This document shows positions 1 through 64,000 of a stretch of DNA of 64,000 bases, piece after piece. The translations under genes were made by a program, and so were the position numbers. Origin of the DNA: Patescibacteria group bacterium (GTDB taxonomy: Bacteria; Patescibacteriota; Microgenomatia; Levybacterales; UBA12049); NCBI GenBank assembly GCA_026004395.1, contig BPJB01000001.1, positions 519,343-583,342 on the forward strand, in the 5' to 3' direction. The notes under the pieces were generated by a model. The model ran no database searches, was not told the DNA's origin, and worked only from the letters and a program-made list of their open reading frames with translations. Position 1 is the stretch's first letter. Every line of letters begins with the position of its first letter.

Positions 1-179
1 TGGACATAACTACACCATCGGTTATCAGGGGAATAATTTTTAGTTCTCTCGCTTCCATAGCTTATTCTGTCTTGCATCAATAATTAATCTTACCAAGATT
101 CAATCATTTTACCTATATGGTTTAAAAAAGACAATTTTTGGTCAAAAGAAACTGAATCTAGCAGAAGGAGAAATATCTA

Positions 180-2579
180 TTATGTTCCAATCTGAAAATG
201 CTTCTCTTTAAAAAATAAAAATAGACCTTTAACCGAAACTCTTTGTAAATTTTTCATTAATTCACTAATTTGCATCCAACCTAAAGCCCATATCCAGGTA
301 ATAACTATCCAGATAAATGGCACTCTAGCAGGCATTAACAAACCCGTAAAAGCAAAAATTGTAGCAACTATTTGAGTTAATGATGTAGCCAAAATAACCT
401 CTTTGCTGGGCAACAACTTCCACCATCTTTCTTTGGTGTGCGCAACATAAATTAGCATATGACCGGAGATGGTTAACTTTAGAAAATAAATGGTTTGAAT
501 TATTTCCCAACGAAGATGTAATAAATTATTCATGATAAAAAATAATATTAAGCTGTTGAGTATTCCTACTGATCCATAAAGAGAACTTAAAACAAATCTT
601 TCTTTGACATTTATTTTGGCCGGATGGTTAGCTGTTTTCACTTTATCAAAAGCTAAAGAAATAATTGGAATATCATTTAATAGCGCAATAATAATAATCT
701 GCAAAGCAGTTAAAGGATAAACCCGATACATTATACCCAAAACAGAAATGGTAAGGATCAAACGATAAGATTCTGAGATGCGATAGAGAGAATAAGTATA
801 AAGTCTTTCAAAAATCTTTCGGCTTTCAATAATTGCATCACGAATTACACCGATTCCTTCAGATAATAAAATTATATCTGCCGTTGCTTTCAAAGCTGTA
901 ACCGCATTTTTAACGGCAAATCCTACATTAGCAGATTTAATCGCTGGTAGGTCGTTAATCCCATCTCCACTGGCTGCCACAATAAAAAATGATTTAGCTT
1001 TTTGGATTAATTTATGTTTATCTTCCGGCAAAATTTCGGCAAAACCTCCTGTTTTAAGATAAAAATCCGGTTGTATTTGATCCCAGTTCAGTCTATCAAG
1101 ATCTTCTTTGGTAATAATTTTTCCATCACCTAACTGTAGCTGCCGTGCAATTTTGGAAGCAATAGCTCTATTGTCACCAGTTACCATAGCCACCTTGATC
1201 CCGTTGTTTTCCAAAAAATGAACAACTGATTTAGCATCCTCCCGCAATGTATCGGATAAAGCCAACAGACCTACTATTTTCATGTCCTTTTCTTCAGAAC
1301 TATCAAAAGCTATGGCTACAGCTACAGTTCTGTATCCGTCTTCGGCCAAAGTTTTCACCTCTCGATTAAATTTCTCCTTTGTTTTTTTATCCAGATCACA
1401 CAAACTTTTAATAATCTGTGGAGCGCCGGAAGAAATTATTATTTTCTTATCTTTAGTTTTGATAATAACCGTAGTTCGTTTTCTTGATGAATCAGCTGGA
1501 ATAAAATCTATTTTGTAGAATGCCGGAGGCGTAATTTGTAGTGAATAAGATTTCTCTAAAATAGCCTGATCAATAGAGTTGTTACCATCAGATGAGGCAG
1601 AGATTGAAGCATACATCAAAACATCATTGTGGGTAAATCCATCATAAGCATAGATGTCGTGGATGGCAATTTTATTTTGAGTTAGAGTTCCTGTCTTATC
1701 TGTTAATAGCAAATTAACATTGGACAAATCCTCCAAAGCAGACAAACGTCTGATAATAACACCCTTTTTTGCCAAGTTTAAAACACCAAATTCAATGATT
1801 AAAGTCATTACAGTTGGTAGACTAATAGGAATACCAGCAATCACTAAACTTAAATCCAAAGTTACAAGTTCAAGCATGGAAGACTTTCGCAGAATGAAAA
1901 TAATGCTTAAGATAACAATCGCAATAATGGAGAGTATTGTTAAAAATTTAGATATGCTTAGAATATCTTTTTCCAGTAAACTTTCTCTTCTAATCCTTTC
2001 AACTGAAACAATAGTTTTGCCAAAAGTAGTGTTTTTGCCTGTGGAAGTTATTTTAATAGTAGCAATACCGGTAACTAAAAATGAGCCTGAATAAACAAAA
2101 TCGTGCAGATTTTTGTCTTTAGGTAGCGATTCTCCGGTTAACGCAGCCTCATTAACAGAAGCATGAACTGATTCAATAATTTCTCCATCAGCCGGAATGA
2201 CTTCTCCTACTGAAAGTTGAATAATGTCACCAGGTACAAGCAATTTTGAATCAATTGAGTGCCAGATGTTATCTCTAAATACTTTGATCTTTTGACCTAG
2301 ATGTTCGTTTAATTTCTTAATTGCATTATCTGCTTTATTCTCCTGCCAAAGAGATATACCAACATTCAAAACCAGCAAAAAAAGGATAAAGTTGAAATCA
2401 AAAATTTTATGTGTATAAAGGGACAGAAAAGCAGCAGCCAGAAGCATTAAAGAAATTGGTGAAATGATTTTTTTTGCCAGTTTGTTAAAAAAGGGAGTCC
2501 GTTTCTCCGGTATTTCATTTAAACCCACAATCTTTAGCTTCTTTTCTGCTTCTTTAAAGGTTAGGCCGGAATATTCCAT
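180..2579 (-). CDS. Cation-transporting P-type ATPase, plasma-membrane H+-ATPase-like (P3A-like)
   Basis: 799 aa with the P-type ATPase motifs LTGES, DKTGTLT (phosphorylation site), TGDN and GDGINDLPA. The M4 segment GIPISLPTV resembles P3A H+-ATPases. Multiple TM segments lie at both ends. Confidence 0.85.
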   Translation of the reverse strand: MEYSGLTFKEAEKKLKIVGLNEIPEKRTPFFNKLAKKIISPISLMLLAAAFLSLYTHKIFDFNFILFLLVLNVGISLWQENKADNAIKKLNEHLGQKIKVFRDNIWHSIDSKLLVPGDIIQLSVGEVIPADGEIIESVHASVNEAALTGESLPKDKNLHDFVYSGSFLVTGIATIKITSTGKNTTFGKTIVSVERIRRESLLEKDILSISKFLTILSIIAIVILSIIFILRKSSMLELVTLDLSLVIAGIPISLPTVMTLIIEFGVLNLAKKGVIIRRLSALEDLSNVNLLLTDKTGTLTQNKIAIHDIYAYDGFTHNDVLMYASISASSDGNNSIDQAILEKSYSLQITPPAFYKIDFIPADSSRKRTTVIIKTKDKKIIISSGAPQIIKSLCDLDKKTKEKFNREVKTLAEDGYRTVAVAIAFDSSEEKDMKIVGLLALSDTLREDAKSVVHFLENNGIKVAMVTGDNRAIASKIARQLQLGDGKIITKEDLDRLNWDQIQPDFYLKTGGFAEILPEDKHKLIQKAKSFFIVAASGDGINDLPAIKSANVGFAVKNAVTALKATADIILLSEGIGVIRDAIIESRKIFERLYTYSLYRISESYRLILTISVLGIMYRVYPLTALQIIIIALLNDIPIISLAFDKVKTANHPAKINVKERFVLSSLYGSVGILNSLILFFIMNNLLHLRWEIIQTIYFLKLTISGHMLIYVAHTKERWWKLLPSKEVILATSLTQIVATIFAFTGLLMPARVPFIWIVITWIWALGWMQISELMKNLQRVSVKGLFLFFKEKHFQIGT

Positions 2580-4050
2580 AACATAAAATCACTGTTAATT
2601 TTAGTATATACCAAATAAGCTTTACTGAAAACAAAATGTGATTAATCTTTAAGTGATATTGTAAAGTAAATTGGAGGTTAATTTTATGTCTTAAAGTCAG
2701 TTAAAAAGATATTCTGAAAATTAATATCCATTGATCGAAGCCTATAAAGAGGAAAAGCTGAAAGAGATTATTATTGCATGACAATACGCTAGCACTATAT
2801 TTAGTTATTATCAGTTCTATACTTCGCAACTCATTTACTAGGTTTTAGTAATGATGAGTAGTCTGATAAACATCATTAACAATTTTGAAGTAAAAAAGAA
2901 ATTCTAAGATTGAGGTGAGAAGCGATGTTTCGAGATATTATTTTATTGACAAGTACATACGAATTTATGGAAAATGGGAAGTACTGCAAAATTTTGCTAA
3001 AGATCAAAAAGTCTTACGGTATAATTAAATCTTCCTTGATAATCTTCTCAGGGCTAGTAAAGAAAACGTCACAGATACAGCAAAACAAAAACATGTTGAT
3101 ATTTTCAGAAAGACCCTGTGTAAATATTTAAATCTGTTTGTTATAAAATCTTTTAAACCTTGATGAATATTTAATTGAGCCTAAAGAACAAATATGTTGA
3201 ATGCTAACAAAAGAGGAAAAATCACCAATTTAACTATTGAGGGGAATATATGACCTTGTGAAAGGAAAAGTTAAAGGTATTTTACCCCGATGAATGCAAA
3301 CAGTAAATTTCAACATGGGATATTGAACTGAGATTACTAGAAGATCATTGGAAAACAAAAAATATCCTGACCTATAAAGTATAAGAATCAGATAAAAAAC
3401 GTAAATGAATGATGTCAACACTAAGAATATACTATTACAAAAGTAATTAAATAGATTAAACTATTTTGATTCTTTTGGCATACAGAATCTCATCACTTGG
3501 TAATACTGAGCACGCATTTGTTTATATTTATCTCAATTGATGATATAAGCGAATTGTCTATTTCAGGATGAACAGGACAAATAACGCAGGCCACGCTGAA
3601 GACTTTCTAAAGCGTTTGATATTTTAGTAGGGAAAAATTTTATACATCAGATAAAGTTTAGAATTCAAAGCAGCTCTTAAGAAGTCACGTGAAACACTTT
3701 AAATAATTCAGCTATATTTACAGCTAAAGATAATGCCTTTCTTGATAGGTTAACCTACAGTACCGTAAGAATGATTGGCATATTCTGTTAATGAGTTTGA
3801 TGATATAGGCGAGGCAAACAGACAATTACCAGAAGGTTTGTTTATTCAACAACATTCGTCCATACCAAGTTCTTAACTCCAAAGCTCTCCTAAATTATTG
3901 TTAGGAAACTTTCTTCCAAGTGTTACCGTTGTAGTCTGCCAATACAGGTTGTAATCACCTCATTAAATATGATAAAATAATCGTAAAGTCGAAATTCCAG
4001 AGAATTTCTCGTAGTCTGTAAAATTTATCGTTGGTCTCAGTCCATTATGA

Positions 4051-5445
4051 ATGAAAGAACAAAATCATCTCAATCAAGATAGATTAACAGTTAAAAAAAT
4101 AATACGAAGATCAGCTTCAGCTATTGAGGCAATAAGAGGAAGAGTACATATTTCACCTGAAAAGGAAACACAGACAGAACGTTATGAACTGCGTGGTACA
4201 AAAATAGAAATTGAATCTCCTAGAACACCAATTGATATACATTTAGGGGATACGCATTTACAAATTATAGATGTGCGTGGTGATCCTCACTTGAGAGCAG
4301 ATTATCTTCTTATTGATCCCATAGCTTTTGAGTATTCTAATCAAGAAACAGGATACAAAGGTATTAGAGAAGATGAGCCTTTTACTATTGGCAAAAGTAA
4401 TCATTATAGATTTTATCTCTCAGATAATGTTAGTGAAAACCATCTGAGAATAGATTTAAGAGATTTCAAACTGATAATAGAAGATTTAAACTCAACTAAT
4501 GGAACAGTTGTTCAATTTGATAAACCCAAACTACCAACCAAAGAACAGATTGCAGCTTTTCCCTCGTCACCTGAAAAAATGCAAGCAATTGCTGAATTCT
4601 GTGAATTTATTAAAATACATCATAATCTAATAAAGGATGCTTTAAAAAATGGAGGTAAGCTAGATCATATTTTTTACAGTAATTTCTACAATACTAATAT
4701 TGACAACCCTACATACACAGCACACGATCCTAATTTACAAAGATTAATAGATGAATATCCTGTTCAAATAAATGGTGTCAAAACATATTTTTCAGATAAT
4801 CGACAAAGTAGAGGGTTAAAGCTGTGGGAATCTTCTTATTGGCTTTTCTGCAATACCCATGGTGGATACCGTATGAACAAATTTACAAATTATGGAAGAC
4901 TTTATTTTAATCTCAGACCGGAGTATATCGGACAAATATTTACTCAATCAGCAACAGCATTTCGTGATAGAGGATTACATACACAGATGAAAACTTTTCT
5001 CAACCCAACCATAAGAGCATTTAACCGTTTTGATAAAATGATTATTTATTTTGATGCTGATGAAGAAGAAGATGTTTTACAAATTGTCGATGATTTATAT
5101 CAGAGCAATCAATATGCATTTGATAGCGGTATTCCTCGTTTTACTGTTGCAGTTAGAGATCAAAAAGGCAGAAAAATGACAGGTATTAGTTTTGGCGAAG
5201 AACCAGCTTTTACAAAATATCAAGACAAATCATTTGGTATAGTTAGATCTAAAATTCTCGCTGATGTTTATATGAATGCCAATGACAATCATTGGTTGGT
5301 TACAAAACCAAGTCCAGATTTTGATTTTGCTTTTTATAAAGCCTGCTTAAAATATTTTGTAGATCCCCAAAATCCTGCATTTAATCTACAAGGAAACCCA
5401 GAAAGATTTTCTGAACTAAGAAGGAGATTGAAGTTAAATAAGTAA
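4051..5445 (+). CDS. FHA-domain protein with uncharacterised C-terminal domain
   Basis: 464 aa. Residues ~100-160 (YRFYLSDNVSENHLRIDLRDFKLIIEDLNSTNGTVV) fit the FHA signature G-R..x..S..H..I...-DL.STNGT.VN. The C-terminal ~300 aa match no family I can name. The gene follows a 1.47 kb non-coding gap. Confidence 0.4.
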   Translation: MKEQNHLNQDRLTVKKIIRRSASAIEAIRGRVHISPEKETQTERYELRGTKIEIESPRTPIDIHLGDTHLQIIDVRGDPHLRADYLLIDPIAFEYSNQETGYKGIREDEPFTIGKSNHYRFYLSDNVSENHLRIDLRDFKLIIEDLNSTNGTVVQFDKPKLPTKEQIAAFPSSPEKMQAIAEFCEFIKIHHNLIKDALKNGGKLDHIFYSNFYNTNIDNPTYTAHDPNLQRLIDEYPVQINGVKTYFSDNRQSRGLKLWESSYWLFCNTHGGYRMNKFTNYGRLYFNLRPEYIGQIFTQSATAFRDRGLHTQMKTFLNPTIRAFNRFDKMIIYFDADEEEDVLQIVDDLYQSNQYAFDSGIPRFTVAVRDQKGRKMTGISFGEEPAFTKYQDKSFGIVRSKILADVYMNANDNHWLVTKPSPDFDFAFYKACLKYFVDPQNPAFNLQGNPERFSELRRRLKLNK

Positions 5446-5736
5446 TTTTACGAAGACTAGAATAATAAAAATTTATTAGTAGAAAGAACAAATTTTCTAA
5501 ATTATTACGCAATTAGTAGATACAAAATTTAAGGACTTGATCTATTAATAACAAAAATATTAAAACCGCTGTGCTCAATGCTAGAATTACTTTGCAACGA
5601 AGTTTTTGCTAAAATAGATTTGAGCAAAGTTGTATAGATAATCATTCAACTTCCATTGCTTTCTTATCTTGCATCACATATAATGTTTGATCGCTATTTG
5701 CAGATTAAATTTTAACAGCATCTAACTAAGATTTAT

Positions 5737-8613
5737 ATGGACAAAATAATTATTAAAGGTGCAAGAGAACATAACCTTAAAAATATCGATTTAGAAATTC
5801 CCAAAAACAAATTAATTGTTCTAACTGGTCTTTCAGGAAGTGGTAAATCCTCTCTCGCATTTGACACAATTTACGCTGAAGGACAGCGGCGATACGTTGA
5901 GAGTTTATCGTCTTACGCAAGACAGTTTTTGGGTACCATGAAAAAGCCAGATGTAGATCTTATTGAAGGATTATCTCCGGCTATATCTATCGACCAAAAA
6001 TCTACATCACATAATCCTAGATCAACTGTAGGAACAGTGACAGAAATTTATGATTATTTGCGTCTTTTATTTGCACGCATAGGACACCCCCATTGTCCAA
6101 ACTGTGGTAGAGAAATTGCCAGACAGTCAAAAGAACAAATTACGGAGACTATACTTAAAATGCAAGATGGGAGAAGACCCTTTGTTCGCGTTCTAATCTT
6201 AGCACCTTTAGTAAAAGATAGAAAAGGAGAATATACAGAACTTTTCACATCTCTTAAAAAGAGAGGATACCGTAAAGTCAGGATCGATAGAAAAATATAT
6301 TCCCTTGATGATCAGATTGTATTAATCAAAACCAACAAACACTCTATTGAGTTAGTTATTGATACTCTGGTGATAGCAAAAGAAACAGATAAGAATCGCT
6401 TAGCAACCGATGTTGAACAAGCTCTGCAGTTTGGAAATGGAGAGATGATTGTAAGCATTATTAAGGATTCAACGTTTGATCTGCCTGAATTTCCTAAAGA
6501 AATGGAAGACCACCTTTTTTCAGAAAAGTTCGCATGTCCAGTATGTAATATCTCAATCTCTGAGATTGAACCACGAATTTTTTCATTTAATACACCTCAT
6601 GGGGCTTGCCCAGAATGTTCTGGTATAGGGAGGGTGCTTGTAGTTGATAAGGATTTAGTTTTTAACAATAATCTTACCATCAATGAAGGAGGCATCTTAC
6701 CATTTTTTAATTTGGGGACGAATGATACGTGGTTTTCAAGAACATTTAGAACATTTTGTGCTGAAAATGCAATTCCACTTGATAAAAAGATTGGAGAGTT
6801 GACAGAACAACAAAAAAACTTACTTCTTTATGGCACAGGTGAGAAAGAATACAGTGTAAGAGGAGAAAATAGATGGGGAAGTCAAACAGTAATCCGTGAA
6901 CCCTTTAGAGGAATTACCTTTGAACTAAGAAGAAGATACTCAGAATCAGAATCTGATTATGTGAAAACTCAAATCGAAAAATTTATGCGCTATGATCTTT
7001 GTCCTTCCTGCCAAGGTGCAAGACTTAAAAAAGAGGCACTTTCAGTCACAATTAAAGGTAAATCTATTGTAGATGTCAGTGATATGTCAATAGGGGATGT
7101 TTTAGACTTTTTTGAAACCTTGCCTGACTCACTATCAACGCGCGAGAAAGAAATTAGCGAGTTAATTTTGCGAGAGATAATCCAGCGCATAAGATTTCTT
7201 AAAGATGTAGGCCTTGAGTACCTAACTCTCTCACGCAGTGCCTCAACTCTTGCAGGGGGGGAAGCACAACGCATTAGATTAGCATCCCAAATAGGTAGCG
7301 GTCTCACAGGAGTGCTTTATGTGCTTGATGAACCTTCAATTGGTTTACATCAAAGAGATAATGAAAAACTAATTGAAACTTTAAAAAGACTACGCGATCT
7401 TGGAAATACTGTAATTGTTGTCGAACATGATGAAGATACTATGGCAGCATCAGATTATATTTTCGACTTTGGACCCGGAGCAGGAGAATTTGGAGGAGAA
7501 ATTGTCGCACAAGGTACTTATGAAGAGATTAAGAACAATGCCAATTCTCTGACAGGTCAGTATCTCTCCAAAAAAAAGGTCATAAAAGTTAATACCAGTA
7601 AACAAAGTACTATGGAAGAGTCATATTTAACTCTCGTTGGAGCATCTGAACATAATCTGAAAAACATCACAGTTAAATTTCCCCTTCGTAAATTTATCGT
7701 AGTAACTGGAGTCTCTGGAAGCGGTAAATCTACTTTAATTAATGATATTCTCTATCATGCACTAATGCAGATTAAAAATCCTTATCATCGACAGAAGCCT
7801 GGAAAATTTGTTGACATCTTGGGTTATGAACAAATTAAAAATGTATTTTTAATTGATCAGTCACCTATTGGTAGAACGCCTAGGAGCAACCCAGCAACTT
7901 ATACAGGTGCATTTACTTATATAAGAGACATCTTTTCTCAAACAAAAGAAGCGCGTCTTCGGGGATATGGACCGGGAAGATTTTCTTTTAATGTTAAAGG
8001 TGGACGATGTGAAGCTTGTGAAGGAGAAGGACAGATTAAAATTGAGATGCAGTTTCTACCTGATGTGTATATTACCTGTGAAGTTTGTCAAGGAAAGCAA
8101 TATAACAACGAAGCATTAGAAATCTTATTTAATGGTAAGAATATAGCTGATGTACTAAATATGAGTGTTCAAGAAGCATTGGATTTTTTCTCTTTTGTTC
8201 CGGGACTTGCACATAAACTGCAAACACTTATGGACGTTGGACTTTCTTATATTAAGTTGGGACAACCAGCTCCGACTTTATCAGGCGGAGAAGCACAACG
8301 GGTGAAGCTAGCTTCAGAACTTTCAAAGAGAGGTAGAGATGCACTTTATCTGCTTGATGAACCAACAACAGGTCTTCATTTTGCGGATCTTGAAAAACTT
8401 CTCTATGTTCTTCGAAAACTTGTAGATCAAGGAAATTCTGTTATTGTTATTGAACACAATCTTGAGGTAATCAAAAATGCTGATCACATAATTGATCTGG
8501 GTCCTGAAGGAGGAAAAAAAGGAGGAGAAATTGTCGCACAGGGTACACCTAATCAAATTGCTCAAAATTCCCTTTCTCATACTGGACGTTTTTTAAAACG
8601 TATCCTCAGCTAG
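5737..8613 (+). CDS. uvrA: Excinuclease ABC subunit A (UvrA)
   Basis: 958 aa with two ABC ATPase modules. Walker A motifs GLSGSGKSSLAFDTIYAEGQRRY and GVSGSGKSTLIN. Zinc-finger cysteines CPNCG, CPVC and CEAC. LSGGE signature motifs. Confidence 0.97.
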   Translation: MDKIIIKGAREHNLKNIDLEIPKNKLIVLTGLSGSGKSSLAFDTIYAEGQRRYVESLSSYARQFLGTMKKPDVDLIEGLSPAISIDQKSTSHNPRSTVGTVTEIYDYLRLLFARIGHPHCPNCGREIARQSKEQITETILKMQDGRRPFVRVLILAPLVKDRKGEYTELFTSLKKRGYRKVRIDRKIYSLDDQIVLIKTNKHSIELVIDTLVIAKETDKNRLATDVEQALQFGNGEMIVSIIKDSTFDLPEFPKEMEDHLFSEKFACPVCNISISEIEPRIFSFNTPHGACPECSGIGRVLVVDKDLVFNNNLTINEGGILPFFNLGTNDTWFSRTFRTFCAENAIPLDKKIGELTEQQKNLLLYGTGEKEYSVRGENRWGSQTVIREPFRGITFELRRRYSESESDYVKTQIEKFMRYDLCPSCQGARLKKEALSVTIKGKSIVDVSDMSIGDVLDFFETLPDSLSTREKEISELILREIIQRIRFLKDVGLEYLTLSRSASTLAGGEAQRIRLASQIGSGLTGVLYVLDEPSIGLHQRDNEKLIETLKRLRDLGNTVIVVEHDEDTMAASDYIFDFGPGAGEFGGEIVAQGTYEEIKNNANSLTGQYLSKKKVIKVNTSKQSTMEESYLTLVGASEHNLKNITVKFPLRKFIVVTGVSGSGKSTLINDILYHALMQIKNPYHRQKPGKFVDILGYEQIKNVFLIDQSPIGRTPRSNPATYTGAFTYIRDIFSQTKEARLRGYGPGRFSFNVKGGRCEACEGEGQIKIEMQFLPDVYITCEVCQGKQYNNEALEILFNGKNIADVLNMSVQEALDFFSFVPGLAHKLQTLMDVGLSYIKLGQPAPTLSGGEAQRVKLASELSKRGRDALYLLDEPTTGLHFADLEKLLYVLRKLVDQGNSVIVIEHNLEVIKNADHIIDLGPEGGKKGGEIVAQGTPNQIAQNSLSHTGRFLKRILS

Positions 8614-8644
8614 TCAATTTTGCATATTTTTAATACAATAAGTT

Positions 8645-10471
8645 TTGGAATATGTAAATTCGATGAAAAAATATTTTTTCTTTTTAATTACTTTTTTGCT
8701 ATATATTTTATCTCCAAATTTTGTATTTGCATCTGAATATTTCGATCGAGAATACACTGTCTTATATACAGTACAAGAAAATGGCACAACATCCGTACAG
8801 ATTACTATTACTTTAACCAATAAAACTAGCGATTACTATGCTTCATCGGATACATTGCAAGTGGGATTTGAAAGTATCACCAATGTCAAAGCATCAGATC
8901 CTGATGGACCACTTGAACCAAAAATAACAAAAACAGAGGCGGGTAATGAAATAGAGTTAACATTTAACAAAAAAGTTGTTGGAAAAGATAAAAAATTAGT
9001 ATACAATTTATCCTTTGATACACCTGACATTGCCAAGCATGATGGTAAGATATGGGAGATAAATATTCCCGGTATTGCAAATCCTGAAGAATTTAGCAAC
9101 TTTACTGCTGAAGTTAGAGTACCTTCAACATTTGGTAAACCTGCTTACATAAAACCATTTCAAAAAGATAATACATTGATCTTCTCAAAAGAACAATTAG
9201 GCAAATCTGGTATCTCTATAGCATTTGGAACAGAACAAATATATCAATTTAATCTTACCTATCATCTAAGAAATACAAATGTTTTTCCTATAAGAACGGA
9301 AATAGCACTACCTCCCACTACAAATTACCAAGAAGTTGTGATAGATGCAATTAATCCTCATCCTGAAAACGTGATAATTGATAAAGACGGAAATTGGCTT
9401 GCTGAGTATATACTTGCTCCTTCACAACGAATTGATGTTACAGCAAGGGGAAGAGTGCGAATATATCGTGAACCAAGACCAGAACCTTTATCAAAAGATG
9501 ATTTTAAGTTGTACACAAAAGAAAAACCATTTTGGCAATCAAATAATCCAACGATTAAAGAACTCGCACAAAAATTGAAGACACCTCGTGCAATCTATGA
9601 TTATGTGGTCAGCACGCTTGATTATGATTTTAGTAGGGTAACCCAAAACAAACCTAGACTTGGTGCTTTAAAAGCATTAGAAGAACCCCAATCAGCTGTA
9701 TGTTTGGAGTTTACCGATCTTTTTATAGCTCTTGCAAGAGCAGCTGGAATTCCTGCAAGAGAGATAAATGGTTATGCTCATACTGAAAATCCTAGACAAC
9801 GTCCTCTATCACTTGTGCAGGATATTCTTCACGCTTGGCCTGAATATTACGACTTCCAAAGACAAACATGGATCATGGTTGATCCAACATGGGAAAGTAC
9901 TACAGGAGGGATAGATTATTTCGATGTATTTGATTATGACCATATTACCTTCGTAAGAAAAGGTATTGATAGTCAGTATCCTATACCTCCGGGTGGGTAC
10001 AAATACTCTGGAGACGAAAAGAAAAAAGACATCTCAATAACTTTTGCAGACAGTTTTTCAAATGATATTCCCAAAATACAAATTGTGCCTATTTTTCCCG
10101 ACAAAGTATTAGCAGGAGTGGCAATCAACGGTAAAATTCAGGCAATCAACTTGAGTGGAAAACTGTCTGAAGCACAAACTGCATCTGTTACCTCTAAGAC
10201 TCTTACTCCCTCAATACAAACGATACTCATTCCTCAGTTACCTCCTTTTGGTAAAAAAGAGATTTCGTTTTCTTTTCATAAGACACCATTTTTAAGTCAC
10301 GGTACACATACTTTTACATTTACTCTTAATAATACTATAATTTTCCATAGTATTAAGGTTTCACCTTTTATGCTAGATAAAAATCAAATTTTTGGAGGTG
10401 TTGGAGTTGGAATATTCACGATCATCTTATTCATCATTGCCATCAAAGCCAGGAGTTTACGTTTTTCTTGA
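8645..10471 (+). CDS. Transglutaminase-like domain protein, membrane anchored
   Basis: N-terminal signal/TM segment. Transglutaminase-like Cys-His-Asp core: AVCLEFTDLF, HAWPEYYD, VDPTW. C-terminal TM segment. The likely true start is the internal ATG near 8663 (MKKYFFF). Confidence 0.75.
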   Translation: MEYVNSMKKYFFFLITFLLYILSPNFVFASEYFDREYTVLYTVQENGTTSVQITITLTNKTSDYYASSDTLQVGFESITNVKASDPDGPLEPKITKTEAGNEIELTFNKKVVGKDKKLVYNLSFDTPDIAKHDGKIWEINIPGIANPEEFSNFTAEVRVPSTFGKPAYIKPFQKDNTLIFSKEQLGKSGISIAFGTEQIYQFNLTYHLRNTNVFPIRTEIALPPTTNYQEVVIDAINPHPENVIIDKDGNWLAEYILAPSQRIDVTARGRVRIYREPRPEPLSKDDFKLYTKEKPFWQSNNPTIKELAQKLKTPRAIYDYVVSTLDYDFSRVTQNKPRLGALKALEEPQSAVCLEFTDLFIALARAAGIPAREINGYAHTENPRQRPLSLVQDILHAWPEYYDFQRQTWIMVDPTWESTTGGIDYFDVFDYDHITFVRKGIDSQYPIPPGGYKYSGDEKKKDISITFADSFSNDIPKIQIVPIFPDKVLAGVAINGKIQAINLSGKLSEAQTASVTSKTLTPSIQTILIPQLPPFGKKEISFSFHKTPFLSHGTHTFTFTLNNTIIFHSIKVSPFMLDKNQIFGGVGVGIFTIILFIIAIKARSLRFS

Positions 10472-11690
10472 TAAGAATCACAAGATTTTATATGTTGGGA
10501 AGGCAAAAGATCTAAAAGCTCGAGTTTCATCGTATTTTAATTCTCCTTCATCACTTGGTCCTAAGACCGCAACATTAGTAGAAAAAATCAAGTTCATTCG
10601 CATAACAGTTGTAGAGTCTGAGATTGAATCTCTTCTGCTTGAAGCTTTTTATATAAAGAAATATAAGCCTAAATATAATGTCAGACTTACAGATAATAAA
10701 TCATATCCTCTAGTTAGAATCACAATAAATCAAAAATATCCCGCAGTTCTTCTCGCAAGACGAATGGATGATCCAGATTCTTTGTACTTTGGCCCATTTC
10801 CCAATCCTTCTGCAGTAAGAATTGTCCTTAAGACTATAAGAAGAATCTTTCCTTTTGTCTCTGTACTAAATCACCCCAAAAGAACATGCCTTTATTATCA
10901 TCTTGGACTTTGTCCCTGTCCTCCTGTTAATGATTCCCCAGAACTTTATAAGTCATATAAATTGACAATTAAAAGAATAATTAGCATGTTTGAAGGAAAC
11001 TCAAAAAAACTTATAAAAGAGTTGGAGAAAGAAAGAGATAAAAAAAGCAAAGCTGAAAAATTTGAAGATGCACAAATGCTACAAAAGCAGATTAATGCTC
11101 TTTCACTTATTACCCATCCAGTTCACCAACCGTTTGAATACCATATTAACCCAAATTTGACAACAGATCTCAGAACACAGGAAATCAACGAACTTAAAGA
11201 TATTCTCAATGCTCATGGATATTCCATTACTAAACTTTTGAAAATTGAGTGTTTTGATATCTCTAATATTCAGGGAAAACACGCGACTGGCTCTCAAGTA
11301 GTGTTTGTCAATGGTGAGAAAGAAAGTTCTCTTTACAGACGGTATAGAGTAAAAATAGATGGCAAACCTAATGATTTTGCAATGATGAAGGAAGTAATAA
11401 GTAGAAGATTTAAAAATAAGCAGTGGGAATATCCTGATCTTGTCATAGTAGATGGGGGAAAAGGACAAATTTCATCAGCTTTAAAAGCAATGCAAGAGTT
11501 ATCTGTTACTTGCCCTGTAATAGGTCTGGCAAAACGAGAGGAAACTATCATTACGTCAACATTTAAAGAAATTTCTCTACCAAAAAACTCATTAGCACTG
11601 AAGCTTATTATGCGTATTCGCGATGAAGCTCATAGATTTGCAATTTTTTATCATAGAAAATTAAGAAGCAAATACGCACTTCAGAGTTAA
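10392..11690 (+). CDS. uvrC: Excinuclease ABC subunit C (UvrC), short form lacking the C-terminal (HhH)2 domain
   Basis: GIY-YIG motif GVYVFLDKNHKILYVGKAKDL..R. A Cys-rich region, a UvrBC-interaction region, and an RNase H-like endonuclease domain (DLVIVDGGKGQ, DEAHRF). It stops right after the HRKLR segment, where E. coli UvrC continues into an HhH domain. The annotated start overlaps the upstream gene by 80 nt, so the true start is uncertain. Confidence 0.88.
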   Translation: MEVLELEYSRSSYSSLPSKPGVYVFLDKNHKILYVGKAKDLKARVSSYFNSPSSLGPKTATLVEKIKFIRITVVESEIESLLLEAFYIKKYKPKYNVRLTDNKSYPLVRITINQKYPAVLLARRMDDPDSLYFGPFPNPSAVRIVLKTIRRIFPFVSVLNHPKRTCLYYHLGLCPCPPVNDSPELYKSYKLTIKRIISMFEGNSKKLIKELEKERDKKSKAEKFEDAQMLQKQINALSLITHPVHQPFEYHINPNLTTDLRTQEINELKDILNAHGYSITKLLKIECFDISNIQGKHATGSQVVFVNGEKESSLYRRYRVKIDGKPNDFAMMKEVISRRFKNKQWEYPDLVIVDGGKGQISSALKAMQELSVTCPVIGLAKREETIITSTFKEISLPKNSLALKLIMRIRDEAHRFAIFYHRKLRSKYALQS

Positions 11691-13051
11691 TTGCGAACAA
11701 TTGTGTAAGTAGTTGGGAAGTAAAGAAATGCAGCTGGGGACTCTTCTAAAAGAAAGCGCTGAAAATCAGCATAAATTTTCTTACGTTTTTGGATATCTAT
11801 TGTCTTTCTTCCATCCTCCAATAGTTTATCAATTCTTAGGTTATTAAGTTTAGTAATATTTGTTTTGTATCGTTGACTTGAGTGCCAAAGCACATACTGA
11901 TCCGGATCCTTAGGGATAGTAAAATCTCCAAGATAAACCTGAAAAGATTCAGGAACTGATGATACTTCCTCAATGCGTGTTTGGATACCAATACTTTTCC
12001 ATGAGTTGGCAATAATCTGAGCATCTTTTCTATAACGCTTAAGTGTTTTAATAGTTAGTTGCAATTTACCACTTGCTGATGCGCTATTTTTTACTGCATC
12101 TATAAGTAATTTTGCATGTTCCAGATCTTGGGTAGGCTTTTCTATATCACGGTTATAATAGTAAGACTTTGGAGAATAAGGAAGGTATGCTCTCTCACCG
12201 CCATCAAATGAATTTGGCAGTGCAAAGGTAAGACCACGACGCAGTTTGGTTTCTGACAAAAAACTATCTGACGTGTTGTAAAAAAGGGTGACAAGTCGAT
12301 TGTAATTTGTTTGTCGAGTAAATTTAACATTTGGAAAAGAAATCAAAGAAGAGTTATGTATGATTGGATCATTAATATCAGTTATTTTTGTTGTTTCGCC
12401 AAGCAGAAATGACATTTTTACAGCTTCTTGGTTTGGGTAAAAGATGTAAGTTTGGTTTTTAACTTCTTTATCTGCTGATCTTATGGTAAGTGATGATATA
12501 AACTCCCCATTGAGTTCAATATCAGTTACTTTTATTTTTCCAACTCCAATAAGTCCCTTTCTAAAAATGGGACGTGAAACTGTTACCAAAAAAGGGGAGT
12601 AAGCATCCTTAAGTTTATAAATTAGAGTATAGTCATCAGGTCTTTCAACTTTCACATCCTCAAATTTATAGTTAATCTTATCGGAGGTAACTTTTTCTCC
12701 ATTGGAGAATGTTAGATTTTCTTGAAGATAAAAAATATAAGTTTTCCCTCCATCTTCAATTTTCCACGACTTGGCGATATCTGGTCTCACAATACCATTG
12801 TTATCTACTTTTGTAAGTCCTCGCGAAAGTTGTGAAGTAAAAAAATATGGTAGAGTATTTAATTGATATGCTCCCACAACTCCTATTCTTTCTTTACGTT
12901 GAGGAAGTAAGTGAGAAAAGTAACGGCCTATCGTAATAAGCAGTACAAAGATTAAAAGTCCTGCCAAAAATGACAAAAATAAATTTTTCCCCCATTTTTT
13001 TAAATAGGCTTTTAAAAGCCAAATTAATAATCGCTTTCTCACTATGGTCAT
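11687..13051 (-). CDS. Extracellular solute-binding protein, family 5 (peptide/nickel ABC-type SBP-like), N-terminal membrane anchor
   Basis: N-terminal TM helix followed by the motif W.IEDGGKTYIFYLQENLTFSNGEKVTSDKINYKFED, which is typical of family 5 substrate-binding proteins. Confidence 0.55.
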   Translation of the reverse strand: MTIVRKRLLIWLLKAYLKKWGKNLFLSFLAGLLIFVLLITIGRYFSHLLPQRKERIGVVGAYQLNTLPYFFTSQLSRGLTKVDNNGIVRPDIAKSWKIEDGGKTYIFYLQENLTFSNGEKVTSDKINYKFEDVKVERPDDYTLIYKLKDAYSPFLVTVSRPIFRKGLIGVGKIKVTDIELNGEFISSLTIRSADKEVKNQTYIFYPNQEAVKMSFLLGETTKITDINDPIIHNSSLISFPNVKFTRQTNYNRLVTLFYNTSDSFLSETKLRRGLTFALPNSFDGGERAYLPYSPKSYYYNRDIEKPTQDLEHAKLLIDAVKNSASASGKLQLTIKTLKRYRKDAQIIANSWKSIGIQTRIEEVSSVPESFQVYLGDFTIPKDPDQYVLWHSSQRYKTNITKLNNLRIDKLLEDGRKTIDIQKRKKIYADFQRFLLEESPAAFLYFPTTYTIVRN

Positions 13052-13057
13052 AGTTTT

Positions 13058-13279
13058 TTATCGGGGAAGAAGAAGAGCAATTGAGATAATACCAAGAACT
13101 ATAGCCAAAAATGCTGTAGCATAAACTAAAAATTTTTCAACAGAGTGTTTACTGCGATACATCTCTCCTCCACCACCAAAAACAGGAGAAAGACCTCCTC
13201 CTTGAGATTGAAGTAAGATAGTGATTATCAATAAGACAGCAACTATTATTTGAAGTACTTGTAATATTTGTAAAAACAC
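13058..13279 (-). CDS. secG: Preprotein translocase subunit SecG
   Basis: 73 aa with two TM helices and a central LLQSQGGGLSPVFGGGG glycine-rich loop, characteristic of SecG. Confidence 0.75.
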   Translation of the reverse strand: MFLQILQVLQIIVAVLLIITILLQSQGGGLSPVFGGGGEMYRSKHSVEKFLVYATAFLAIVLGIISIALLLPR

Positions 13280-13291
13280 AGATTAATATTA

Positions 13292-14272
13292 TTATATATG
13301 TTTTAGGATTAGTTCTGCAAGCTTTTTGGGATCATGATATAAAGGAAATTCTTCATTTACAAGATCTTCCTGCAAAATGTTATATTTACCTTGTAATAAA
13401 GTATCATCATCTGGAGTATACTGTACATAATCATAATGATAAGCAGTAGGAATTGGTACTGTATAATTGTTATTAACAATTATTGAATCAAAGGGAAATA
13501 TTCCCAAATGTTTTTCCACTGCACGGACAAAATCAGATACAGAGTAACCAGTTGTTTCAAAAGGTTTATTGGCTAAATTGATGATAAAAAAATTTTTAAC
13601 CGGAGTCTTCTTAAGAAAATCAGATATTTCCGGTATAACTAAAACAGGTAAAATTGTGGTATATAAATCTCCCGGACCTGCTATTATCAGGTCTGCATTT
13701 TTAAGAGCGTTAATCACTTTACTATTTATTCGTGGGTGTTGAGGAATAAGTCTAATAGAATCAAGAACTCTTTTACCATCATATTTGCCAAGATCTATGG
13801 CCTCTTCGCCATGTACTTCAATCCCTTCAATTGTTGTTGCTGAGATTGAAACTGCTTCGTTAGTTGCAGGATAGATATTGCCATGAATTGTAAATAATTG
13901 TTGAATTTTTTCTATTGCAGTATCAAAAGATCCTGTAATATCTCTAGCCGCAACCATTATCAAATTTCCCAATTTGTGACCTGCAAGATCATTATCACTC
14001 CCATAGCGATCGCCAGGAAAACGATAAGTAAGAAGTTTTTCAATAAATTTTGTTTTGTCATCTGAAAGTGCAGCCATGCATGAGACAATGTCTCCAGGAG
14101 GGAAAATGTTGTATTTTCTCCTTAATCTTCCTGATGATCCTCCATCATCAGCCATAGAAACAACTGCTGTAATTTTTTGTGTAAATAATTTAAGTCCTTT
14201 TATCAAATTGACTGTGCCAATACCACCGCCAAGACAAACAACGTGTGGCTGTGCTATTTTTCGATAAGCCAT
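13292..14272 (-). CDS. YvcK/CofD-family protein (UPF0052, gluconeogenesis factor-like)
   Basis: VVCLGGGIGTVNLIKGLK followed by ITAVVSMADDGGSSGRLRR, the YvcK/CofD signature. The start was trimmed to the internal Met (MAYRK) because the longer ORF overlaps the upstream gene. Confidence 0.8.
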   Translation of the reverse strand: MAYRKIAQPHVVCLGGGIGTVNLIKGLKLFTQKITAVVSMADDGGSSGRLRRKYNIFPPGDIVSCMAALSDDKTKFIEKLLTYRFPGDRYGSDNDLAGHKLGNLIMVAARDITGSFDTAIEKIQQLFTIHGNIYPATNEAVSISATTIEGIEVHGEEAIDLGKYDGKRVLDSIRLIPQHPRINSKVINALKNADLIIAGPGDLYTTILPVLVIPEISDFLKKTPVKNFFIINLANKPFETTGYSVSDFVRAVEKHLGIFPFDSIIVNNNYTVPIPTAYHYDYVQYTPDDDTLLQGKYNILQEDLVNEEFPLYHDPKKLAELILKHI

Positions 14273-14697
14273 CTTATTCCTCCTACTAAAGCAGCCAGAA
14301 CAATTGCTGAGAGAACGAAAGCAAAAAAAGTATTTAACGAAATAGATGGGATGACAAATCCCAACCATTCAATTCTTGGATATGAAAACGCGTGGACAAT
14401 TATACCAGGAACAAAAATTGTCAACAAATAGAGAAGTAATGAATTGGTTATTATCGAAAATAATCCAAGAGTAAGAAGATTAAGAGGAAATGAAAGAATA
14501 TTCAATATTGGCTTGAGGACAAGATAAATTACTGTGAGGACAAAACCGCCAAAAAGAAGAGTCGTAATTCCTCCATGGATTAATACGCCCGGGATGATTT
14601 TAGGTAATAAAAACAAAGCCAATACGTGAATAACAGTATTTCTTAAAATACTCTTCATCGGTAAAATGATCGTAGCAAGCAACTGATCAGATGTCAA
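14254..14697 (-). CDS. DUF360 / phage-holin-4_2-like small membrane protein (YvlD-like)
   Basis: 147 aa with 4 TM helices. The LNLLTLGLFSIITN motif matches the LTLGLF signature of the DUF360 family. Confidence 0.5.
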   Translation of the reverse strand: MTSDQLLATIILPMKSILRNTVIHVLALFLLPKIIPGVLIHGGITTLLFGGFVLTVIYLVLKPILNILSFPLNLLTLGLFSIITNSLLLYLLTIFVPGIIVHAFSYPRIEWLGFVIPSISLNTFFAFVLSAIVLAALVGGIRWLIEK

Positions 14698-14709
14698 ACA
14701 AATATCTAC

Positions 14710-15957
14710 TTGTCAGATAAGGATGTATTGGAGTATTATAGTACAGATATATCCTATTCCATGAACACTATCACATGTCCAAGCTGCGGAAAAGAGGTAG
14801 AAATCAGTCAAGCTCTTCGACATCAAATTGAAGATCAATTACTTGCTGATATCAACGAAAAACACAAAAAAGAGCTTGAGATTGTAAAACAACAAGCAGA
14901 AGAAATAGCACTCAAAAAAGCTACAGCAACACTCGAACTACAACTTAAAAATGCAGAAAACGAAGCACGCGATACAAAAAAACAAAATCAAGAACTCAAA
15001 CAGGAACTTCTTAATTTGAGCAAACAACTTCGAGAATTGCAAGAAAGAGACGATAAAAGAGAAATTGAGATGGCAAAACGTCTCCTTCAAGAACGGCAAA
15101 AATTACATGATGAGTTAAGCAGATCAATCCACGAAAAAGCAGAACTGGAAAAAATGGAACTTAAAAAACAGCTTGAAGATACAAAGCGCGCTCTTGAAGA
15201 AGCTCAGCGAAAAGCCAACCAAACTTCACAACAATTACAAGGAGAGGTGATGGAGTTAAATCTTGAGGAGATATTAAAGGAAACATTTCCAGACGATGTG
15301 ATTACTCCTGTTGGAAAAGGAATGAGTGGAGCAGATATAAGGCAAATTGTGAAAACCAAACGTGGCTCAGTTTGTGGAGAGATTCTCATAGAAAGCAAAA
15401 GAACAAAAATCTGGTCAGATGAATGGATCAGTAAATTAAAGGCGGATATAAGATCACAAAAAGCAAGTGTTGGGATAATCATCACCTCTGCATTACCGAA
15501 AGGAATAAAAAGTGATTTTGGATATCTGGATGGAATATACGTCTCATCTTTTAGAAGTTTTTTACCATTTTTGGAGTTAATTCGACAAAAATTAATTGAG
15601 GTCGCTTACCAAAAATTCGTATTTGAAAACAAAGAAGAAAAAGCTGATTTTTTGTATGAGTACGTTACAGGGTATGAGTTCAGACAACAAATAGAATCAC
15701 TGGCTGAGGTATATCAAGAACAAATTGATCAAATTACAAAAGAGAGAGCAGCATTTGAGCGTATCTGGAAAGTAAGAGAATCTCAAGCTAAACGTATTTT
15801 GTTAAGCACGACAAATATTTATGGTTCTATGCAAGGCATATTGGGTGGATCTCTGCCAACTCTAAAATCACTGGATACGTTTGAGCTTGACAGTACTACA
15901 GATCAAATGCGATTATTAGATAGTGAGAACGATAAGAAATCAACACCCAACGTTTGA
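14710..15957 (+). CDS. Zinc-ribbon plus coiled-coil protein, DUF2130-like
   Basis: N-terminal C4 zinc ribbon (CPSCGKEVE...), a long Glu/Lys/Gln-rich coiled-coil, and a C-terminal globular domain. This architecture is as in DUF2130 proteins. Confidence 0.35.
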   Translation: MSDKDVLEYYSTDISYSMNTITCPSCGKEVEISQALRHQIEDQLLADINEKHKKELEIVKQQAEEIALKKATATLELQLKNAENEARDTKKQNQELKQELLNLSKQLRELQERDDKREIEMAKRLLQERQKLHDELSRSIHEKAELEKMELKKQLEDTKRALEEAQRKANQTSQQLQGEVMELNLEEILKETFPDDVITPVGKGMSGADIRQIVKTKRGSVCGEILIESKRTKIWSDEWISKLKADIRSQKASVGIIITSALPKGIKSDFGYLDGIYVSSFRSFLPFLELIRQKLIEVAYQKFVFENKEEKADFLYEYVTGYEFRQQIESLAEVYQEQIDQITKERAAFERIWKVRESQAKRILLSTTNIYGSMQGILGGSLPTLKSLDTFELDSTTDQMRLLDSENDKKSTPNV

Positions 15958-16555
15958 ACATGAAAAAATTTTGTGGAAGAATGGTTATAATAATGTAGCA
16001 GGCATTGATGAGGTAGGCAGGGGTGCATTTGCAGGTCCTCTTGTCGCAGCAGGTGTGATATTTCCCAAGGATTCCTTTATTCTTGAGTCTTTGCTTTCTG
16101 ATGTTCAAGATTCTAAACTACTTAGCGCATCCAAAAGACAAGTTCTTTCTCAGAAAATTAAAAAATATGCGCTTCAATGGCAAATAGTTACAGTGGATGT
16201 TGATTTCATAAATAAATTTGGAGTTGGTAAAGCTACTTCTTTTGCATTTGATGAAATTATTAAGCTATTGAAACCTGATTTTGCTCTACTGGATGCATTT
16301 TCTGCACCGTCATTTCCACAAACACTACAAAAACCTCTTATTCGCGGTGATTCACTCTCAATATCAATAGCATCTGCTTCTATTATTGCTAAAGTTTATA
16401 GAGATGAACTTATGATCAAATATCATTCTCAATTTCCAGATTATAATTTTAGAACTAACAAAGGATACGGGACTGAACAACATCGCAAATACCTGCGTCA
16501 AAAAGGATTATGTCCCTTGCACAGAACGTCTTTTAACCTCTCCCGTTTTATTTAG
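15923..16555 (+). CDS. rnhB: Ribonuclease HII
   Basis: VAGIDEVGRGAFAGPLVAAGVIFP catalytic motif. The start codon is GTG, and the ORF overlaps the previous ORF's end by 35 nt. Confidence 0.9.
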   Translation: MRTIRNQHPTFEHEKILWKNGYNNVAGIDEVGRGAFAGPLVAAGVIFPKDSFILESLLSDVQDSKLLSASKRQVLSQKIKKYALQWQIVTVDVDFINKFGVGKATSFAFDEIIKLLKPDFALLDAFSAPSFPQTLQKPLIRGDSLSISIASASIIAKVYRDELMIKYHSQFPDYNFRTNKGYGTEQHRKYLRQKGLCPLHRTSFNLSRFI

Positions 16556-16720
16556 TGACTCACTTGACATTTATAAACATTTAGTCTTAATATGGAATTA
16601 GTGATCTCATCTTTATTATTAAATAAGTCAGATTTAATGAATTGAATTTCTGTACTTAATTGATAAGGGAATTAACCACGAACACTTAGAAGATACAAGG
16701 ACGGAAGGAGGTGAATAAGA

Positions 16721-16930
16721 ATGAATGCAAAAACATTAGCTTGGTGGCTAGTAATAGTAGGTGCTCTTAACTGGCTTTTAGTAGGACTTGGTGGCCTCGC
16801 AGGTGGTGCAGGATGGAATCTGGTTGCACTGCTATTTGGCTCTGTCCCGGTACTTGAGAATCTTGTGTATGTAGTTGTTGGACTATCTGGAGTTTGGTTT
16901 GTTTGGGACAAGCTCGGAGGTAAAAAATAA
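16721..16930 (+). CDS. DUF378 family small membrane protein
   Basis: 69 aa with two TM helices and a WWLVIVGALNWLLVG motif. A strong SD (GGAAGGAGGTG) lies 8 nt upstream. Confidence 0.6.
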   Translation: MNAKTLAWWLVIVGALNWLLVGLGGLAGGAGWNLVALLFGSVPVLENLVYVVVGLSGVWFVWDKLGGKK

Positions 16931-16955
16931 TCAGATATCTTTATGAGATTATCTG

Positions 16956-16990
16956 CGAGCCGTGATCTTTCACGGCTCGTTAAATTCTTT
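16956..16990. terminator. Bidirectional rho-independent terminator between the DUF378 gene and htpX
   Basis: 9 bp GC-rich stem (CGAGCCGTG / CACGGCTCG) with a 6 nt loop, followed by a T-rich tract. Confidence 0.55.
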
Positions 16991-17037
16991 CTCTACAACT
17001 ATTGCCTCGTAAAACATTTAAAAGATTTAAAATATAC

Positions 17038-17877
17038 TTAAAGAGATAATAGCCGTTTTACTCGTTCATCTACTGGAGGGTGAGTAGAAAAAAGATTCAA
17101 CAGTGTTCCACCAACTCCACCAATAGGATTATCAATATAAAGTGATGAATAAGCTGGATTGATATGCATAGGTGATTTCTTGGTTGATGCATGAATTGCT
17201 AGAAGAGCATTAGCTAGAGGTTTTCCATCTCCTATAGTTTTAGCGCCTGCTTCATCTGCACCAAATTCACGCTGTCTTGATATTGCTAATTGAATAATAG
17301 ATGCTGCAATAGGTATAAGGAGTGCAATTAAAAGACCGACTATTCCTGCACTTCGATTTTCCTCATTATTATTCCTGCCAAATCCGCCGTAAAGTCCCAT
17401 GTTAGCAATGAATGAGATTGAGCTAGCAAGAACTGCAGCAATTGAGGATATAAGAATATCTCTGTTTTTGACATGAGCCAGCTCATGGGCAAGAACACCC
17501 CTGAGCTCTTCTTTGGAAAGCACATCAAGTATCCCTTCTGTTACCGCAACTGATGCATGATTTGGATCTCTACCTGTAGCAAATGCGTTTGCTTGTTTAG
17601 TAGGTACAATATAGAGCTTGGGCATAGGAATATTCATTTTGCGTGTTAGTTCTTCAATAATTTGATAAAGCTCTGGGGCTTCTGATTTTTTTAATGGTTT
17701 TGCACCACTTGCTGCAAGAGCTAGACGATCAGAAAAAAAATAGGCAGAACCATTGACAATAAGTGAGAATATAAATGCAAATAATATACCATCTCTACCG
17801 CCAACTAAACCTCCAACGGTAATAAAAAGTACGCTTAGAATACCAAGAAGTAAAATTGTTTTAACATAATTTTGCAT
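17038..17877 (-). CDS. htpX: Zinc metalloprotease HtpX (M48 family)
   Basis: HEXXH motif in LAHELAHVKNRD. Four TM helices. Length and topology are typical of HtpX. Confidence 0.9.
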   Translation of the reverse strand: MQNYVKTILLLGILSVLFITVGGLVGGRDGILFAFIFSLIVNGSAYFFSDRLALAASGAKPLKKSEAPELYQIIEELTRKMNIPMPKLYIVPTKQANAFATGRDPNHASVAVTEGILDVLSKEELRGVLAHELAHVKNRDILISSIAAVLASSISFIANMGLYGGFGRNNNEENRSAGIVGLLIALLIPIAASIIQLAISRQREFGADEAGAKTIGDGKPLANALLAIHASTKKSPMHINPAYSSLYIDNPIGGVGGTLLNLFSTHPPVDERVKRLLSL

Positions 17878-18113
17878 ACTAAAATTTTATCATATATAGT
17901 CAAGAAGCAATAGTTGGAAGCTTGGGAAATTTTTATAAATTACCAATAGACTTCAAGGTTTAATAATTTTCACTTGGAAAATATCAGATAAATAGATCAT
18001 ATTTATCTTAAATGTTTTAAAAGAAACTTTCTTAATTAGAGAGTTGCTTCTTATTAGTTTAATGAATTTAAATAATCTTCTGACAATATATTAGAAAGTG
18101 CTAATATATTATT

Positions 18114-18395
18114 ATGAATATAATTCTTTCTGCATTATGCAACCCTACTAGATTACAACTTATCCAATGTATCTCCCAAAAACCCAAAAGTGTTAGTGAG
18201 ATGATTTCAATTTGCGGACTTTCTCAATCAGCAGTATCACAACATTTAGCGAAATTGCGTCGAGCTGGTCTTGTCATAACAGAAAAAAAAGGAAAAACCG
18301 TTTATTACCATTTGGCATATCCACAATTAGGAGATCTTTCCTCTAAGTTGCAAAGATTTATTCAGGAGGTGGGAATGTGGGTAAGCAAAAAATAA
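18114..18395 (+). CDS. ArsR/SmtB-family transcriptional regulator
   Basis: 93 aa winged-HTH protein with SVSEMISICGLSQSAVSQHLAKLRRAGLV and KGKTVYYHL. Confidence 0.85.
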   Translation: MNIILSALCNPTRLQLIQCISQKPKSVSEMISICGLSQSAVSQHLAKLRRAGLVITEKKGKTVYYHLAYPQLGDLSSKLQRFIQEVGMWVSKK

Positions 18396-18642
18396 AACAT
18401 GTTAAATTGTATGCAACATTAAGTTGTCCATACTGCAAAATGGAGAAAGCCTGGCTTGATGAGAAAAAATCAAACATGAAATAGTTTTCGTAGATTTAAA
18501 TCCTATAGAAGCTGAAAAGATGGTCTTAAAAACAGGTCAAATGGGTGTTCCGGTAACCGAAATTCAGTTTGAAGACTCTAATCCAGAATACATTGTTGGT
18601 TTTGATGTACCAAGACTTTCACAAGTGTTAGGTATTGTATAA
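18377..18642 (+). pseudogene. Glutaredoxin/NrdH-like thioredoxin-fold gene, frameshifted
   Basis: GTG start with an AGGAGG SD 7 nt upstream. It reads MGKQKIKHVKLYATLSCPYCKMEKAWLDEKK, then a stop. The reading frame resumes in the +1 frame after an A6 run (18464-18469) as IKHEIVFVDLNPIEAEKMVLKTGQMGVPVTEIQFED...VLGIV. The CPYC active site is present. Confidence 0.6.
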
Positions 18643-18645
18643 ATT

Positions 18646-18951
18646 ATGTTTGGAAATGGAGAAAATATTCCCTCAGTAGAGGTAGAAGAAGTAAAACAGG
18701 CTCTAGATGCTAATAAAGACGTTATACTTCTTGACGTAAGAACGGAAGCAGAGTACCAAAAAGGCATCTTAATCACAGCATTCATTTGCCTCTTACTATG
18801 CATTTGAAAACGCAGAAAAATTCTCAGAGACAAAAAATAAATTATTTATATTTATTGCCTCAGCGGTTCACGCAGTATTTATGCAACTAAGAACTTGCGT
18901 AAGATGGGATATGAAAATGCATTAAAATATAAATCTCATAGATCAATGTAA
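18646..18951 (+). pseudogene. Single-domain rhodanese (sulfurtransferase) gene with about three frameshifts
   Basis: Frame 1 gives MFGNGENIPSVEVEEVKQALDANKDVILLDVRTEAEYQKG. The shifted frames give HLNHSIHLPL, then YAFENAEKFSETKNKLFIF, then YCLSGSRSIYATKNLRKMGYENALKYKSHRSM. The last carries the rhodanese active-site loop CxSGxRS. The shifts fall at A/T homopolymer runs. Confidence 0.6.
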
Positions 18952-18966
18952 TTAGGTATTAGATCA

Positions 18967-19377
18967 ATGAAAGTTTTCTGTGTTACAATAAGTAGTATGA
19001 AAGTTGCTAAACTTGGAGATCTCGAAAAAAAAGTAATGGATATTGTCTGGGAAAAGAAAAAATGCACTACACGTGATGTAGTACAGAATCTAAAAACCAA
19101 TAGACACTTAGCATATACAACTGTTGCGACAATACTCCAGCGACTTTGGCATAAAGGACTTGTTATCAGAAAGGAAAGTAAAACAGGCTATATCTACTCT
19201 CCGAAAGTTTCTAAAGACAGATACAGCAAGAGTATCGCTCAATCATTTTTGAAAAGCTTCATCAACTCATATGGAGATACTGCAATTGCTTCATTTGTTG
19301 ATAGCATAGAAAAGCTTCCGAATGCAAAACGAAACTATTTTTTAAAGCTGCTGGAAGAACATGGTAAAAATAAATAA
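18967..19377 (+). CDS. BlaI/MecI/CopY-family transcriptional repressor
   Basis: Winged-helix motif VMDIVWEKKKCTTRDVVQNL...YTTVATILQRLWHKGLV typical of penicillinase-repressor-family proteins. The true start is probably the internal Met (MKVAKLGDLEKKVM). Confidence 0.85.
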   Translation: MKVFCVTISSMKVAKLGDLEKKVMDIVWEKKKCTTRDVVQNLKTNRHLAYTTVATILQRLWHKGLVIRKESKTGYIYSPKVSKDRYSKSIAQSFLKSFINSYGDTAIASFVDSIEKLPNAKRNYFLKLLEEHGKNK

Positions 19378-20317
19378 AAATCTTGCTCTATTTGGAGGTT
19401 TACTTCTTTTTCTAGGAACACTTCTTGCTTTTATATTGAAAAAAATTTTTCCGTTCATAGATCATGTGTCATATTATTGTCAAACTCTTCTTAATTCTCA
19501 GATGAATCCCATTCCTTATTACTTAAGTATTATTCCTATCTTGGGTCTTTTTTTAATTCTAGCGATTGCTATTTTTAAATTTTTGATTTTAATTGCAAAA
19601 GTTGAATACTTAAAACATACACTCAAAGTTAAAATAACTGTGAAAAAATCAATCAGTAATCTTATAAAGGATCTTAATTTGGAAGAAAAAACAATAGTTA
19701 TAAAAACTAATGAAAAATTTGCTTATTGCCTAGGGATAAAAAGCCCAAAAATTTATATCTCAACAGGGATCATTTCACGCTTGTCACAAAAAGAGCTAGA
19801 AGCAGTATTGCGACATGAGCAATATCATATAGAAAACCACGATACGTTTACCATGATTATTGCTTCTGTTGTCCATTCTCTCTTTCCCTTTTTTCCAATC
19901 CTTGACGATCTAATCAAAAAGTATCGAATAGAACGGGAAATAAGAGCAGATAAATTCGCCATTCAACATTTAGGAGAGTCATCCGCACTAATATCAGCAC
20001 TGAAAAAATTACTCACATTTCCAACAACTGGTAACACTCTAATGACAGCAATAGCCGATCAAGATACACTTGAACCAAGAATCTTTTCTTTGATTAAGAG
20101 AAAAGATGTAAAATATCCCTTTCGCTTAAGAAATATCTTCATTACTATTTTTTCTTCATTAGTTATTTTTGTATTCACAGTCTCACCGGTTCAAGCTCAG
20201 GAAATTCATCATGATGAACACGATTTACTTTTGATCTGCACTAATACCTCATGTATGAACTCCTGTATAAATAATGACAACCTAGATAAGTTCTATTCTG
20301 AGATTCTAAAAAAATAA
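19361..20317 (+). CDS. BlaR1/MecR1-like M56-family membrane metallopeptidase lacking a penicillin-binding sensor domain
   Basis: TM helices and the HEXXH motif LRHEQYHIENHD in the M56 arrangement. The short Cys-rich C-terminal segment is not a transpeptidase-like sensor. Confidence 0.8.
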   Translation: MVKINKNLALFGGLLLFLGTLLAFILKKIFPFIDHVSYYCQTLLNSQMNPIPYYLSIIPILGLFLILAIAIFKFLILIAKVEYLKHTLKVKITVKKSISNLIKDLNLEEKTIVIKTNEKFAYCLGIKSPKIYISTGIISRLSQKELEAVLRHEQYHIENHDTFTMIIASVVHSLFPFFPILDDLIKKYRIEREIRADKFAIQHLGESSALISALKKLLTFPTTGNTLMTAIADQDTLEPRIFSLIKRKDVKYPFRLRNIFITIFSSLVIFVFTVSPVQAQEIHHDEHDLLLICTNTSCMNSCINNDNLDKFYSEILKK

Positions 20318-20358
20318 TTACCATCATTTTTTTACAGTTGCAATTTTATCAATTGTCT

Positions 20359-20373
20359 ACTACAATTTGTAGT
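20359..20373. promoter_or_regulatory. Operator 1 (ACTACAA-T-TTGTAGT dyad) overlapping the -10 of the promoter for the 20376 gene
   Basis: Inverted repeat containing CTACA-N3-TGTAG. A -35 TTGCAA (20338-20343) with 17 nt spacing gives a -10 TACAAT (20361-20366) inside the dyad. The ATG lies 3 nt after the dyad, suggesting a leaderless transcript. The dyad resembles BlaI/CopY TACA/TGTA operators. Confidence 0.6.
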
Positions 20374-20375
20374 AT

Positions 20376-21455
20376 ATGATTTCTAACAACGACAATATAA
20401 AAAATATAAAAATTATCAAAAAAAATAACACAATCAAAACAAAAAATGATTTAACTGGGAAACATCTTCCACATGAAAAGTCAGATGATTATATTTATAT
20501 ATCCCTCTCTAGAAAAAGTATTCTTTTTTTCTTGCTTATACCTTTTATACTTCTTACAATAGTACTTTCTTTCAACTATTTGTTAACCCCAGAGTTAAAG
20601 CAAAATTTTTTGGAGAATTCAGCTGTCTGGTTGCATGAAAAACCATTAATAAAAAAATATATCCCTGCAAAGTGGTTGCCTAAAGATTACATTCTCAATC
20701 AAGTACTTCCAGAAAAAGGCTACCAAACAAAACTTTCTTTTGGCAATATTGGTCTGAAGATGGTACAAGCTGGGGTAATTGATATACAAAAATTGGAGGA
20801 AATCTATAAAAATAGAGGTGGAATTCCAAAGGAGATGAAAAAACTCCTTACTGAACCATCCAATATACCTATTTTAGTCACAAAAGAAAATAGTGTCTGG
20901 CTTATTAATATTCTCTGGCCATTAGGTCTTTCCAACAGAATGCTTCTCAATGAGCAAAGTCCAATTTCTGGAGAAAACGTTGGCAACTACGCATCAACAG
21001 GAGGATGGACACTGGGAAAAGAGCAGAATGGTGGAGTGTATTTCAATAAATTACGACTTATAGAATTATCTTCTGAACAAGAAAAACGTGTTGTTGCGAT
21101 TGCTGAAAGTATTTATCGCCCTTGCTGCAACAATTCTTCTTTCTTTCAAGATTGTAATCACGGTTCGGCAGCCTTAGGGCTTATTGAATTAGGAGTTGCT
21201 CAAGGATTAACGGATGAAGAGATATATAAAACAGTACTTGTATTTAATTCTTACTGGTTTCCACAAAACTACACTGAAATGGCTTTTTACTTTCAGCATG
21301 CAAAAAATAAGGTCTGGAATGAGATTGACCCCAAAATGATACTTTCTAAAGAATATTCGAGTCTTAGTGGATGGATGACAAATATTCATACACCTGCACA
21401 AAATATCCCAGGACTTATTCCACCAACAGAAAGTGGAGGAGGCTGCTCTGTCTAA
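20376..21455 (+). CDS. Hypothetical membrane-anchored protein with a Cys-rich motif (CCNNSSFFQDCNHGSA)
   Basis: 359 aa with a single TM helix near residue 50. No family recognised. Operator 1 is directly upstream. Confidence 0.35.
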   Translation: MISNNDNIKNIKIIKKNNTIKTKNDLTGKHLPHEKSDDYIYISLSRKSILFFLLIPFILLTIVLSFNYLLTPELKQNFLENSAVWLHEKPLIKKYIPAKWLPKDYILNQVLPEKGYQTKLSFGNIGLKMVQAGVIDIQKLEEIYKNRGGIPKEMKKLLTEPSNIPILVTKENSVWLINILWPLGLSNRMLLNEQSPISGENVGNYASTGGWTLGKEQNGGVYFNKLRLIELSSEQEKRVVAIAESIYRPCCNNSSFFQDCNHGSAALGLIELGVAQGLTDEEIYKTVLVFNSYWFPQNYTEMAFYFQHAKNKVWNEIDPKMILSKEYSSLSGWMTNIHTPAQNIPGLIPPTESGGGCSV

Positions 21456-21486
21456 ACTCTTGCAGAAAATTAGGCATCACTGATAT

Positions 21487-21501
21487 ACTACAATTTGTAG
21501 T
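21487..21501. promoter_or_regulatory. Operator 2, identical to operator 1 (ACTACAA-T-TTGTAGT)
   Basis: Same 15-mer. An extended -10 TGaTATACT (21481-21489) overlaps its left arm, and a -35 TTGCAG lies at 21460-21465. It sits 21 nt upstream of the 21522 ATG. Confidence 0.6.
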
Positions 21502-21521
21502 ATTGACATTACATATTTACT

Positions 21522-22004
21522 ATGACAGTAGAACAAAAGATTATTGGAGGTATTAGTCTTTTAACACTTGGTATTTTAGGAGGTGCAGTTTTTTTGTTAT
21601 CAGGCAGTAGCAGTAATGTAAAATCGTCTATCCCTAAAGAACAAATAGTTGCAGAAAACGGTATCCACTGGCACCCAAGGCTCTTAATATCTATCAAAGG
21701 TCAAAGACAAGAGATTCCTGCAAATATTGGAATTGGTGCTGTACATCAAAAAATTCATACCCACCCAGAAGATAACAAAGAAGGTGTAATCCATATGGAA
21801 ATGCAGGGTATTGTTACTAAAGATGAAACTAAGTTAGGTAATTTCTTTAAAATTTGGGGGAAGGAATTTAATTCAAATCAGATCTTCGATAAAAAAAATG
21901 GCAAAGAAGGTAAGTTAAAAATGTTAGTAAATGGAAAAGAAAATAACAGTTTTGAAAATTATCAAATGCGTGACAAAGATCTAATTGAGATTATCTATGA
22001 ATGA
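21522..22004 (+). CDS. Hypothetical membrane-anchored protein, His-rich (HWHP...HQKIHTHPED...HMEMQ)
   Basis: 160 aa with an N-terminal TM helix and several His clusters suggesting metal binding. Family not recognised. Confidence 0.35.
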   Translation: MTVEQKIIGGISLLTLGILGGAVFLLSGSSSNVKSSIPKEQIVAENGIHWHPRLLISIKGQRQEIPANIGIGAVHQKIHTHPEDNKEGVIHMEMQGIVTKDETKLGNFFKIWGKEFNSNQIFDKKNGKEGKLKMLVNGKENNSFENYQMRDKDLIEIIYE

Positions 22005-22040
22005 TTAATTAAAGATACTAGCTAAGCGTATTCGTTCAAA

Positions 22041-22934
22041 ATGCAAAAAATATTTATCTCAATTGCTATAGGTGTTGTTCTTTTGGGAACAGCTTTCTAT
22101 TTCAATTTAAATCCTCAAAGTCAAAGATTGATTAAAATTGATGAATATTCAAAAGATACAAGCAATTATCCTGATGCAAAACAACCTGAAATTGTTGAAT
22201 TACAGAATGGAGATTCGTATAACTTAACAGCAGGCATTGTAAAGAAAAAGATTAATGGAGTTTATATAAAAATGCTTGCGTATAATGGTTCAATTCCTGC
22301 TCCTCTGATCAAAGTTCCACAAAATGCTGAGAGTACCATCAATTTTAAAAACCAAACAGACTTTGTTACTACCTTACACTCACATGGTGTTAGACTTGCC
22401 AACCGATTTGACGGCGTACCTGACATCACTCAAAAAGCTATTAAACCCGGAAGAACATTTACCTACAAAATCAATTTTCCAGATCCAGGCGTCTATTGGT
22501 ATCATCCTCATCTAAGAGAAGATTACGCACAAGATCTGGGACTCTATGGCAATTTTATTGTCGAACCGGCGAACAAAACTACTGGGCAGAGGTGGATCGT
22601 GAGGTGGCACTATTCTTAGACGATATTCTAATCCAAAATGGATATCAATTGGCTATTTCAAAAAGGCGATAAAGTAAAAATAAAAATCTTTAATGACCCT
22701 AATTTATTCCAACGATGCAACATCCTATAGATATTCATGGACAGAGATTTTTTGGTAACCAGTATTAATGGGATATCAAATCAAAATCTTTTTTGGAAAG
22801 ATACTGTGCTTGTTCAAACTGGTGATACTGTCGAACTTCTCGTTGATATGGCTAATCCCGGTGAATGGTTGATCCATTGTCATATTCCAGAACATATGGA
22901 GGCTGGAATGATGCTGAATTTTAAGGTAATGTAG
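22041..22934 (+). pseudogene. Multicopper oxidase gene, two-cupredoxin-domain size, disrupted by about 4 frameshifts
   Basis: N-terminal part has the HSHG and WYHPH copper motifs. The downstream frames give NYWAEVDREVALFLDDILIQNG, then KGDKVKIKIFNDPNLF, then MQHPIDIHGQRFF, then LVTSINGISNQNLFWKDTVLVQTGDTVELLVDMANPGEWLIHCHIPEHMEAGMM. That final stretch carries the HPxHxHG and HCHxxxHxxxGM copper sites. Every shift is at an A or T homopolymer. Confidence 0.65.
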
Positions 22935-23155
22935 AGTTAACTCTAGACTAAATTAGCTATCTAAAATATTTATTTAAAACTTTCAAAGAGCACAGCACAT
23001 CGAATTGATAACTATAATCCATAATTTATTTATATTGGTAATATGATGTCATAGACTGTATTATTACAAATATATTCTAAGCAAGATAACAATATAAATA
23101 CTAACATGAATGTTTTACGAGAGAGAGAAACAGATTAATATGCTTGACGTCTATT

Positions 23156-23168
23156 CTACATACTGTAG
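23156..23168. promoter_or_regulatory. Operator 3 (CTACA-TAC-TGTAG) in the copper ATPase promoter
   Basis: Same CTACA-N3-TGTAG dyad as operators 1 and 2. It lies between a -35 TTGACG (23144-23149) and the -10 region, about 35 nt upstream of the 23201 ATG. Confidence 0.55.
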
Positions 23169-23200
23169 TAAATAACACTTATATTATGTAAAATAAAGTT

Positions 23201-25453
23201 ATGAAGGAAAAAATGAGTCATAAAATTTATACCTGCACCATGCATAAGAAAATCCATTCAGATAAGATGGGTAATTGTCCAAAGTGCGGGATGAATCTTA
23301 TTGAAGCAAAAATCAAAATGGATCATAGCAAAATGAATCATGAAGAGATGAAGCATGATGAACATGTCATGCACACTAAGAAACCCATATCTGAGATGTC
23401 TTTTTGGGAGAAATTTAAGATGAGTATGACGATGACCATGGGTATGGAACACACAGGTGTTGCAGGAGAAGAAATGGCTAAGCTCATGGAAAAGGATATA
23501 CGTAATAAATTTTTTGTAGCATTAATCCTCACAATTCCTATCATTGCTTATTCACCGCTTGGAGTAAATCTTCTTAGGCTGCAACTGCCAACACCAATAC
23601 CTGCCAACTGGATTATGTTTATTTTGGCAACACCAGTCTTTTTCTATTCGGGGTGGATCTTCCTTTACTCAACATATAAGGCTTTACAAGCAAAGACACT
23701 CAATATGGCAGTTCTTATTGCTGTTGGCATCACAGCATCTTATGTATTTAGCGTTGTCTTGACACTTATGGGAAGCGATGAGTCATTTTATGAAGCCAGC
23801 GCAATGCTTACTACTTTTGTTTTGTTTGGCCACTGGATGGAAATGAAATCTCGAAGAGGTACTACAGAAGCACTGCAAGCTTTATTCAACTTAGTTCCTC
23901 CGCAAGCTCGTCTTTTGAAAAACGGAAAAGAAGAAATAGTTCCAACCTCTCAAATCAAGCTTGGCGACATTATCATCTTAAAACCGGGTGATAAAGTACC
24001 AGTTGATGGAGAAATTATAGAAGGAGAAACAAGCATTGATGAATCACTTGTAACAGGCGAGTCTATTCCAGTCGCAAAGAAAAAAGGTGATCAAGTCATT
24101 GGGGGATCTATAAATATATCTGGATCAGTCAAATTTAAAGCAACTAGAGTAGGAAAGGACACAGCACTTGCCCAGATTATAAGAATGGTAGAGATCGCTC
24201 AAAGTTCAAAAGCTCCAGGACAGAAAATTGCTGATAGATTTGCAAAATATTTAGTTATCGTGGCAATAGGTGGAGGGCTAATTACTTTTGCTGTATGGTT
24301 TTTGATCATTGGCCAACCACTGATGTTCTCTCTTACTTTCGCAATCTCAACTGTTGTTATCGCTTGTCCAGACGCTTTAGGTCTTGCAACCCCTACGGCT
24401 GTTGCAGTTGGTACTGGACTTGGCGCAAAGCACAATATTCTAATTAAAGATGCTCCCACCCTTGAGCAAGTATCAAAGATACAGACAGTAGTACTGGATA
24501 AAACAGGAACTCTCACAGAAGGAAAACCAAAAATTACTGATATTATCACACTCAATGAATTAACAGAAAATGAAGTATTAAGACTGGTTGCCGCAGCAGA
24601 AGCCAAATCAAGCCACCCTTTAAGCAAAGCTGTTCTTGAAGAAGTTGCCAAAAGAAAAATCAAGATACAAAAGGATGTTAAGAATTTTCACAATATTGCA
24701 GGACACGGCGTTGAAGCTATAGTTGAGGATAAACATATCTTGGTGGGTACTGCCAAGCTGATGCGAGATCGTAGCATTAGTGTTGCTCACTTTAAAAAAG
24801 ATATGGATAGACTGCTAGCTGATGGAAAAACACTTATGTTTGTAGCCATTGAAAAGAGAGTTGTTGCATTGATTGCTGCAGCTGATCCTATTAAACCGAC
24901 TGCCAAAAAAGCTATAGATCGCATGAAAGAACTCGGTCTTGAAGTAGTGATGATCACAGGAGACAACAAAAAAACAGCTGAGGCTATTGGCAAACAGCTT
25001 GGTATTGAGAGAATCTTTGCTGAAGTGCTCCCTGAAGAGAAAGCAAGATATATCAAGAAATTACAAGATCAGGGAAAATTTGTAGCAATGGTAGGAGATG
25101 GGGTGAATGATGCACCGGCTCTTGCTCAAGCAGATATAGGTATCGCTATTGGCGCTGGAACAGATGTTGCCATAGAGACAGCAAAAGTCGTGCTAATGAA
25201 ATCCGATCCTGCGGATGTGGTGCGAGCAATCAAACTCTCTAAAGCAACAGTACGCAAAATGAAGCAAAATCTTTTCTGGGCATCAATTTATAATTTACTT
25301 GCTATTCCCATAGCAGCTGGTGTATTATATCCCAAATTTGGTATCGAGCTTCGTCCAGAGTTTGCTGCCTTACTCATGAGTCTCTCCTCAATAATTGTGG
25401 CAACAAATGCTGTACTTCTAAACAGAGCAGAAAATGACCTTCTAAGTATATGA
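23201..25453 (+). CDS. Heavy-metal (copper-type) P1B ATPase with an N-terminal HMBD zinc-ribbon-like metal-binding domain, a His/Met-rich stretch and an atypical CPD membrane motif
   Basis: N-terminal YTCTMHKKIHSDKMGNCPKCGMNL matches the HMBD signature Y.CPMHP....G.CP.CGM.L. His/Met-rich segment (MDHSKMNHEEMKHDEHVMH, MSMTMTMGMEH). P-type motifs TGES, DKTGTLT and GDGVNDAPAL. Membrane helix 6 reads IACPDALGLATPTA, where canonical Cu ATPases have CPC or CPH. The gene ends with a TGA stop. Confidence 0.9.
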   Translation: MKEKMSHKIYTCTMHKKIHSDKMGNCPKCGMNLIEAKIKMDHSKMNHEEMKHDEHVMHTKKPISEMSFWEKFKMSMTMTMGMEHTGVAGEEMAKLMEKDIRNKFFVALILTIPIIAYSPLGVNLLRLQLPTPIPANWIMFILATPVFFYSGWIFLYSTYKALQAKTLNMAVLIAVGITASYVFSVVLTLMGSDESFYEASAMLTTFVLFGHWMEMKSRRGTTEALQALFNLVPPQARLLKNGKEEIVPTSQIKLGDIIILKPGDKVPVDGEIIEGETSIDESLVTGESIPVAKKKGDQVIGGSINISGSVKFKATRVGKDTALAQIIRMVEIAQSSKAPGQKIADRFAKYLVIVAIGGGLITFAVWFLIIGQPLMFSLTFAISTVVIACPDALGLATPTAVAVGTGLGAKHNILIKDAPTLEQVSKIQTVVLDKTGTLTEGKPKITDIITLNELTENEVLRLVAAAEAKSSHPLSKAVLEEVAKRKIKIQKDVKNFHNIAGHGVEAIVEDKHILVGTAKLMRDRSISVAHFKKDMDRLLADGKTLMFVAIEKRVVALIAAADPIKPTAKKAIDRMKELGLEVVMITGDNKKTAEAIGKQLGIERIFAEVLPEEKARYIKKLQDQGKFVAMVGDGVNDAPALAQADIGIAIGAGTDVAIETAKVVLMKSDPADVVRAIKLSKATVRKMKQNLFWASIYNLLAIPIAAGVLYPKFGIELRPEFAALLMSLSSIIVATNAVLLNRAENDLLSI

Positions 25454-25849
25454 ATTACTCTCTTTCAATCTCAAATACGCTTTTTATTCTGTATTTCAAT
25501 ATCTTAAAAAAATCTCAAGAAGATTATTATTTTCGCAAAAGTACCCATGAATCCAAAATACTGTAATTTTTGTTTATTAGTTAATTATAGGGTAGAGAAT
25601 AATTTTTGTTTTATTGGTTATCTAAAATTGCTCTGGAAACAGTATCGTGATCAAAATGGCGAATTTTTTATAAAAATTAATCAGCTCAAATTGTGCAACT
25701 TCTGCCTTTTTGTATGTTAATTTTTTTAAATCAACATATTATTCATGTTCTTCGAAATGTTCTTCAGAAAAACTGGTATCTTTTTTAGATTGTTGATCTG
25801 TGGACCATTTAAATGGATCTAGTGGATGAATGTTTCTTAATAACATTAA

Positions 25850-26086
25850 TTATTTTTTTCTTAATTCGATTAATTCTTCCAGAGGATAAAATTTCTCTCT
25901 GCTCTTAATTTTAGTCTTCTTTGTGTCATATATATCTCTACCAGTGCTCAATTTTATTCCCATATATTGGCTTCCGCCATCACCAACAAATACAGAACGA
26001 TGAGGTCTGCTGTTAGGTCCATCATGTTCTTTTACTCTAAAAAAACTACGTATTTGTTCTAATCTTACTTTAAAGCGTTCATACAT
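25850..26086 (-). CDS. Hypothetical protein
   Basis: 78 aa ORF with no recognised motif, in a low-coding-density region. Confidence 0.25.
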   Translation of the reverse strand: MYERFKVRLEQIRSFFRVKEHDGPNSRPHRSVFVGDGGSQYMGIKLSTGRDIYDTKKTKIKSREKFYPLEELIELRKK

Positions 26087-26275
26087 AATTTACTTATTTT
26101 AACAATAATAACAAAATAATGCAAATTTTTAAATTGGACATTCAAAATCCAAAACATTCAAAGAGTAAAGTAATCAAGTGAAATAAACTATAATCCAATA
26201 CAAACTCAGGGTCTGTTCTAATAATGGCAGGAAGGATAAGATTAGAAGAGGAGATACTATAACAACAAATATTCT

Positions 26276-27082
26276 TTATAGATGTGGATCTATAACATTA
26301 ATCAAATCTCCATCATACCCTACATAAAATTTTTCCCGATCAGTTTTCTTTCTAATTTTGCGAATAACTTTATCTACATCCTTAACTTTTTTATAAAATT
26401 CGAATTTATAAATTGTGAAGTACATATTAATTTCATATCCTACGTATTTTAACGGTATATTTAGAGAAGCAAACAGGCCTTCCATGTATTGAGCTTTATA
26501 CCGTATTATCATTGTTAGAGGATAGCAAATTCTATTTGGAAAAATATAATTAAGCGGGATAAATTGTGTTAACCAATCAAGAAAATCGATAATATAATCT
26601 CTCAACTTAATTAAATTCAAAATTATGAAAGAATGGGGGGTAATATAGAGTTCTTTTGGAGTAACCTGTCTTGTTACTACAAGCTTAAAAATTCTCACTA
26701 CCTCTTTTTTTAGAATAACAACCTCTCTTTTTAGAATAATAATCTTTCTTTTTAGAGTAACAAAAAAACGATAAGTTACAATAGTTAAAAGTATAGGCAA
26801 ATACAAAACCCAAATAGTAACAGAAACCAAAAAAACAATGAGTGTAATTATTGTATAATTATCATCAAACTTAAATATTCCTATAAGAGGTAGAAAAAAT
26901 AAAAGAAAATACGCTAAAAATGTATATTTAAAAATAGATGCAAGACCCCAAATTCCCCAGCAATTTTTATTGAAGTAATCACTATATTTTTTCCAAAGTA
27001 CCAATGCCCATTTGTAAAATTTTGCAAATTGTATATTTTCCTGCATATTGTATTTTCCTATACATTTGTATTTATAAATCAT
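26276..27082 (-). CDS. Hypothetical membrane protein
   Basis: 268 aa with several TM helices and an internal short repeat (LKRKIIILKREVVILKKEVVRIFKL). No recognised family. Confidence 0.35.
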   Translation of the reverse strand: MIYKYKCIGKYNMQENIQFAKFYKWALVLWKKYSDYFNKNCWGIWGLASIFKYTFLAYFLLFFLPLIGIFKFDDNYTIITLIVFLVSVTIWVLYLPILLTIVTYRFFVTLKRKIIILKREVVILKKEVVRIFKLVVTRQVTPKELYITPHSFIILNLIKLRDYIIDFLDWLTQFIPLNYIFPNRICYPLTMIIRYKAQYMEGLFASLNIPLKYVGYEINMYFTIYKFEFYKKVKDVDKVIRKIRKKTDREKFYVGYDGDLINVIDPHL

Positions 27083-27677
27083 GTTTTAATTCACAAATAC
27101 TACAATACGCACATGCACCATAACTATCAAAATTTTACCCTCAATTATTTTCCATAAATCTTGTCTTCAATCTAATTGTCATCTAGTCGTAGGGATGGCA
27201 TTTAATATCAAAGCTCAAACTGTACTGATAAAAGCTACTGGCTTTATAAACCGATAATGCACAAAATAGCAAAGATCTAAAGCATTAAAATCATTTTTCC
27301 CAAAATTCATTCGTAAATCTTTATCTGATATTTTAATATCAATATAGCTCACTTTTTTTAGCACTGCAAACCTTGTAATCAAACACAATCAGCCTTTCCA
27401 TTAAATAAAATCAAATACTACAGTGAAAATAAGAAAATTAATAAATTTATTTTGCATTGAATGTCTGTAAAAGTATTTCGCCATTTATACATATAAATGT
27501 GCATGTAGGTAATTAGAGTCAATTTCTTCCTGATGGATTAAATAACAAGTAGTCCATTTTTACGATGTAGTCAATTTTTTTAGTCGAATATTTCTATCAT
27601 CTTTATTATTTATTTTAAATTATTTACTAAAGAATGGAAAAGGATGTGATTTTTATGCCAGCGAAGATCACATACTA

Positions 27678-29017
27678 TCAATATAAAAATTGATTGATTT
27701 TTTCAGCAAAATCAACAAAATTATCAAACCAATATTTCTTCTGTGGTTCGGGCACCGGAGCAATTCCGCCGCGAGCAGGCATAAGCAATAACTTTACATT
27801 AATGGTAAATCCATTGTATAAAAAATCTCTGCTTTGTTTTTGTCCATTCTCTTCAATTTCAAATATTCTTGAATACCCATCAATCTTTCTGTAGCCGTCA
27901 GAGTGTTCTGTCCCTTTCGGATCAACGAACAAAATTAGATATCGTTTGCATTTTTGCGCCCAAAAGATAAAGTCTGGTTTGAAATTTGACATCTTTTTAG
28001 GCTCCTTCGGGTTATAATAAGGAATGAAAACTTCGTCCAGTGTTTGGTCAAGTTTTGAAAACATCCACCAATCAAATTGTGAAAAAATGTTTTTCGGTTG
28101 AGTAAGATATTCTTCCAGTTGCTCGATAAATCTTACCTCGCTATCAACATTAATAATATGATTAAGATAATCAATTTTCTCGTCTTCTGAAAGTATCACT
28201 GGAATATAGTAATGATTAGCCAGATACCTAATTTTTATTTTTTTGCCGTTAACTTCATATTTTCCAGCTTCTTCAAATAACTTCAGTTGTTTACCATACT
28301 CTTCAGGAGGAATTTTTCCATAATTCTTGTCTAATTCTTTTTTCTTTTCAGGATAGTACCTTATAAAATCAATCTTTTTTCTGATTTCCTCATATTTGTC
28401 GCCATCACTAAGCCTAATCATTTTAAAATGAACGATTTCATTTTCTAATTCTTTAAACTTATCCAACTCTTTGCTCTTAATTCCCAGATAATCAAGAATT
28501 CGCCCAAGAATTAACTCCGGCTCAAAGAGTGAGTTTCTCTCGCTAAAATCGTAGTATCGCTCTATTTCCGCAAAACTTTCTCTTGCTTTCTTTAAAACTT
28601 TCACTTCGCAATCGTATTTCGCTACAGCGACTTTATCGTCCAAAAATTCGTAGAAACGTGAAGTTATATCTAAATCTTCAGGGCTGACAGGGTATTTTTG
28701 TATATCTTTTTCCTCGGCAAAATTCTCTCAGCGGTTTTATAAACCGGCACCAAGAGAAGATGTTTTTGCGCTTCGGGATTTAATATAAACGCTTCGCCCA
28801 AACTCTTGTCTTGTTTTTCTTCTTTTAGTGTTTTGATTATTTCTTTCAGGTTTTCGGCATTAGTGCCAAAAACAATTAAGCTTTCAATTGGCAGAATCAA
28901 ATCCTTAACTTTCTCAAATAATTGTTCATTTATAACTTTAGCGTTTAGCAAATTTTGGAATCGCTTTCTTTGATATTTCAGCGGCTCTATTCGGACACCT
29001 CTGCCAACTGACTGCAA
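27678..29017 (-). pseudogene. C-terminal remnant of an SF2 helicase-nuclease (Type III restriction Res-like), 5'-truncated and frameshifted
   Basis: The upstream fragment (28670-29017) begins with helicase motif VI QSVGRGVRI; motifs I-V are absent. A frameshift separates it from the downstream fragment (27678-28643). The downstream fragment ends with a PD-(D/E)xK-like nuclease core (PDFIFW ... LILFVDPKG). Confidence 0.5.
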
Positions 29018-29232
29018 AACAAATTTTTCAAAACTGCTAATTTTTTCTTTGTTATTGATTCCTTTCCTGTCTTGTATGCGAAAACAGTCATATTATCCAA
29101 GCAATATTTGTTAGAGTAATTGGTGTGTATAAAAAATTGATTTTTAGGCTTCAAGATTGTTTTAACAAAATCTCAGCAAGTCATCTTTGGAGGTATAGCA
29201 AAAAAGTCTCTTGCATTACGTGTATTTACTAG

Positions 29233-29304
29233 TGAGCCCAGAGGGATTCGAACCCCCAACCAATGCCTTAAGAGGGCACTGCTCTACCGTTGAGCTATGG
29301 GCCC
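29233..29304 (-). tRNA. tRNA-Lys (anticodon CTT)
   Basis: 72 nt. Manual cloverleaf fold: acceptor GGGCCCA/TGGGCTC, D-arm GCTCAACGGTAGAGC, anticodon stem-loop GTGCC-CTCTTAA-GGCAT, T-arm GGGGGTTCGAATCCCTC. CCA is not encoded. Confidence 0.8.
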
Positions 29305-29321
29305 AAAAAAATTATTTTTTG

Positions 29322-29394
29322 TACGCCCGAAGGGAATCGAACCCCCAACCTGATGGTCCGAAGCCATCCGCTCTATCCGTTGAGCTACGGGCGC
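29322..29394 (-). tRNA. tRNA-Arg (anticodon TCG)
   Basis: 73 nt. Acceptor GCGCCCG/CGGGCGT, anticodon stem-loop GATGG-CTTCGGA-CCATC, T-loop TTCGATT. CCA is not encoded. Confidence 0.8.
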
Positions 29395-29486
29395 ACGCTA
29401 CAACTGCATTTTAACAAACTGCCTAATTTAATTCAATGAAAGTACGTTTTGATCTAAAAAGATATTTTTGGAAAACATAAATATAT

Positions 29487-30128
29487 TTGTTACAATATAA
29501 ACATCAATTAACACGCGACTCACTACACATGGAAAAAATTAAAAAAATAATTAAAAATCTAAGATATTCATACAGATCACTACCATCCAAAAAACAATAT
29601 ATTGAATTCTTTACAGCGCTTCTTACTATTCCAGTGCTACTCACTGTTATCATCCTCAACTTGTCAAATTTAAAAAATTCTAATAAACCTCCATCATCTC
29701 AAGCAAAGGAAGAAAGTAAACCAATTATTGTTACCGTACCTGTTGAAAAAAACAGACAAGTTAGCGAAGAAAAACCTTCACCTACACAAGAAATATGTAA
29801 AAAAGAAATTGGTCCAGTGAACATTGTTTCACCAGAAGAGAACGAAACTGTAACTGACAATCCCGTGATTATTTCAGTTGATTATGATCAAGATACGTAC
29901 TGTGCAATTGTCTGGGCGTATCGAGTGAACAATGGAAGATATTCTGAATATGACAACAAATCTATAGCTCTTTATAACCCTCCAAAAGGAAAGATTACTG
30001 TTGACCTCAAAATAAAAAGTGTCGTAACTGGTGAGGAAAAGATTTTAACAAGAAACTTTTACTATGCTTCAGAATCATCAAATTCCGACCAGTCAATCAC
30101 ACCTACAGCTTCTCCTTCAGCGAGATAA
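29487..30128 (+). CDS. Hypothetical exported or membrane-anchored protein
   Basis: 213 aa with an N-terminal TM/signal segment. No recognised family. The likely start is the internal Met at 29529. Confidence 0.35.
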   Translation: MLQYKHQLTRDSLHMEKIKKIIKNLRYSYRSLPSKKQYIEFFTALLTIPVLLTVIILNLSNLKNSNKPPSSQAKEESKPIIVTVPVEKNRQVSEEKPSPTQEICKKEIGPVNIVSPEENETVTDNPVIISVDYDQDTYCAIVWAYRVNNGRYSEYDNKSIALYNPPKGKITVDLKIKSVVTGEEKILTRNFYYASESSNSDQSITPTASPSAR

Positions 30129-30138
30129 AGTTACTTAC

Positions 30139-32526
30139 ATGAAGAATAAGTCATTAACATTATTAAAATTTTTATTGGGATGGCCATTCTCAATCGTTGC
30201 CCTTTTTTTTATCTTCAAAACATTTCTACCTAAACTCAATGAAGTACAGTCACATATTTCACAGATTAATATCTTTCTTCTAACTTTAGGACTTCTTTTA
30301 TTTGTTGGATATTATTACCTACGAAGCTTTCTCTGGTACAAAATACTTGTATTTTTTGGATATCAGTTGGATGTCAGACACTCTCTTTTTCTTTGGTCCT
30401 CTGCTCAGCTAAGACGCTATATACCAGGAAATATTTGGGGATTTTTGAGTGTCACACTTGGATTTGAGGCAAAAAACGTAAAAAAACGAGATGTTGCCAA
30501 AGCAATCCTCATTGAATCAGAACTTGTTGTCTTGACAGCACTCTTGCTTTCACTTTTAGCTCTTAAGTTTTTTTTGGCAAAAATTTTTACATTTAATATT
30601 ACAGATGAAAATTTTTACAGGCTGATTTTGATTGGACTAGGTATTATTATTGTTGGATACGTGTTAAGCCCTATTATAATCAAAAAAATTCATCACAAAT
30701 ATCTTGCAAAACTACAATATCTTTTACCACCATTTACATATGACAAAACACTTTTTCTTTTCTTAATTATGCTTGTGTCTTATTTGTTATTAGGAGCTGG
30801 TTACTATTTCACATTAAGCTCAGTTATTCCTCTCCCTCCATCAGATTTTTTTGTTCTTATTGGTATTTTTATTAGTAGTCTTTTAATCGGATATCTTTCA
30901 TTAATTACTCCAACAGGATTAGGTGTTAGAGAGGGAGCAATAGCATTTAGTCTATCTTATTTTGTTTCATTGCCATTAGCTGGATTTGCAGCTCTATTTG
31001 GAAGAATTATTCTAGTTTTTGCTGAGTTAGTTTTTGTTGGGATATCTTTTATCCTAGCTAAAACAAAAAATGACCGAATTCTAAACACACTAAAGTTTAT
31101 AACTAAATATCCGTATGAAATAAGTCTTTCTTTACTATTTGCCGCCTATACAGTATATTTTTCGACAATAAGCATCTTACGTTATGAGCATTATTACACT
31201 GGACGGTTTGATCTTGGCAATATGGCACAAACAGTCTGGAATACTCTACATGGAAGAGTTTTTGAGTTCACCAATCCCGATGGCACAGAAATAGTATCCC
31301 GACTTGCATTTCATGCTGATTTTTTGCTTATTCTTTTAACACCATTCTATCTGATCTGGGAAGATCCTCGCATGCTTCTTCTAATACAAACAATTGTTGT
31401 TGCTGCAGGCGCATTTTTTGTATATGCAATTGCCAACAAAATTCTTAATAATAAAGCACTAGCATTGACATTTGCTTTTATTTATTTAATTAACCCAAGT
31501 GTCCAAAGAGCCACTATCTATGATTTTCATGCAGTTACATTAGCAACAACATTTCTTCTTGGTGCATTTTATTTCTTGTATAAAAAACAATATGTTTTCT
31601 TTATTCTTTTTGCCTTCCTTGCTGGAATAACTAAAGAGCAAATTTGGGCAATTATCGCTCTTTTTGGTTTATACATATTTCTAATTCAGAAAGAAAAAAA
31701 ACTTGGTATTGCTGTTTTTTTTATCTCATCTTTTTTATTTTATTTTCTCATCTGGCACGCAATACCTTCTGCATCAGATGGTAGCCACTTTGCTCTCTCT
31801 TATTATTCAGAAGCAGGAGAGATAGATAGCCCCTCACAGCTTTTAAAACAATTACTAATCAATCCTGCTAAAACATATTCTTTATTGACAGATCAATCCC
31901 GTATAAACTATCTTCATTCTTTATTTAAACCTCTTGGATACCTCTCCCTATTTTCACCTTTGTATCTTATCTTTGCACTTCCAGATTTAGCTATAAACTT
32001 ACTTAGTCGAAAACCCCACCTTTATCAAATATACTATCAATATACATCAGCTATCACTCCTTTTCTTTTTATAGCGGCTATATTTACAGTTGCTTTTATT
32101 AAGAAAAAATGGCAAATAATACCTAATGCAGTAATTATTGTCTATTCTTTATTATTGAGCATATATAGCGCATACCTTTATGGTCCTTTGCCTGGCAGTA
32201 GAGAACCAAATCTTGATATGTTAACCAAACCTTTTGCCAACAAAAAAAATGTAGACGCATTTCTAGCATCGATCCCTGTCACTGCAAGTGTATCCGCAAG
32301 TAATAGCATCGGTTCACATCTGGCTCATAGAAGATATTTATATACCCTACCTCAAGGTTGGGACCAGGCAGATTATGTTATATTTAATCTAGATGATCCA
32401 AATGCTACACCATCTCTAAATGCACATAAAGCAATGCTAATCGAGCTATTACAAAGAGGCTATATCAAAATTTATGATGATGGAAAGATCTTTGGTTTGA
32501 AGAAAAACTCCTTTATCAAATTTTGA
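30139..32526 (+). CDS. Large polytopic membrane protein: N-terminal flippase-like UPF0104 (LPG-synthase TM-like) domain fused to a second DUF2079-like membrane domain
   Basis: About 800 aa with more than 20 predicted TM helices. The ITPTGLGVREGAIAF motif is typical of the UPF0104 flippase-like domain. The C-terminal half is a second polytopic domain. The start was trimmed to the ATG at 30139 (MKNKSLTLL) to avoid overlap with the upstream ORF. Confidence 0.5.
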   Translation: MKNKSLTLLKFLLGWPFSIVALFFIFKTFLPKLNEVQSHISQINIFLLTLGLLLFVGYYYLRSFLWYKILVFFGYQLDVRHSLFLWSSAQLRRYIPGNIWGFLSVTLGFEAKNVKKRDVAKAILIESELVVLTALLLSLLALKFFLAKIFTFNITDENFYRLILIGLGIIIVGYVLSPIIIKKIHHKYLAKLQYLLPPFTYDKTLFLFLIMLVSYLLLGAGYYFTLSSVIPLPPSDFFVLIGIFISSLLIGYLSLITPTGLGVREGAIAFSLSYFVSLPLAGFAALFGRIILVFAELVFVGISFILAKTKNDRILNTLKFITKYPYEISLSLLFAAYTVYFSTISILRYEHYYTGRFDLGNMAQTVWNTLHGRVFEFTNPDGTEIVSRLAFHADFLLILLTPFYLIWEDPRMLLLIQTIVVAAGAFFVYAIANKILNNKALALTFAFIYLINPSVQRATIYDFHAVTLATTFLLGAFYFLYKKQYVFFILFAFLAGITKEQIWAIIALFGLYIFLIQKEKKLGIAVFFISSFLFYFLIWHAIPSASDGSHFALSYYSEAGEIDSPSQLLKQLLINPAKTYSLLTDQSRINYLHSLFKPLGYLSLFSPLYLIFALPDLAINLLSRKPHLYQIYYQYTSAITPFLFIAAIFTVAFIKKKWQIIPNAVIIVYSLLLSIYSAYLYGPLPGSREPNLDMLTKPFANKKNVDAFLASIPVTASVSASNSIGSHLAHRRYLYTLPQGWDQADYVIFNLDDPNATPSLNAHKAMLIELLQRGYIKIYDDGKIFGLKKNSFIKF

Positions 32527-32544
32527 TATATTAGTAAAAACAAC

Positions 32545-33375
32545 ATGTTTACCGTTATTAAAGCAACAGGAGAGAAAGAACCATTCTCAGAAGAAAAAGT
32601 ACTTAGTTCAATTAAAAGAGCAGGAGTTCCCGATTCATTACAAAAATTTGTGTTAGATAAAGTTAAAAAAAGCCTCTATGACAATATTCCAACATCAGAG
32701 ATCTATGAAATAATCATCCGCACTCTTTCTGAATCAGAACAACCCTACAGCAGAGCTCGCTATAGCCTTAAACAAGCAATTATGATGCTTGGTCCAACAG
32801 GATATCCTTTCGAGGATTTTGTTGCCAAAGTCCTATCTGAGCATGGATACAAAACAAAAACTCGACAAATACTATCAGGTAAATGTGTTACACATGAAGT
32901 TGATATTATCGCTGAGAAAAATGGAAAGAGGATAATGGTAGAAGCTAAATTTCATAATAACTCAGGAACACGATCCGATGTACATGTCGCCCTCTATGTA
33001 AAAGCAAGATTTGATGATCTAAAAGATAGATATGAATTTAACGAAGGATGGATCGTCACCAATACCAAATCAACTATTGATGCCAATGCATATGCAGAGT
33101 GCTCTGGAATGAAAATTATCAGCTGGAATTATCCTCAAGGAGAAAGTCTTCGAGAACTTGTTGAAGCATCGCATCTTCATCCAATTACGATGTTAACAAC
33201 ACTTTCTACATCGCAAAAATTAAAACTTCTAAAGAATAAAATTATCATGTGTCGAGACCTTCTAACTCATAAAAGCTATCTTGAGATGATCGGACTCTCC
33301 CCAAAAGAAAAAGAGGACGCGCTGAATGAAATAAAATATATTTGTACTTCACCTTTTGAAAGAGAAAGAATTTAA
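32545..33375 (+). CDS. ATP-cone domain protein fused to an Mrr-like restriction endonuclease-fold domain
   Basis: The N-terminal 90 aa resemble an ATP-cone (VIKATGEKEPFSEEKVLSSIKRAG...). The following GYPFEDFVAKVLSEHGY ... HEVDIIAEKNGKRIMVEAKFH carries D..EAK-type PD-(D/E)xK residues. Confidence 0.55.
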   Translation: MFTVIKATGEKEPFSEEKVLSSIKRAGVPDSLQKFVLDKVKKSLYDNIPTSEIYEIIIRTLSESEQPYSRARYSLKQAIMMLGPTGYPFEDFVAKVLSEHGYKTKTRQILSGKCVTHEVDIIAEKNGKRIMVEAKFHNNSGTRSDVHVALYVKARFDDLKDRYEFNEGWIVTNTKSTIDANAYAECSGMKIISWNYPQGESLRELVEASHLHPITMLTTLSTSQKLKLLKNKIIMCRDLLTHKSYLEMIGLSPKEKEDALNEIKYICTSPFERERI

Positions 33376-33386
33376 TTCATAGTTAC

Positions 33387-33842
33387 ATGAGTTATTGGCA
33401 GATTATTGCAATAGCAATTTTTGGACTAATAGCATTTGTCACATTTATTCAATCACTTATCAAGTGTCGAACACATGAAGGGAGAATGGGGAAGCCATAT
33501 CGGATATGCGAACTTTACGGATCATTTGTTTGGGCAGATCATATAGTATTTGGAGTTTTCTGGAGTATGATAGCTTTTATTTCTCTTTTACTTCAAGATG
33601 GAATTTTTTTCCTTCTCACATTATCGCTTTTTTGGTTGGTTAGAAGTATCGGAGAGACAATTTACTGGATTTTACAACAATTTCTTCCAAGAAAAGGGAA
33701 CGAACCTGACAAATTTTGGATTAATAAGATTGTTCCGGGAGAAGGAGTTTGGTTTATCCACCAGATAATATGGCAATGTATTAGTGTTGTTACACTTCTT
33801 ACCTCCATTTATTTAACATCTCTTTGGCTTTCTCATTTTTGA
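33387..33842 (+). CDS. Hypothetical membrane protein
   Basis: 151 aa with 4 predicted TM helices. No recognised family. Confidence 0.35.
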   Translation: MSYWQIIAIAIFGLIAFVTFIQSLIKCRTHEGRMGKPYRICELYGSFVWADHIVFGVFWSMIAFISLLLQDGIFFLLTLSLFWLVRSIGETIYWILQQFLPRKGNEPDKFWINKIVPGEGVWFIHQIIWQCISVVTLLTSIYLTSLWLSHF

Positions 33843-34152
33843 AAATACAAAAATCTTACCCTGCTCTTACTATTTATTCATGACACTCTTATCTGTTGAG
33901 CTTAATCTAAATATTATAAGAGGAAAGTTATGTTAACTCTTTTATATACATCTTTACAATCACATACGAACAATAATGAAATAGGTTTTTTGCTAAGTAT
34001 TATATTGTTTATTGTATTAACTTTGTTATTTTTCTTCTTTGGAATCGCATCGCTATCAAGTTCTGAGATTCAACTTGAAGTCAGCTTATCTGAACAAAAT
34101 AAAAATGTTTCAAAATAATGAAACAAAAATTGCAGAAAGGAGGTGAGATATA

Positions 34153-34407
34153 ATGAACATTATTCTCTGGATTATTTTCGGAGCACTTGCTGGTTGGATA
34201 GCATCAATCATTATGGGGACAGATAAACGACAAGGAGCTCTGATGAATATCGTAGTTGGTATTATAGGAGCATTTATAGGAGGATTTTTAATGAGTTTGC
34301 TGGGATTTCCGGGAGTAACAGGCTTTAATATTTACAGTCTATTAGTCGCTATCCTTGGAGCTGTTGTACTTGTCTTCTTGGTTGGAACATTTAGAAAAAC
34401 AGCATAA
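34153..34407 (+). CDS. GlsB/YeaQ/YmgE-family stress-response membrane protein
   Basis: 84 aa reading IIFGALAGWIASIIMGTDKRQGALMNIVVGIIGAFIGGFL. SD AAGGAGGTG 7 nt upstream. Confidence 0.75.
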   Translation: MNIILWIIFGALAGWIASIIMGTDKRQGALMNIVVGIIGAFIGGFLMSLLGFPGVTGFNIYSLLVAILGAVVLVFLVGTFRKTA

Positions 34408-34427
34408 ACATCTCTCTCAAAGAGATA

Positions 34428-34458
34428 ACAGGCTATCTTTGTGATAGCCTGTTCTTAT
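34428..34458. terminator. Probable bidirectional terminator hairpin between the glsB-like gene and dinB
   Basis: 10 bp stem ACAGGCTATC / GATAGCCTGT with loop TTTGTG, followed by a short T-containing tract. Confidence 0.45.
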
Positions 34459-34571
34459 AGTACAATCTTCCTTTGAACGCTAACTGTGAAACAAAGGTAA
34501 ATATTACAAAGATTACATTCTCCTTAATAGTTTTGATCGTCATAACAATTAGTATCAAGTAGACAGGCAAT

Positions 34572-35870
34572 TTATTGATGTCTAGTTTGATACTCCTCAG
34601 CTAATTTTTTACGCTCAAATCTATCCGACATCCAACCATTAGGAACAGTTGTCAGATGAGGTACACCCAGTAAAAATCCATTGCGAATGGTATGATCACC
34701 AAAGCGTTCATTAAGAGCATCAACAACCTGCATCAATCTCTCTTTTCGTTTATCCTCATACAAAAGAGGGGAGGGAATATACTGAGAATCTTTTAAATAT
34801 CCTGCCCATACTCCGATACGTCGTACATATCCTAAAGGTAGCTCTCCTCCTGATTCTCTTCTAATAATACTTAGGGATTCTTTAAAAAGATCAAGACCGC
34901 TGTCAATAAATTGTTCTTTTGTTCTTTGGCCAAACAGAGTATAAGATCCAACTAAAGATAGTCCAACACTCCTAGCTTTTTTCTTCAGTTTACGAAGTTT
35001 TCTACCTATCTCCTCAGAGAGTTCATAAATATGTTGCAGAATAACACGTCTATTATATTCATTTTGGGGGAGACAGTATTGCCTACCAACAGACTTCACT
35101 TCCGCAGTTTTTGTATATGCTCTTACTTGACTTGTATCTTTACCAAGTCCAACGTCTTTAAGAAATTGACCTTCTACCGGACCAAACTCGGCGATAAGAG
35201 CCGAAAGGGGAGTACGGCGAAGCTGGTTGAGAGTATAAATTCCCATTTGATTCAATCTAGCCTCAATTCGCGGTCCAATACCACAAATATCCTGCAACTT
35301 AGCGATACTATAGACACTCTCAATCTGATCTGATGAGATAACAAAAACACCATTGGGTTTCTTAAGTCCTGATGCGAGTTTGGCAAGCATTTTATTCGGT
35401 GCAATCCCTACTGATACTGTAATATACTCTCCAAGCTCTTCTTGAATACGCAGTTTGATTGTCCGCACTAAAGACTCAACTCCTCCATATAAATGGACTG
35501 TAAGTGTCGCATCCATAAAAATCTCATCAAGAGAAAATACTTCAATTTCAGGTGAAAAATCACTGCAAAGCGCAATAAATTTCTTACTTACCTCCCAATA
35601 TTTGCGAAAATCTGCAGGCACAAAAATAATATTAGGACATATTCTCAATGCCTCAAATGTCCTCATCCCTGTATTAATACCTAATCTTTTTGCTTCACGA
35701 CTGGAAGCTATGATGCATGTTCTACCATTCGTTGCGGTCACACCAATGGGTTTATTGCGCAGAAATGGATTACATTGCTGCTCAACACTAGCAAAAAATG
35801 AATCAAAATCAATATGCAAAATAATACGCTGTGACATAGAAAAAATTAAAGCATCAAATTTTACAATCAC
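34572..35870 (-). CDS. dinB: DNA polymerase IV (Y-family, DinB)
   Basis: ILHIDFDSFFASVEQ catalytic motif and an SLDE motif. Length is about 420 aa. The probable start is the internal Met (MSQRII). It is last in a lexA-orf87-dinB operon on the minus strand. Confidence 0.9.
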   Translation of the reverse strand: MIVKFDALIFSMSQRIILHIDFDSFFASVEQQCNPFLRNKPIGVTATNGRTCIIASSREAKRLGINTGMRTFEALRICPNIIFVPADFRKYWEVSKKFIALCSDFSPEIEVFSLDEIFMDATLTVHLYGGVESLVRTIKLRIQEELGEYITVSVGIAPNKMLAKLASGLKKPNGVFVISSDQIESVYSIAKLQDICGIGPRIEARLNQMGIYTLNQLRRTPLSALIAEFGPVEGQFLKDVGLGKDTSQVRAYTKTAEVKSVGRQYCLPQNEYNRRVILQHIYELSEEIGRKLRKLKKKARSVGLSLVGSYTLFGQRTKEQFIDSGLDLFKESLSIIRRESGGELPLGYVRRIGVWAGYLKDSQYIPSPLLYEDKRKERLMQVVDALNERFGDHTIRNGFLLGVPHLTTVPNGWMSDRFERKKLAEEYQTRHQ

Positions 35871-35905
35871 CTAAAACTTATAGAAATAATCTAATTTGGT
35901 ATGCT

Positions 35906-36169
35906 TTATGAGCCGCTATTTATATCATCTATCTCCTCCAAAATCCACTGAAGGCTCTCTGTATTGAATTTCAGACGAAAAAACAAATTATCATCAGCAA
36001 CAGTAAAGAAGTGATAAAGTACGCGACCTTCATAAAGAGAGTAGTGAAGACCAACTGTAGTAATCGTATAAATTCTTCCTCTCCACTTAATTCTCCATGG
36101 TAAAAACTTCTTTGTCTGTCCATTAAAAACTGCAATAATACTTGGTGTTTCATGAATAACCTCACTCAT
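35906..36169 (-). CDS. Small protein between lexA and dinB (possible YolD-like accessory factor)
   Basis: 87 aa. No motif I can verify. The position mirrors the yolD/yqjX-type small genes that precede Y-family polymerase genes in SOS cassettes. Confidence 0.35.
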   Translation of the reverse strand: MSEVIHETPSIIAVFNGQTKKFLPWRIKWRGRIYTITTVGLHYSLYEGRVLYHFFTVADDNLFFRLKFNTESLQWILEEIDDINSGS

Positions 36170-36237
36170 AAAAATTTTCTAAAGATTAGTTATCCAATAT
36201 TTGAAAATCTAAAATATTGAAAACTCTGATAAACAAT

Positions 36238-36807
36238 TTATCGATACTTGCGAATAACACTTGCGACAACACCCCCTATCAAAAGACTCTCATTTGGCTT
36301 GATAGGAGGATAGGCAGCATTCGCAGGTTTGAGAATAATTTGATTGTTTTCCTTATGAAAGTATTTCACTGTCCACTCACCATCAATACAAGCCGCAACA
36401 ATATCTCCGTTTTTAGGCTCTATACCTTTCTCAACAATCACTATATCTCCATCATGAATACCCTCATCTATCATAGAATCACCCCTAACTGTGAGAGAAA
36501 ACATCTCCGAGGGAGTGCTAAGTAGATACTCATAAAAATCTATACTATCATCCACCGACGGATTAGCAGGAGTAGGATATCCTGCCTTGATAATACCCAA
36601 ATGGGGTATGTGAAATAGTTTCTTAGGGAGGATTTTGCCTTTTGCGTCTTTTTCTAGAATTTCAGCTTCGATAAGTTTATTTACCAAATAGACTGCAGCA
36701 TTTTTAGATGAATATCCAAAAAGATCACAAATCTCCTGGTAGGAGGGGAGTCGTCGTTGTTTTCTATAAAATGTTCTTAATTTAGAGATAGCACGATCTA
36801 CGTTCAT
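36238..36807 (-). CDS. lexA: LexA repressor (S24 peptidase)
   Basis: N-terminal winged-HTH. C-terminal S24 domain with the catalytic Ser in VRGDSMIDEGIHDGDIVIVE and the catalytic Lys in EWTVKYF. Confidence 0.9.
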   Translation of the reverse strand: MNVDRAISKLRTFYRKQRRLPSYQEICDLFGYSSKNAAVYLVNKLIEAEILEKDAKGKILPKKLFHIPHLGIIKAGYPTPANPSVDDSIDFYEYLLSTPSEMFSLTVRGDSMIDEGIHDGDIVIVEKGIEPKNGDIVAACIDGEWTVKYFHKENNQIILKPANAAYPPIKPNESLLIGGVVASVIRKYR

Positions 36808-37005
36808 AATGATAGATTAGAGTCAAATAAAACTAATTATGATCTGATAATCTCAAAAAGTAGTTTACTGTTCTGTACTGTTTATGTTATATCTTGTACG
36901 ATCGTTCAATGTCAAGATGACAAAAGACATCAAAACATAACATAAATCAACTGGTAGTAAGATATGTAAAAGAAAAATTAACAGGGGTAAACAGAAAGTA
37001 ATATT

Positions 37006-37083
37006 TGGGGTGGCTGAGGGGACTCGAACCCCCGACATTCAGGTCCACAACCTGACGCTCTAACCAACTGAGCTACAGCCACC
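37006..37083 (-). tRNA. tRNA-His (anticodon GTG) with G-1 and encoded CCA
   Basis: 78 nt. Extra 5' G (G-1) opposite discriminator C. Anticodon stem-loop TCAGG-TTGTGGA-CCTGA. T-loop TTCGAGT. 3' CCA is encoded. Confidence 0.8.
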
Positions 37084-37161
37084 GTAAAATTGAGAATCAA
37101 CTGTCTAAAATCTTATCGAGCAATAAAATATAGTATAGCATATTAATTAGCTAAAACGAAG

Positions 37162-37374
37162 CTATTTGCGGAAAAAAAGATAAGCAATAATGCTCAGAAT
37201 TATACTTATAATAATTGATGTAACAATAGGAAAGTAAAAGGTAAAACCATCACGTTTTATATAAATATCTCCTGGCAACCTGGGAGGAAAGGGTAGTGAA
37301 GGGAAGAAAGTAAAGACCAATCCTATAATAAGTAGCATTCCTCCTATTATGATAAATAACTTACCTATTTCCAT
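37162..37374 (-). CDS. DUF2905-family small membrane protein
   Basis: 70 aa with two TM helices flanking the central LPGDIYIKRDGFTFYFP motif. Confidence 0.6.
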   Translation of the reverse strand: MEIGKLFIIIGGMLLIIGLVFTFFPSLPFPPRLPGDIYIKRDGFTFYFPIVTSIIISIILSIIAYLFFRK

Positions 37375-37378
37375 ATCC

Positions 37379-38038
37379 TTAAATCCTTTCTAATTGTGGA
37401 TCACGAGTTGGAGACAATTTAGCAAAAAAATATCCTGTTGCAAACCCGCCTATATGTGCAAAATAAGCTACTCCTCCTTGTTCTGGAGTCATTCCCAGTG
37501 TACCTACTCCTGAGAGTACTTGAAGAAAAATCCAGTATCCTAGCATTACAGCAGCACTAATATTTGCTGTAGTAATAAATGGAGGAATAAAAACCAATGT
37601 CTTGATTTGATGATGAGGAAAATAGGCAAAATATGCACCCAATGCTCCAGCAACTGCTCCGGAAGCACCAAGCATAGGGATATCTGATGCAGGATTCAAA
37701 AGATACTGTACTAAGCTACCTACAATACCAGATGTCAAATAAAGAAAAAGATAAACAAAAGGTGGCATATTACCCTCTACATTATCTCCAAATACCCACA
37801 GAAAAAGCATATTTGATCCGATATGCAACAAACCTCCATGAAGAAACATTGAAGTTATAAATGGATAAAGAGTGTTGATATCAGAAAAATCAATTTTTGC
37901 AGGAATAAGAGCATACATCAGTGTAAAAGTCTCAGGATTGATAATCTGAAGGTAGAAAACTGCAATGTTTATAGCAATTAAAAGTATATTAATAAAAGGG
38001 AAGCGTTTAGATTTCTCTGAGTCTGAAATTGGTAGCAT
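37379..38038 (-). CDS. Rhomboid-family intramembrane serine protease
   Basis: Six TM helices. Catalytic GASGAVAGALGAY (GxSG) and the HIGGF His motif. Confidence 0.85.
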   Translation of the reverse strand: MLPISDSEKSKRFPFINILLIAINIAVFYLQIINPETFTLMYALIPAKIDFSDINTLYPFITSMFLHGGLLHIGSNMLFLWVFGDNVEGNMPPFVYLFLYLTSGIVGSLVQYLLNPASDIPMLGASGAVAGALGAYFAYFPHHQIKTLVFIPPFITTANISAAVMLGYWIFLQVLSGVGTLGMTPEQGGVAYFAHIGGFATGYFFAKLSPTRDPQLERI

Positions 38039-38101
38039 ATTTTTTTATAGATGAGATATAGTTTACACGAAAAATGTAAGAAACACATCAAAAGCAATTT
38101 G

Positions 38102-38174
38102 TACGCCTGGAGGGATTCGAACCCCCGACCTGGTGCTTAGAACGCACTCGCTCTATCCACTGAGCTACAGGCGC
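38102..38174 (-). tRNA. tRNA-Arg (anticodon TCT)
   Basis: 73 nt. Acceptor GCGCCTG/CAGGCGT. Anticodon stem-loop AGTGC-GTTCTAA-GCACC. T-loop TTCGAAT. Confidence 0.8.
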
Positions 38175-38266
38175 ATGTAGAAGTTATTTTATCAAGATTT
38201 TCCTGCCTTAGCAAACTATTTAGCCTCATTGACAAATATTAAGCTAACATTTACTATGAAAAAGGT

Positions 38267-39265
38267 ATGGCTCATAAATTTTTTAGTTACTTACTCAAAA
38301 ACCAAGTGATTTTTGCTCTCTTTCTCATAGTAACAGGGTGGTTTCTCTTTCAGACAAGAGGCATCCTTACTTTGATCTTTCTTGCTTACATTATAAATGC
38401 GGCACTTCTTCCTCTAGTTAATAAGCTTCACAAAAGGGGAGTTCCTCATTTTTTATCAGTGCTTATTCCTTTTATAAGCATTTTATTAATTATCTTCTTG
38501 ATTGTCTTTCCACTTGTTCCTTTTGTAGCTTCTCAAGTAATGCTGCTCTTAACAAGATTACCTAATTATATTGACGACTCAACAAGAGCACTGGGTATTG
38601 TTATAGATGTAAATCAAGTACAAGACGTCGTAACAAAAGAGCTCAATACATTAGGAAAGAATGCTTTCTCTGTCACTAGTAAAGTCTTTGGAGGAATATT
38701 CTCAACACTTACAGTACTAGTAGTGAGTTTTTATCTAATTCTTTATCATGATCGCTTTAAGAGGAATATTGCGCATCTTTTCCATCCTAAAGATCGAGAA
38801 AAAGTACTGACAACCCTTAGTCTTATTGATGAAAAATTAGGAGCATGGGTACAAGGTCAATTAATTCTTTCATTATCTATTGGAGTAATTACCTGGATTG
38901 CGCTTAGTATTTTAGCTCTTCCCTATGCTGTACCACTTGCCATTTTAGCTGGTATGCTGGAGATTATTCCTACAATAGGACCTATTATTGCTTCCATACC
39001 AGCGATCATTGTTGCTTTTTCTATTTCACCCACGATGGCTATTGTTGTAGTTGTATTATATACTGTCATTCAAATGCTCGAAAATCACTTTTTGGTACCA
39101 AAAATTATGCAAAAAGCAGTCGGACTAAATCCAGTGGTAGTCATCGTCGCCGTTATGATTGGAGCAAATATGATGGGTGTTCTGGGAGCTCTTCTCGCAG
39201 TTCCATTTGTGTCCTTTATTATTGTCCTTTTCAATAGTATTAATGCCGCTGAAGAAAAACAATAA
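38267..39265 (+). CDS. AI-2E family transporter (PerM/UPF0118)
   Basis: 332 aa with about 8 TM helices. The overall pattern is typical of AI-2E transporters, including a conserved C-terminal PTIGPIIASIPAIIVAF segment. Confidence 0.7.
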   Translation: MAHKFFSYLLKNQVIFALFLIVTGWFLFQTRGILTLIFLAYIINAALLPLVNKLHKRGVPHFLSVLIPFISILLIIFLIVFPLVPFVASQVMLLLTRLPNYIDDSTRALGIVIDVNQVQDVVTKELNTLGKNAFSVTSKVFGGIFSTLTVLVVSFYLILYHDRFKRNIAHLFHPKDREKVLTTLSLIDEKLGAWVQGQLILSLSIGVITWIALSILALPYAVPLAILAGMLEIIPTIGPIIASIPAIIVAFSISPTMAIVVVVLYTVIQMLENHFLVPKIMQKAVGLNPVVVIVAVMIGANMMGVLGALLAVPFVSFIIVLFNSINAAEEKQ

Positions 39266-39853
39266 CTATTTCTCAGCAATTATAAGTGTCCAAGGAAGAG
39301 GATAACGTACTTTCTTAACCTTTAGTTTCTTACCGACAAAATGTTTAAATTGCCAAAATGTCCAATGATTAATATGTTCAATATCATTACCTAAACGCGT
39401 TAAATTTTTCCCTCGCAAAAAATTACCTAGCATAAATAATGGCTCATTGGGTACAGAAAGAACACAATATTTCTTCGTAACACGCACCAACTCCTCCAAA
39501 CCTTTTTCTGGATTATCAAGATGTTCTAACACTTCAGTGCATATAACAACATCAAAAGTCTCATCTTTATATTTTAGATCATAAATTGTTCCTTGCTTCA
39601 ATACCAAGCGAGGATGTTCTTTCTTACCTAGCTTAATAGCACGATCAAGATAATCTACACCCTCAAGTTTTTTCCCAATACCTGCCTTGCGCAAAATTTC
39701 TAATGTAAATCCTTCACCGCATCCAACATCAAGAATAGAGTAGGGCTGAAGAGCACGCACTTCTTCAAGTAGTGCTTTATTAAAATTCTCTAATAATTTT
39801 CTTTGAAGAAAACTATTACTTTTGTGTTTGAGGTAGTTGCTCGTAGCTTGCAT
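39266..39853 (-). CDS. Class I SAM-dependent methyltransferase
   Basis: Motif I ILDVGCGEGFTL and post-I acidic residue. Rossmann-fold methyltransferase pattern. Confidence 0.8.
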   Translation of the reverse strand: MQATSNYLKHKSNSFLQRKLLENFNKALLEEVRALQPYSILDVGCGEGFTLEILRKAGIGKKLEGVDYLDRAIKLGKKEHPRLVLKQGTIYDLKYKDETFDVVICTEVLEHLDNPEKGLEELVRVTKKYCVLSVPNEPLFMLGNFLRGKNLTRLGNDIEHINHWTFWQFKHFVGKKLKVKKVRYPLPWTLIIAEK

Positions 39854-40167
39854 GAACTATTATTATACATGATGCTATTACGGATAAAAACAGTATTTCT
39901 CAGTAGGTATTTTTTATATAAGCAAATTATTTCTTATATTTTGCAAAACTTCTTTCAGAGATTCATCTTTAAATAGTTGCAAACTTATTTTTGCTACTTG
40001 TATCTGCGCATCCATAATTTAGGGATATTCAAATGCAATTGAGTTACATTCAGATAAATCAAGATTTTTTTATTGATTCTCTTGATTTTTTTGTCGGATT
40101 CTTGAATGCTCCAGATTGAAGTATTTTGCCAAGTATACCTGTATACTTGGCAATATTGGGATATGTG

Positions 40168-40239
40168 AGCGGGGAACGGGATTCGCACCCGCGACCTCCT
40201 CCTTGGAAGGGAGGCATTCTACTGCTGAACTACCCCCGC
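40168..40239 (-). tRNA. tRNA-Gly (anticodon TCC)
   Basis: 72 nt. Acceptor GCGGGGG/TCCCCGC. Anticodon stem-loop CCTCC-CTTCCAA-GGAGG. T-loop TGCGAAT. Confidence 0.8.
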
Positions 40240-40378
40240 ATGTTATTTGGGTTATATAAATTTTTAAAAATATCTCAATCAGTAAACAAACCAATTAAAA
40301 GTAAAAAAAATTGTAATAGTCATTATATCATGAGTATTTTACATATTAAAGAAGTTTTTAAATTCAAGTATAATAATT

Positions 40379-41104
40379 ATGATGAAAAAAATATTGAGAT
40401 GGATTAAAAATTTCAAAAAAAGAATATTATCCATTCTTAAGGACACAACAAAACAGTTTACATACGTCGCACTTGGCGACAGTACAGCTGAGGGAATGGG
40501 TGCTTCCAAACCTGAGAGATCATATGCCAATATTGTTTATGCTTCCCTAAAAGAACGATATCGATTGACAAAATATTATAATTTCGCAAGAAGTGGAGCA
40601 ATATTAGCAGATGTAGTTGAAAAGCAACTACCCAAAGCATTAGATGCATCGCCGGATCTTATCACTATTTCTGTTGGTGCAAATGATATTATAAGAAGAA
40701 CAAAAACTGATGAATATGAAAAACTTCTGCGCAAATTACTCCAAACACTTCAGAGACAAACCAATGCTACTGTTGTCATCAGTACAGTACCTGATCTATC
40801 TCTAGCACCATCTGTACCCAAACTTCTTAGAACATATAGTCGTTATATGGCAAATAAACTCAATGAAATCATTATCAAAACAGCAGAAGATACAAATACA
40901 GTCGTAGTCGATATATTTAATGATAGCAGGGCATTATTAAAAATATTTCCTGAAGCAATTGCATCAGATGGATGGCATCCATCAGACTTTGGATACGCAC
41001 TCTGGGCAAATAGTATTCTTGTTACTCTAAGAAATATTATTGAGCCACCAAAAAGAGAAAAAATTCCCCAAGAAGAGGAAGAAAATATTCAAGCAATAAA
41101 ATAA
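40379..41104 (+). CDS. SGNH/GDSL-family hydrolase
   Basis: Block I VALGDSTAEG (GDS). Block III GANDI. Block V DGWHPSDFGY (DxxH). Confidence 0.8.
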   Translation: MMKKILRWIKNFKKRILSILKDTTKQFTYVALGDSTAEGMGASKPERSYANIVYASLKERYRLTKYYNFARSGAILADVVEKQLPKALDASPDLITISVGANDIIRRTKTDEYEKLLRKLLQTLQRQTNATVVISTVPDLSLAPSVPKLLRTYSRYMANKLNEIIIKTAEDTNTVVVDIFNDSRALLKIFPEAIASDGWHPSDFGYALWANSILVTLRNIIEPPKREKIPQEEEENIQAIK

Positions 41105-41137
41105 TCAGTCCTCATCTTTATCTGCTACAATATTTTT

Positions 41138-42904
41138 ATGAAAAATATTCTGCAGATTATTTCTCTTGCCAAGCCTATGCATAGGCTTATTGCACTTATT
41201 GGTTTTTTAATTGTCATTGGAGCTGGTATTGATCTAATCGTTCCGATTATCTCCAAATTCATTGTTGATGAAATTGTTGCCAATCTACAACAAACAGGAG
41301 GAAGTTTTGAAAGACTAGTGTTTCTTATAGCATCAGCATTTATTCTAAGTATGATAAGTTTGGTCGTTACAACAATTAGCGATCGTCTAGGTGATCACTT
41401 CTCAGGAAGACTCAGAAAATTTCTAACAGAGCAGTACTACTATAAAGTCCTTACTTTACCCCAGAGTTATTTTGATACTGAATTGTCAGGAAAAATTATT
41501 AACCAACTTAGCCGTGGAATTCAATCAATTCAGCAGTTTATTAATACTACAACCAACTTTATCCTTCCTACATTTCTGCAAAGTATTTTTACTATTGCTG
41601 TACTTGCTTATTACAGTCTGCCTATTGCATTTTTTACATTTCTTTTGTTCCCTATTTATTTAATCCTAAGCTACTATTCATCCAAGAAATGGGGAGAAGA
41701 AGAAGTAAAAAAGAATAAAATAGAAGATCAATCACGCGCAAGAATTCAAGAAGTAATCACCAATATTAGCCTAGTAAAAAGCTTTATTACTGAAAAAAAG
41801 GAATATTCCTACATCTCAGAGAGCTTGAAAAAAAGTAATGCAATTTATGCTCGACAGAGTAAGACGTATCATACTTTTGATTTCTTACGGGGTTTGAGCT
41901 TGAATATTATCCTAACACTTATTAATATTGTTGTTTTTATAAATACTTTTCAAGGTAAACTCACGATTGGTGAGATGGTGCTTATCATACAACTTGTAGC
42001 TCAGTCCCGAAGGCCGCTTTTTGCCATGTCGTTTATACTCACAAATATACAATACGCAGAAGCAGGATCAAAAGAATTTTTAGAAGTATTACGCCTCCCA
42101 TCAAAAGAATATTTTGATCAGGACATCAAAATAGAAAAAATTAATAACCCATCAATAACTTTTGAAAATGTATCGTTTAAATATGCAACTTCCGATCAAG
42201 TATTAAATAATGTCTCTTTCCATATCGCAGATAAAGAAAAAGTAGCTTTGGTAGGACATAGTGGAGCAGGCAAAACAACGATTGTCAATCTTATCTTGAA
42301 ATTTTATGAACCAACAAAGGGTAGAATTCTTTTAAAAGATATGGACTATAAAAACCTTCATCCCAAATTTATCCGCAGTAATATCGCTTTGGTTTTTCAA
42401 GAAAGTGAACTATTTTCATCTACTATTCGCGAGAATGTAATGTACGGAACAAAAGCAACAGAAGAAGAGGTAATAAATGCACTCAAAATGGCAAATGCTT
42501 ACGATTTTGTAATGAAGCTGCCAAAGGGATTAGATTCTGAAATCGGGGAGAGAGGAGTACGTCTTTCAGGAGGTCAAAAACAGAGGATTCAGATTGCACG
42601 AGCAATTCTTAAAAACGCACCTATTCTGATTCTTGACGAAGCAACAAGCAGTCTTGATGCCAAATCAGAGAAAGAAGTACATGAAGCTCTTGAAAACCTG
42701 ATGAAAGACAAGCTGGTAATTATTATTGCGCATAGATTCTCAACAATTCAAAATGTCAATAAAATTATTGTCATTGATGAAGGAAAAGTTGTTGATTGTG
42801 GATCACCCCAAGAGCTAGCAGGCAGACCTGGAATTTATCAAAATCTGCTACGTTATCAAATCGAGGGCAACAAAAAACTTTTGGAGAAATTTGAGATTTA
42901 TTGA
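41138..42904 (+). CDS. ABC exporter, fused permease/ATPase (MsbA-like)
   Basis: N-terminal 6-TM domain. Walker A GHSGAGKTT. Signature LSGGQKQRIQIARAI. Walker B ILILDEATSSLD. H-loop IIIAHR. Confidence 0.9.
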   Translation: MKNILQIISLAKPMHRLIALIGFLIVIGAGIDLIVPIISKFIVDEIVANLQQTGGSFERLVFLIASAFILSMISLVVTTISDRLGDHFSGRLRKFLTEQYYYKVLTLPQSYFDTELSGKIINQLSRGIQSIQQFINTTTNFILPTFLQSIFTIAVLAYYSLPIAFFTFLLFPIYLILSYYSSKKWGEEEVKKNKIEDQSRARIQEVITNISLVKSFITEKKEYSYISESLKKSNAIYARQSKTYHTFDFLRGLSLNIILTLINIVVFINTFQGKLTIGEMVLIIQLVAQSRRPLFAMSFILTNIQYAEAGSKEFLEVLRLPSKEYFDQDIKIEKINNPSITFENVSFKYATSDQVLNNVSFHIADKEKVALVGHSGAGKTTIVNLILKFYEPTKGRILLKDMDYKNLHPKFIRSNIALVFQESELFSSTIRENVMYGTKATEEEVINALKMANAYDFVMKLPKGLDSEIGERGVRLSGGQKQRIQIARAILKNAPILILDEATSSLDAKSEKEVHEALENLMKDKLVIIIAHRFSTIQNVNKIIVIDEGKVVDCGSPQELAGRPGIYQNLLRYQIEGNKKLLEKFEIY

Positions 42905-43193
42905 GTATAATCCATAAGAAAATTTTCTTTATAATTTGTAATTTTTTTTAAAGTATAAAGAAACTGAGTTAAAAATTTTCTCTGGGAAATAAAAAAGGCA
43001 ATAAAGAAGTTAAGTTAAGTAGAGGAGAAATACAAGGAACAATACGCTCAATTTTGGTGTAATGATTTGTGAATTGAGTATGCAAAATTAGTTAATTTAG
43101 AAAAGATAGTTTCACATCTTTGCTGGTATAATAAATTTTATCCAATTATCCTATATATTAAAACTAAAACAACTTTAGAATTGATAAAACAAA

Positions 43194-43475
43194 ATGCTTC
43201 ATAAGCTTTTTAAGATAATCTTGGGAGTGATAGTTTTTCTGATTTTGGTTTTTGTGGAGCTAGATCTACTCATAGCTGATTATGGTTGGAGAGAAAATCA
43301 AACAACAAGACTGATAGCAATACTTTCCCTGGCAGTATTCGGTTTTGGTTTATTTTGGCTTTTGTTCTGGGGGAAGCAACGAATAATTGCTTGGATTTTA
43401 ATTCTCGTTGCGGCAGTAATTTTCCTTTTTAGCGCCTTTTTGCCAGATAAACTTTCAGGGTTTTTAGTAATATAA
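43194..43475 (+). CDS. Hypothetical small membrane protein
   Basis: 93 aa with three TM helices. No recognised family. Confidence 0.3.
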   Translation: MLHKLFKIILGVIVFLILVFVELDLLIADYGWRENQTTRLIAILSLAVFGFGLFWLLFWGKQRIIAWILILVAAVIFLFSAFLPDKLSGFLVI

Positions 43476-43840
43476 GTTGCCTGTGTTTATGCCTCAAAAT
43501 CCACCTGAGGAACTTCTTCATTAAAAATGATACCCTTTGCTGTACTATATTCATATCATAGGTTGCATGATGTCTGATGAAAATTTTTTAATAATTTGAT
43601 AAATAGAATGTGAGTTCTAATATCACGAAATATGTCGGTAGCAAGATGATGAAAGGCGAAAATTACTACTAGAGTTAAAATCAGATTTAGCAATTTAATC
43701 TAATACATTACTACATCTGCTTTTTGCAATTTTTACAAAATGAATTATCGATTGCAAAATCAAAAACTGTGGCTAATTCTAGGACTAAGTTTTGAAGCAT
43801 ATCTATTAACAATTGTTGATCAAAATTTAGAATTTTAGAT

Positions 43841-44174
43841 TGGTCGCAGTTACTGAACGCCGCTCGAACTTTCTTTGAACGACAATCTGCGCCCTGACGG
43901 GCGCAGAACCCGCCCAGCGGCTCGTCGCCTGACGGCGGCAGGCAAAGCCCGCAAAAATTTCCTTTTCTTTTAAGGGGGACGCGCAAAAAATTTTTTCAAT
44001 TAAGGAAACAATTTTTGCGGGCTTTGCCTCTTTGCTGGCGCAAAGACGAGCCGCTTCCCACCCCCAGTCCGCCTTCGGCGGACAGAGCAGGCGGGCAAAA
44101 ATTCCTTCCCCCAGACCCCCTTCCTTTTTGCCCGCCTGCTTGGGCTTCGCCCTAAAATTTTTTGGCGGGACTAT
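43841..44174 (+). repeat. IR1-L: 334 bp GC-rich hairpin-rich repeat, left copy
   Basis: Exact reverse complement of 49416-49749, checked segment by segment. Built from consecutive stem-loops, e.g. CTGCGCCC-TGAC-GGGCGCAG, TCCGCC-TTCG-GGCGGA, GGCAAAGCCCGCAAAAATT...AATTTTTGCGGGCTTTGCC and GCAGGCGGGCAAAAA...TTTTTGCCCGCCTGC. Confidence 0.85.
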
Positions 44175-44203
44175 AAATCAAAAAGGGCGGTGGGTGGGGT
44201 TAG

Positions 44204-45868
44204 TTACATTAAAACTGTTTTCATTAATTCTTTCAAATAATCAGGTTCTAACAAATCGTTTTCTGAATTAATATTATTCCAACCATCCTTCTCTCCTTTA
44301 TTGTGTTTATAATACATCTCCGGTGCACCGTGTCGCAACACAAAGAATCTTTTATCCTGTAAACTCCGTATCAAATCATCAAAACCATCAGGCACTCCTT
44401 TTTCATCTAATTTTTGAACTATATAATCTAGTTTCGGATCACCATCATTTTGCCAATCAATGTGTGCACGAAACCTCCTGAGCAACTCTTTTTCCAGTCC
44501 AAATTCTTCGAGCAGATACTCTATATCACGACTAAATAGATAATCCAAATCGCATATCACAGCAATATCATCAAAACACATCTGCTGATAAAATTTTCTC
44601 GCCAACCTTAATTGCTTTTTGCCATCGGCTTTAATGAAAAGAGTAAATTTTCCCTTTGGAGGATGAATATTAAAAATGATTTTTAATTTTTCATAAAAAT
44701 TCTCGTCATGACTGCCTTCAATTAAAACAACGCTGTCAGCAAATAACCCTTCAAGATTTCCACGACGCTCAAGGTGTCGTTTAACTAAACTTACATCAAC
44801 GCTGGATGGATTGAGAGCGATATTTTTGGTTCCTTCCTCTTTAGTTTTTCTTACTCTCCGATAGCCCTCAATAGTTGTTGGTGTAACAATGAAAGGTGAA
44901 TGTGTAGTTGTTACTATCTGATAACGCTCCATCATTTGGATTAAAGCATTTGCCATCTCACGTTGAGCATACGGATGAAGAAAAGATTCTAATTCTCCAA
45001 TTAAAAATATTGGCGCAGGACGATCTTGGTATCTTTTGCCTTTTTTAGCTAGCAACTTCAAAAAAGCTAATAATGTTGCTCTCTGCAAGCCATGCCCTTT
45101 TTGTTCTACTTCTGTTTTATGTCCATCATCAAGGAAAATCTTCATCTCTTTTGCAATAACAGTTTCGTCTGGTAAACCAAATTCAACAGATGGTGTAATA
45201 TCACTAAATTCACCCATAAATTCTTCTTTTAATCCAGCCTCGAACTCTGTGATTGCTTTGGAGCGTACTCCCTCTTCTTCGCTATGGAGGAAATTGTCTA
45301 AATCTGTTAAAACAGATTTTGTTTTAACAGCTAATTCTTGAAAAAATGAACTCATTACTTCTTTTTTTAATTTTCCCAATGCTGTTGTAGATTTATCAGT
45401 TAATTCTTGAACAGTATCAGCAGTAGCTGGAATTGATATAACATCTGGGAGAATTTTTAATAAATTTCCTGTAAAACCACTTGGATTGTGTAAAGTGCCA
45501 TCTTCTTTATAAATACCAATCTGAGCACCCGACTCCGGAGTTAGTATAGAGGCAATTTTCAAAATACCATTATCAATAGCGTTTTCTATTGCCTCTTTGT
45601 GATTACTAGCCTTTACTAAATGAGTAAAATCACTAATTCCTGCAAATTCGCCCTCTAAAACTATCGGTTTATCTTTGTCATGTTGCCATTTTGGAATATG
45701 CTCCTTCCTTATTCCAGTAGATAGCAATAATTCAGTTGCCTTCAGATAATGTGACTTCCCTGCGTTGTTTCTACCAACAAAAAAAGTAAATTCATTGAAA
45801 AAAACCTCATCTTCTTTGATTGGTCCTAAATTTTTAATTGTTAACTTTTTTAATAAAACCCTACTCAT
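44204..45868 (-). CDS. OLD-family ATP-dependent endonuclease (AAA ATPase plus Toprim), GajA-like
   Basis: N-terminal LTIKNLGPIK...FTFFVGRNNAGKSHYLKA (Walker A of the AAA_15/21 family). ABC-like signature and Walker B FLIGELESFLHP. C-terminal Toprim with VVLIEGSHDE and a DxD in VICDLDYL. Confidence 0.8.
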   Translation of the reverse strand: MSRVLLKKLTIKNLGPIKEDEVFFNEFTFFVGRNNAGKSHYLKATELLLSTGIRKEHIPKWQHDKDKPIVLEGEFAGISDFTHLVKASNHKEAIENAIDNGILKIASILTPESGAQIGIYKEDGTLHNPSGFTGNLLKILPDVISIPATADTVQELTDKSTTALGKLKKEVMSSFFQELAVKTKSVLTDLDNFLHSEEEGVRSKAITEFEAGLKEEFMGEFSDITPSVEFGLPDETVIAKEMKIFLDDGHKTEVEQKGHGLQRATLLAFLKLLAKKGKRYQDRPAPIFLIGELESFLHPYAQREMANALIQMMERYQIVTTTHSPFIVTPTTIEGYRRVRKTKEEGTKNIALNPSSVDVSLVKRHLERRGNLEGLFADSVVLIEGSHDENFYEKLKIIFNIHPPKGKFTLFIKADGKKQLRLARKFYQQMCFDDIAVICDLDYLFSRDIEYLLEEFGLEKELLRRFRAHIDWQNDGDPKLDYIVQKLDEKGVPDGFDDLIRSLQDKRFFVLRHGAPEMYYKHNKGEKDGWNNINSENDLLEPDYLKELMKTVLM

Positions 45869-45883
45869 AGAGTTCTTGTAATT

Positions 45884-46804
45884 TTATAAATCAAATCTTT
45901 TGTTTAATTTGTACATTTTGTTATCTAATAGTTTCAAATTCTTTTCTTTATTTTTCCAAATTTCTTTAAAATCCTTGTCTCTCATTGTGCGAATTTCACC
46001 AAGATAGACAGATACATAACAACCATTTACTTTTGTCTCTTTCGCTTGTTTTAGATTTTTTTCTGTAATTTTTATATACTGAGGGTCAATATCTATCCCA
46101 ATATACTTTCGTCCTAAACGTTTAGCGGCGACAGCGGTAGTTCCCGTACCAATGAATGGATCAAATACAATATCTCCCTCGTCGGTACTCATCAAAATAA
46201 GTCTCTCTAGTAATGGCACAGGTAATTGACAAGGATGTTCGTCTCTTCGTTTTTTATGACGGATTCTGTGAATGTCAGACCAAACATCGGAAAGAAGAGG
46301 GCCAAAGCCATGTGCTTGATCCTTTTTACCCCCATAATCTTTCAAAAACTCCTTACAGACACGACAGCGTGGATGTGGATATCTAATGTCATAAAACTTA
46401 AAATCCTTGTATGATTTTGATTTTGTGTAATATAAAATCCCATAGTGATTCGGTAAAAGCGTCTTGCCCATCGGTGCACCACCGGAATCCCAAGTAATCC
46501 AATGCCTAAAATAGGCGATTTTGTTTAGGTACTCGGCAAAGTGCGATAACCAACGGGGAATATTATGAACAAAAATAGATCCGCTTGGTTTTGTAATTCT
46601 CACCATCTCGTTCATCCATTTATTGCACCATTCTAAATACTCCTCTTTTTCTTTTGTGTCCTCATAGTGGTTATATTTTTTCTTCAAGTTAAAAGGCGGG
46701 TCAGCAAAAGTCATATCCACTGAATTGTCAGGGATATCTTTCATCACTTCCAAACAATCGCCTAGAATAATTTTGTTCTCAAATTTTTTAATATCTTTGC
46801 CCAT
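45884..46804 (-). CDS. DNA amino-methyltransferase (N6A/N4C, beta-class order IV then I)
   Basis: Motif IV TFADPPFN near the N-terminus. Motif I DIVFDPFIGTGTTAVAA near the C-terminus. Confidence 0.85.
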   Translation of the reverse strand: MGKDIKKFENKIILGDCLEVMKDIPDNSVDMTFADPPFNLKKKYNHYEDTKEKEEYLEWCNKWMNEMVRITKPSGSIFVHNIPRWLSHFAEYLNKIAYFRHWITWDSGGAPMGKTLLPNHYGILYYTKSKSYKDFKFYDIRYPHPRCRVCKEFLKDYGGKKDQAHGFGPLLSDVWSDIHRIRHKKRRDEHPCQLPVPLLERLILMSTDEGDIVFDPFIGTGTTAVAAKRLGRKYIGIDIDPQYIKITEKNLKQAKETKVNGCYVSVYLGEIRTMRDKDFKEIWKNKEKNLKLLDNKMYKLNKRFDL

Positions 46805-46806
46805 AA

Positions 46807-47826
46807 CTACTTGTTGAATACGGTTGATAACAATTCTTTAAAGCGATTAAGTTCCTCTTTGTGAAAAGTAAATACTTCATCATAAGCTCCAACCATTCTT
46901 TTAAGGTCGTTTTTTCTTACATACCAACCAATACCATCCACAAAACCAATAAATAGAGCTTTGGGATAATGCTTTTTGATGAGCTTAGCAACATTTATCT
47001 CTGTTTTTGCTTTGTCTCCTTGGCCAGAGGAAGTCGTTACAACATAAGAAGACTCGACAATCAATAATGGATTATTCTGATCGGGAATAATAAAATCCAT
47101 TGTTCGTTTTTCTTCATCCAGTACACCAACTAATTTTTGTAGATCTCCAGAAGTATATGGTATTTCAAGCTCCTCTAAAATTTTCTCAATAAGCACTTCT
47201 GGGTTATTTTCTTTTTTACCGGCATACGATCCTTTTTCTTTGTAGCGTATTAAAGTATCAACAAGAGATTCTATTTTAAATTCCAGCTTTTCAACACTTA
47301 GCTTTTTAAGTTCAAATAAAGGCAGGGCTTGAGTTAGTACAGGAACGGTAGAGCCCTCAAAAAATATATTTACAATTCCTTTCGCAAAGTTTTCATTATT
47401 CTTTATTAGATTAGCAATCTTTGAGTCGCTCCATTCACTAACTCCTCCCTCATCAATTTCTTCTGTTCCTGTTTGCCATTTATCTTTCAATGTAAGCCTG
47501 TTTAATTCCTCATCGTCAATCACTCTTATTAGAGTTATTAAGCGTTTTAAATATTCATTTGAGATGCCAGTCAATGCAAGTAGTGCTCGCAAGCCGTTTT
47601 TCTTATTGCGGATTAATTCAACAAAAAAGTCTTTCTTAAGTCCTTCTGTTGAGACTTTATTTCGCAATACTAAAAGTAATTCTTTGATTGAAGAAATATA
47701 GCCCTCGTATTTTTCCTCAAAATCACGGTCGTAAAGATAAAAGGTATTTTTATCTATAACCAGCTTAAATTTTGATTCAGTTGTGGGTTTTGAAATTTTA
47801 ATCATATTTTTATTTGTCATTTTCAA
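46807..47826 (-). CDS. Hypothetical protein, candidate restriction endonuclease of the RM operon
   Basis: 339 aa with no family match. The position between two MTase genes and a C-terminal MDFIIPDQNNPLLIVESSY stretch with possible PD..E nuclease residues suggest the R subunit. This is an inference from context only. Confidence 0.3.
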   Translation of the reverse strand: MKMTNKNMIKISKPTTESKFKLVIDKNTFYLYDRDFEEKYEGYISSIKELLLVLRNKVSTEGLKKDFFVELIRNKKNGLRALLALTGISNEYLKRLITLIRVIDDEELNRLTLKDKWQTGTEEIDEGGVSEWSDSKIANLIKNNENFAKGIVNIFFEGSTVPVLTQALPLFELKKLSVEKLEFKIESLVDTLIRYKEKGSYAGKKENNPEVLIEKILEELEIPYTSGDLQKLVGVLDEEKRTMDFIIPDQNNPLLIVESSYVVTTSSGQGDKAKTEINVAKLIKKHYPKALFIGFVDGIGWYVRKNDLKRMVGAYDEVFTFHKEELNRFKELLSTVFNK

Positions 47827-49039
47827 AAATTAAAATATATTCTTCCTTCATCGTATTTTGGAGACCTTTAATTGGTTTCAAAATTTCAAAAAGAAATTTA
47901 AACTTTTGCCCTTCTGCTAATTCTTTAATTTTCGTCTCCAATCTAACACCTTTTGTCTGAATATCGTTAGTTCCAACCACAAAAATAGTTTTGCTACCCT
48001 TTTTACTAACTCTTGCCAATTCTCTAAACACTTTATCAAGCATTTCAAAATAAAGTTCCAACTTTTGACTTATTCCTCTGCCTTGCAAACCAATCATCTT
48101 TTCTTTTAACTTGTCTGGGGCATAGCCAAGATATTCCAATTGTGGTTTATCATTATCTACATAATCTATTGCAAAAGAATAAGGCGGGGAGGTAATTACG
48201 CCGTCAACGCTATTATCTTCCAAGGGTAATTTTAACGCACTATCTTCAATAATTTTACTTTTCCCTATTTTTAAACCTAATTTTTCTCTTGCATTTTGGA
48301 AATTTTTGATAGTTGTTATATACCTGTTAAGTACAATTGGAAAAAGAGCACTTAACGATTTAGAGCTTCTGCGCGCGAAACCCACGGCATCAAGATAGGC
48401 TAATAAAGCAACTTCGTAGTATGACCTATCTTCATCGTCGCCATCTTTTATAAAATAGTGCGGTACTTTATCCTTGTTTAACTTTTTAAAAATTTTATTT
48501 TGTTCGTGGGTTATTTGAGTAAGTTTTTCGCTGTTAAGATTTAAGGCAAAAGTTTTTACTCTGCCCATCAAACAACAAAAGGGACTTACATCGACGCCCA
48601 CTGAATCAATGCCTAACAAATTTGCCTCTACTGATAAAGTCGCACTACCAGACATTGGATCAAGAACAACATTGCCCGGTTTTAGACCCATCATATTTAG
48701 TAAAGCCCTTATCATCTGTGGATGAAATTTGCCTCTATATGGGAATAAACTATGAGTGGCGTATCCTGTAGAATATTTACCATTTAAGAAAAAGGCTTTT
48801 GTGCGTAAGGAACTATTGCGATGTATATCTTCTAAATTTTGAAGATTGCAAGTCTGGTAGTGAATCGTTGGCTCGCCTTCTACTGATTTAAAGTATGCAC
48901 TGCGCCTAATTAAATCTTTTTTATTAAGATTTTCATATTCCCAAATAGCAAAATTTAACTCAAAAATTTCATCAGTCCCATCAATTAACTGATAGTCAGT
49001 AGGAAATAATTTTTTTGTTATTGGTTGAAAATTTTGCAT
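47810..49039 (-). CDS. DNA amino-methyltransferase (order I then IV, SPPY)
   Basis: Motif I VVLDPMSGSATL precedes motif IV VITSPPYSFAIDY. This is a second, differently organised MTase in the same operon. Confidence 0.7.
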   Translation of the reverse strand: MQNFQPITKKLFPTDYQLIDGTDEIFELNFAIWEYENLNKKDLIRRSAYFKSVEGEPTIHYQTCNLQNLEDIHRNSSLRTKAFFLNGKYSTGYATHSLFPYRGKFHPQMIRALLNMMGLKPGNVVLDPMSGSATLSVEANLLGIDSVGVDVSPFCCLMGRVKTFALNLNSEKLTQITHEQNKIFKKLNKDKVPHYFIKDGDDEDRSYYEVALLAYLDAVGFARRSSKSLSALFPIVLNRYITTIKNFQNAREKLGLKIGKSKIIEDSALKLPLEDNSVDGVITSPPYSFAIDYVDNDKPQLEYLGYAPDKLKEKMIGLQGRGISQKLELYFEMLDKVFRELARVSKKGSKTIFVVGTNDIQTKGVRLETKIKELAEGQKFKFLFEILKPIKGLQNTMKEEYILIFENDK

Positions 49040-49041
49040 AG

Positions 49042-49254
49042 TTATTTAATCAAATCATCAATCGGCACATCTAATGCTTTCGCAAGTTTAGTTATAGTTT
49101 CAAAAGTAGGATTTTTATTTACTCCATTCTCAATTTTTACAACGGTATTTAATGAAAGATCTGCAAGACGAGCCACTTTCTCAAGAGAATAGCCCTTTTT
49201 AGCCCTTAATTTTTTTAGATTATCCGATATTTTATTTGACATTTGCATATCCAT
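49042..49254 (-). CDS. XRE-family HTH protein, probable RM controller (C) protein
   Basis: 70 aa. LKKLRAKKGYSLEKVARLADLSLNTVVKIENGVNKNPTFETITKLAKALDV is a classic XRE HTH of C-protein size. It is the first gene of the minus-strand operon. A candidate promoter lies at 49330-49365 on the minus strand: -35 TTGATG, -10 TGGATAAT. Confidence 0.7.
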   Translation of the reverse strand: MDMQMSNKISDNLKKLRAKKGYSLEKVARLADLSLNTVVKIENGVNKNPTFETITKLAKALDVPIDDLIK

Positions 49255-49415
49255 TGTTTAACATTATAGTATATAGATTATATTCTAAACTTTCTTATTT
49301 TTCTATTATAATGATAACTAATTATCCAGAAAAAGTAAAGAAAAATCATCAAGGGAGTTTCCTTTTGTCGCCCGCGCATGGGTTGGGTGGGGCAAGGGCG
49401 ACTATAAAAAATACA

Positions 49416-49749
49416 ATAGTCCCGCCAAAAAATTTTAGGGCGAAGCCCAAGCAGGCGGGCAAAAAGGAAGGGGGTCTGGGGGAAGGAATTTTTGCCCGCC
49501 TGCTCTGTCCGCCGAAGGCGGACTGGGGGTGGGAAGCGGCTCGTCTTTGCGCCAGCAAAGAGGCAAAGCCCGCAAAAATTGTTTCCTTAATTGAAAAAAT
49601 TTTTTGCGCGTCCCCCTTAAAAGAAAAGGAAATTTTTGCGGGCTTTGCCTGCCGCCGTCAGGCGACGAGCCGCTGGGCGGGTTCTGCGCCCGTCAGGGCG
49701 CAGATTGTCGTTCAAAGAAAGTTCGAGCGGCGTTCAGTAACTGCGACCA
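49416..49749 (-). repeat. IR1-R: 334 bp inverted copy of IR1-L
   Basis: Perfect reverse complement of 43841-44174. It overlaps IR2-L by the hexamer CGACCA (49744-49749). Confidence 0.85.
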
Positions 49750-49902
49750 TACGATACTTTCAGAGTTTTTGGGCGAGTTTGATTGCTCGCTCGCCTCGCC
49801 AGAGGCGAGGCTCGCTTCGCAAATTTCCTTATATTTCGGCACTAAATCAAGGGGCGGACGGAAATCAAAGAGGATTTTTCTGTCCAGCAGGCGGCGGTTC
49901 GT
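49744..49902 (+). repeat. IR2-L: 159 bp GC-rich repeat upstream of the serine recombinase gene
   Basis: Exact reverse complement of 51446-51604. Contains hairpins GCGAG-TTTGATT-GCTCGC and GCCTCGCC-AGA-GGCGAGGC. Confidence 0.85.
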
Positions 49903-50074
49903 GGACGCAAAGCGCCCAGGGCAAAAGCCACCTTATAGAAAATCTATTGAATGCTTTTGCTCTCCAATTTTTTCCGCCTTTTGCCAAAGGTAAAAGAACA
50001 AAGCAAGTTTTTAATCTCGCGCTTTACACTGCGCCACAGGCGCAGTGGCCAAAGGCGACTAACCTAAAAGCAAT

Positions 50075-51664
50075 ATGAAGATCAAATACTTTTTATACGC
50101 TCGCAAATCAACAGAGGACGAAGAAAGACAAGTGATGTCTATTGAAGCCCAGCTTGCGGAGTTGGCGGAATATGCCAAGCGCGAAGGGCTGGAAATTATT
50201 GAGCAGTTTGTGGAAAGCAAAAGCGCAAAGAAGCCCGGGCGAGAAATTTTTAATAAGATGATTGAAAAAATCCATACCAGCAAAAGCCCGGTTGGCATTT
50301 TAGCGTGGCACCCTGATAGATTGGCAAGAAACAGCGTTGACGGCGGGCAGGTTATTTACCTCATAGACCAAGGCAAAATCGCTTCTTTGCGCTTTCCTAC
50401 TTTTTGGTTTGAGCCAACTCCGCAAGGACTTTTTATGCTTCAAGTCGCCTTTGGCCAAAGTAAGTATTACTCGGACAACTTGTCCGAGAATGTAAAGCGC
50501 GGGATTCGCCAAAAACTCAGGCGCGGGGAATATCCGGGCAAAGCTCCGCTTGGATATGTAAATAATCCCAAGACAAGGAACATTGAGCCAGACCCGACCA
50601 AAGCAAAAATTGTGGCAAAAGCCTTTGAGGAGTTTGCCCAAGGAAAGCACACTCTCAAAAGTTTAGGCGAGCGCCTGAGTTTTTGGGGCGTGGTGAGCAA
50701 AAACGGCACACCTCTTGCCAAAGCCACAATCCAACGAATGCTCACTAATCCAACTTATCTCGGCTTGATTGTCCACAAGGGCGAAACCTACGAGGGCAAG
50801 TTTCCTCCAATTATTTCCAGAGCGACTTTTTCAGCCGTTCAAAAAATGTTGAAGCAGAGAGCAAGGCCGCGCAAAACAAGAAAAGGACACAACTTCCCGT
50901 TTGTCGGGCTTTTCCGGTGCGGAGAGTGCGGCGGTATGATAACCGCGCAGTGGGCAAAAGGAAAATACCGCTACTACCGGTGCACAAAGAAGTTTGACAA
51001 ATGCAGCCAAGGATACTTGCGCGAGGACTTGCTCGTTGCCCAGCTTAAAGAAAAGCTGAAAAAAGTCGCTCTCTGCGAAGACTGGGCGGAAAAGATGTTG
51101 GTAAAGGTAGATGAATGGGAAAAGGAACAAGCCCAGTCTTCGCAGTCTTTCGCCCAAAATCTTGAGGAGAAAATCAAAGAAACCGAACAAAAGCTGGATA
51201 GATTAGTTAACGCCTTTTTGGACGGCACCATTGAAAAAGAGACCTATCTTGCCAAGAAAGACGAACTCATTAAAACTAAAACCGCCCTTCTGGAAAAGAA
51301 AGGCGATTTTGGGCGAAAGGGAAACAATTGGATCGAACCATTGAGAAATTGGATAAAAGACGCTCACCACGCCGAAAAACTTGCTTTGTCTCAACCCAGC
51401 CCATTAGATTTATATGAATGGGCTGGGTTTGCGGAAAAAATTGGAACGAACCGCCGCCTGCTGGACAGAAAAATCCTCTTTGATTTCCGTCCGCCCCTTG
51501 ATTTAGTGCCGAAATATAAGGAAATTTGCGAAGCGAGCCTCGCCTCTGGCGAGGCGAGCGAGCAATCAAACTCGCCCAAAAACTCTGAAAGTATCGTATG
51601 GTCGGGGACAGAGGACTCGAACCTCCGACCTCACGGTCCCAAACCGCGCGCTCTAGCCAACTGA
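50075..51664 (+). CDS. Large serine recombinase (serine integrase/transposase type)
   Basis: N-terminal resolvase catalytic domain with YARKSTEDEERQVMSIEAQ (catalytic Ser in RKST), a recombinase domain, a zinc ribbon CGECGG...YRCTKKFDKC, and a coiled-coil. GC content is about 50% against a roughly 33% background. The last ~50 codons lie inside IR2-R and the final ~20 codons run into tRNA-Pro, so the C-terminal extent is uncertain. Confidence 0.85.
   Translation: MKIKYFLYARKSTEDEERQVMSIEAQLAELAEYAKREGLEIIEQFVESKSAKKPGREIFNKMIEKIHTSKSPVGILAWHPDRLARNSVDGGQVIYLIDQGKIASLRFPTFWFEPTPQGLFMLQVAFGQSKYYSDNLSENVKRGIRQKLRRGEYPGKAPLGYVNNPKTRNIEPDPTKAKIVAKAFEEFAQGKHTLKSLGERLSFWGVVSKNGTPLAKATIQRMLTNPTYLGLIVHKGETYEGKFPPIISRATFSAVQKMLKQRARPRKTRKGHNFPFVGLFRCGECGGMITAQWAKGKYRYYRCTKKFDKCSQGYLREDLLVAQLKEKLKKVALCEDWAEKMLVKVDEWEKEQAQSSQSFAQNLEEKIKETEQKLDRLVNAFLDGTIEKETYLAKKDELIKTKTALLEKKGDFGRKGNNWIEPLRNWIKDAHHAEKLALSQPSPLDLYEWAGFAEKIGTNRRLLDRKILFDFRPPLDLVPKYKEICEASLASGEASEQSNSPKNSESIVWSGTEDSNLRPHGPKPRALAN
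51446..51604 (-). repeat. IR2-R: inverted copy of IR2-L, inside the recombinase 3' end and abutting tRNA-Pro
   Basis: Perfect reverse complement of 49744-49902. Its last 6 bp (TGGTCG on the plus strand) are the 3' terminal CGACCA of tRNA-Pro. Confidence 0.85.
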
Positions 51665-51675
51665 GCTAGTCCCCG
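51599..51675 (-). tRNA. tRNA-Pro (anticodon TGG), CCA encoded
   Basis: 77 nt. Acceptor CGGGGAC/GTCCCCG. Anticodon stem-loop CGCGG-TTTGGGA-CCGTG. T-loop TTCGAGT. 3' ACCA. The 3' end coincides with the element boundary. Confidence 0.8.
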
Positions 51676-51803
51676 TATCGCATTTGCAATTCATTTTGCA
51701 GTAGCTTTTGAAAATCCATCTCTATATTCTTACCTATTATCATTACAAACTTTTGATTGCATTCATTACCTCAATTTGATTTATCTTAATTAACTTTGAT
51801 GAG

Positions 51804-51888
51804 TGCCGCGAGAGAGACTCGAACTCTCACGTCCTTTTAGGGACAAAGGCTCTTAAGGCCCTCGTGTCTACCATTCCACCACCGCGGC
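51804..51888 (-). tRNA. tRNA-Leu (anticodon TAA) with long variable arm
   Basis: 85 nt. Acceptor GCCGCGG. Anticodon stem-loop AGGGC-CTTAAGA-GCCTT. Long variable arm TGTCCCTAAAAGGACGT. T-arm GAGAGTTCGAGTCTCTC. Confidence 0.75.
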
Positions 51889-51940
51889 GTGATTGTAATG
51901 ACTGTATTGTACCTAATAGTAAAAGTTTATTCAACCAAAT

Positions 51941-52906
51941 TTATTGATGAATGGGAGGAGTAATACCTAATCTCTTAAGAGAATAGTCAAGAAAATTCTT
52001 CATTTCTTCACGCCTATTCTTACTATTTAAAAGTATTCCAATTATTTTATGATCTTTATACTCAAGATACGTAATAAGACACATTCCTGCCTCAGGAGTA
52101 AAACCAGTCTTCACACCTTTAACACCAGGATAGCTCGTAAGAAGGTTAGTCTCATTAAACAGATGGTACTCTTTATGAGTTGCTGTTTTGGGTATTACAT
52201 ATTCGTATGTTGCTACGATTTTTCTCATGATTGGAAAATTATCCAGCATGTATTTTGTCATCACCAATAGATCGTACGCTGTTGTATGTTGTACTCCATC
52301 ACCCTGTAAACCAGATGGATTGCTGAACACTGTATTTTCAAGTCCTAATGCTTTAGCTTTATTGTTCATGGCAGATATGAATGCAGTTCTTCCATCTTTG
52401 TAATTGCTTGCAATCACCTCAGCAGCATCATTACCGGATGGAAGCATCAAACCATATAAGAGTTCTTCAAGACCAAGAATTTCTCCCTCTTCAAGACCCA
52501 TACTATCTTCACCTACCAAGTCATATTTATGTACTAAGTAACGATCATCAGATTTTTTATTTTCCAAAGCTACAATTGCTGTCATAATTTTTGTCAATGA
52601 TGCCATAGGCATTCTCTCAAATGCTTTGTGTTCAAAAAGTGTCTTGTTAGTCTTCAAGTCATAAATCAGAACTGACTTCGCAGTAAAATTAGGAACTCCG
52701 TTCTCACTTCCTTCGGTTTTTTCGATAATTGGTAGCCAAAAATCAAGAAGCTTTACTTGAGAATTACTAGAAAGAGTGAGAAAATGGGGTAGAGGAGACT
52801 CAAAAAAATTTTTTAAATGCTTTTGATGAATAAAAATATATAAAAAAATGTTTATTAAAATACTAAAGATTGCTACCGCTATACTATACAAAAATAGAGA
52901 ACGCAT
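51941..52906 (-). CDS. dacA: D-alanyl-D-alanine carboxypeptidase (PBP5/DacA-like, S11)
   Basis: N-terminal TM/signal segment. SxxK MASLTKIM. SxN PSGNDAA. KTG GVKTGFT. Confidence 0.85.
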   Translation of the reverse strand: MRSLFLYSIAVAIFSILINIFLYIFIHQKHLKNFFESPLPHFLTLSSNSQVKLLDFWLPIIEKTEGSENGVPNFTAKSVLIYDLKTNKTLFEHKAFERMPMASLTKIMTAIVALENKKSDDRYLVHKYDLVGEDSMGLEEGEILGLEELLYGLMLPSGNDAAEVIASNYKDGRTAFISAMNNKAKALGLENTVFSNPSGLQGDGVQHTTAYDLLVMTKYMLDNFPIMRKIVATYEYVIPKTATHKEYHLFNETNLLTSYPGVKGVKTGFTPEAGMCLITYLEYKDHKIIGILLNSKNRREEMKNFLDYSLKRLGITPPIHQ

Positions 52907-52945
52907 TTTATAATTCTACCAAATAATAGTTAATCGCAACAAAAT

Positions 52946-53761
52946 ATGCAGTTTTCTTTAATCTCTTTCAATACTTTTGCTGCTCCTTTTTTTGCTCATA
53001 AAATTATTCGAAGTCTGTTCAGAACTCGTGTCAGAGAACGTCTGAGAATTGTTGCAGAAAATCTTAAAAAAGAAAACCCAGACATTGTCTTCTTCCAAGA
53101 ACTTTTTACTTATTTCAACTTAAAATTTATAACTAAATTGCTTCCTGACTATGCAGTTTTGTATAAACCTTTTATTTATGGTCCGCGTGGAGGATTAGTT
53201 ATCTTTTCAAAAATTCCTATAAGAACAATTCAGTACATTGATTTTGAGGTAAAAGGATCACTTTGGAACAGATCATTGACAGGTCCAATCACCAAAAAAG
53301 GTCTGCTTGTCGCTTATTGCCAATCACTACCTCTGATACTGATTAATACGCATCTGACACAAAACTCTGATCATGACTGGTCAGATGACAACCGCTATAC
53401 TAAAATCCTTGTCAAACAACTACATCAAATTACACGAGAGATTAAAAAATTTAATAAGACAAATTTCATTCTTGCGGGAGATTTTAATATGCCAAAAAAG
53501 ACCCATCTTTATTCTGATTTTTTACGTGCTACCAAATTAACTGATCCTTTTTCTCAGTACCAAGACTCTACTTACCACACAGATATGATTCCATTCTATA
53601 CACCCAAAAGAAGAGAAGATTACATTTTTTTCCAAGGAGAAGGATTAAAATGCTTACAGACATCAGAATTATTTAAGAAAAAATTCCTGCTTGCTGATGG
53701 TACAAGAGTTTATCTCTCAGATCACATAGCTCTCAAAGCTCAGTTCGAGCTTTCAAATTAA
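52946..53761 (+). CDS. Endonuclease/exonuclease/phosphatase (EEP) family protein
   Basis: IVFFQE, ILAGDFNM and SDHIAL catalytic motifs of the EEP fold. Confidence 0.75.
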   Translation: MQFSLISFNTFAAPFFAHKIIRSLFRTRVRERLRIVAENLKKENPDIVFFQELFTYFNLKFITKLLPDYAVLYKPFIYGPRGGLVIFSKIPIRTIQYIDFEVKGSLWNRSLTGPITKKGLLVAYCQSLPLILINTHLTQNSDHDWSDDNRYTKILVKQLHQITREIKKFNKTNFILAGDFNMPKKTHLYSDFLRATKLTDPFSQYQDSTYHTDMIPFYTPKRREDYIFFQGEGLKCLQTSELFKKKFLLADGTRVYLSDHIALKAQFELSN

Positions 53762-53781
53762 AAATCTGATATTATTATTCT

Positions 53782-54555
53782 ATGGATCTATCGCATGTTG
53801 CTATACTAGCAATCGTTGAAGGTTTTACAGAGTTCCTTCCAATCTCCTCAACCGGACATCTCATCCTCACATCCTATTTGTTAGGCATAGGCCAAACACC
53901 ATTTATGAAAACATTTGAGATTATAATCCAGCTTGGAGCAATTCTCGCTGTTATTTTTCTTTATTGGAGAAAACTGAAAAGAAGTTATATTCTCTGGAAG
54001 AAAATCTTTATTGCATTTCTTCCGACAGCAATCATAGGATTTACTTTATATCGAATAGTTAAAGATATTCTGTTAGGTAATCCTTTGATCACATTAGGTG
54101 CTATTTTTTTAGGGGGGATTATTCTTATTATTTTAGAATTGCTGTACAAAGAAAAAGAATACCACGTGCAGAATGTAGAAGAAATTACTTATAAGCAATC
54201 AGTTTTAATTGGATTGTTTCAATCTCTGTCTCTGATTCCAGGAGTATCACGAGCAGCTGCGACAATTATTGGGGCATTGTTTTTGGGTGCCAAAAGAAAA
54301 TCAGCCGTTGAGTTCTCATTTTTTTTGGCTGTTCCCACAATGATTACTGCCTCAACTTTTGAAATCATTCAAAGTTCATTTTCTTTAACAACAAGTGAAA
54401 TACAATATCTTCTGATAGGATTTATTCTCTCATTCTTTTTTGCACTACTTGCAATTAGATTTTTACTCAGTTTCATCCAGTCGCATACCTTTATACCTTT
54501 TGGTATATACAGGATACTTCTTGCAATAGTATATGCATCTTTGCTATTAAAATAA
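53782..54555 (+). CDS. uppP: Undecaprenyl-diphosphatase UppP (BacA)
   Basis: N-terminal AILAIVEGFTEFLPISSTGHL signature. Eight TM helices. A second conserved PGVSRAAATIIG motif. Confidence 0.9.
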   Translation: MDLSHVAILAIVEGFTEFLPISSTGHLILTSYLLGIGQTPFMKTFEIIIQLGAILAVIFLYWRKLKRSYILWKKIFIAFLPTAIIGFTLYRIVKDILLGNPLITLGAIFLGGIILIILELLYKEKEYHVQNVEEITYKQSVLIGLFQSLSLIPGVSRAAATIIGALFLGAKRKSAVEFSFFLAVPTMITASTFEIIQSSFSLTTSEIQYLLIGFILSFFFALLAIRFLLSFIQSHTFIPFGIYRILLAIVYASLLLK

Positions 54556-54698
54556 AGCAATTACAAGCTGTATATTATATATATTTGGTAGATGCATAAA
54601 TAAAATTATTGAAGAAGTTCTTGACTCAATATTATAGTTTAGTTATACTTCAGAAGTCATTTTCTGCCCCCTTATTATCTGCCTAAATTTTTCTCAAT

Positions 54699-56159
54699 AT
54701 GATAAATTGGTGGAAAAAAATAAATTCAATGCAATTTTTGCATGTATATTCAAGTGTAATCAAAAGTAAAAATTACAAAAAAATAAAAATTTTTTTAATT
54801 AAAAACCCATTTAAAAGCTTTTTTATAACACTGGTTTTCTTACTGTTGATAATGATTTTCGGCAATATATTGTCCAATAAAACAGAATTAAAAAAAGAAA
54901 AACAATCTTTGATAAAAGAAGTAAGTGTTTATCAAATTGGAAAAACATCTACAATCAGACTGCAAGCTAAGTTAGAAAAAAAAGGTGTAGTAAAAATTAC
55001 TGCATTAGCTCCGGGAGTAGTATCTTCAATTCTGGTCAAAGAAGGACAGACTGTCTCCAAAGGTCAAACTCTGATCAAACTCTCATCAAACTATCAAGGT
55101 GGAAATGCACAGTCGCTACAGTCACAATTAGCTAAGTTACAATACCAGAACTCTAAAGAAACATTAACAACACAAAAAGAAATTATCCAAAAGCAAAGAG
55201 AAGTTGCCGAAAAAAACCGCGATAATACAGAAGAATTAAGAAAAATTTCTGAACAATCTCTTGGATCATCACGCGAATTATTAGATCTTAATCAACAAAT
55301 TCTTAACTTTATTAATGAACAAATTAATGAATTAGAAAAAGTAAATGCGCCTAAAGAAAATATTTTTTCACTTAAAATACAAAAAGCTCAAATTGAGTCA
55401 GGAGTCAATCAATTGTTAAACAACCTTCGCAATCTAGAATATACAACAAATAAAGAAAATCCTCCTACAAATTTAGCCGACCTGCAAAAAGATATTACTC
55501 TCAAACAATTAGATCTCCAAGAAAAGGCTTTAGAAATCAATAAAGAGGTAAGTCGTATTCAGTACAATCTTGCATTAATAAATGAATCTCTAATGTGTCC
55601 AGCGTCTCCATTTGCTGGTGTAGTTGAAAGAATTCATGTCCAATCAGGACAATCAGTCAATCCTGGAACTACTTTAGTAACTATATCGAGTAATCAGATA
55701 TCTGCCAATGCTGTTGTTAATATTCCACGTGATATCGCACTCCTAGTATCAAGAATACAACCAAGTTTACTTTATATTGGAAAACAAAAAATTTCCATTA
55801 TTCCTGATTATATCTCTACTGTTGCTACTGATGGTCAGATGTATGCAGTAATTTATACTTTACCAAGTGAGATTATTGGAAAAATTACAGAAGAAAGTTA
55901 TATTCCTGTTGATATTCCTCTTAGTGTCTCCAGTTTTGACGGCGCAACAACTTTTATACCAATAGATGCTGTCTATCAATCTCAAAAAGATTCATATGTT
56001 AATGTTGTTAATAACGGCAAGGCTCAAACAAAAAAAATAATATTAGGTAATATTTATGGACAATATGTAGAGGTTATTTCTGGATTGAGCACAGACGATC
56101 AAATTATTCTCAACCGCAACATTATTTCAGGAGATAATGTCAAAGTTATTTCAAGATAA
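54699..56159 (+). CDS. Efflux RND transporter periplasmic adaptor (membrane fusion protein)
   Basis: N-terminal TM anchor. Biotinyl/lipoyl-like hairpin ITALAPGVVSSILVKEGQTVSKGQTLIKL. Long coiled-coil. A second lipoyl half, PFAGVVERIHVQSGQSV. C-terminal beta-barrel. Confidence 0.75.
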   Translation: MINWWKKINSMQFLHVYSSVIKSKNYKKIKIFLIKNPFKSFFITLVFLLLIMIFGNILSNKTELKKEKQSLIKEVSVYQIGKTSTIRLQAKLEKKGVVKITALAPGVVSSILVKEGQTVSKGQTLIKLSSNYQGGNAQSLQSQLAKLQYQNSKETLTTQKEIIQKQREVAEKNRDNTEELRKISEQSLGSSRELLDLNQQILNFINEQINELEKVNAPKENIFSLKIQKAQIESGVNQLLNNLRNLEYTTNKENPPTNLADLQKDITLKQLDLQEKALEINKEVSRIQYNLALINESLMCPASPFAGVVERIHVQSGQSVNPGTTLVTISSNQISANAVVNIPRDIALLVSRIQPSLLYIGKQKISIIPDYISTVATDGQMYAVIYTLPSEIIGKITEESYIPVDIPLSVSSFDGATTFIPIDAVYQSQKDSYVNVVNNGKAQTKKIILGNIYGQYVEVISGLSTDDQIILNRNIISGDNVKVISR

Positions 56160-56167
56160 ATTTAGTA

Positions 56168-59100
56168 ATGGCATTTATGAAGAATGAATTTCTATATCTT
56201 AAAAAACTCAGATTTGATAGACAATTACAAAATACCTTTATTGCTAAATATCTAAGTAATCCCCGACTTCTTTTTTTGATTATTGTAGCTATTATTAGTA
56301 TTGGTTTATCAAGCTATTTGAGTATTCCCAGAAGACTTAATCCAGAAATAAAAATACCAGTTGTTATCGTAACAACCCTGCTTCCGGGAGCAAGTCCTCA
56401 GGATATAGAATCTCTTGTTACAAAAAATCTCGAGTCATCAATTAATAGAGTAGAGGATGTTAAAAAAATAACCTCATCTTCAAGAGAAAACATCTCGATT
56501 ATTTCAGTAGAGTTTGAATCAGGAGTTGATCCGGATAAAGCAAGACAATCAATTCAATCAGCAATTGAGTCTGCAAATCTTCCAAATGATGCTCAGAATC
56601 CGGTAGTTCAAAAAGTAGATTTCGAAAATCAACCGGTATGGTCGTTTGCCATAACAGGAAATGATATTCCAAGTCTTAAAAAAGTTGCAGATCTATTAAA
56701 AAAAGAACTGGAAAATCTACAATCTGTTGAGAAAATAACAACTGGTGGTCTAGAAGAGAAAGAAATCGTTATTTCTATTCGACCAGAAAAAATTGCGGCA
56801 TATGGTATTAATCCACTGCAAATCTCTCAACTTGTAAAATCATCAATCAATTCATTTCCGGCAGGTACTGTTCAGACTTCCCACTCATCATTTACATTGA
56901 CAATTGATCCTTTGATTAAATCCGTTGACGATCTTCGCAATCTAAAGCTTTTTATTAATGGTTCAGTTGTAACTTTATCCGAAATTGCAAATGTTTATGA
57001 GAGATCCAAGCCAAACCAATTTTTATCATTTTTTGCCACAAAGGCTAAAAAGCCTCAACCTTCAATTACGTTTTCTGTTTATAAAGCACCAAATACCAAT
57101 ATTAATGAAGCTGTTTCAGAGTCTGAAAAGATAGTGCAAGATATTATTGATAAATACGATGGAAAATTTGAAGTTCAAACAATTACCAATACAGGAAAAC
57201 TAATTGATAAACAGTTCAACCATCTTCTACGTGATTTTATCATTACAGTTTCGTTGGTATTCTTTGTTCTACTTATATTTCTTGGCGGAAGGCAAGCATT
57301 TGTTTCTTTCTTTGCTGTTCCTTTAACATTTCTTATAAGTTTTACCGTTATGAAGATTTGGGGAATTTCACTTAATTTTCTTTCTCTTTTCTCACTATTA
57401 CTTTCACTCGGACTTTTGGTTGATGACACAATCGTTGTCATTTCTGCAATGACTCAGTATTATAGAACAGGAAGATTTACTCCTCTTCAAACAGGGCTTC
57501 TCGTCTGGAGGGATTTTAAAGTACCAATTCTCACTACTACACTTACTACAGTTTGGGCATTTCTACCGCTTCTCATTTCAACAGGAATAATAGGAGAGTT
57601 TATTAAATCAATACCAGTTGTTGTATCAAGTACTCTTCTTGGATCTCTGGGCGTAGCTATGTTGATTATTCTTCCTCTGATGACAATACTCCTTAAACCA
57701 CAAATTCCGCAAAGATTAATTATTTTTTTGCGCGTTATTTTTGTTATTTTTCTTCTTTCTATTTATATTTATATAGCTCCAAAAGGTATTGGACTAATTT
57801 TCTCTTTGGTCGGACTTGGAGTCTTTCTTTTTGTTACATCACAAGTTAGGATAGCTTTGATTAGGAAAACAAAAAAATATATTCTTCAAGAATCCGAAAA
57901 AAAACCTGCTCTTCGTAAAATTCCTGATTATTTTGATAAGGGATTTATCAGCTTTTCAATCATCGAAAGAAAATACCGATCGATTATTACTCGCATACTT
58001 GCATCAAAACGCAATAGGAGAAATGCGGTAATATTAGTAATTATTTTTTCTTTTTTTTCATATCTTCTCCTACCATTAGGGTTAGTAAAAAATGAATTTT
58101 TCCCTAAAAATGATCAAAATTTTTTATATGTTAATCTTGAGTTGCCATCTGGAACAAATTTAACACAAACAACACAGGAGGCTATTTATCTTCTCAACAA
58201 ACTTCGATCTACACCAGATGTTTCATATATCACTGCTGATGTGGGCAAAATATACAGTAGAGAATTTACATCCGCTGGTAACAATGAAAATACAGTTATG
58301 TTTTCTCTTGTTCTGCCTGATCGCAAAGAAAGATCTCATACTTCTATTGAAATTGCAGATTTTCTCAGAAAATCTCTTAGTTCATACACAAAAGGGACAA
58401 TAACTGTATCAGAAGTATCAGGTGGACCACCGGCGGGATCAGATTTACAAATAAAACTTTTTGGTGATGATCTTGCATTGCTTGATAACTATGCAGAAGA
58501 TGTTAAAAAATTTTTTGAGAGGCAAGAAGGAGTTACAGATATTCAAAAATCAATCAAAACTGGACCAAGTCAGATAGTGTTTGTCCCCGATCAAAATAAA
58601 TTAGCGAACCTCAATATCTCACAGGATGTGCTTGGATTATGGCTGAGAACATTCGCAAGTGGATTACAGCTTGAATCCATCAAACAAGCGAACTCTGAAG
58701 AAGAAAATATGGAGATTACGCTTCAATTTGGAGAACGACCCCAAGATATAGAAAATATAACTCTACTTTCTTTTCCATCTCCAATGGGACCAATTACTAT
58801 TACTGATTTAGGAAGACTAATTTTAAAACCAAGTCCAACTTTGATTACCAGAGAAGACGGTAAAAGAACAATTTCAATTTCTGCATCTGTTCAGAAAGGA
58901 TTTTCTGTAACAGAGATGAATCAAAAATTAGAGAATTTTGCCAAAAATAATCTCAAACTTGAAGAGGGATATTTTTGGAAGACAGGAGGAGTTAATGAAG
59001 AAAATCAAAAATCAGTTTACTCTATTCTTCAAGCAATGATATTTTCTTTTCTGCTTATAATTGTAACAATGGTAATCCAGTTCAGCTCATTTAGAAAAGC

Positions 59101-59533
59101 TCTTATTGTTATGTTAGTTATACCACTTTCTATTTCAGGTGTATTTATTATCTTTGGACTCACTCAGACACCTCTTTCATTTCCAGCACTTATTGGAGTA
59201 TTGGCACTTTTTGGAATTGTAGTCAAAAACTCAATACTTCTTGTAGACAAAATTAATACAAATCAGAAATCAGGAATGAATTTTCAAGAGAGTATAATAG
59301 ATGCAGCTGAAAGTAGGCTGGAACCAATTGCACTTACAAGTCTTGCAACAATCATGGGGTTAATTCCTATCACTATCTCAGATCCTTTATGGAGGGGGCT
59401 AGGTGGAGCAATAATTGCAGGCCTTACATTTTCTGGGACAATTATGCTCTTTTTCATACCTGTTGTATATTACATGTGGTTTAATCCAAAGAGCAATAAA
59501 CAACTCAGACAAACAAAAAAATATAAAAAATAA
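56168..59533 (+). CDS. Efflux RND transporter permease (AcrB/HAE family)
   Basis: 1121 aa. Twelve TM helices in two 6-TM bundles with large periplasmic loops. Conserved segments GLLVDDTIVV and ALIGVLALFGIVVKNSILLVD. Confidence 0.9.
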   Translation: MAFMKNEFLYLKKLRFDRQLQNTFIAKYLSNPRLLFLIIVAIISIGLSSYLSIPRRLNPEIKIPVVIVTTLLPGASPQDIESLVTKNLESSINRVEDVKKITSSSRENISIISVEFESGVDPDKARQSIQSAIESANLPNDAQNPVVQKVDFENQPVWSFAITGNDIPSLKKVADLLKKELENLQSVEKITTGGLEEKEIVISIRPEKIAAYGINPLQISQLVKSSINSFPAGTVQTSHSSFTLTIDPLIKSVDDLRNLKLFINGSVVTLSEIANVYERSKPNQFLSFFATKAKKPQPSITFSVYKAPNTNINEAVSESEKIVQDIIDKYDGKFEVQTITNTGKLIDKQFNHLLRDFIITVSLVFFVLLIFLGGRQAFVSFFAVPLTFLISFTVMKIWGISLNFLSLFSLLLSLGLLVDDTIVVISAMTQYYRTGRFTPLQTGLLVWRDFKVPILTTTLTTVWAFLPLLISTGIIGEFIKSIPVVVSSTLLGSLGVAMLIILPLMTILLKPQIPQRLIIFLRVIFVIFLLSIYIYIAPKGIGLIFSLVGLGVFLFVTSQVRIALIRKTKKYILQESEKKPALRKIPDYFDKGFISFSIIERKYRSIITRILASKRNRRNAVILVIIFSFFSYLLLPLGLVKNEFFPKNDQNFLYVNLELPSGTNLTQTTQEAIYLLNKLRSTPDVSYITADVGKIYSREFTSAGNNENTVMFSLVLPDRKERSHTSIEIADFLRKSLSSYTKGTITVSEVSGGPPAGSDLQIKLFGDDLALLDNYAEDVKKFFERQEGVTDIQKSIKTGPSQIVFVPDQNKLANLNISQDVLGLWLRTFASGLQLESIKQANSEEENMEITLQFGERPQDIENITLLSFPSPMGPITITDLGRLILKPSPTLITREDGKRTISISASVQKGFSVTEMNQKLENFAKNNLKLEEGYFWKTGGVNEENQKSVYSILQAMIFSFLLIIVTMVIQFSSFRKALIVMLVIPLSISGVFIIFGLTQTPLSFPALIGVLALFGIVVKNSILLVDKINTNQKSGMNFQESIIDAAESRLEPIALTSLATIMGLIPITISDPLWRGLGGAIIAGLTFSGTIMLFFIPVVYYMWFNPKSNKQLRQTKKYKK

Positions 59534-59611
59534 TTTTTAAAAATCAACAAATATCAACTTAAAACAATTTATAGTTTGTTAAGATTAAAAATTTTTGTAT
59601 AATATCCACCT

Positions 59612-64000: not shown

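Follow-up and report, generated by a model that had tools for sequence, protein, structure and literature searches.

In the window, the whole 64-kb stretch of DNA that was analysed, a large serine recombinase (LSR) gene runs head-on into a tRNA-Pro(TGG) gene, and two perfect inverted repeats lie around it and its upstream neighbours. The longer, IR1, pairs 43841-44174 with 49416-49749 (334 nt, 100%, exact). The shorter, IR2, pairs 49744-49902 with 51446-51604; as an earlier note on this DNA had reported, these arms are exact reverse complements (159 nt, 100%), and neither end can be extended by a single base. A perfect 159-nt match in 64 kb cannot have arisen by chance. IR1 and IR2 overlap within a 6-nt core, and since the left copy of IR2 is contiguous with the right arm of IR1, 49416-49902 forms one block of 487 nt. 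The features are listed below, named according to the reading developed in the following sections.

43841-43846, no strand: attL core TGGTCG, the left element boundary, with host DNA on its left
43841-44174, plus: left copy of the T segment (IR1 left arm, 55% GC), with the native recombinase tail and stop and GC-rich hairpins, e.g. 43887-43906
44204-45868, minus: Old-family ATPase/TOPRIM nuclease, cargo (Pfam AAA_15 and OLD-like_TOPRIM; PADLOC Old, E = 1.6e-66)
45884-46804, minus: type II N6/N4 DNA methyltransferase, cargo (PF01555, E = 9e-53; PADLOC MTase_II)
46807-47826, minus: DpnII/BanI-like type II restriction endonuclease, cargo (PF04556, E = 4e-7; PADLOC REase_II)
47810-49039, minus: second DNA methyltransferase, cargo (PF01170 and PF01555; PADLOC MTase_II)
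49042-49254, minus: 70-aa Xre-type HTH protein (PF01381), its gene always divergent from the recombinase gene
49416-49902, minus: second attP-type site, P2, uninterrupted and inverted, made up of the reverse complement of T (49416-49743), the core CGACCA (49744-49749) and the IR2 left arm (49744-49902); in virtually all relatives the left arm has a T-type outer flank
49903-50074, plus: recombinase leader, with hairpins H1 (49903-49917), H2 (49978-49996) and H3 (50027-50047, the hairpin of the earlier note), the invariant motif TCCAATTTTTTCC (49963-49975) and the motif GGCCAAAGGCGAC (50047-50059)
50075-51664, plus: LSR ORF in its post-integration form, 529 aa
51433-51445, plus: GGAAAAAATTGGA, invariant at the DNA level, directly 5' of the right arm and the reverse complement of the leader motif at 49963-49975
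51433-51453: inner-boundary motif GGAAAAAATTGGAACGAACCG
51446-51604, plus: IR2 right arm (C arm), the P-type half of attR, encoding residues 458-510
51599-51604, no strand: attR core TGGTCG, antisense of the 3'-terminal CGACCA of the tRNA
51599-51675, minus: tRNA-Pro(TGG), integration target and right half of attB (ARAGORN; Rfam tRNA, 62 bits)

The right copy of IR2 does lie at the 3' end of the recombinase ORF, as had been noted (codons 458-510), and the ORF continues, again as described, through 19 further codons read from antisense tRNA-Pro(tgg). The repeat had been said to end at the tRNA terminus; rather, it covers the last 6 nt of the tRNA (CGACCA; 51599-51604). The distance from the end of the left copy to the recombinase start codon is 172 nt, in agreement with the approximately 170 bp given before. 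The hairpin CTGCGCC-ACA-GGCGCAG, previously assigned to 50022-50038, was misplaced and is found at 50029-50045 (full stem 50027-50047). A second GGATCGAACC occurs inside the recombinase gene.

Judged from domain and PADLOC matches, an Old nuclease and a type II restriction-modification system make up the cargo. The outer repeat recurs in relatives while the cargo is variable, and no replication genes were found among 87 cargo ORFs. Homologues of the HTH protein (37-82% identity) are found at the equivalent place in about 20 relatives whose cargo is unrelated; on this sequence evidence the HTH gene belongs to the conserved core of the element family, and its product is a candidate RDF partner for excision. 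The GC content of the core module is 47-55%, compared with 33% in host and cargo.

The recombinase, its leader and its C-terminus

The catalytic domain of the LSR was assigned to residues 6-152 (PF00239 resolvase, E = 1e-21), in agreement with resolvase-domain matches in the PDB, and Pfam further detected the Recombinase (PF07508) and Zn_ribbon_recom (PF13408) domains. An AF2 model of a relative with a native tail places a beta-ribbon at residues 288-306 and long helices at residues 338-417 (moderate confidence). The zinc ribbon with an inserted coiled coil, an expected LSR feature, is thus present by both Pfam and the AF2 model. In a sequence search of solved structures no LSR could be aligned past residue ~240; this search reached the N-terminal half only, so the C-terminus could not be placed by it. 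Identity to any phage or plasmid recombinase searched was at most 30%, no close relatives were found among cultured phages, plasmids and IMG/VR contigs, and exact look-ups for the window recombinase and two left-flank proteins returned no record.

Residues 1-510 of the LSR are native, and residues 511-529 are translated from antisense tRNA-Pro. The crossover core encodes W509-S510, 16 codons ahead of the native stop, which places attP inside the recombinase ORF. The native tail with its stop (16 codons, QLLNAARTFFERQSAP plus stop) is encoded by the T segment and matches the homologues that retain this tail. Homologue C-termini fall into two classes, a native one (...WS-QLLNxxRTxFE) and one in which ...WS-G leads into antisense-tRNA peptides. 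The family coding sequence is genuine up to ...WS and relatives carry the same repeat, so the conditions under which the earlier note would have been refuted do not hold, and the split of homologues into native and tRNA-fused tails upholds the view of the present 3' end of the ORF as an integration product. The native tail is conserved, with synonymous variation at Leu, Thr and Phe codons, and is predicted by AF2 to contribute to a terminal helix extending across the core.

Pair counts in an alignment of relatives confirm the leader hairpin and show it to be conserved. The leader structure was defined by hand on closer relatives and then formally tested: pairing in the alignment was 91%, compared with 34-49% in slid controls, 11 of 19 stem pairs had changed on both sides, and none of 500 shuffles scored as high. 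RNAalifold returned no structure on two gappy leader alignments. The leader and IR1 hairpins had been regarded as one family and are alike in this element, but their stems vary independently in relatives. Rfam detected only tRNAs in the window, and a promoter scan found no sigma-70-like site in the leader. A 280-aa ORF through the internal block (49236-50078) was rejected as a gene, the frame being open in no relatives other than the three with the highest GC content.

Element boundaries and the tRNA-Pro junction

The syntenic locus L168 of a related species has an empty site (...TTTAGAT-TGGTCG-GGGACAG...), the left flank of which is the same as at attL. The integrative element occupies 43847-51604 (7,758 bp) and is inserted at the CCA end of tRNA-Pro(TGG). 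This tRNA is intact and identical in sequence to that at the empty site, and the empty-site comparison revealed no target-site duplication beyond the core. When attL, attP and attR were compared in 17 relatives, attR consisted of C, core and tRNA, the internal copy of C, core and T, and the far end of host, core and T. The shared core was 3-6 nt in the 17 three-way junctions, and the crossover is placed no finer than this core. In the four-way alignment of attB, attL, attR and attP, which included L168, a 5-nt gap was needed to align TCGAAC; the positions of CGAAC are +19-23 for the T half and +14-18 for the tRNA half. An offset of the DBD2 motif by ~5 bp, further from the centre in attP, is a hallmark that distinguishes attP from attB (PMC11722253). 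An independent Logan assembly matched the attR junction at 100% identity. Logan run DRR290133 contains the strain of the window.

The suggestion that the recombinase gene is itself a mobile unit stood in part: the repeat does mark a recombinase-driven element at the tRNA, but this element is not bounded by the 159-bp arms, its ends at 43847 and 51604 enclosing 5.2 kb of cargo and both repeats. Likewise, it is only trivially true that the element supplies the tRNA 3' end, in that both have the 6-nt core in common; no part of the tRNA is duplicated. The inverted repeats are not termini as in an IS or transposon, the left arm of IR2 being internal. The locus also differs from a tyrosine-recombinase island in that its recombinase is of the serine type and its two ends share TGGTCG only.

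We read IR2, with a probability of roughly 85%, as one arm (C) of the attachment site of a 7,758-bp LSR-driven element at the 3' CCA end of tRNA-Pro(TGG); it is not a stand-alone invertible gene. The free form would be a circle in the order C-core-T, cargo, inverted C-core-T and recombinase body, and would bear two inverted attP copies of ~490 bp, one of them inside the recombinase ORF. The LSR would catalyse attP x attB recombination at the core, with its zinc-ribbon domain probably reading the T-loop-like TCGAAC motif. Recombination of the in-gene attP with the tRNA end (attB) would split this attP into an attR of C, TGGTCG and tRNA (51446-51604 onward) and an attL of host, TGGTCG and T (43841-44174). 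Such a split would explain why the ORF now runs into antisense tRNA; with the other copy (49416-49902) left whole, it would also account for two inverted repeats that are nested and share the core. Excision would be expected to restore the native LSR C-terminus. In the window, the perfect 159- and 334-nt arms leave the orientation of the recombinase and cargo segments unfixed by short-read assembly, and the layout is taken as canonical by analogy.

Relatives and the possible role of the second site

We surveyed 167 related loci, with arms defined by BLAST, from a family with over 549 relatives in genomes and over 576 in metagenomes (lower bounds). Their recombinases are 59-90% identical, and the hosts span more than 8 phyla and include Patescibacteria, Omnitrophota, Bacteroidota, Planctomycetota, Gammaproteobacteria, Actinomycetota and others. 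The layout was exactly canonical in 69 of the 167 loci, the tRNA junction was present in 35 more, and in 3 both copies were attP-type. tRNA-Pro accounted for 86 of 117 targets. In 39 of the 69 canonical loci the arms are too short or too diverged to mislead an assembler; the recombinase gene reads into the tRNA in all 39 and the reverse state was seen in none. The inversion proposed in the earlier note, which the geometry permits, was therefore not observed, and the features of an inverton are limited to the inverted repeats and the nearby recombinase gene, both orientations not having been found (0/39).

Native-tail forms occurred only on short unbinned contigs, whereas integrants invariably carried a swapped tail. 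The native-tail contigs begin and finish within the repeats, as a circle would, and three contigs (L084, L085 and L094) would fit a circle. That the cargo orientation is opposite in L084 and L085 was rejected as proof of isomers, since assemblies cannot resolve perfect repeats. Two loci with the sense tRNA joined to the upstream arm (L051 and L059) were withdrawn as flipped integrants: both contigs stop where the second arm begins, and perfect arms give a single assembly graph, so they do not prove a flip. The second copy was kept in at least roughly 90% of loci with enough sequence. It is missing in a few members (L090, L010, L086 and L157) and is thus dispensable for persistence.

Arm pairs (n = 56) were identical in 26 cases, at least 98% identical in 37 and below 95% in 13. 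The density of mismatches was 1.5% within 60 nt of the core compared with 3-6% further in. Synonymous divergence, measured for arm and gene body in one set of pairs, was 0.137 and 0.356, respectively, and pN/pS was 0.6 in the arm and 0.12 in the gene body. A pN/pS of 0.55 between coding and upstream arms does not distinguish a DNA site from a spare coding end, since a comparison of coding arms across elements yields 0.62. Where the arms of an element have diverged, the upstream copy has frameshifting indels and 2-3 stops; its T half is strongly conserved.

The second copy behaves as a conserved DNA site, and at somewhat below even odds for the three roles together we take it to function as such a site and not as a reserve gene end, acting as an operator, in synapsis or as an alternative crossover site. 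It is located where the HTH and recombinase genes diverge, and recombinase bound there could provide autoregulation; the copy could instead serve in unproductive attP-attP synapsis or as the alternative crossover site. Canonical LSRs are thought unable to recombine attP with attP (PMC11722253). Gene conversion would keep the long identical arms alike. As genomes hold only the tail-swapped state facing the tRNA head-on, we read the integrated state as self-silencing, or locked. Besides the members that lack the second copy and the view that canonical LSRs do not recombine attP with attP, two observations speak against the model. Although the two attP copies do not differ, the junction with the tRNA is virtually always made by the one inside the gene, which would imply selection against the other state; and arms of 160-490 bp exceed the needs of a simple binding site.

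The upstream copy could alternatively be a spare intact 3' end, with inversion of the 1.5-kb segment by RecA or the recombinase rejoining the LSR body to its tail, stop and terminator and so converting a locked integrant into an excision-competent one. The permissive geometry, the long and mostly identical arms, the conserved tail in a predicted terminal helix across the core and the restriction of that tail to short unbinned contigs, with integrants always tail-swapped, are consistent with such a switch. We consider it unlikely, given that the 39 informative loci contain no unambiguous flip, that L051 and L059 could equally be alternative walks through an assembly graph, that the upstream copy is frameshifted with 2-3 stops where arms have diverged, and that the arm is weakly constrained as protein (pN/pS 0.6). 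Decay of open frame in diverged pairs, the 13 of 56 pairs below 95% identity and the members without a second copy would also suit a functionless relic, an ancestral inverted att duplication kept similar by gene conversion alone. Against this, the copy is retained in roughly 90% or more of the loci with sufficient sequence, across recombinases only 59-90% identical and more than 8 phyla, its T half is strongly conserved and mismatches avoid the 60 nt beside the core; a relic is thus improbable.

A small IS-like unit, in which the recombinase gene moves or inverts with the 159-bp arms as terminal inverted repeats, is far less probable. Many contigs of ~2 kb do contain the gene and arms alone, but assembly breaks at repeats explain them; L031 and L037 show arm-gene-arm with tRNA at both sides, but the arms of L037 come from two sublineages, which indicates secondary rearrangement. 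The empty site, moreover, sets the boundaries at 43847 and 51604 rather than at the arms, the left arm is bordered by T and not by target DNA in almost all loci, and target duplication is absent. No arm-gene-arm unit at an unrelated site without T, cargo or tRNA was found in the 167 loci. That both repeats are perfect and that relatives' contigs very often break at the arms might suggest a fold-back chimera or a mis-joined repeat, but the chance of such an artefact is negligible: over 60 independent assemblies have the layout, long-read MAGs (L041 and L043) among them, and it also occurs where arms differ by 2-20% and hence are not collapsible, and the Logan assembly reproduces the attR junction.

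A broader proposal, possible but doubtful, is that these loci form a widespread, cross-phylum class of elements in which the site is a long (at least 150 bp), DNA-constrained arm translated as a C-terminal extension of the LSR and doubled in inverted orientation, with the pair serving as an inherent control device. Integration at the tRNA CCA end would then swap the terminal helix of the LSR and lock the element, and the intact upstream copy would act as a synapsis or operator site or as a template for unlocking.

Comparison with known systems

The domain set of the LSR is common to phage and island large serine integrases (A118/LI, Bxb1, phiC31 and SPbeta Int; SCCmec Ccr). As far as the junction sequences indicate, the element would also share with them a simple crossover at a very short core, attB x attP giving attL and attR, and the 5-nt shift of the half-site motif between attP and attB types is present in both. 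Unlike these integrases, it targets a tRNA CCA end, has attP inside the recombinase ORF and possesses a second, inverted attP within repeats of ~160-490 bp. A normal LSR site is ~50 bp, whereas the arms of the element are conserved as DNA far beyond this.

In the yeast 2-micron plasmid, FLP, a tyrosine recombinase, recombines two FRT sites located in 599-bp inverted repeats. The circle proposed for the element would likewise consist of two unique segments split by two long inverted repeats with target sites, and in both cases the recombinase gene adjoins one repeat. The element differs in having no replication genes among the 87 cargo ORFs, and attP x attP recombination is not expected to be productive for an LSR. 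In Tn3 and gamma-delta, a small resolvase acts at res, a resolution site with three subsites that lies between the divergent tnpA and tnpR genes. The element too has a serine-recombinase site between divergent genes, where by analogy binding could repress; here, however, the site is a full copy of the integrative attP and the regulation is hypothetical.

In SSV-type archaeal integrases, as in the element, attP lies in the integrase ORF and integration into a tRNA alters the product (PMC8371274). These are tyrosine recombinases whose gene is cut into two large parts (PMC8371274), whereas the serine recombinase of the element loses its last 16 codons only and an intact copy of the site is retained. 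Tyrosine-integrase tRNA islands, including tycheposons, resemble the element as small cargo islands with defence genes at tRNA 3' ends (bioRxiv 10.1101/2020.12.28.424599). Such islands duplicate a 15-50-bp tRNA 3' segment as direct repeats, and 910 of 937 tycheposons have tyrosine recombinases (bioRxiv 10.1101/2020.12.28.424599); the ends of the element share 3-6 nt only, and its flanking repeats are inverted rather than direct.

A doubled inverted attP with one copy in the recombinase gene lies outside the current picture of serine integrases, and our literature search found no published description of this architecture. The strict bias to one integrated state is a concrete, testable puzzle. 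The loci define a large uncharacterised recombinase family for which attP, attB, attL and attR can be read directly from sequence, and since the target, the tRNA-Pro 3' end, is near-universal, the enzymes are candidate genetic tools for lineages without any. The islands are 3-11 kb in size, show no recognisable transfer genes and represent a route by which defence systems of the restriction-modification and Old types move between very distantly related bacteria. The architecture also explains a nuisance in MAG assembly, in which contigs often end beside tRNA-Pro at a "recombinase family protein" with a translated-tRNA C-terminus.

Two inverted repeats and a recombinase gene running into a tRNA

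A whole-window repeat search recovered exactly two long repeats (IR1 and IR2), both inverted. They are listed here with the genes that they touch or enclose.

Features of the element and its target
43841-44174 and 49416-49749, inverted: IR1, 334 nt at full identity
49744-49902 and 51446-51604, inverted: IR2, 159 nt at 100% identity, extension impossible at both ends
50075-51664, plus strand: recombinase ORF, 529 codons, with Resolvase, Recombinase and Zn_ribbon_recom domains
51599-51675, minus strand: tRNA-Pro(tgg), overlapping the right arm of IR2 by 6 nt
between the T arms, minus strand throughout: cargo, comprising an Old-family nuclease, two methyltransferases and a DpnII-like endonuclease
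between the T arms, minus strand: Xre-type HTH protein, 70 aa, a core gene and not cargo

The right IR1 arm and the left IR2 arm have CGACCA at 49744-49749 in common and are contiguous, so that 49416-49902 forms one 487-nt block with 54% GC, as against 33% for the genome. Together, the two repeats make up an inverted duplication of attP, of which each is one half; integration split one of the two attP copies. Each attP joins a P-type half of ~159 nt (the C arm) through the core TGGTCG (antisense CGACCA) to a half that codes the native recombinase tail (T), and the 487-nt block is the second, inverted site (the upstream copy). The earlier note had the 159-nt repeat end exactly at the tRNA 3′ terminus; the repeat instead overlaps the last six tRNA bases.

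The right arm of IR2 constitutes codons 458-510 of the recombinase ORF, which then continues for 19 codons in antisense tRNA-Pro(tgg). The recombinase has very many homologues (65-90% identical), whose C-termini form two classes. The first ends ...WS-QLLN(E/A)xRTxFE..., and the coding of the internal block read backwards from 49743 (QLLNAARTFFERQSAP and stop) matches this tail exactly. The second continues as ...WS-G and then, for example, DSNPRP or ELNP, which is translated antisense tRNA. Because the classes diverge there, the crossover point in the ORF is placed at the W-S codons (TGG TCG). An AF2 model of a native-tail relative (pLDDT 70, moderate confidence) predicts that the arm lies past the coiled coil, in a C-terminal extension whose last helix (503-524) would straddle the core.

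Attachment junctions and the empty site

All three site copies were visible in 17 relatives, and the junction pattern was uniform in 17/17. The right copy (attR) consists of C arm, core and antisense tRNA, the internal copy (attP-type) of C arm, core and T, and the far copy (attL) of host, core and T; only 3-6 nt are common to the three. An empty site is present in a related Patescibacteria species (L168), where the left flank leads directly into tRNA-Pro (...GTTTAGAT-TGGTCG-GGGACAGAGG). Gene order on both sides of the site is the same in L168 and the window: one side has a GDSL lipase, an ABC transporter and a 94-aa ORF, the other has S11 peptidase, Exo_endo_phos, BacA, MFP and RND pump genes. 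As aligned, the four sites are in the textbook attB/attL/attR/attP relationship, which sets the element at 43847-51604 (7,758 bp). TCGAAC, the antisense of the tRNA T-loop, is common to the T half-site and the tRNA half-site, and its distance from the core is 5 nt greater in T; such an offset is a published mark telling attP half-sites from attB half-sites of large serine integrases (PMC11722253). Every criterion testable on sequence identifies the enzyme as a large serine recombinase and its reaction as attP x attB. The attR junction is also matched exactly in an independent Logan assembly, which breaks 24 nt into the arm. In L168, a stretch of ~1 kb (4253-5307) that includes a 213-aa ORF separates the left-flank homology from the tRNA-proximal ~90 nt; the window lacks this stretch.

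Related loci from genomes and metagenomes were classified (167 in all). The in-gene copy is joined to antisense tRNA in 69 loci with an attP-type upstream copy and in 35 more whose contig ends before the upstream copy. Both copies are attP-type in three loci (L001, L093 and L139), two of which have diverged arms and are thus not assembly ambiguities. Nine loci, all short unbinned contigs, have the native tail (T) on a contig that ends before the upstream copy. The native-tail contigs L084, L085 and L094 all terminate within the outer repeat, and two of the three also begin within the inner arm; these ends would fit, as expected, a circle of the order C.T, cargo, inverted C.T and gene body.

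The target is tRNA-Pro in 86/117 cases (tgg 33, ggg 32, cgg 21); in more distant members it is an Ala, Gln, Trp or other tRNA. Elements with both ends (n = 29) span ~3.3-11 kb. Family cargo is mostly types I-III restriction-modification, OLD/AAA ATPases and Panacea antitoxins, with no replication or transfer genes among the matches listed. Searches of cultured phages and plasmids gave no recombinase relatives above 30% identity, and IMG/VR gave none. In ~20 relatives whose cargo is unrelated, homologues of the HTH gene (37-82% identity) occupy the corresponding position and are divergent from the recombinase; the gene is therefore not counted as cargo.

Conserved arms, leader and the upstream copy

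The arms have a median length of 158 nt. Of 56 arm pairs, 26 are identical and 37 at least 98% identical, even though the elements themselves diverge by 10-40%. In the 60 nt adjoining the core, mismatches between arms are 3-4 times less frequent. For the same pairs, synonymous divergence is 0.137 in the arm against 0.356 in the gene body, and pN/pS is 0.6 against 0.12, that is, protein constraint in the arm is weak. The whole arm is conserved as DNA. At its inner boundary (51433-51453), GGAAAAAATTGGA|ACGAACCG is invariant in 59 elements, synonymous positions included (Gly always GGA, Thr always ACG, Asn always AAC). The leader has an inverted copy of the first 13 nt, TCCAATTTTTTCC (49963-49975), and an insert of ~57 nt lies between this copy and the left arm. 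This motif may be an extra protein-binding site. GAACGAA and CGAACC are also present in the T half-site, and another CGAACC-type motif, a second GGATCGAACC, lies within the recombinase gene at 51325-51340, ~113 nt before the arm, in conserved NWIEPL codons.

The recombinase leader, from the left arm to the start codon, contains three hairpins with compensatory changes (49903-50059). Paired cells reach 91%, as against 34-49% in slid controls, and 11/19 pairs are altered on both sides; the structure was drawn by eye on the very sequences used for these counts. The hairpin CTGCGCC-ACA-GGCGCAG noticed earlier exists, at 50029-50045 and not at 50022-50038. AAGCAAGTTTTTTAATCCCGCGCTTT and GGCCAAAGGCGAC are invariant linear motifs of the leader, in which neither a sigma-70-like promoter nor an Rfam family match was detected. 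Each T arm carries a long local palindrome (43941-44028 and 49562-49649) with a perfect 20-bp stem (AGGCAAAGCCCGCAAAAATT) and a 50-nt loop, as well as GC-rich hairpins, one of which (43887-43906) encloses the native stop codon. Compensatory changes occur in T-arm stems among close relatives.

Among loci with sufficient sequence, at least ~90% keep the upstream copy and a few (e.g. L090) lack it; its T half is strongly conserved. Our tentative reading is that it is a functional DNA site. It could be a recombinase-binding operator, a partner for unproductive attP-attP synapsis, for which tetramers are documented with SPbeta integrase (PMC11722253), or an alternative crossover site. An unlock switch working by inversion is possible but unsupported: in loci whose arms are too short or diverged to confuse the assembler, the tRNA is joined to the in-gene copy in 39/39 and to the upstream copy in 0/39. 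The apparently flipped contigs L051 and L059 and the opposite cargo orientations of L084 and L085 are not evidence, because the assembly graph is the same for either orientation when the arms are perfect and exceed the k-mer in length. Since the recombinase tail is swapped and the gene runs head-on to the tRNA, we regard the surviving integrated state as self-silenced.

In full-text literature searches we did not find described, for a large serine recombinase, an attP within the recombinase ORF, the CCA end of tRNA genes as target, long DNA-constrained attachment arms or a second intact inverted attP kept in the element. The nearest analogies are the tyrosine integrases of SSV type, where integration splits the integrase gene, and tRNA islands and tycheposons, which have direct repeats and mostly tyrosine recombinases. 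To these may be added the 2-micron plasmid, whose target sites lie within long inverted repeats, and Tn3 res, a site between divergent genes.

Composition and unusual loci

The host is a Microgenomates-group Patescibacterium (best named matches Ca. Levybacteria). GC is 47-55% in the core module (T, arms and recombinase), 34% in the cargo and 33% in the host, which suggests that the cargo was gained in a low-GC lineage and that the core module is compositionally foreign here. Recombinase GC and host GC are weakly correlated (r = 0.33, 80 loci). The window has six further tRNA genes on the minus strand (29232-29394, 37006-37082, 38101-38174, 40167-40239, 51803-51888), none adjoined by an element; tRNA-Leu(taa) lies 128 nt from tRNA-Pro.

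Rare loci have an arm-gene-arm order with tRNA-Pro on both sides (L037 1-4661, L031 9630-11571). L037, whose left-hand tRNA is tRNA-Pro(ggg) and right-hand one tRNA-Pro(cgg), has arms from two element sublineages; it looks like a rearrangement between elements in different tRNA-Pro genes and is reminiscent of inversions between tRNA genes, driven by an integrase, that were reported in Thermococcales (PMC5495485). Two element copies occur at two different tRNA-Pro isoacceptor genes of one 6.2-Mb Bacteroidales contig (L068 and L082), on another single contig (L134 and L157) and in one MAG (L024 and L031). L090 (5454-11597), without the upstream copy, consists of T, 4.4 kb of cargo, the recombinase and a C arm joined to tRNA-Pro(cgg), and its T end lies 27 nt from an adjacent tRNA-Pro(ggg).
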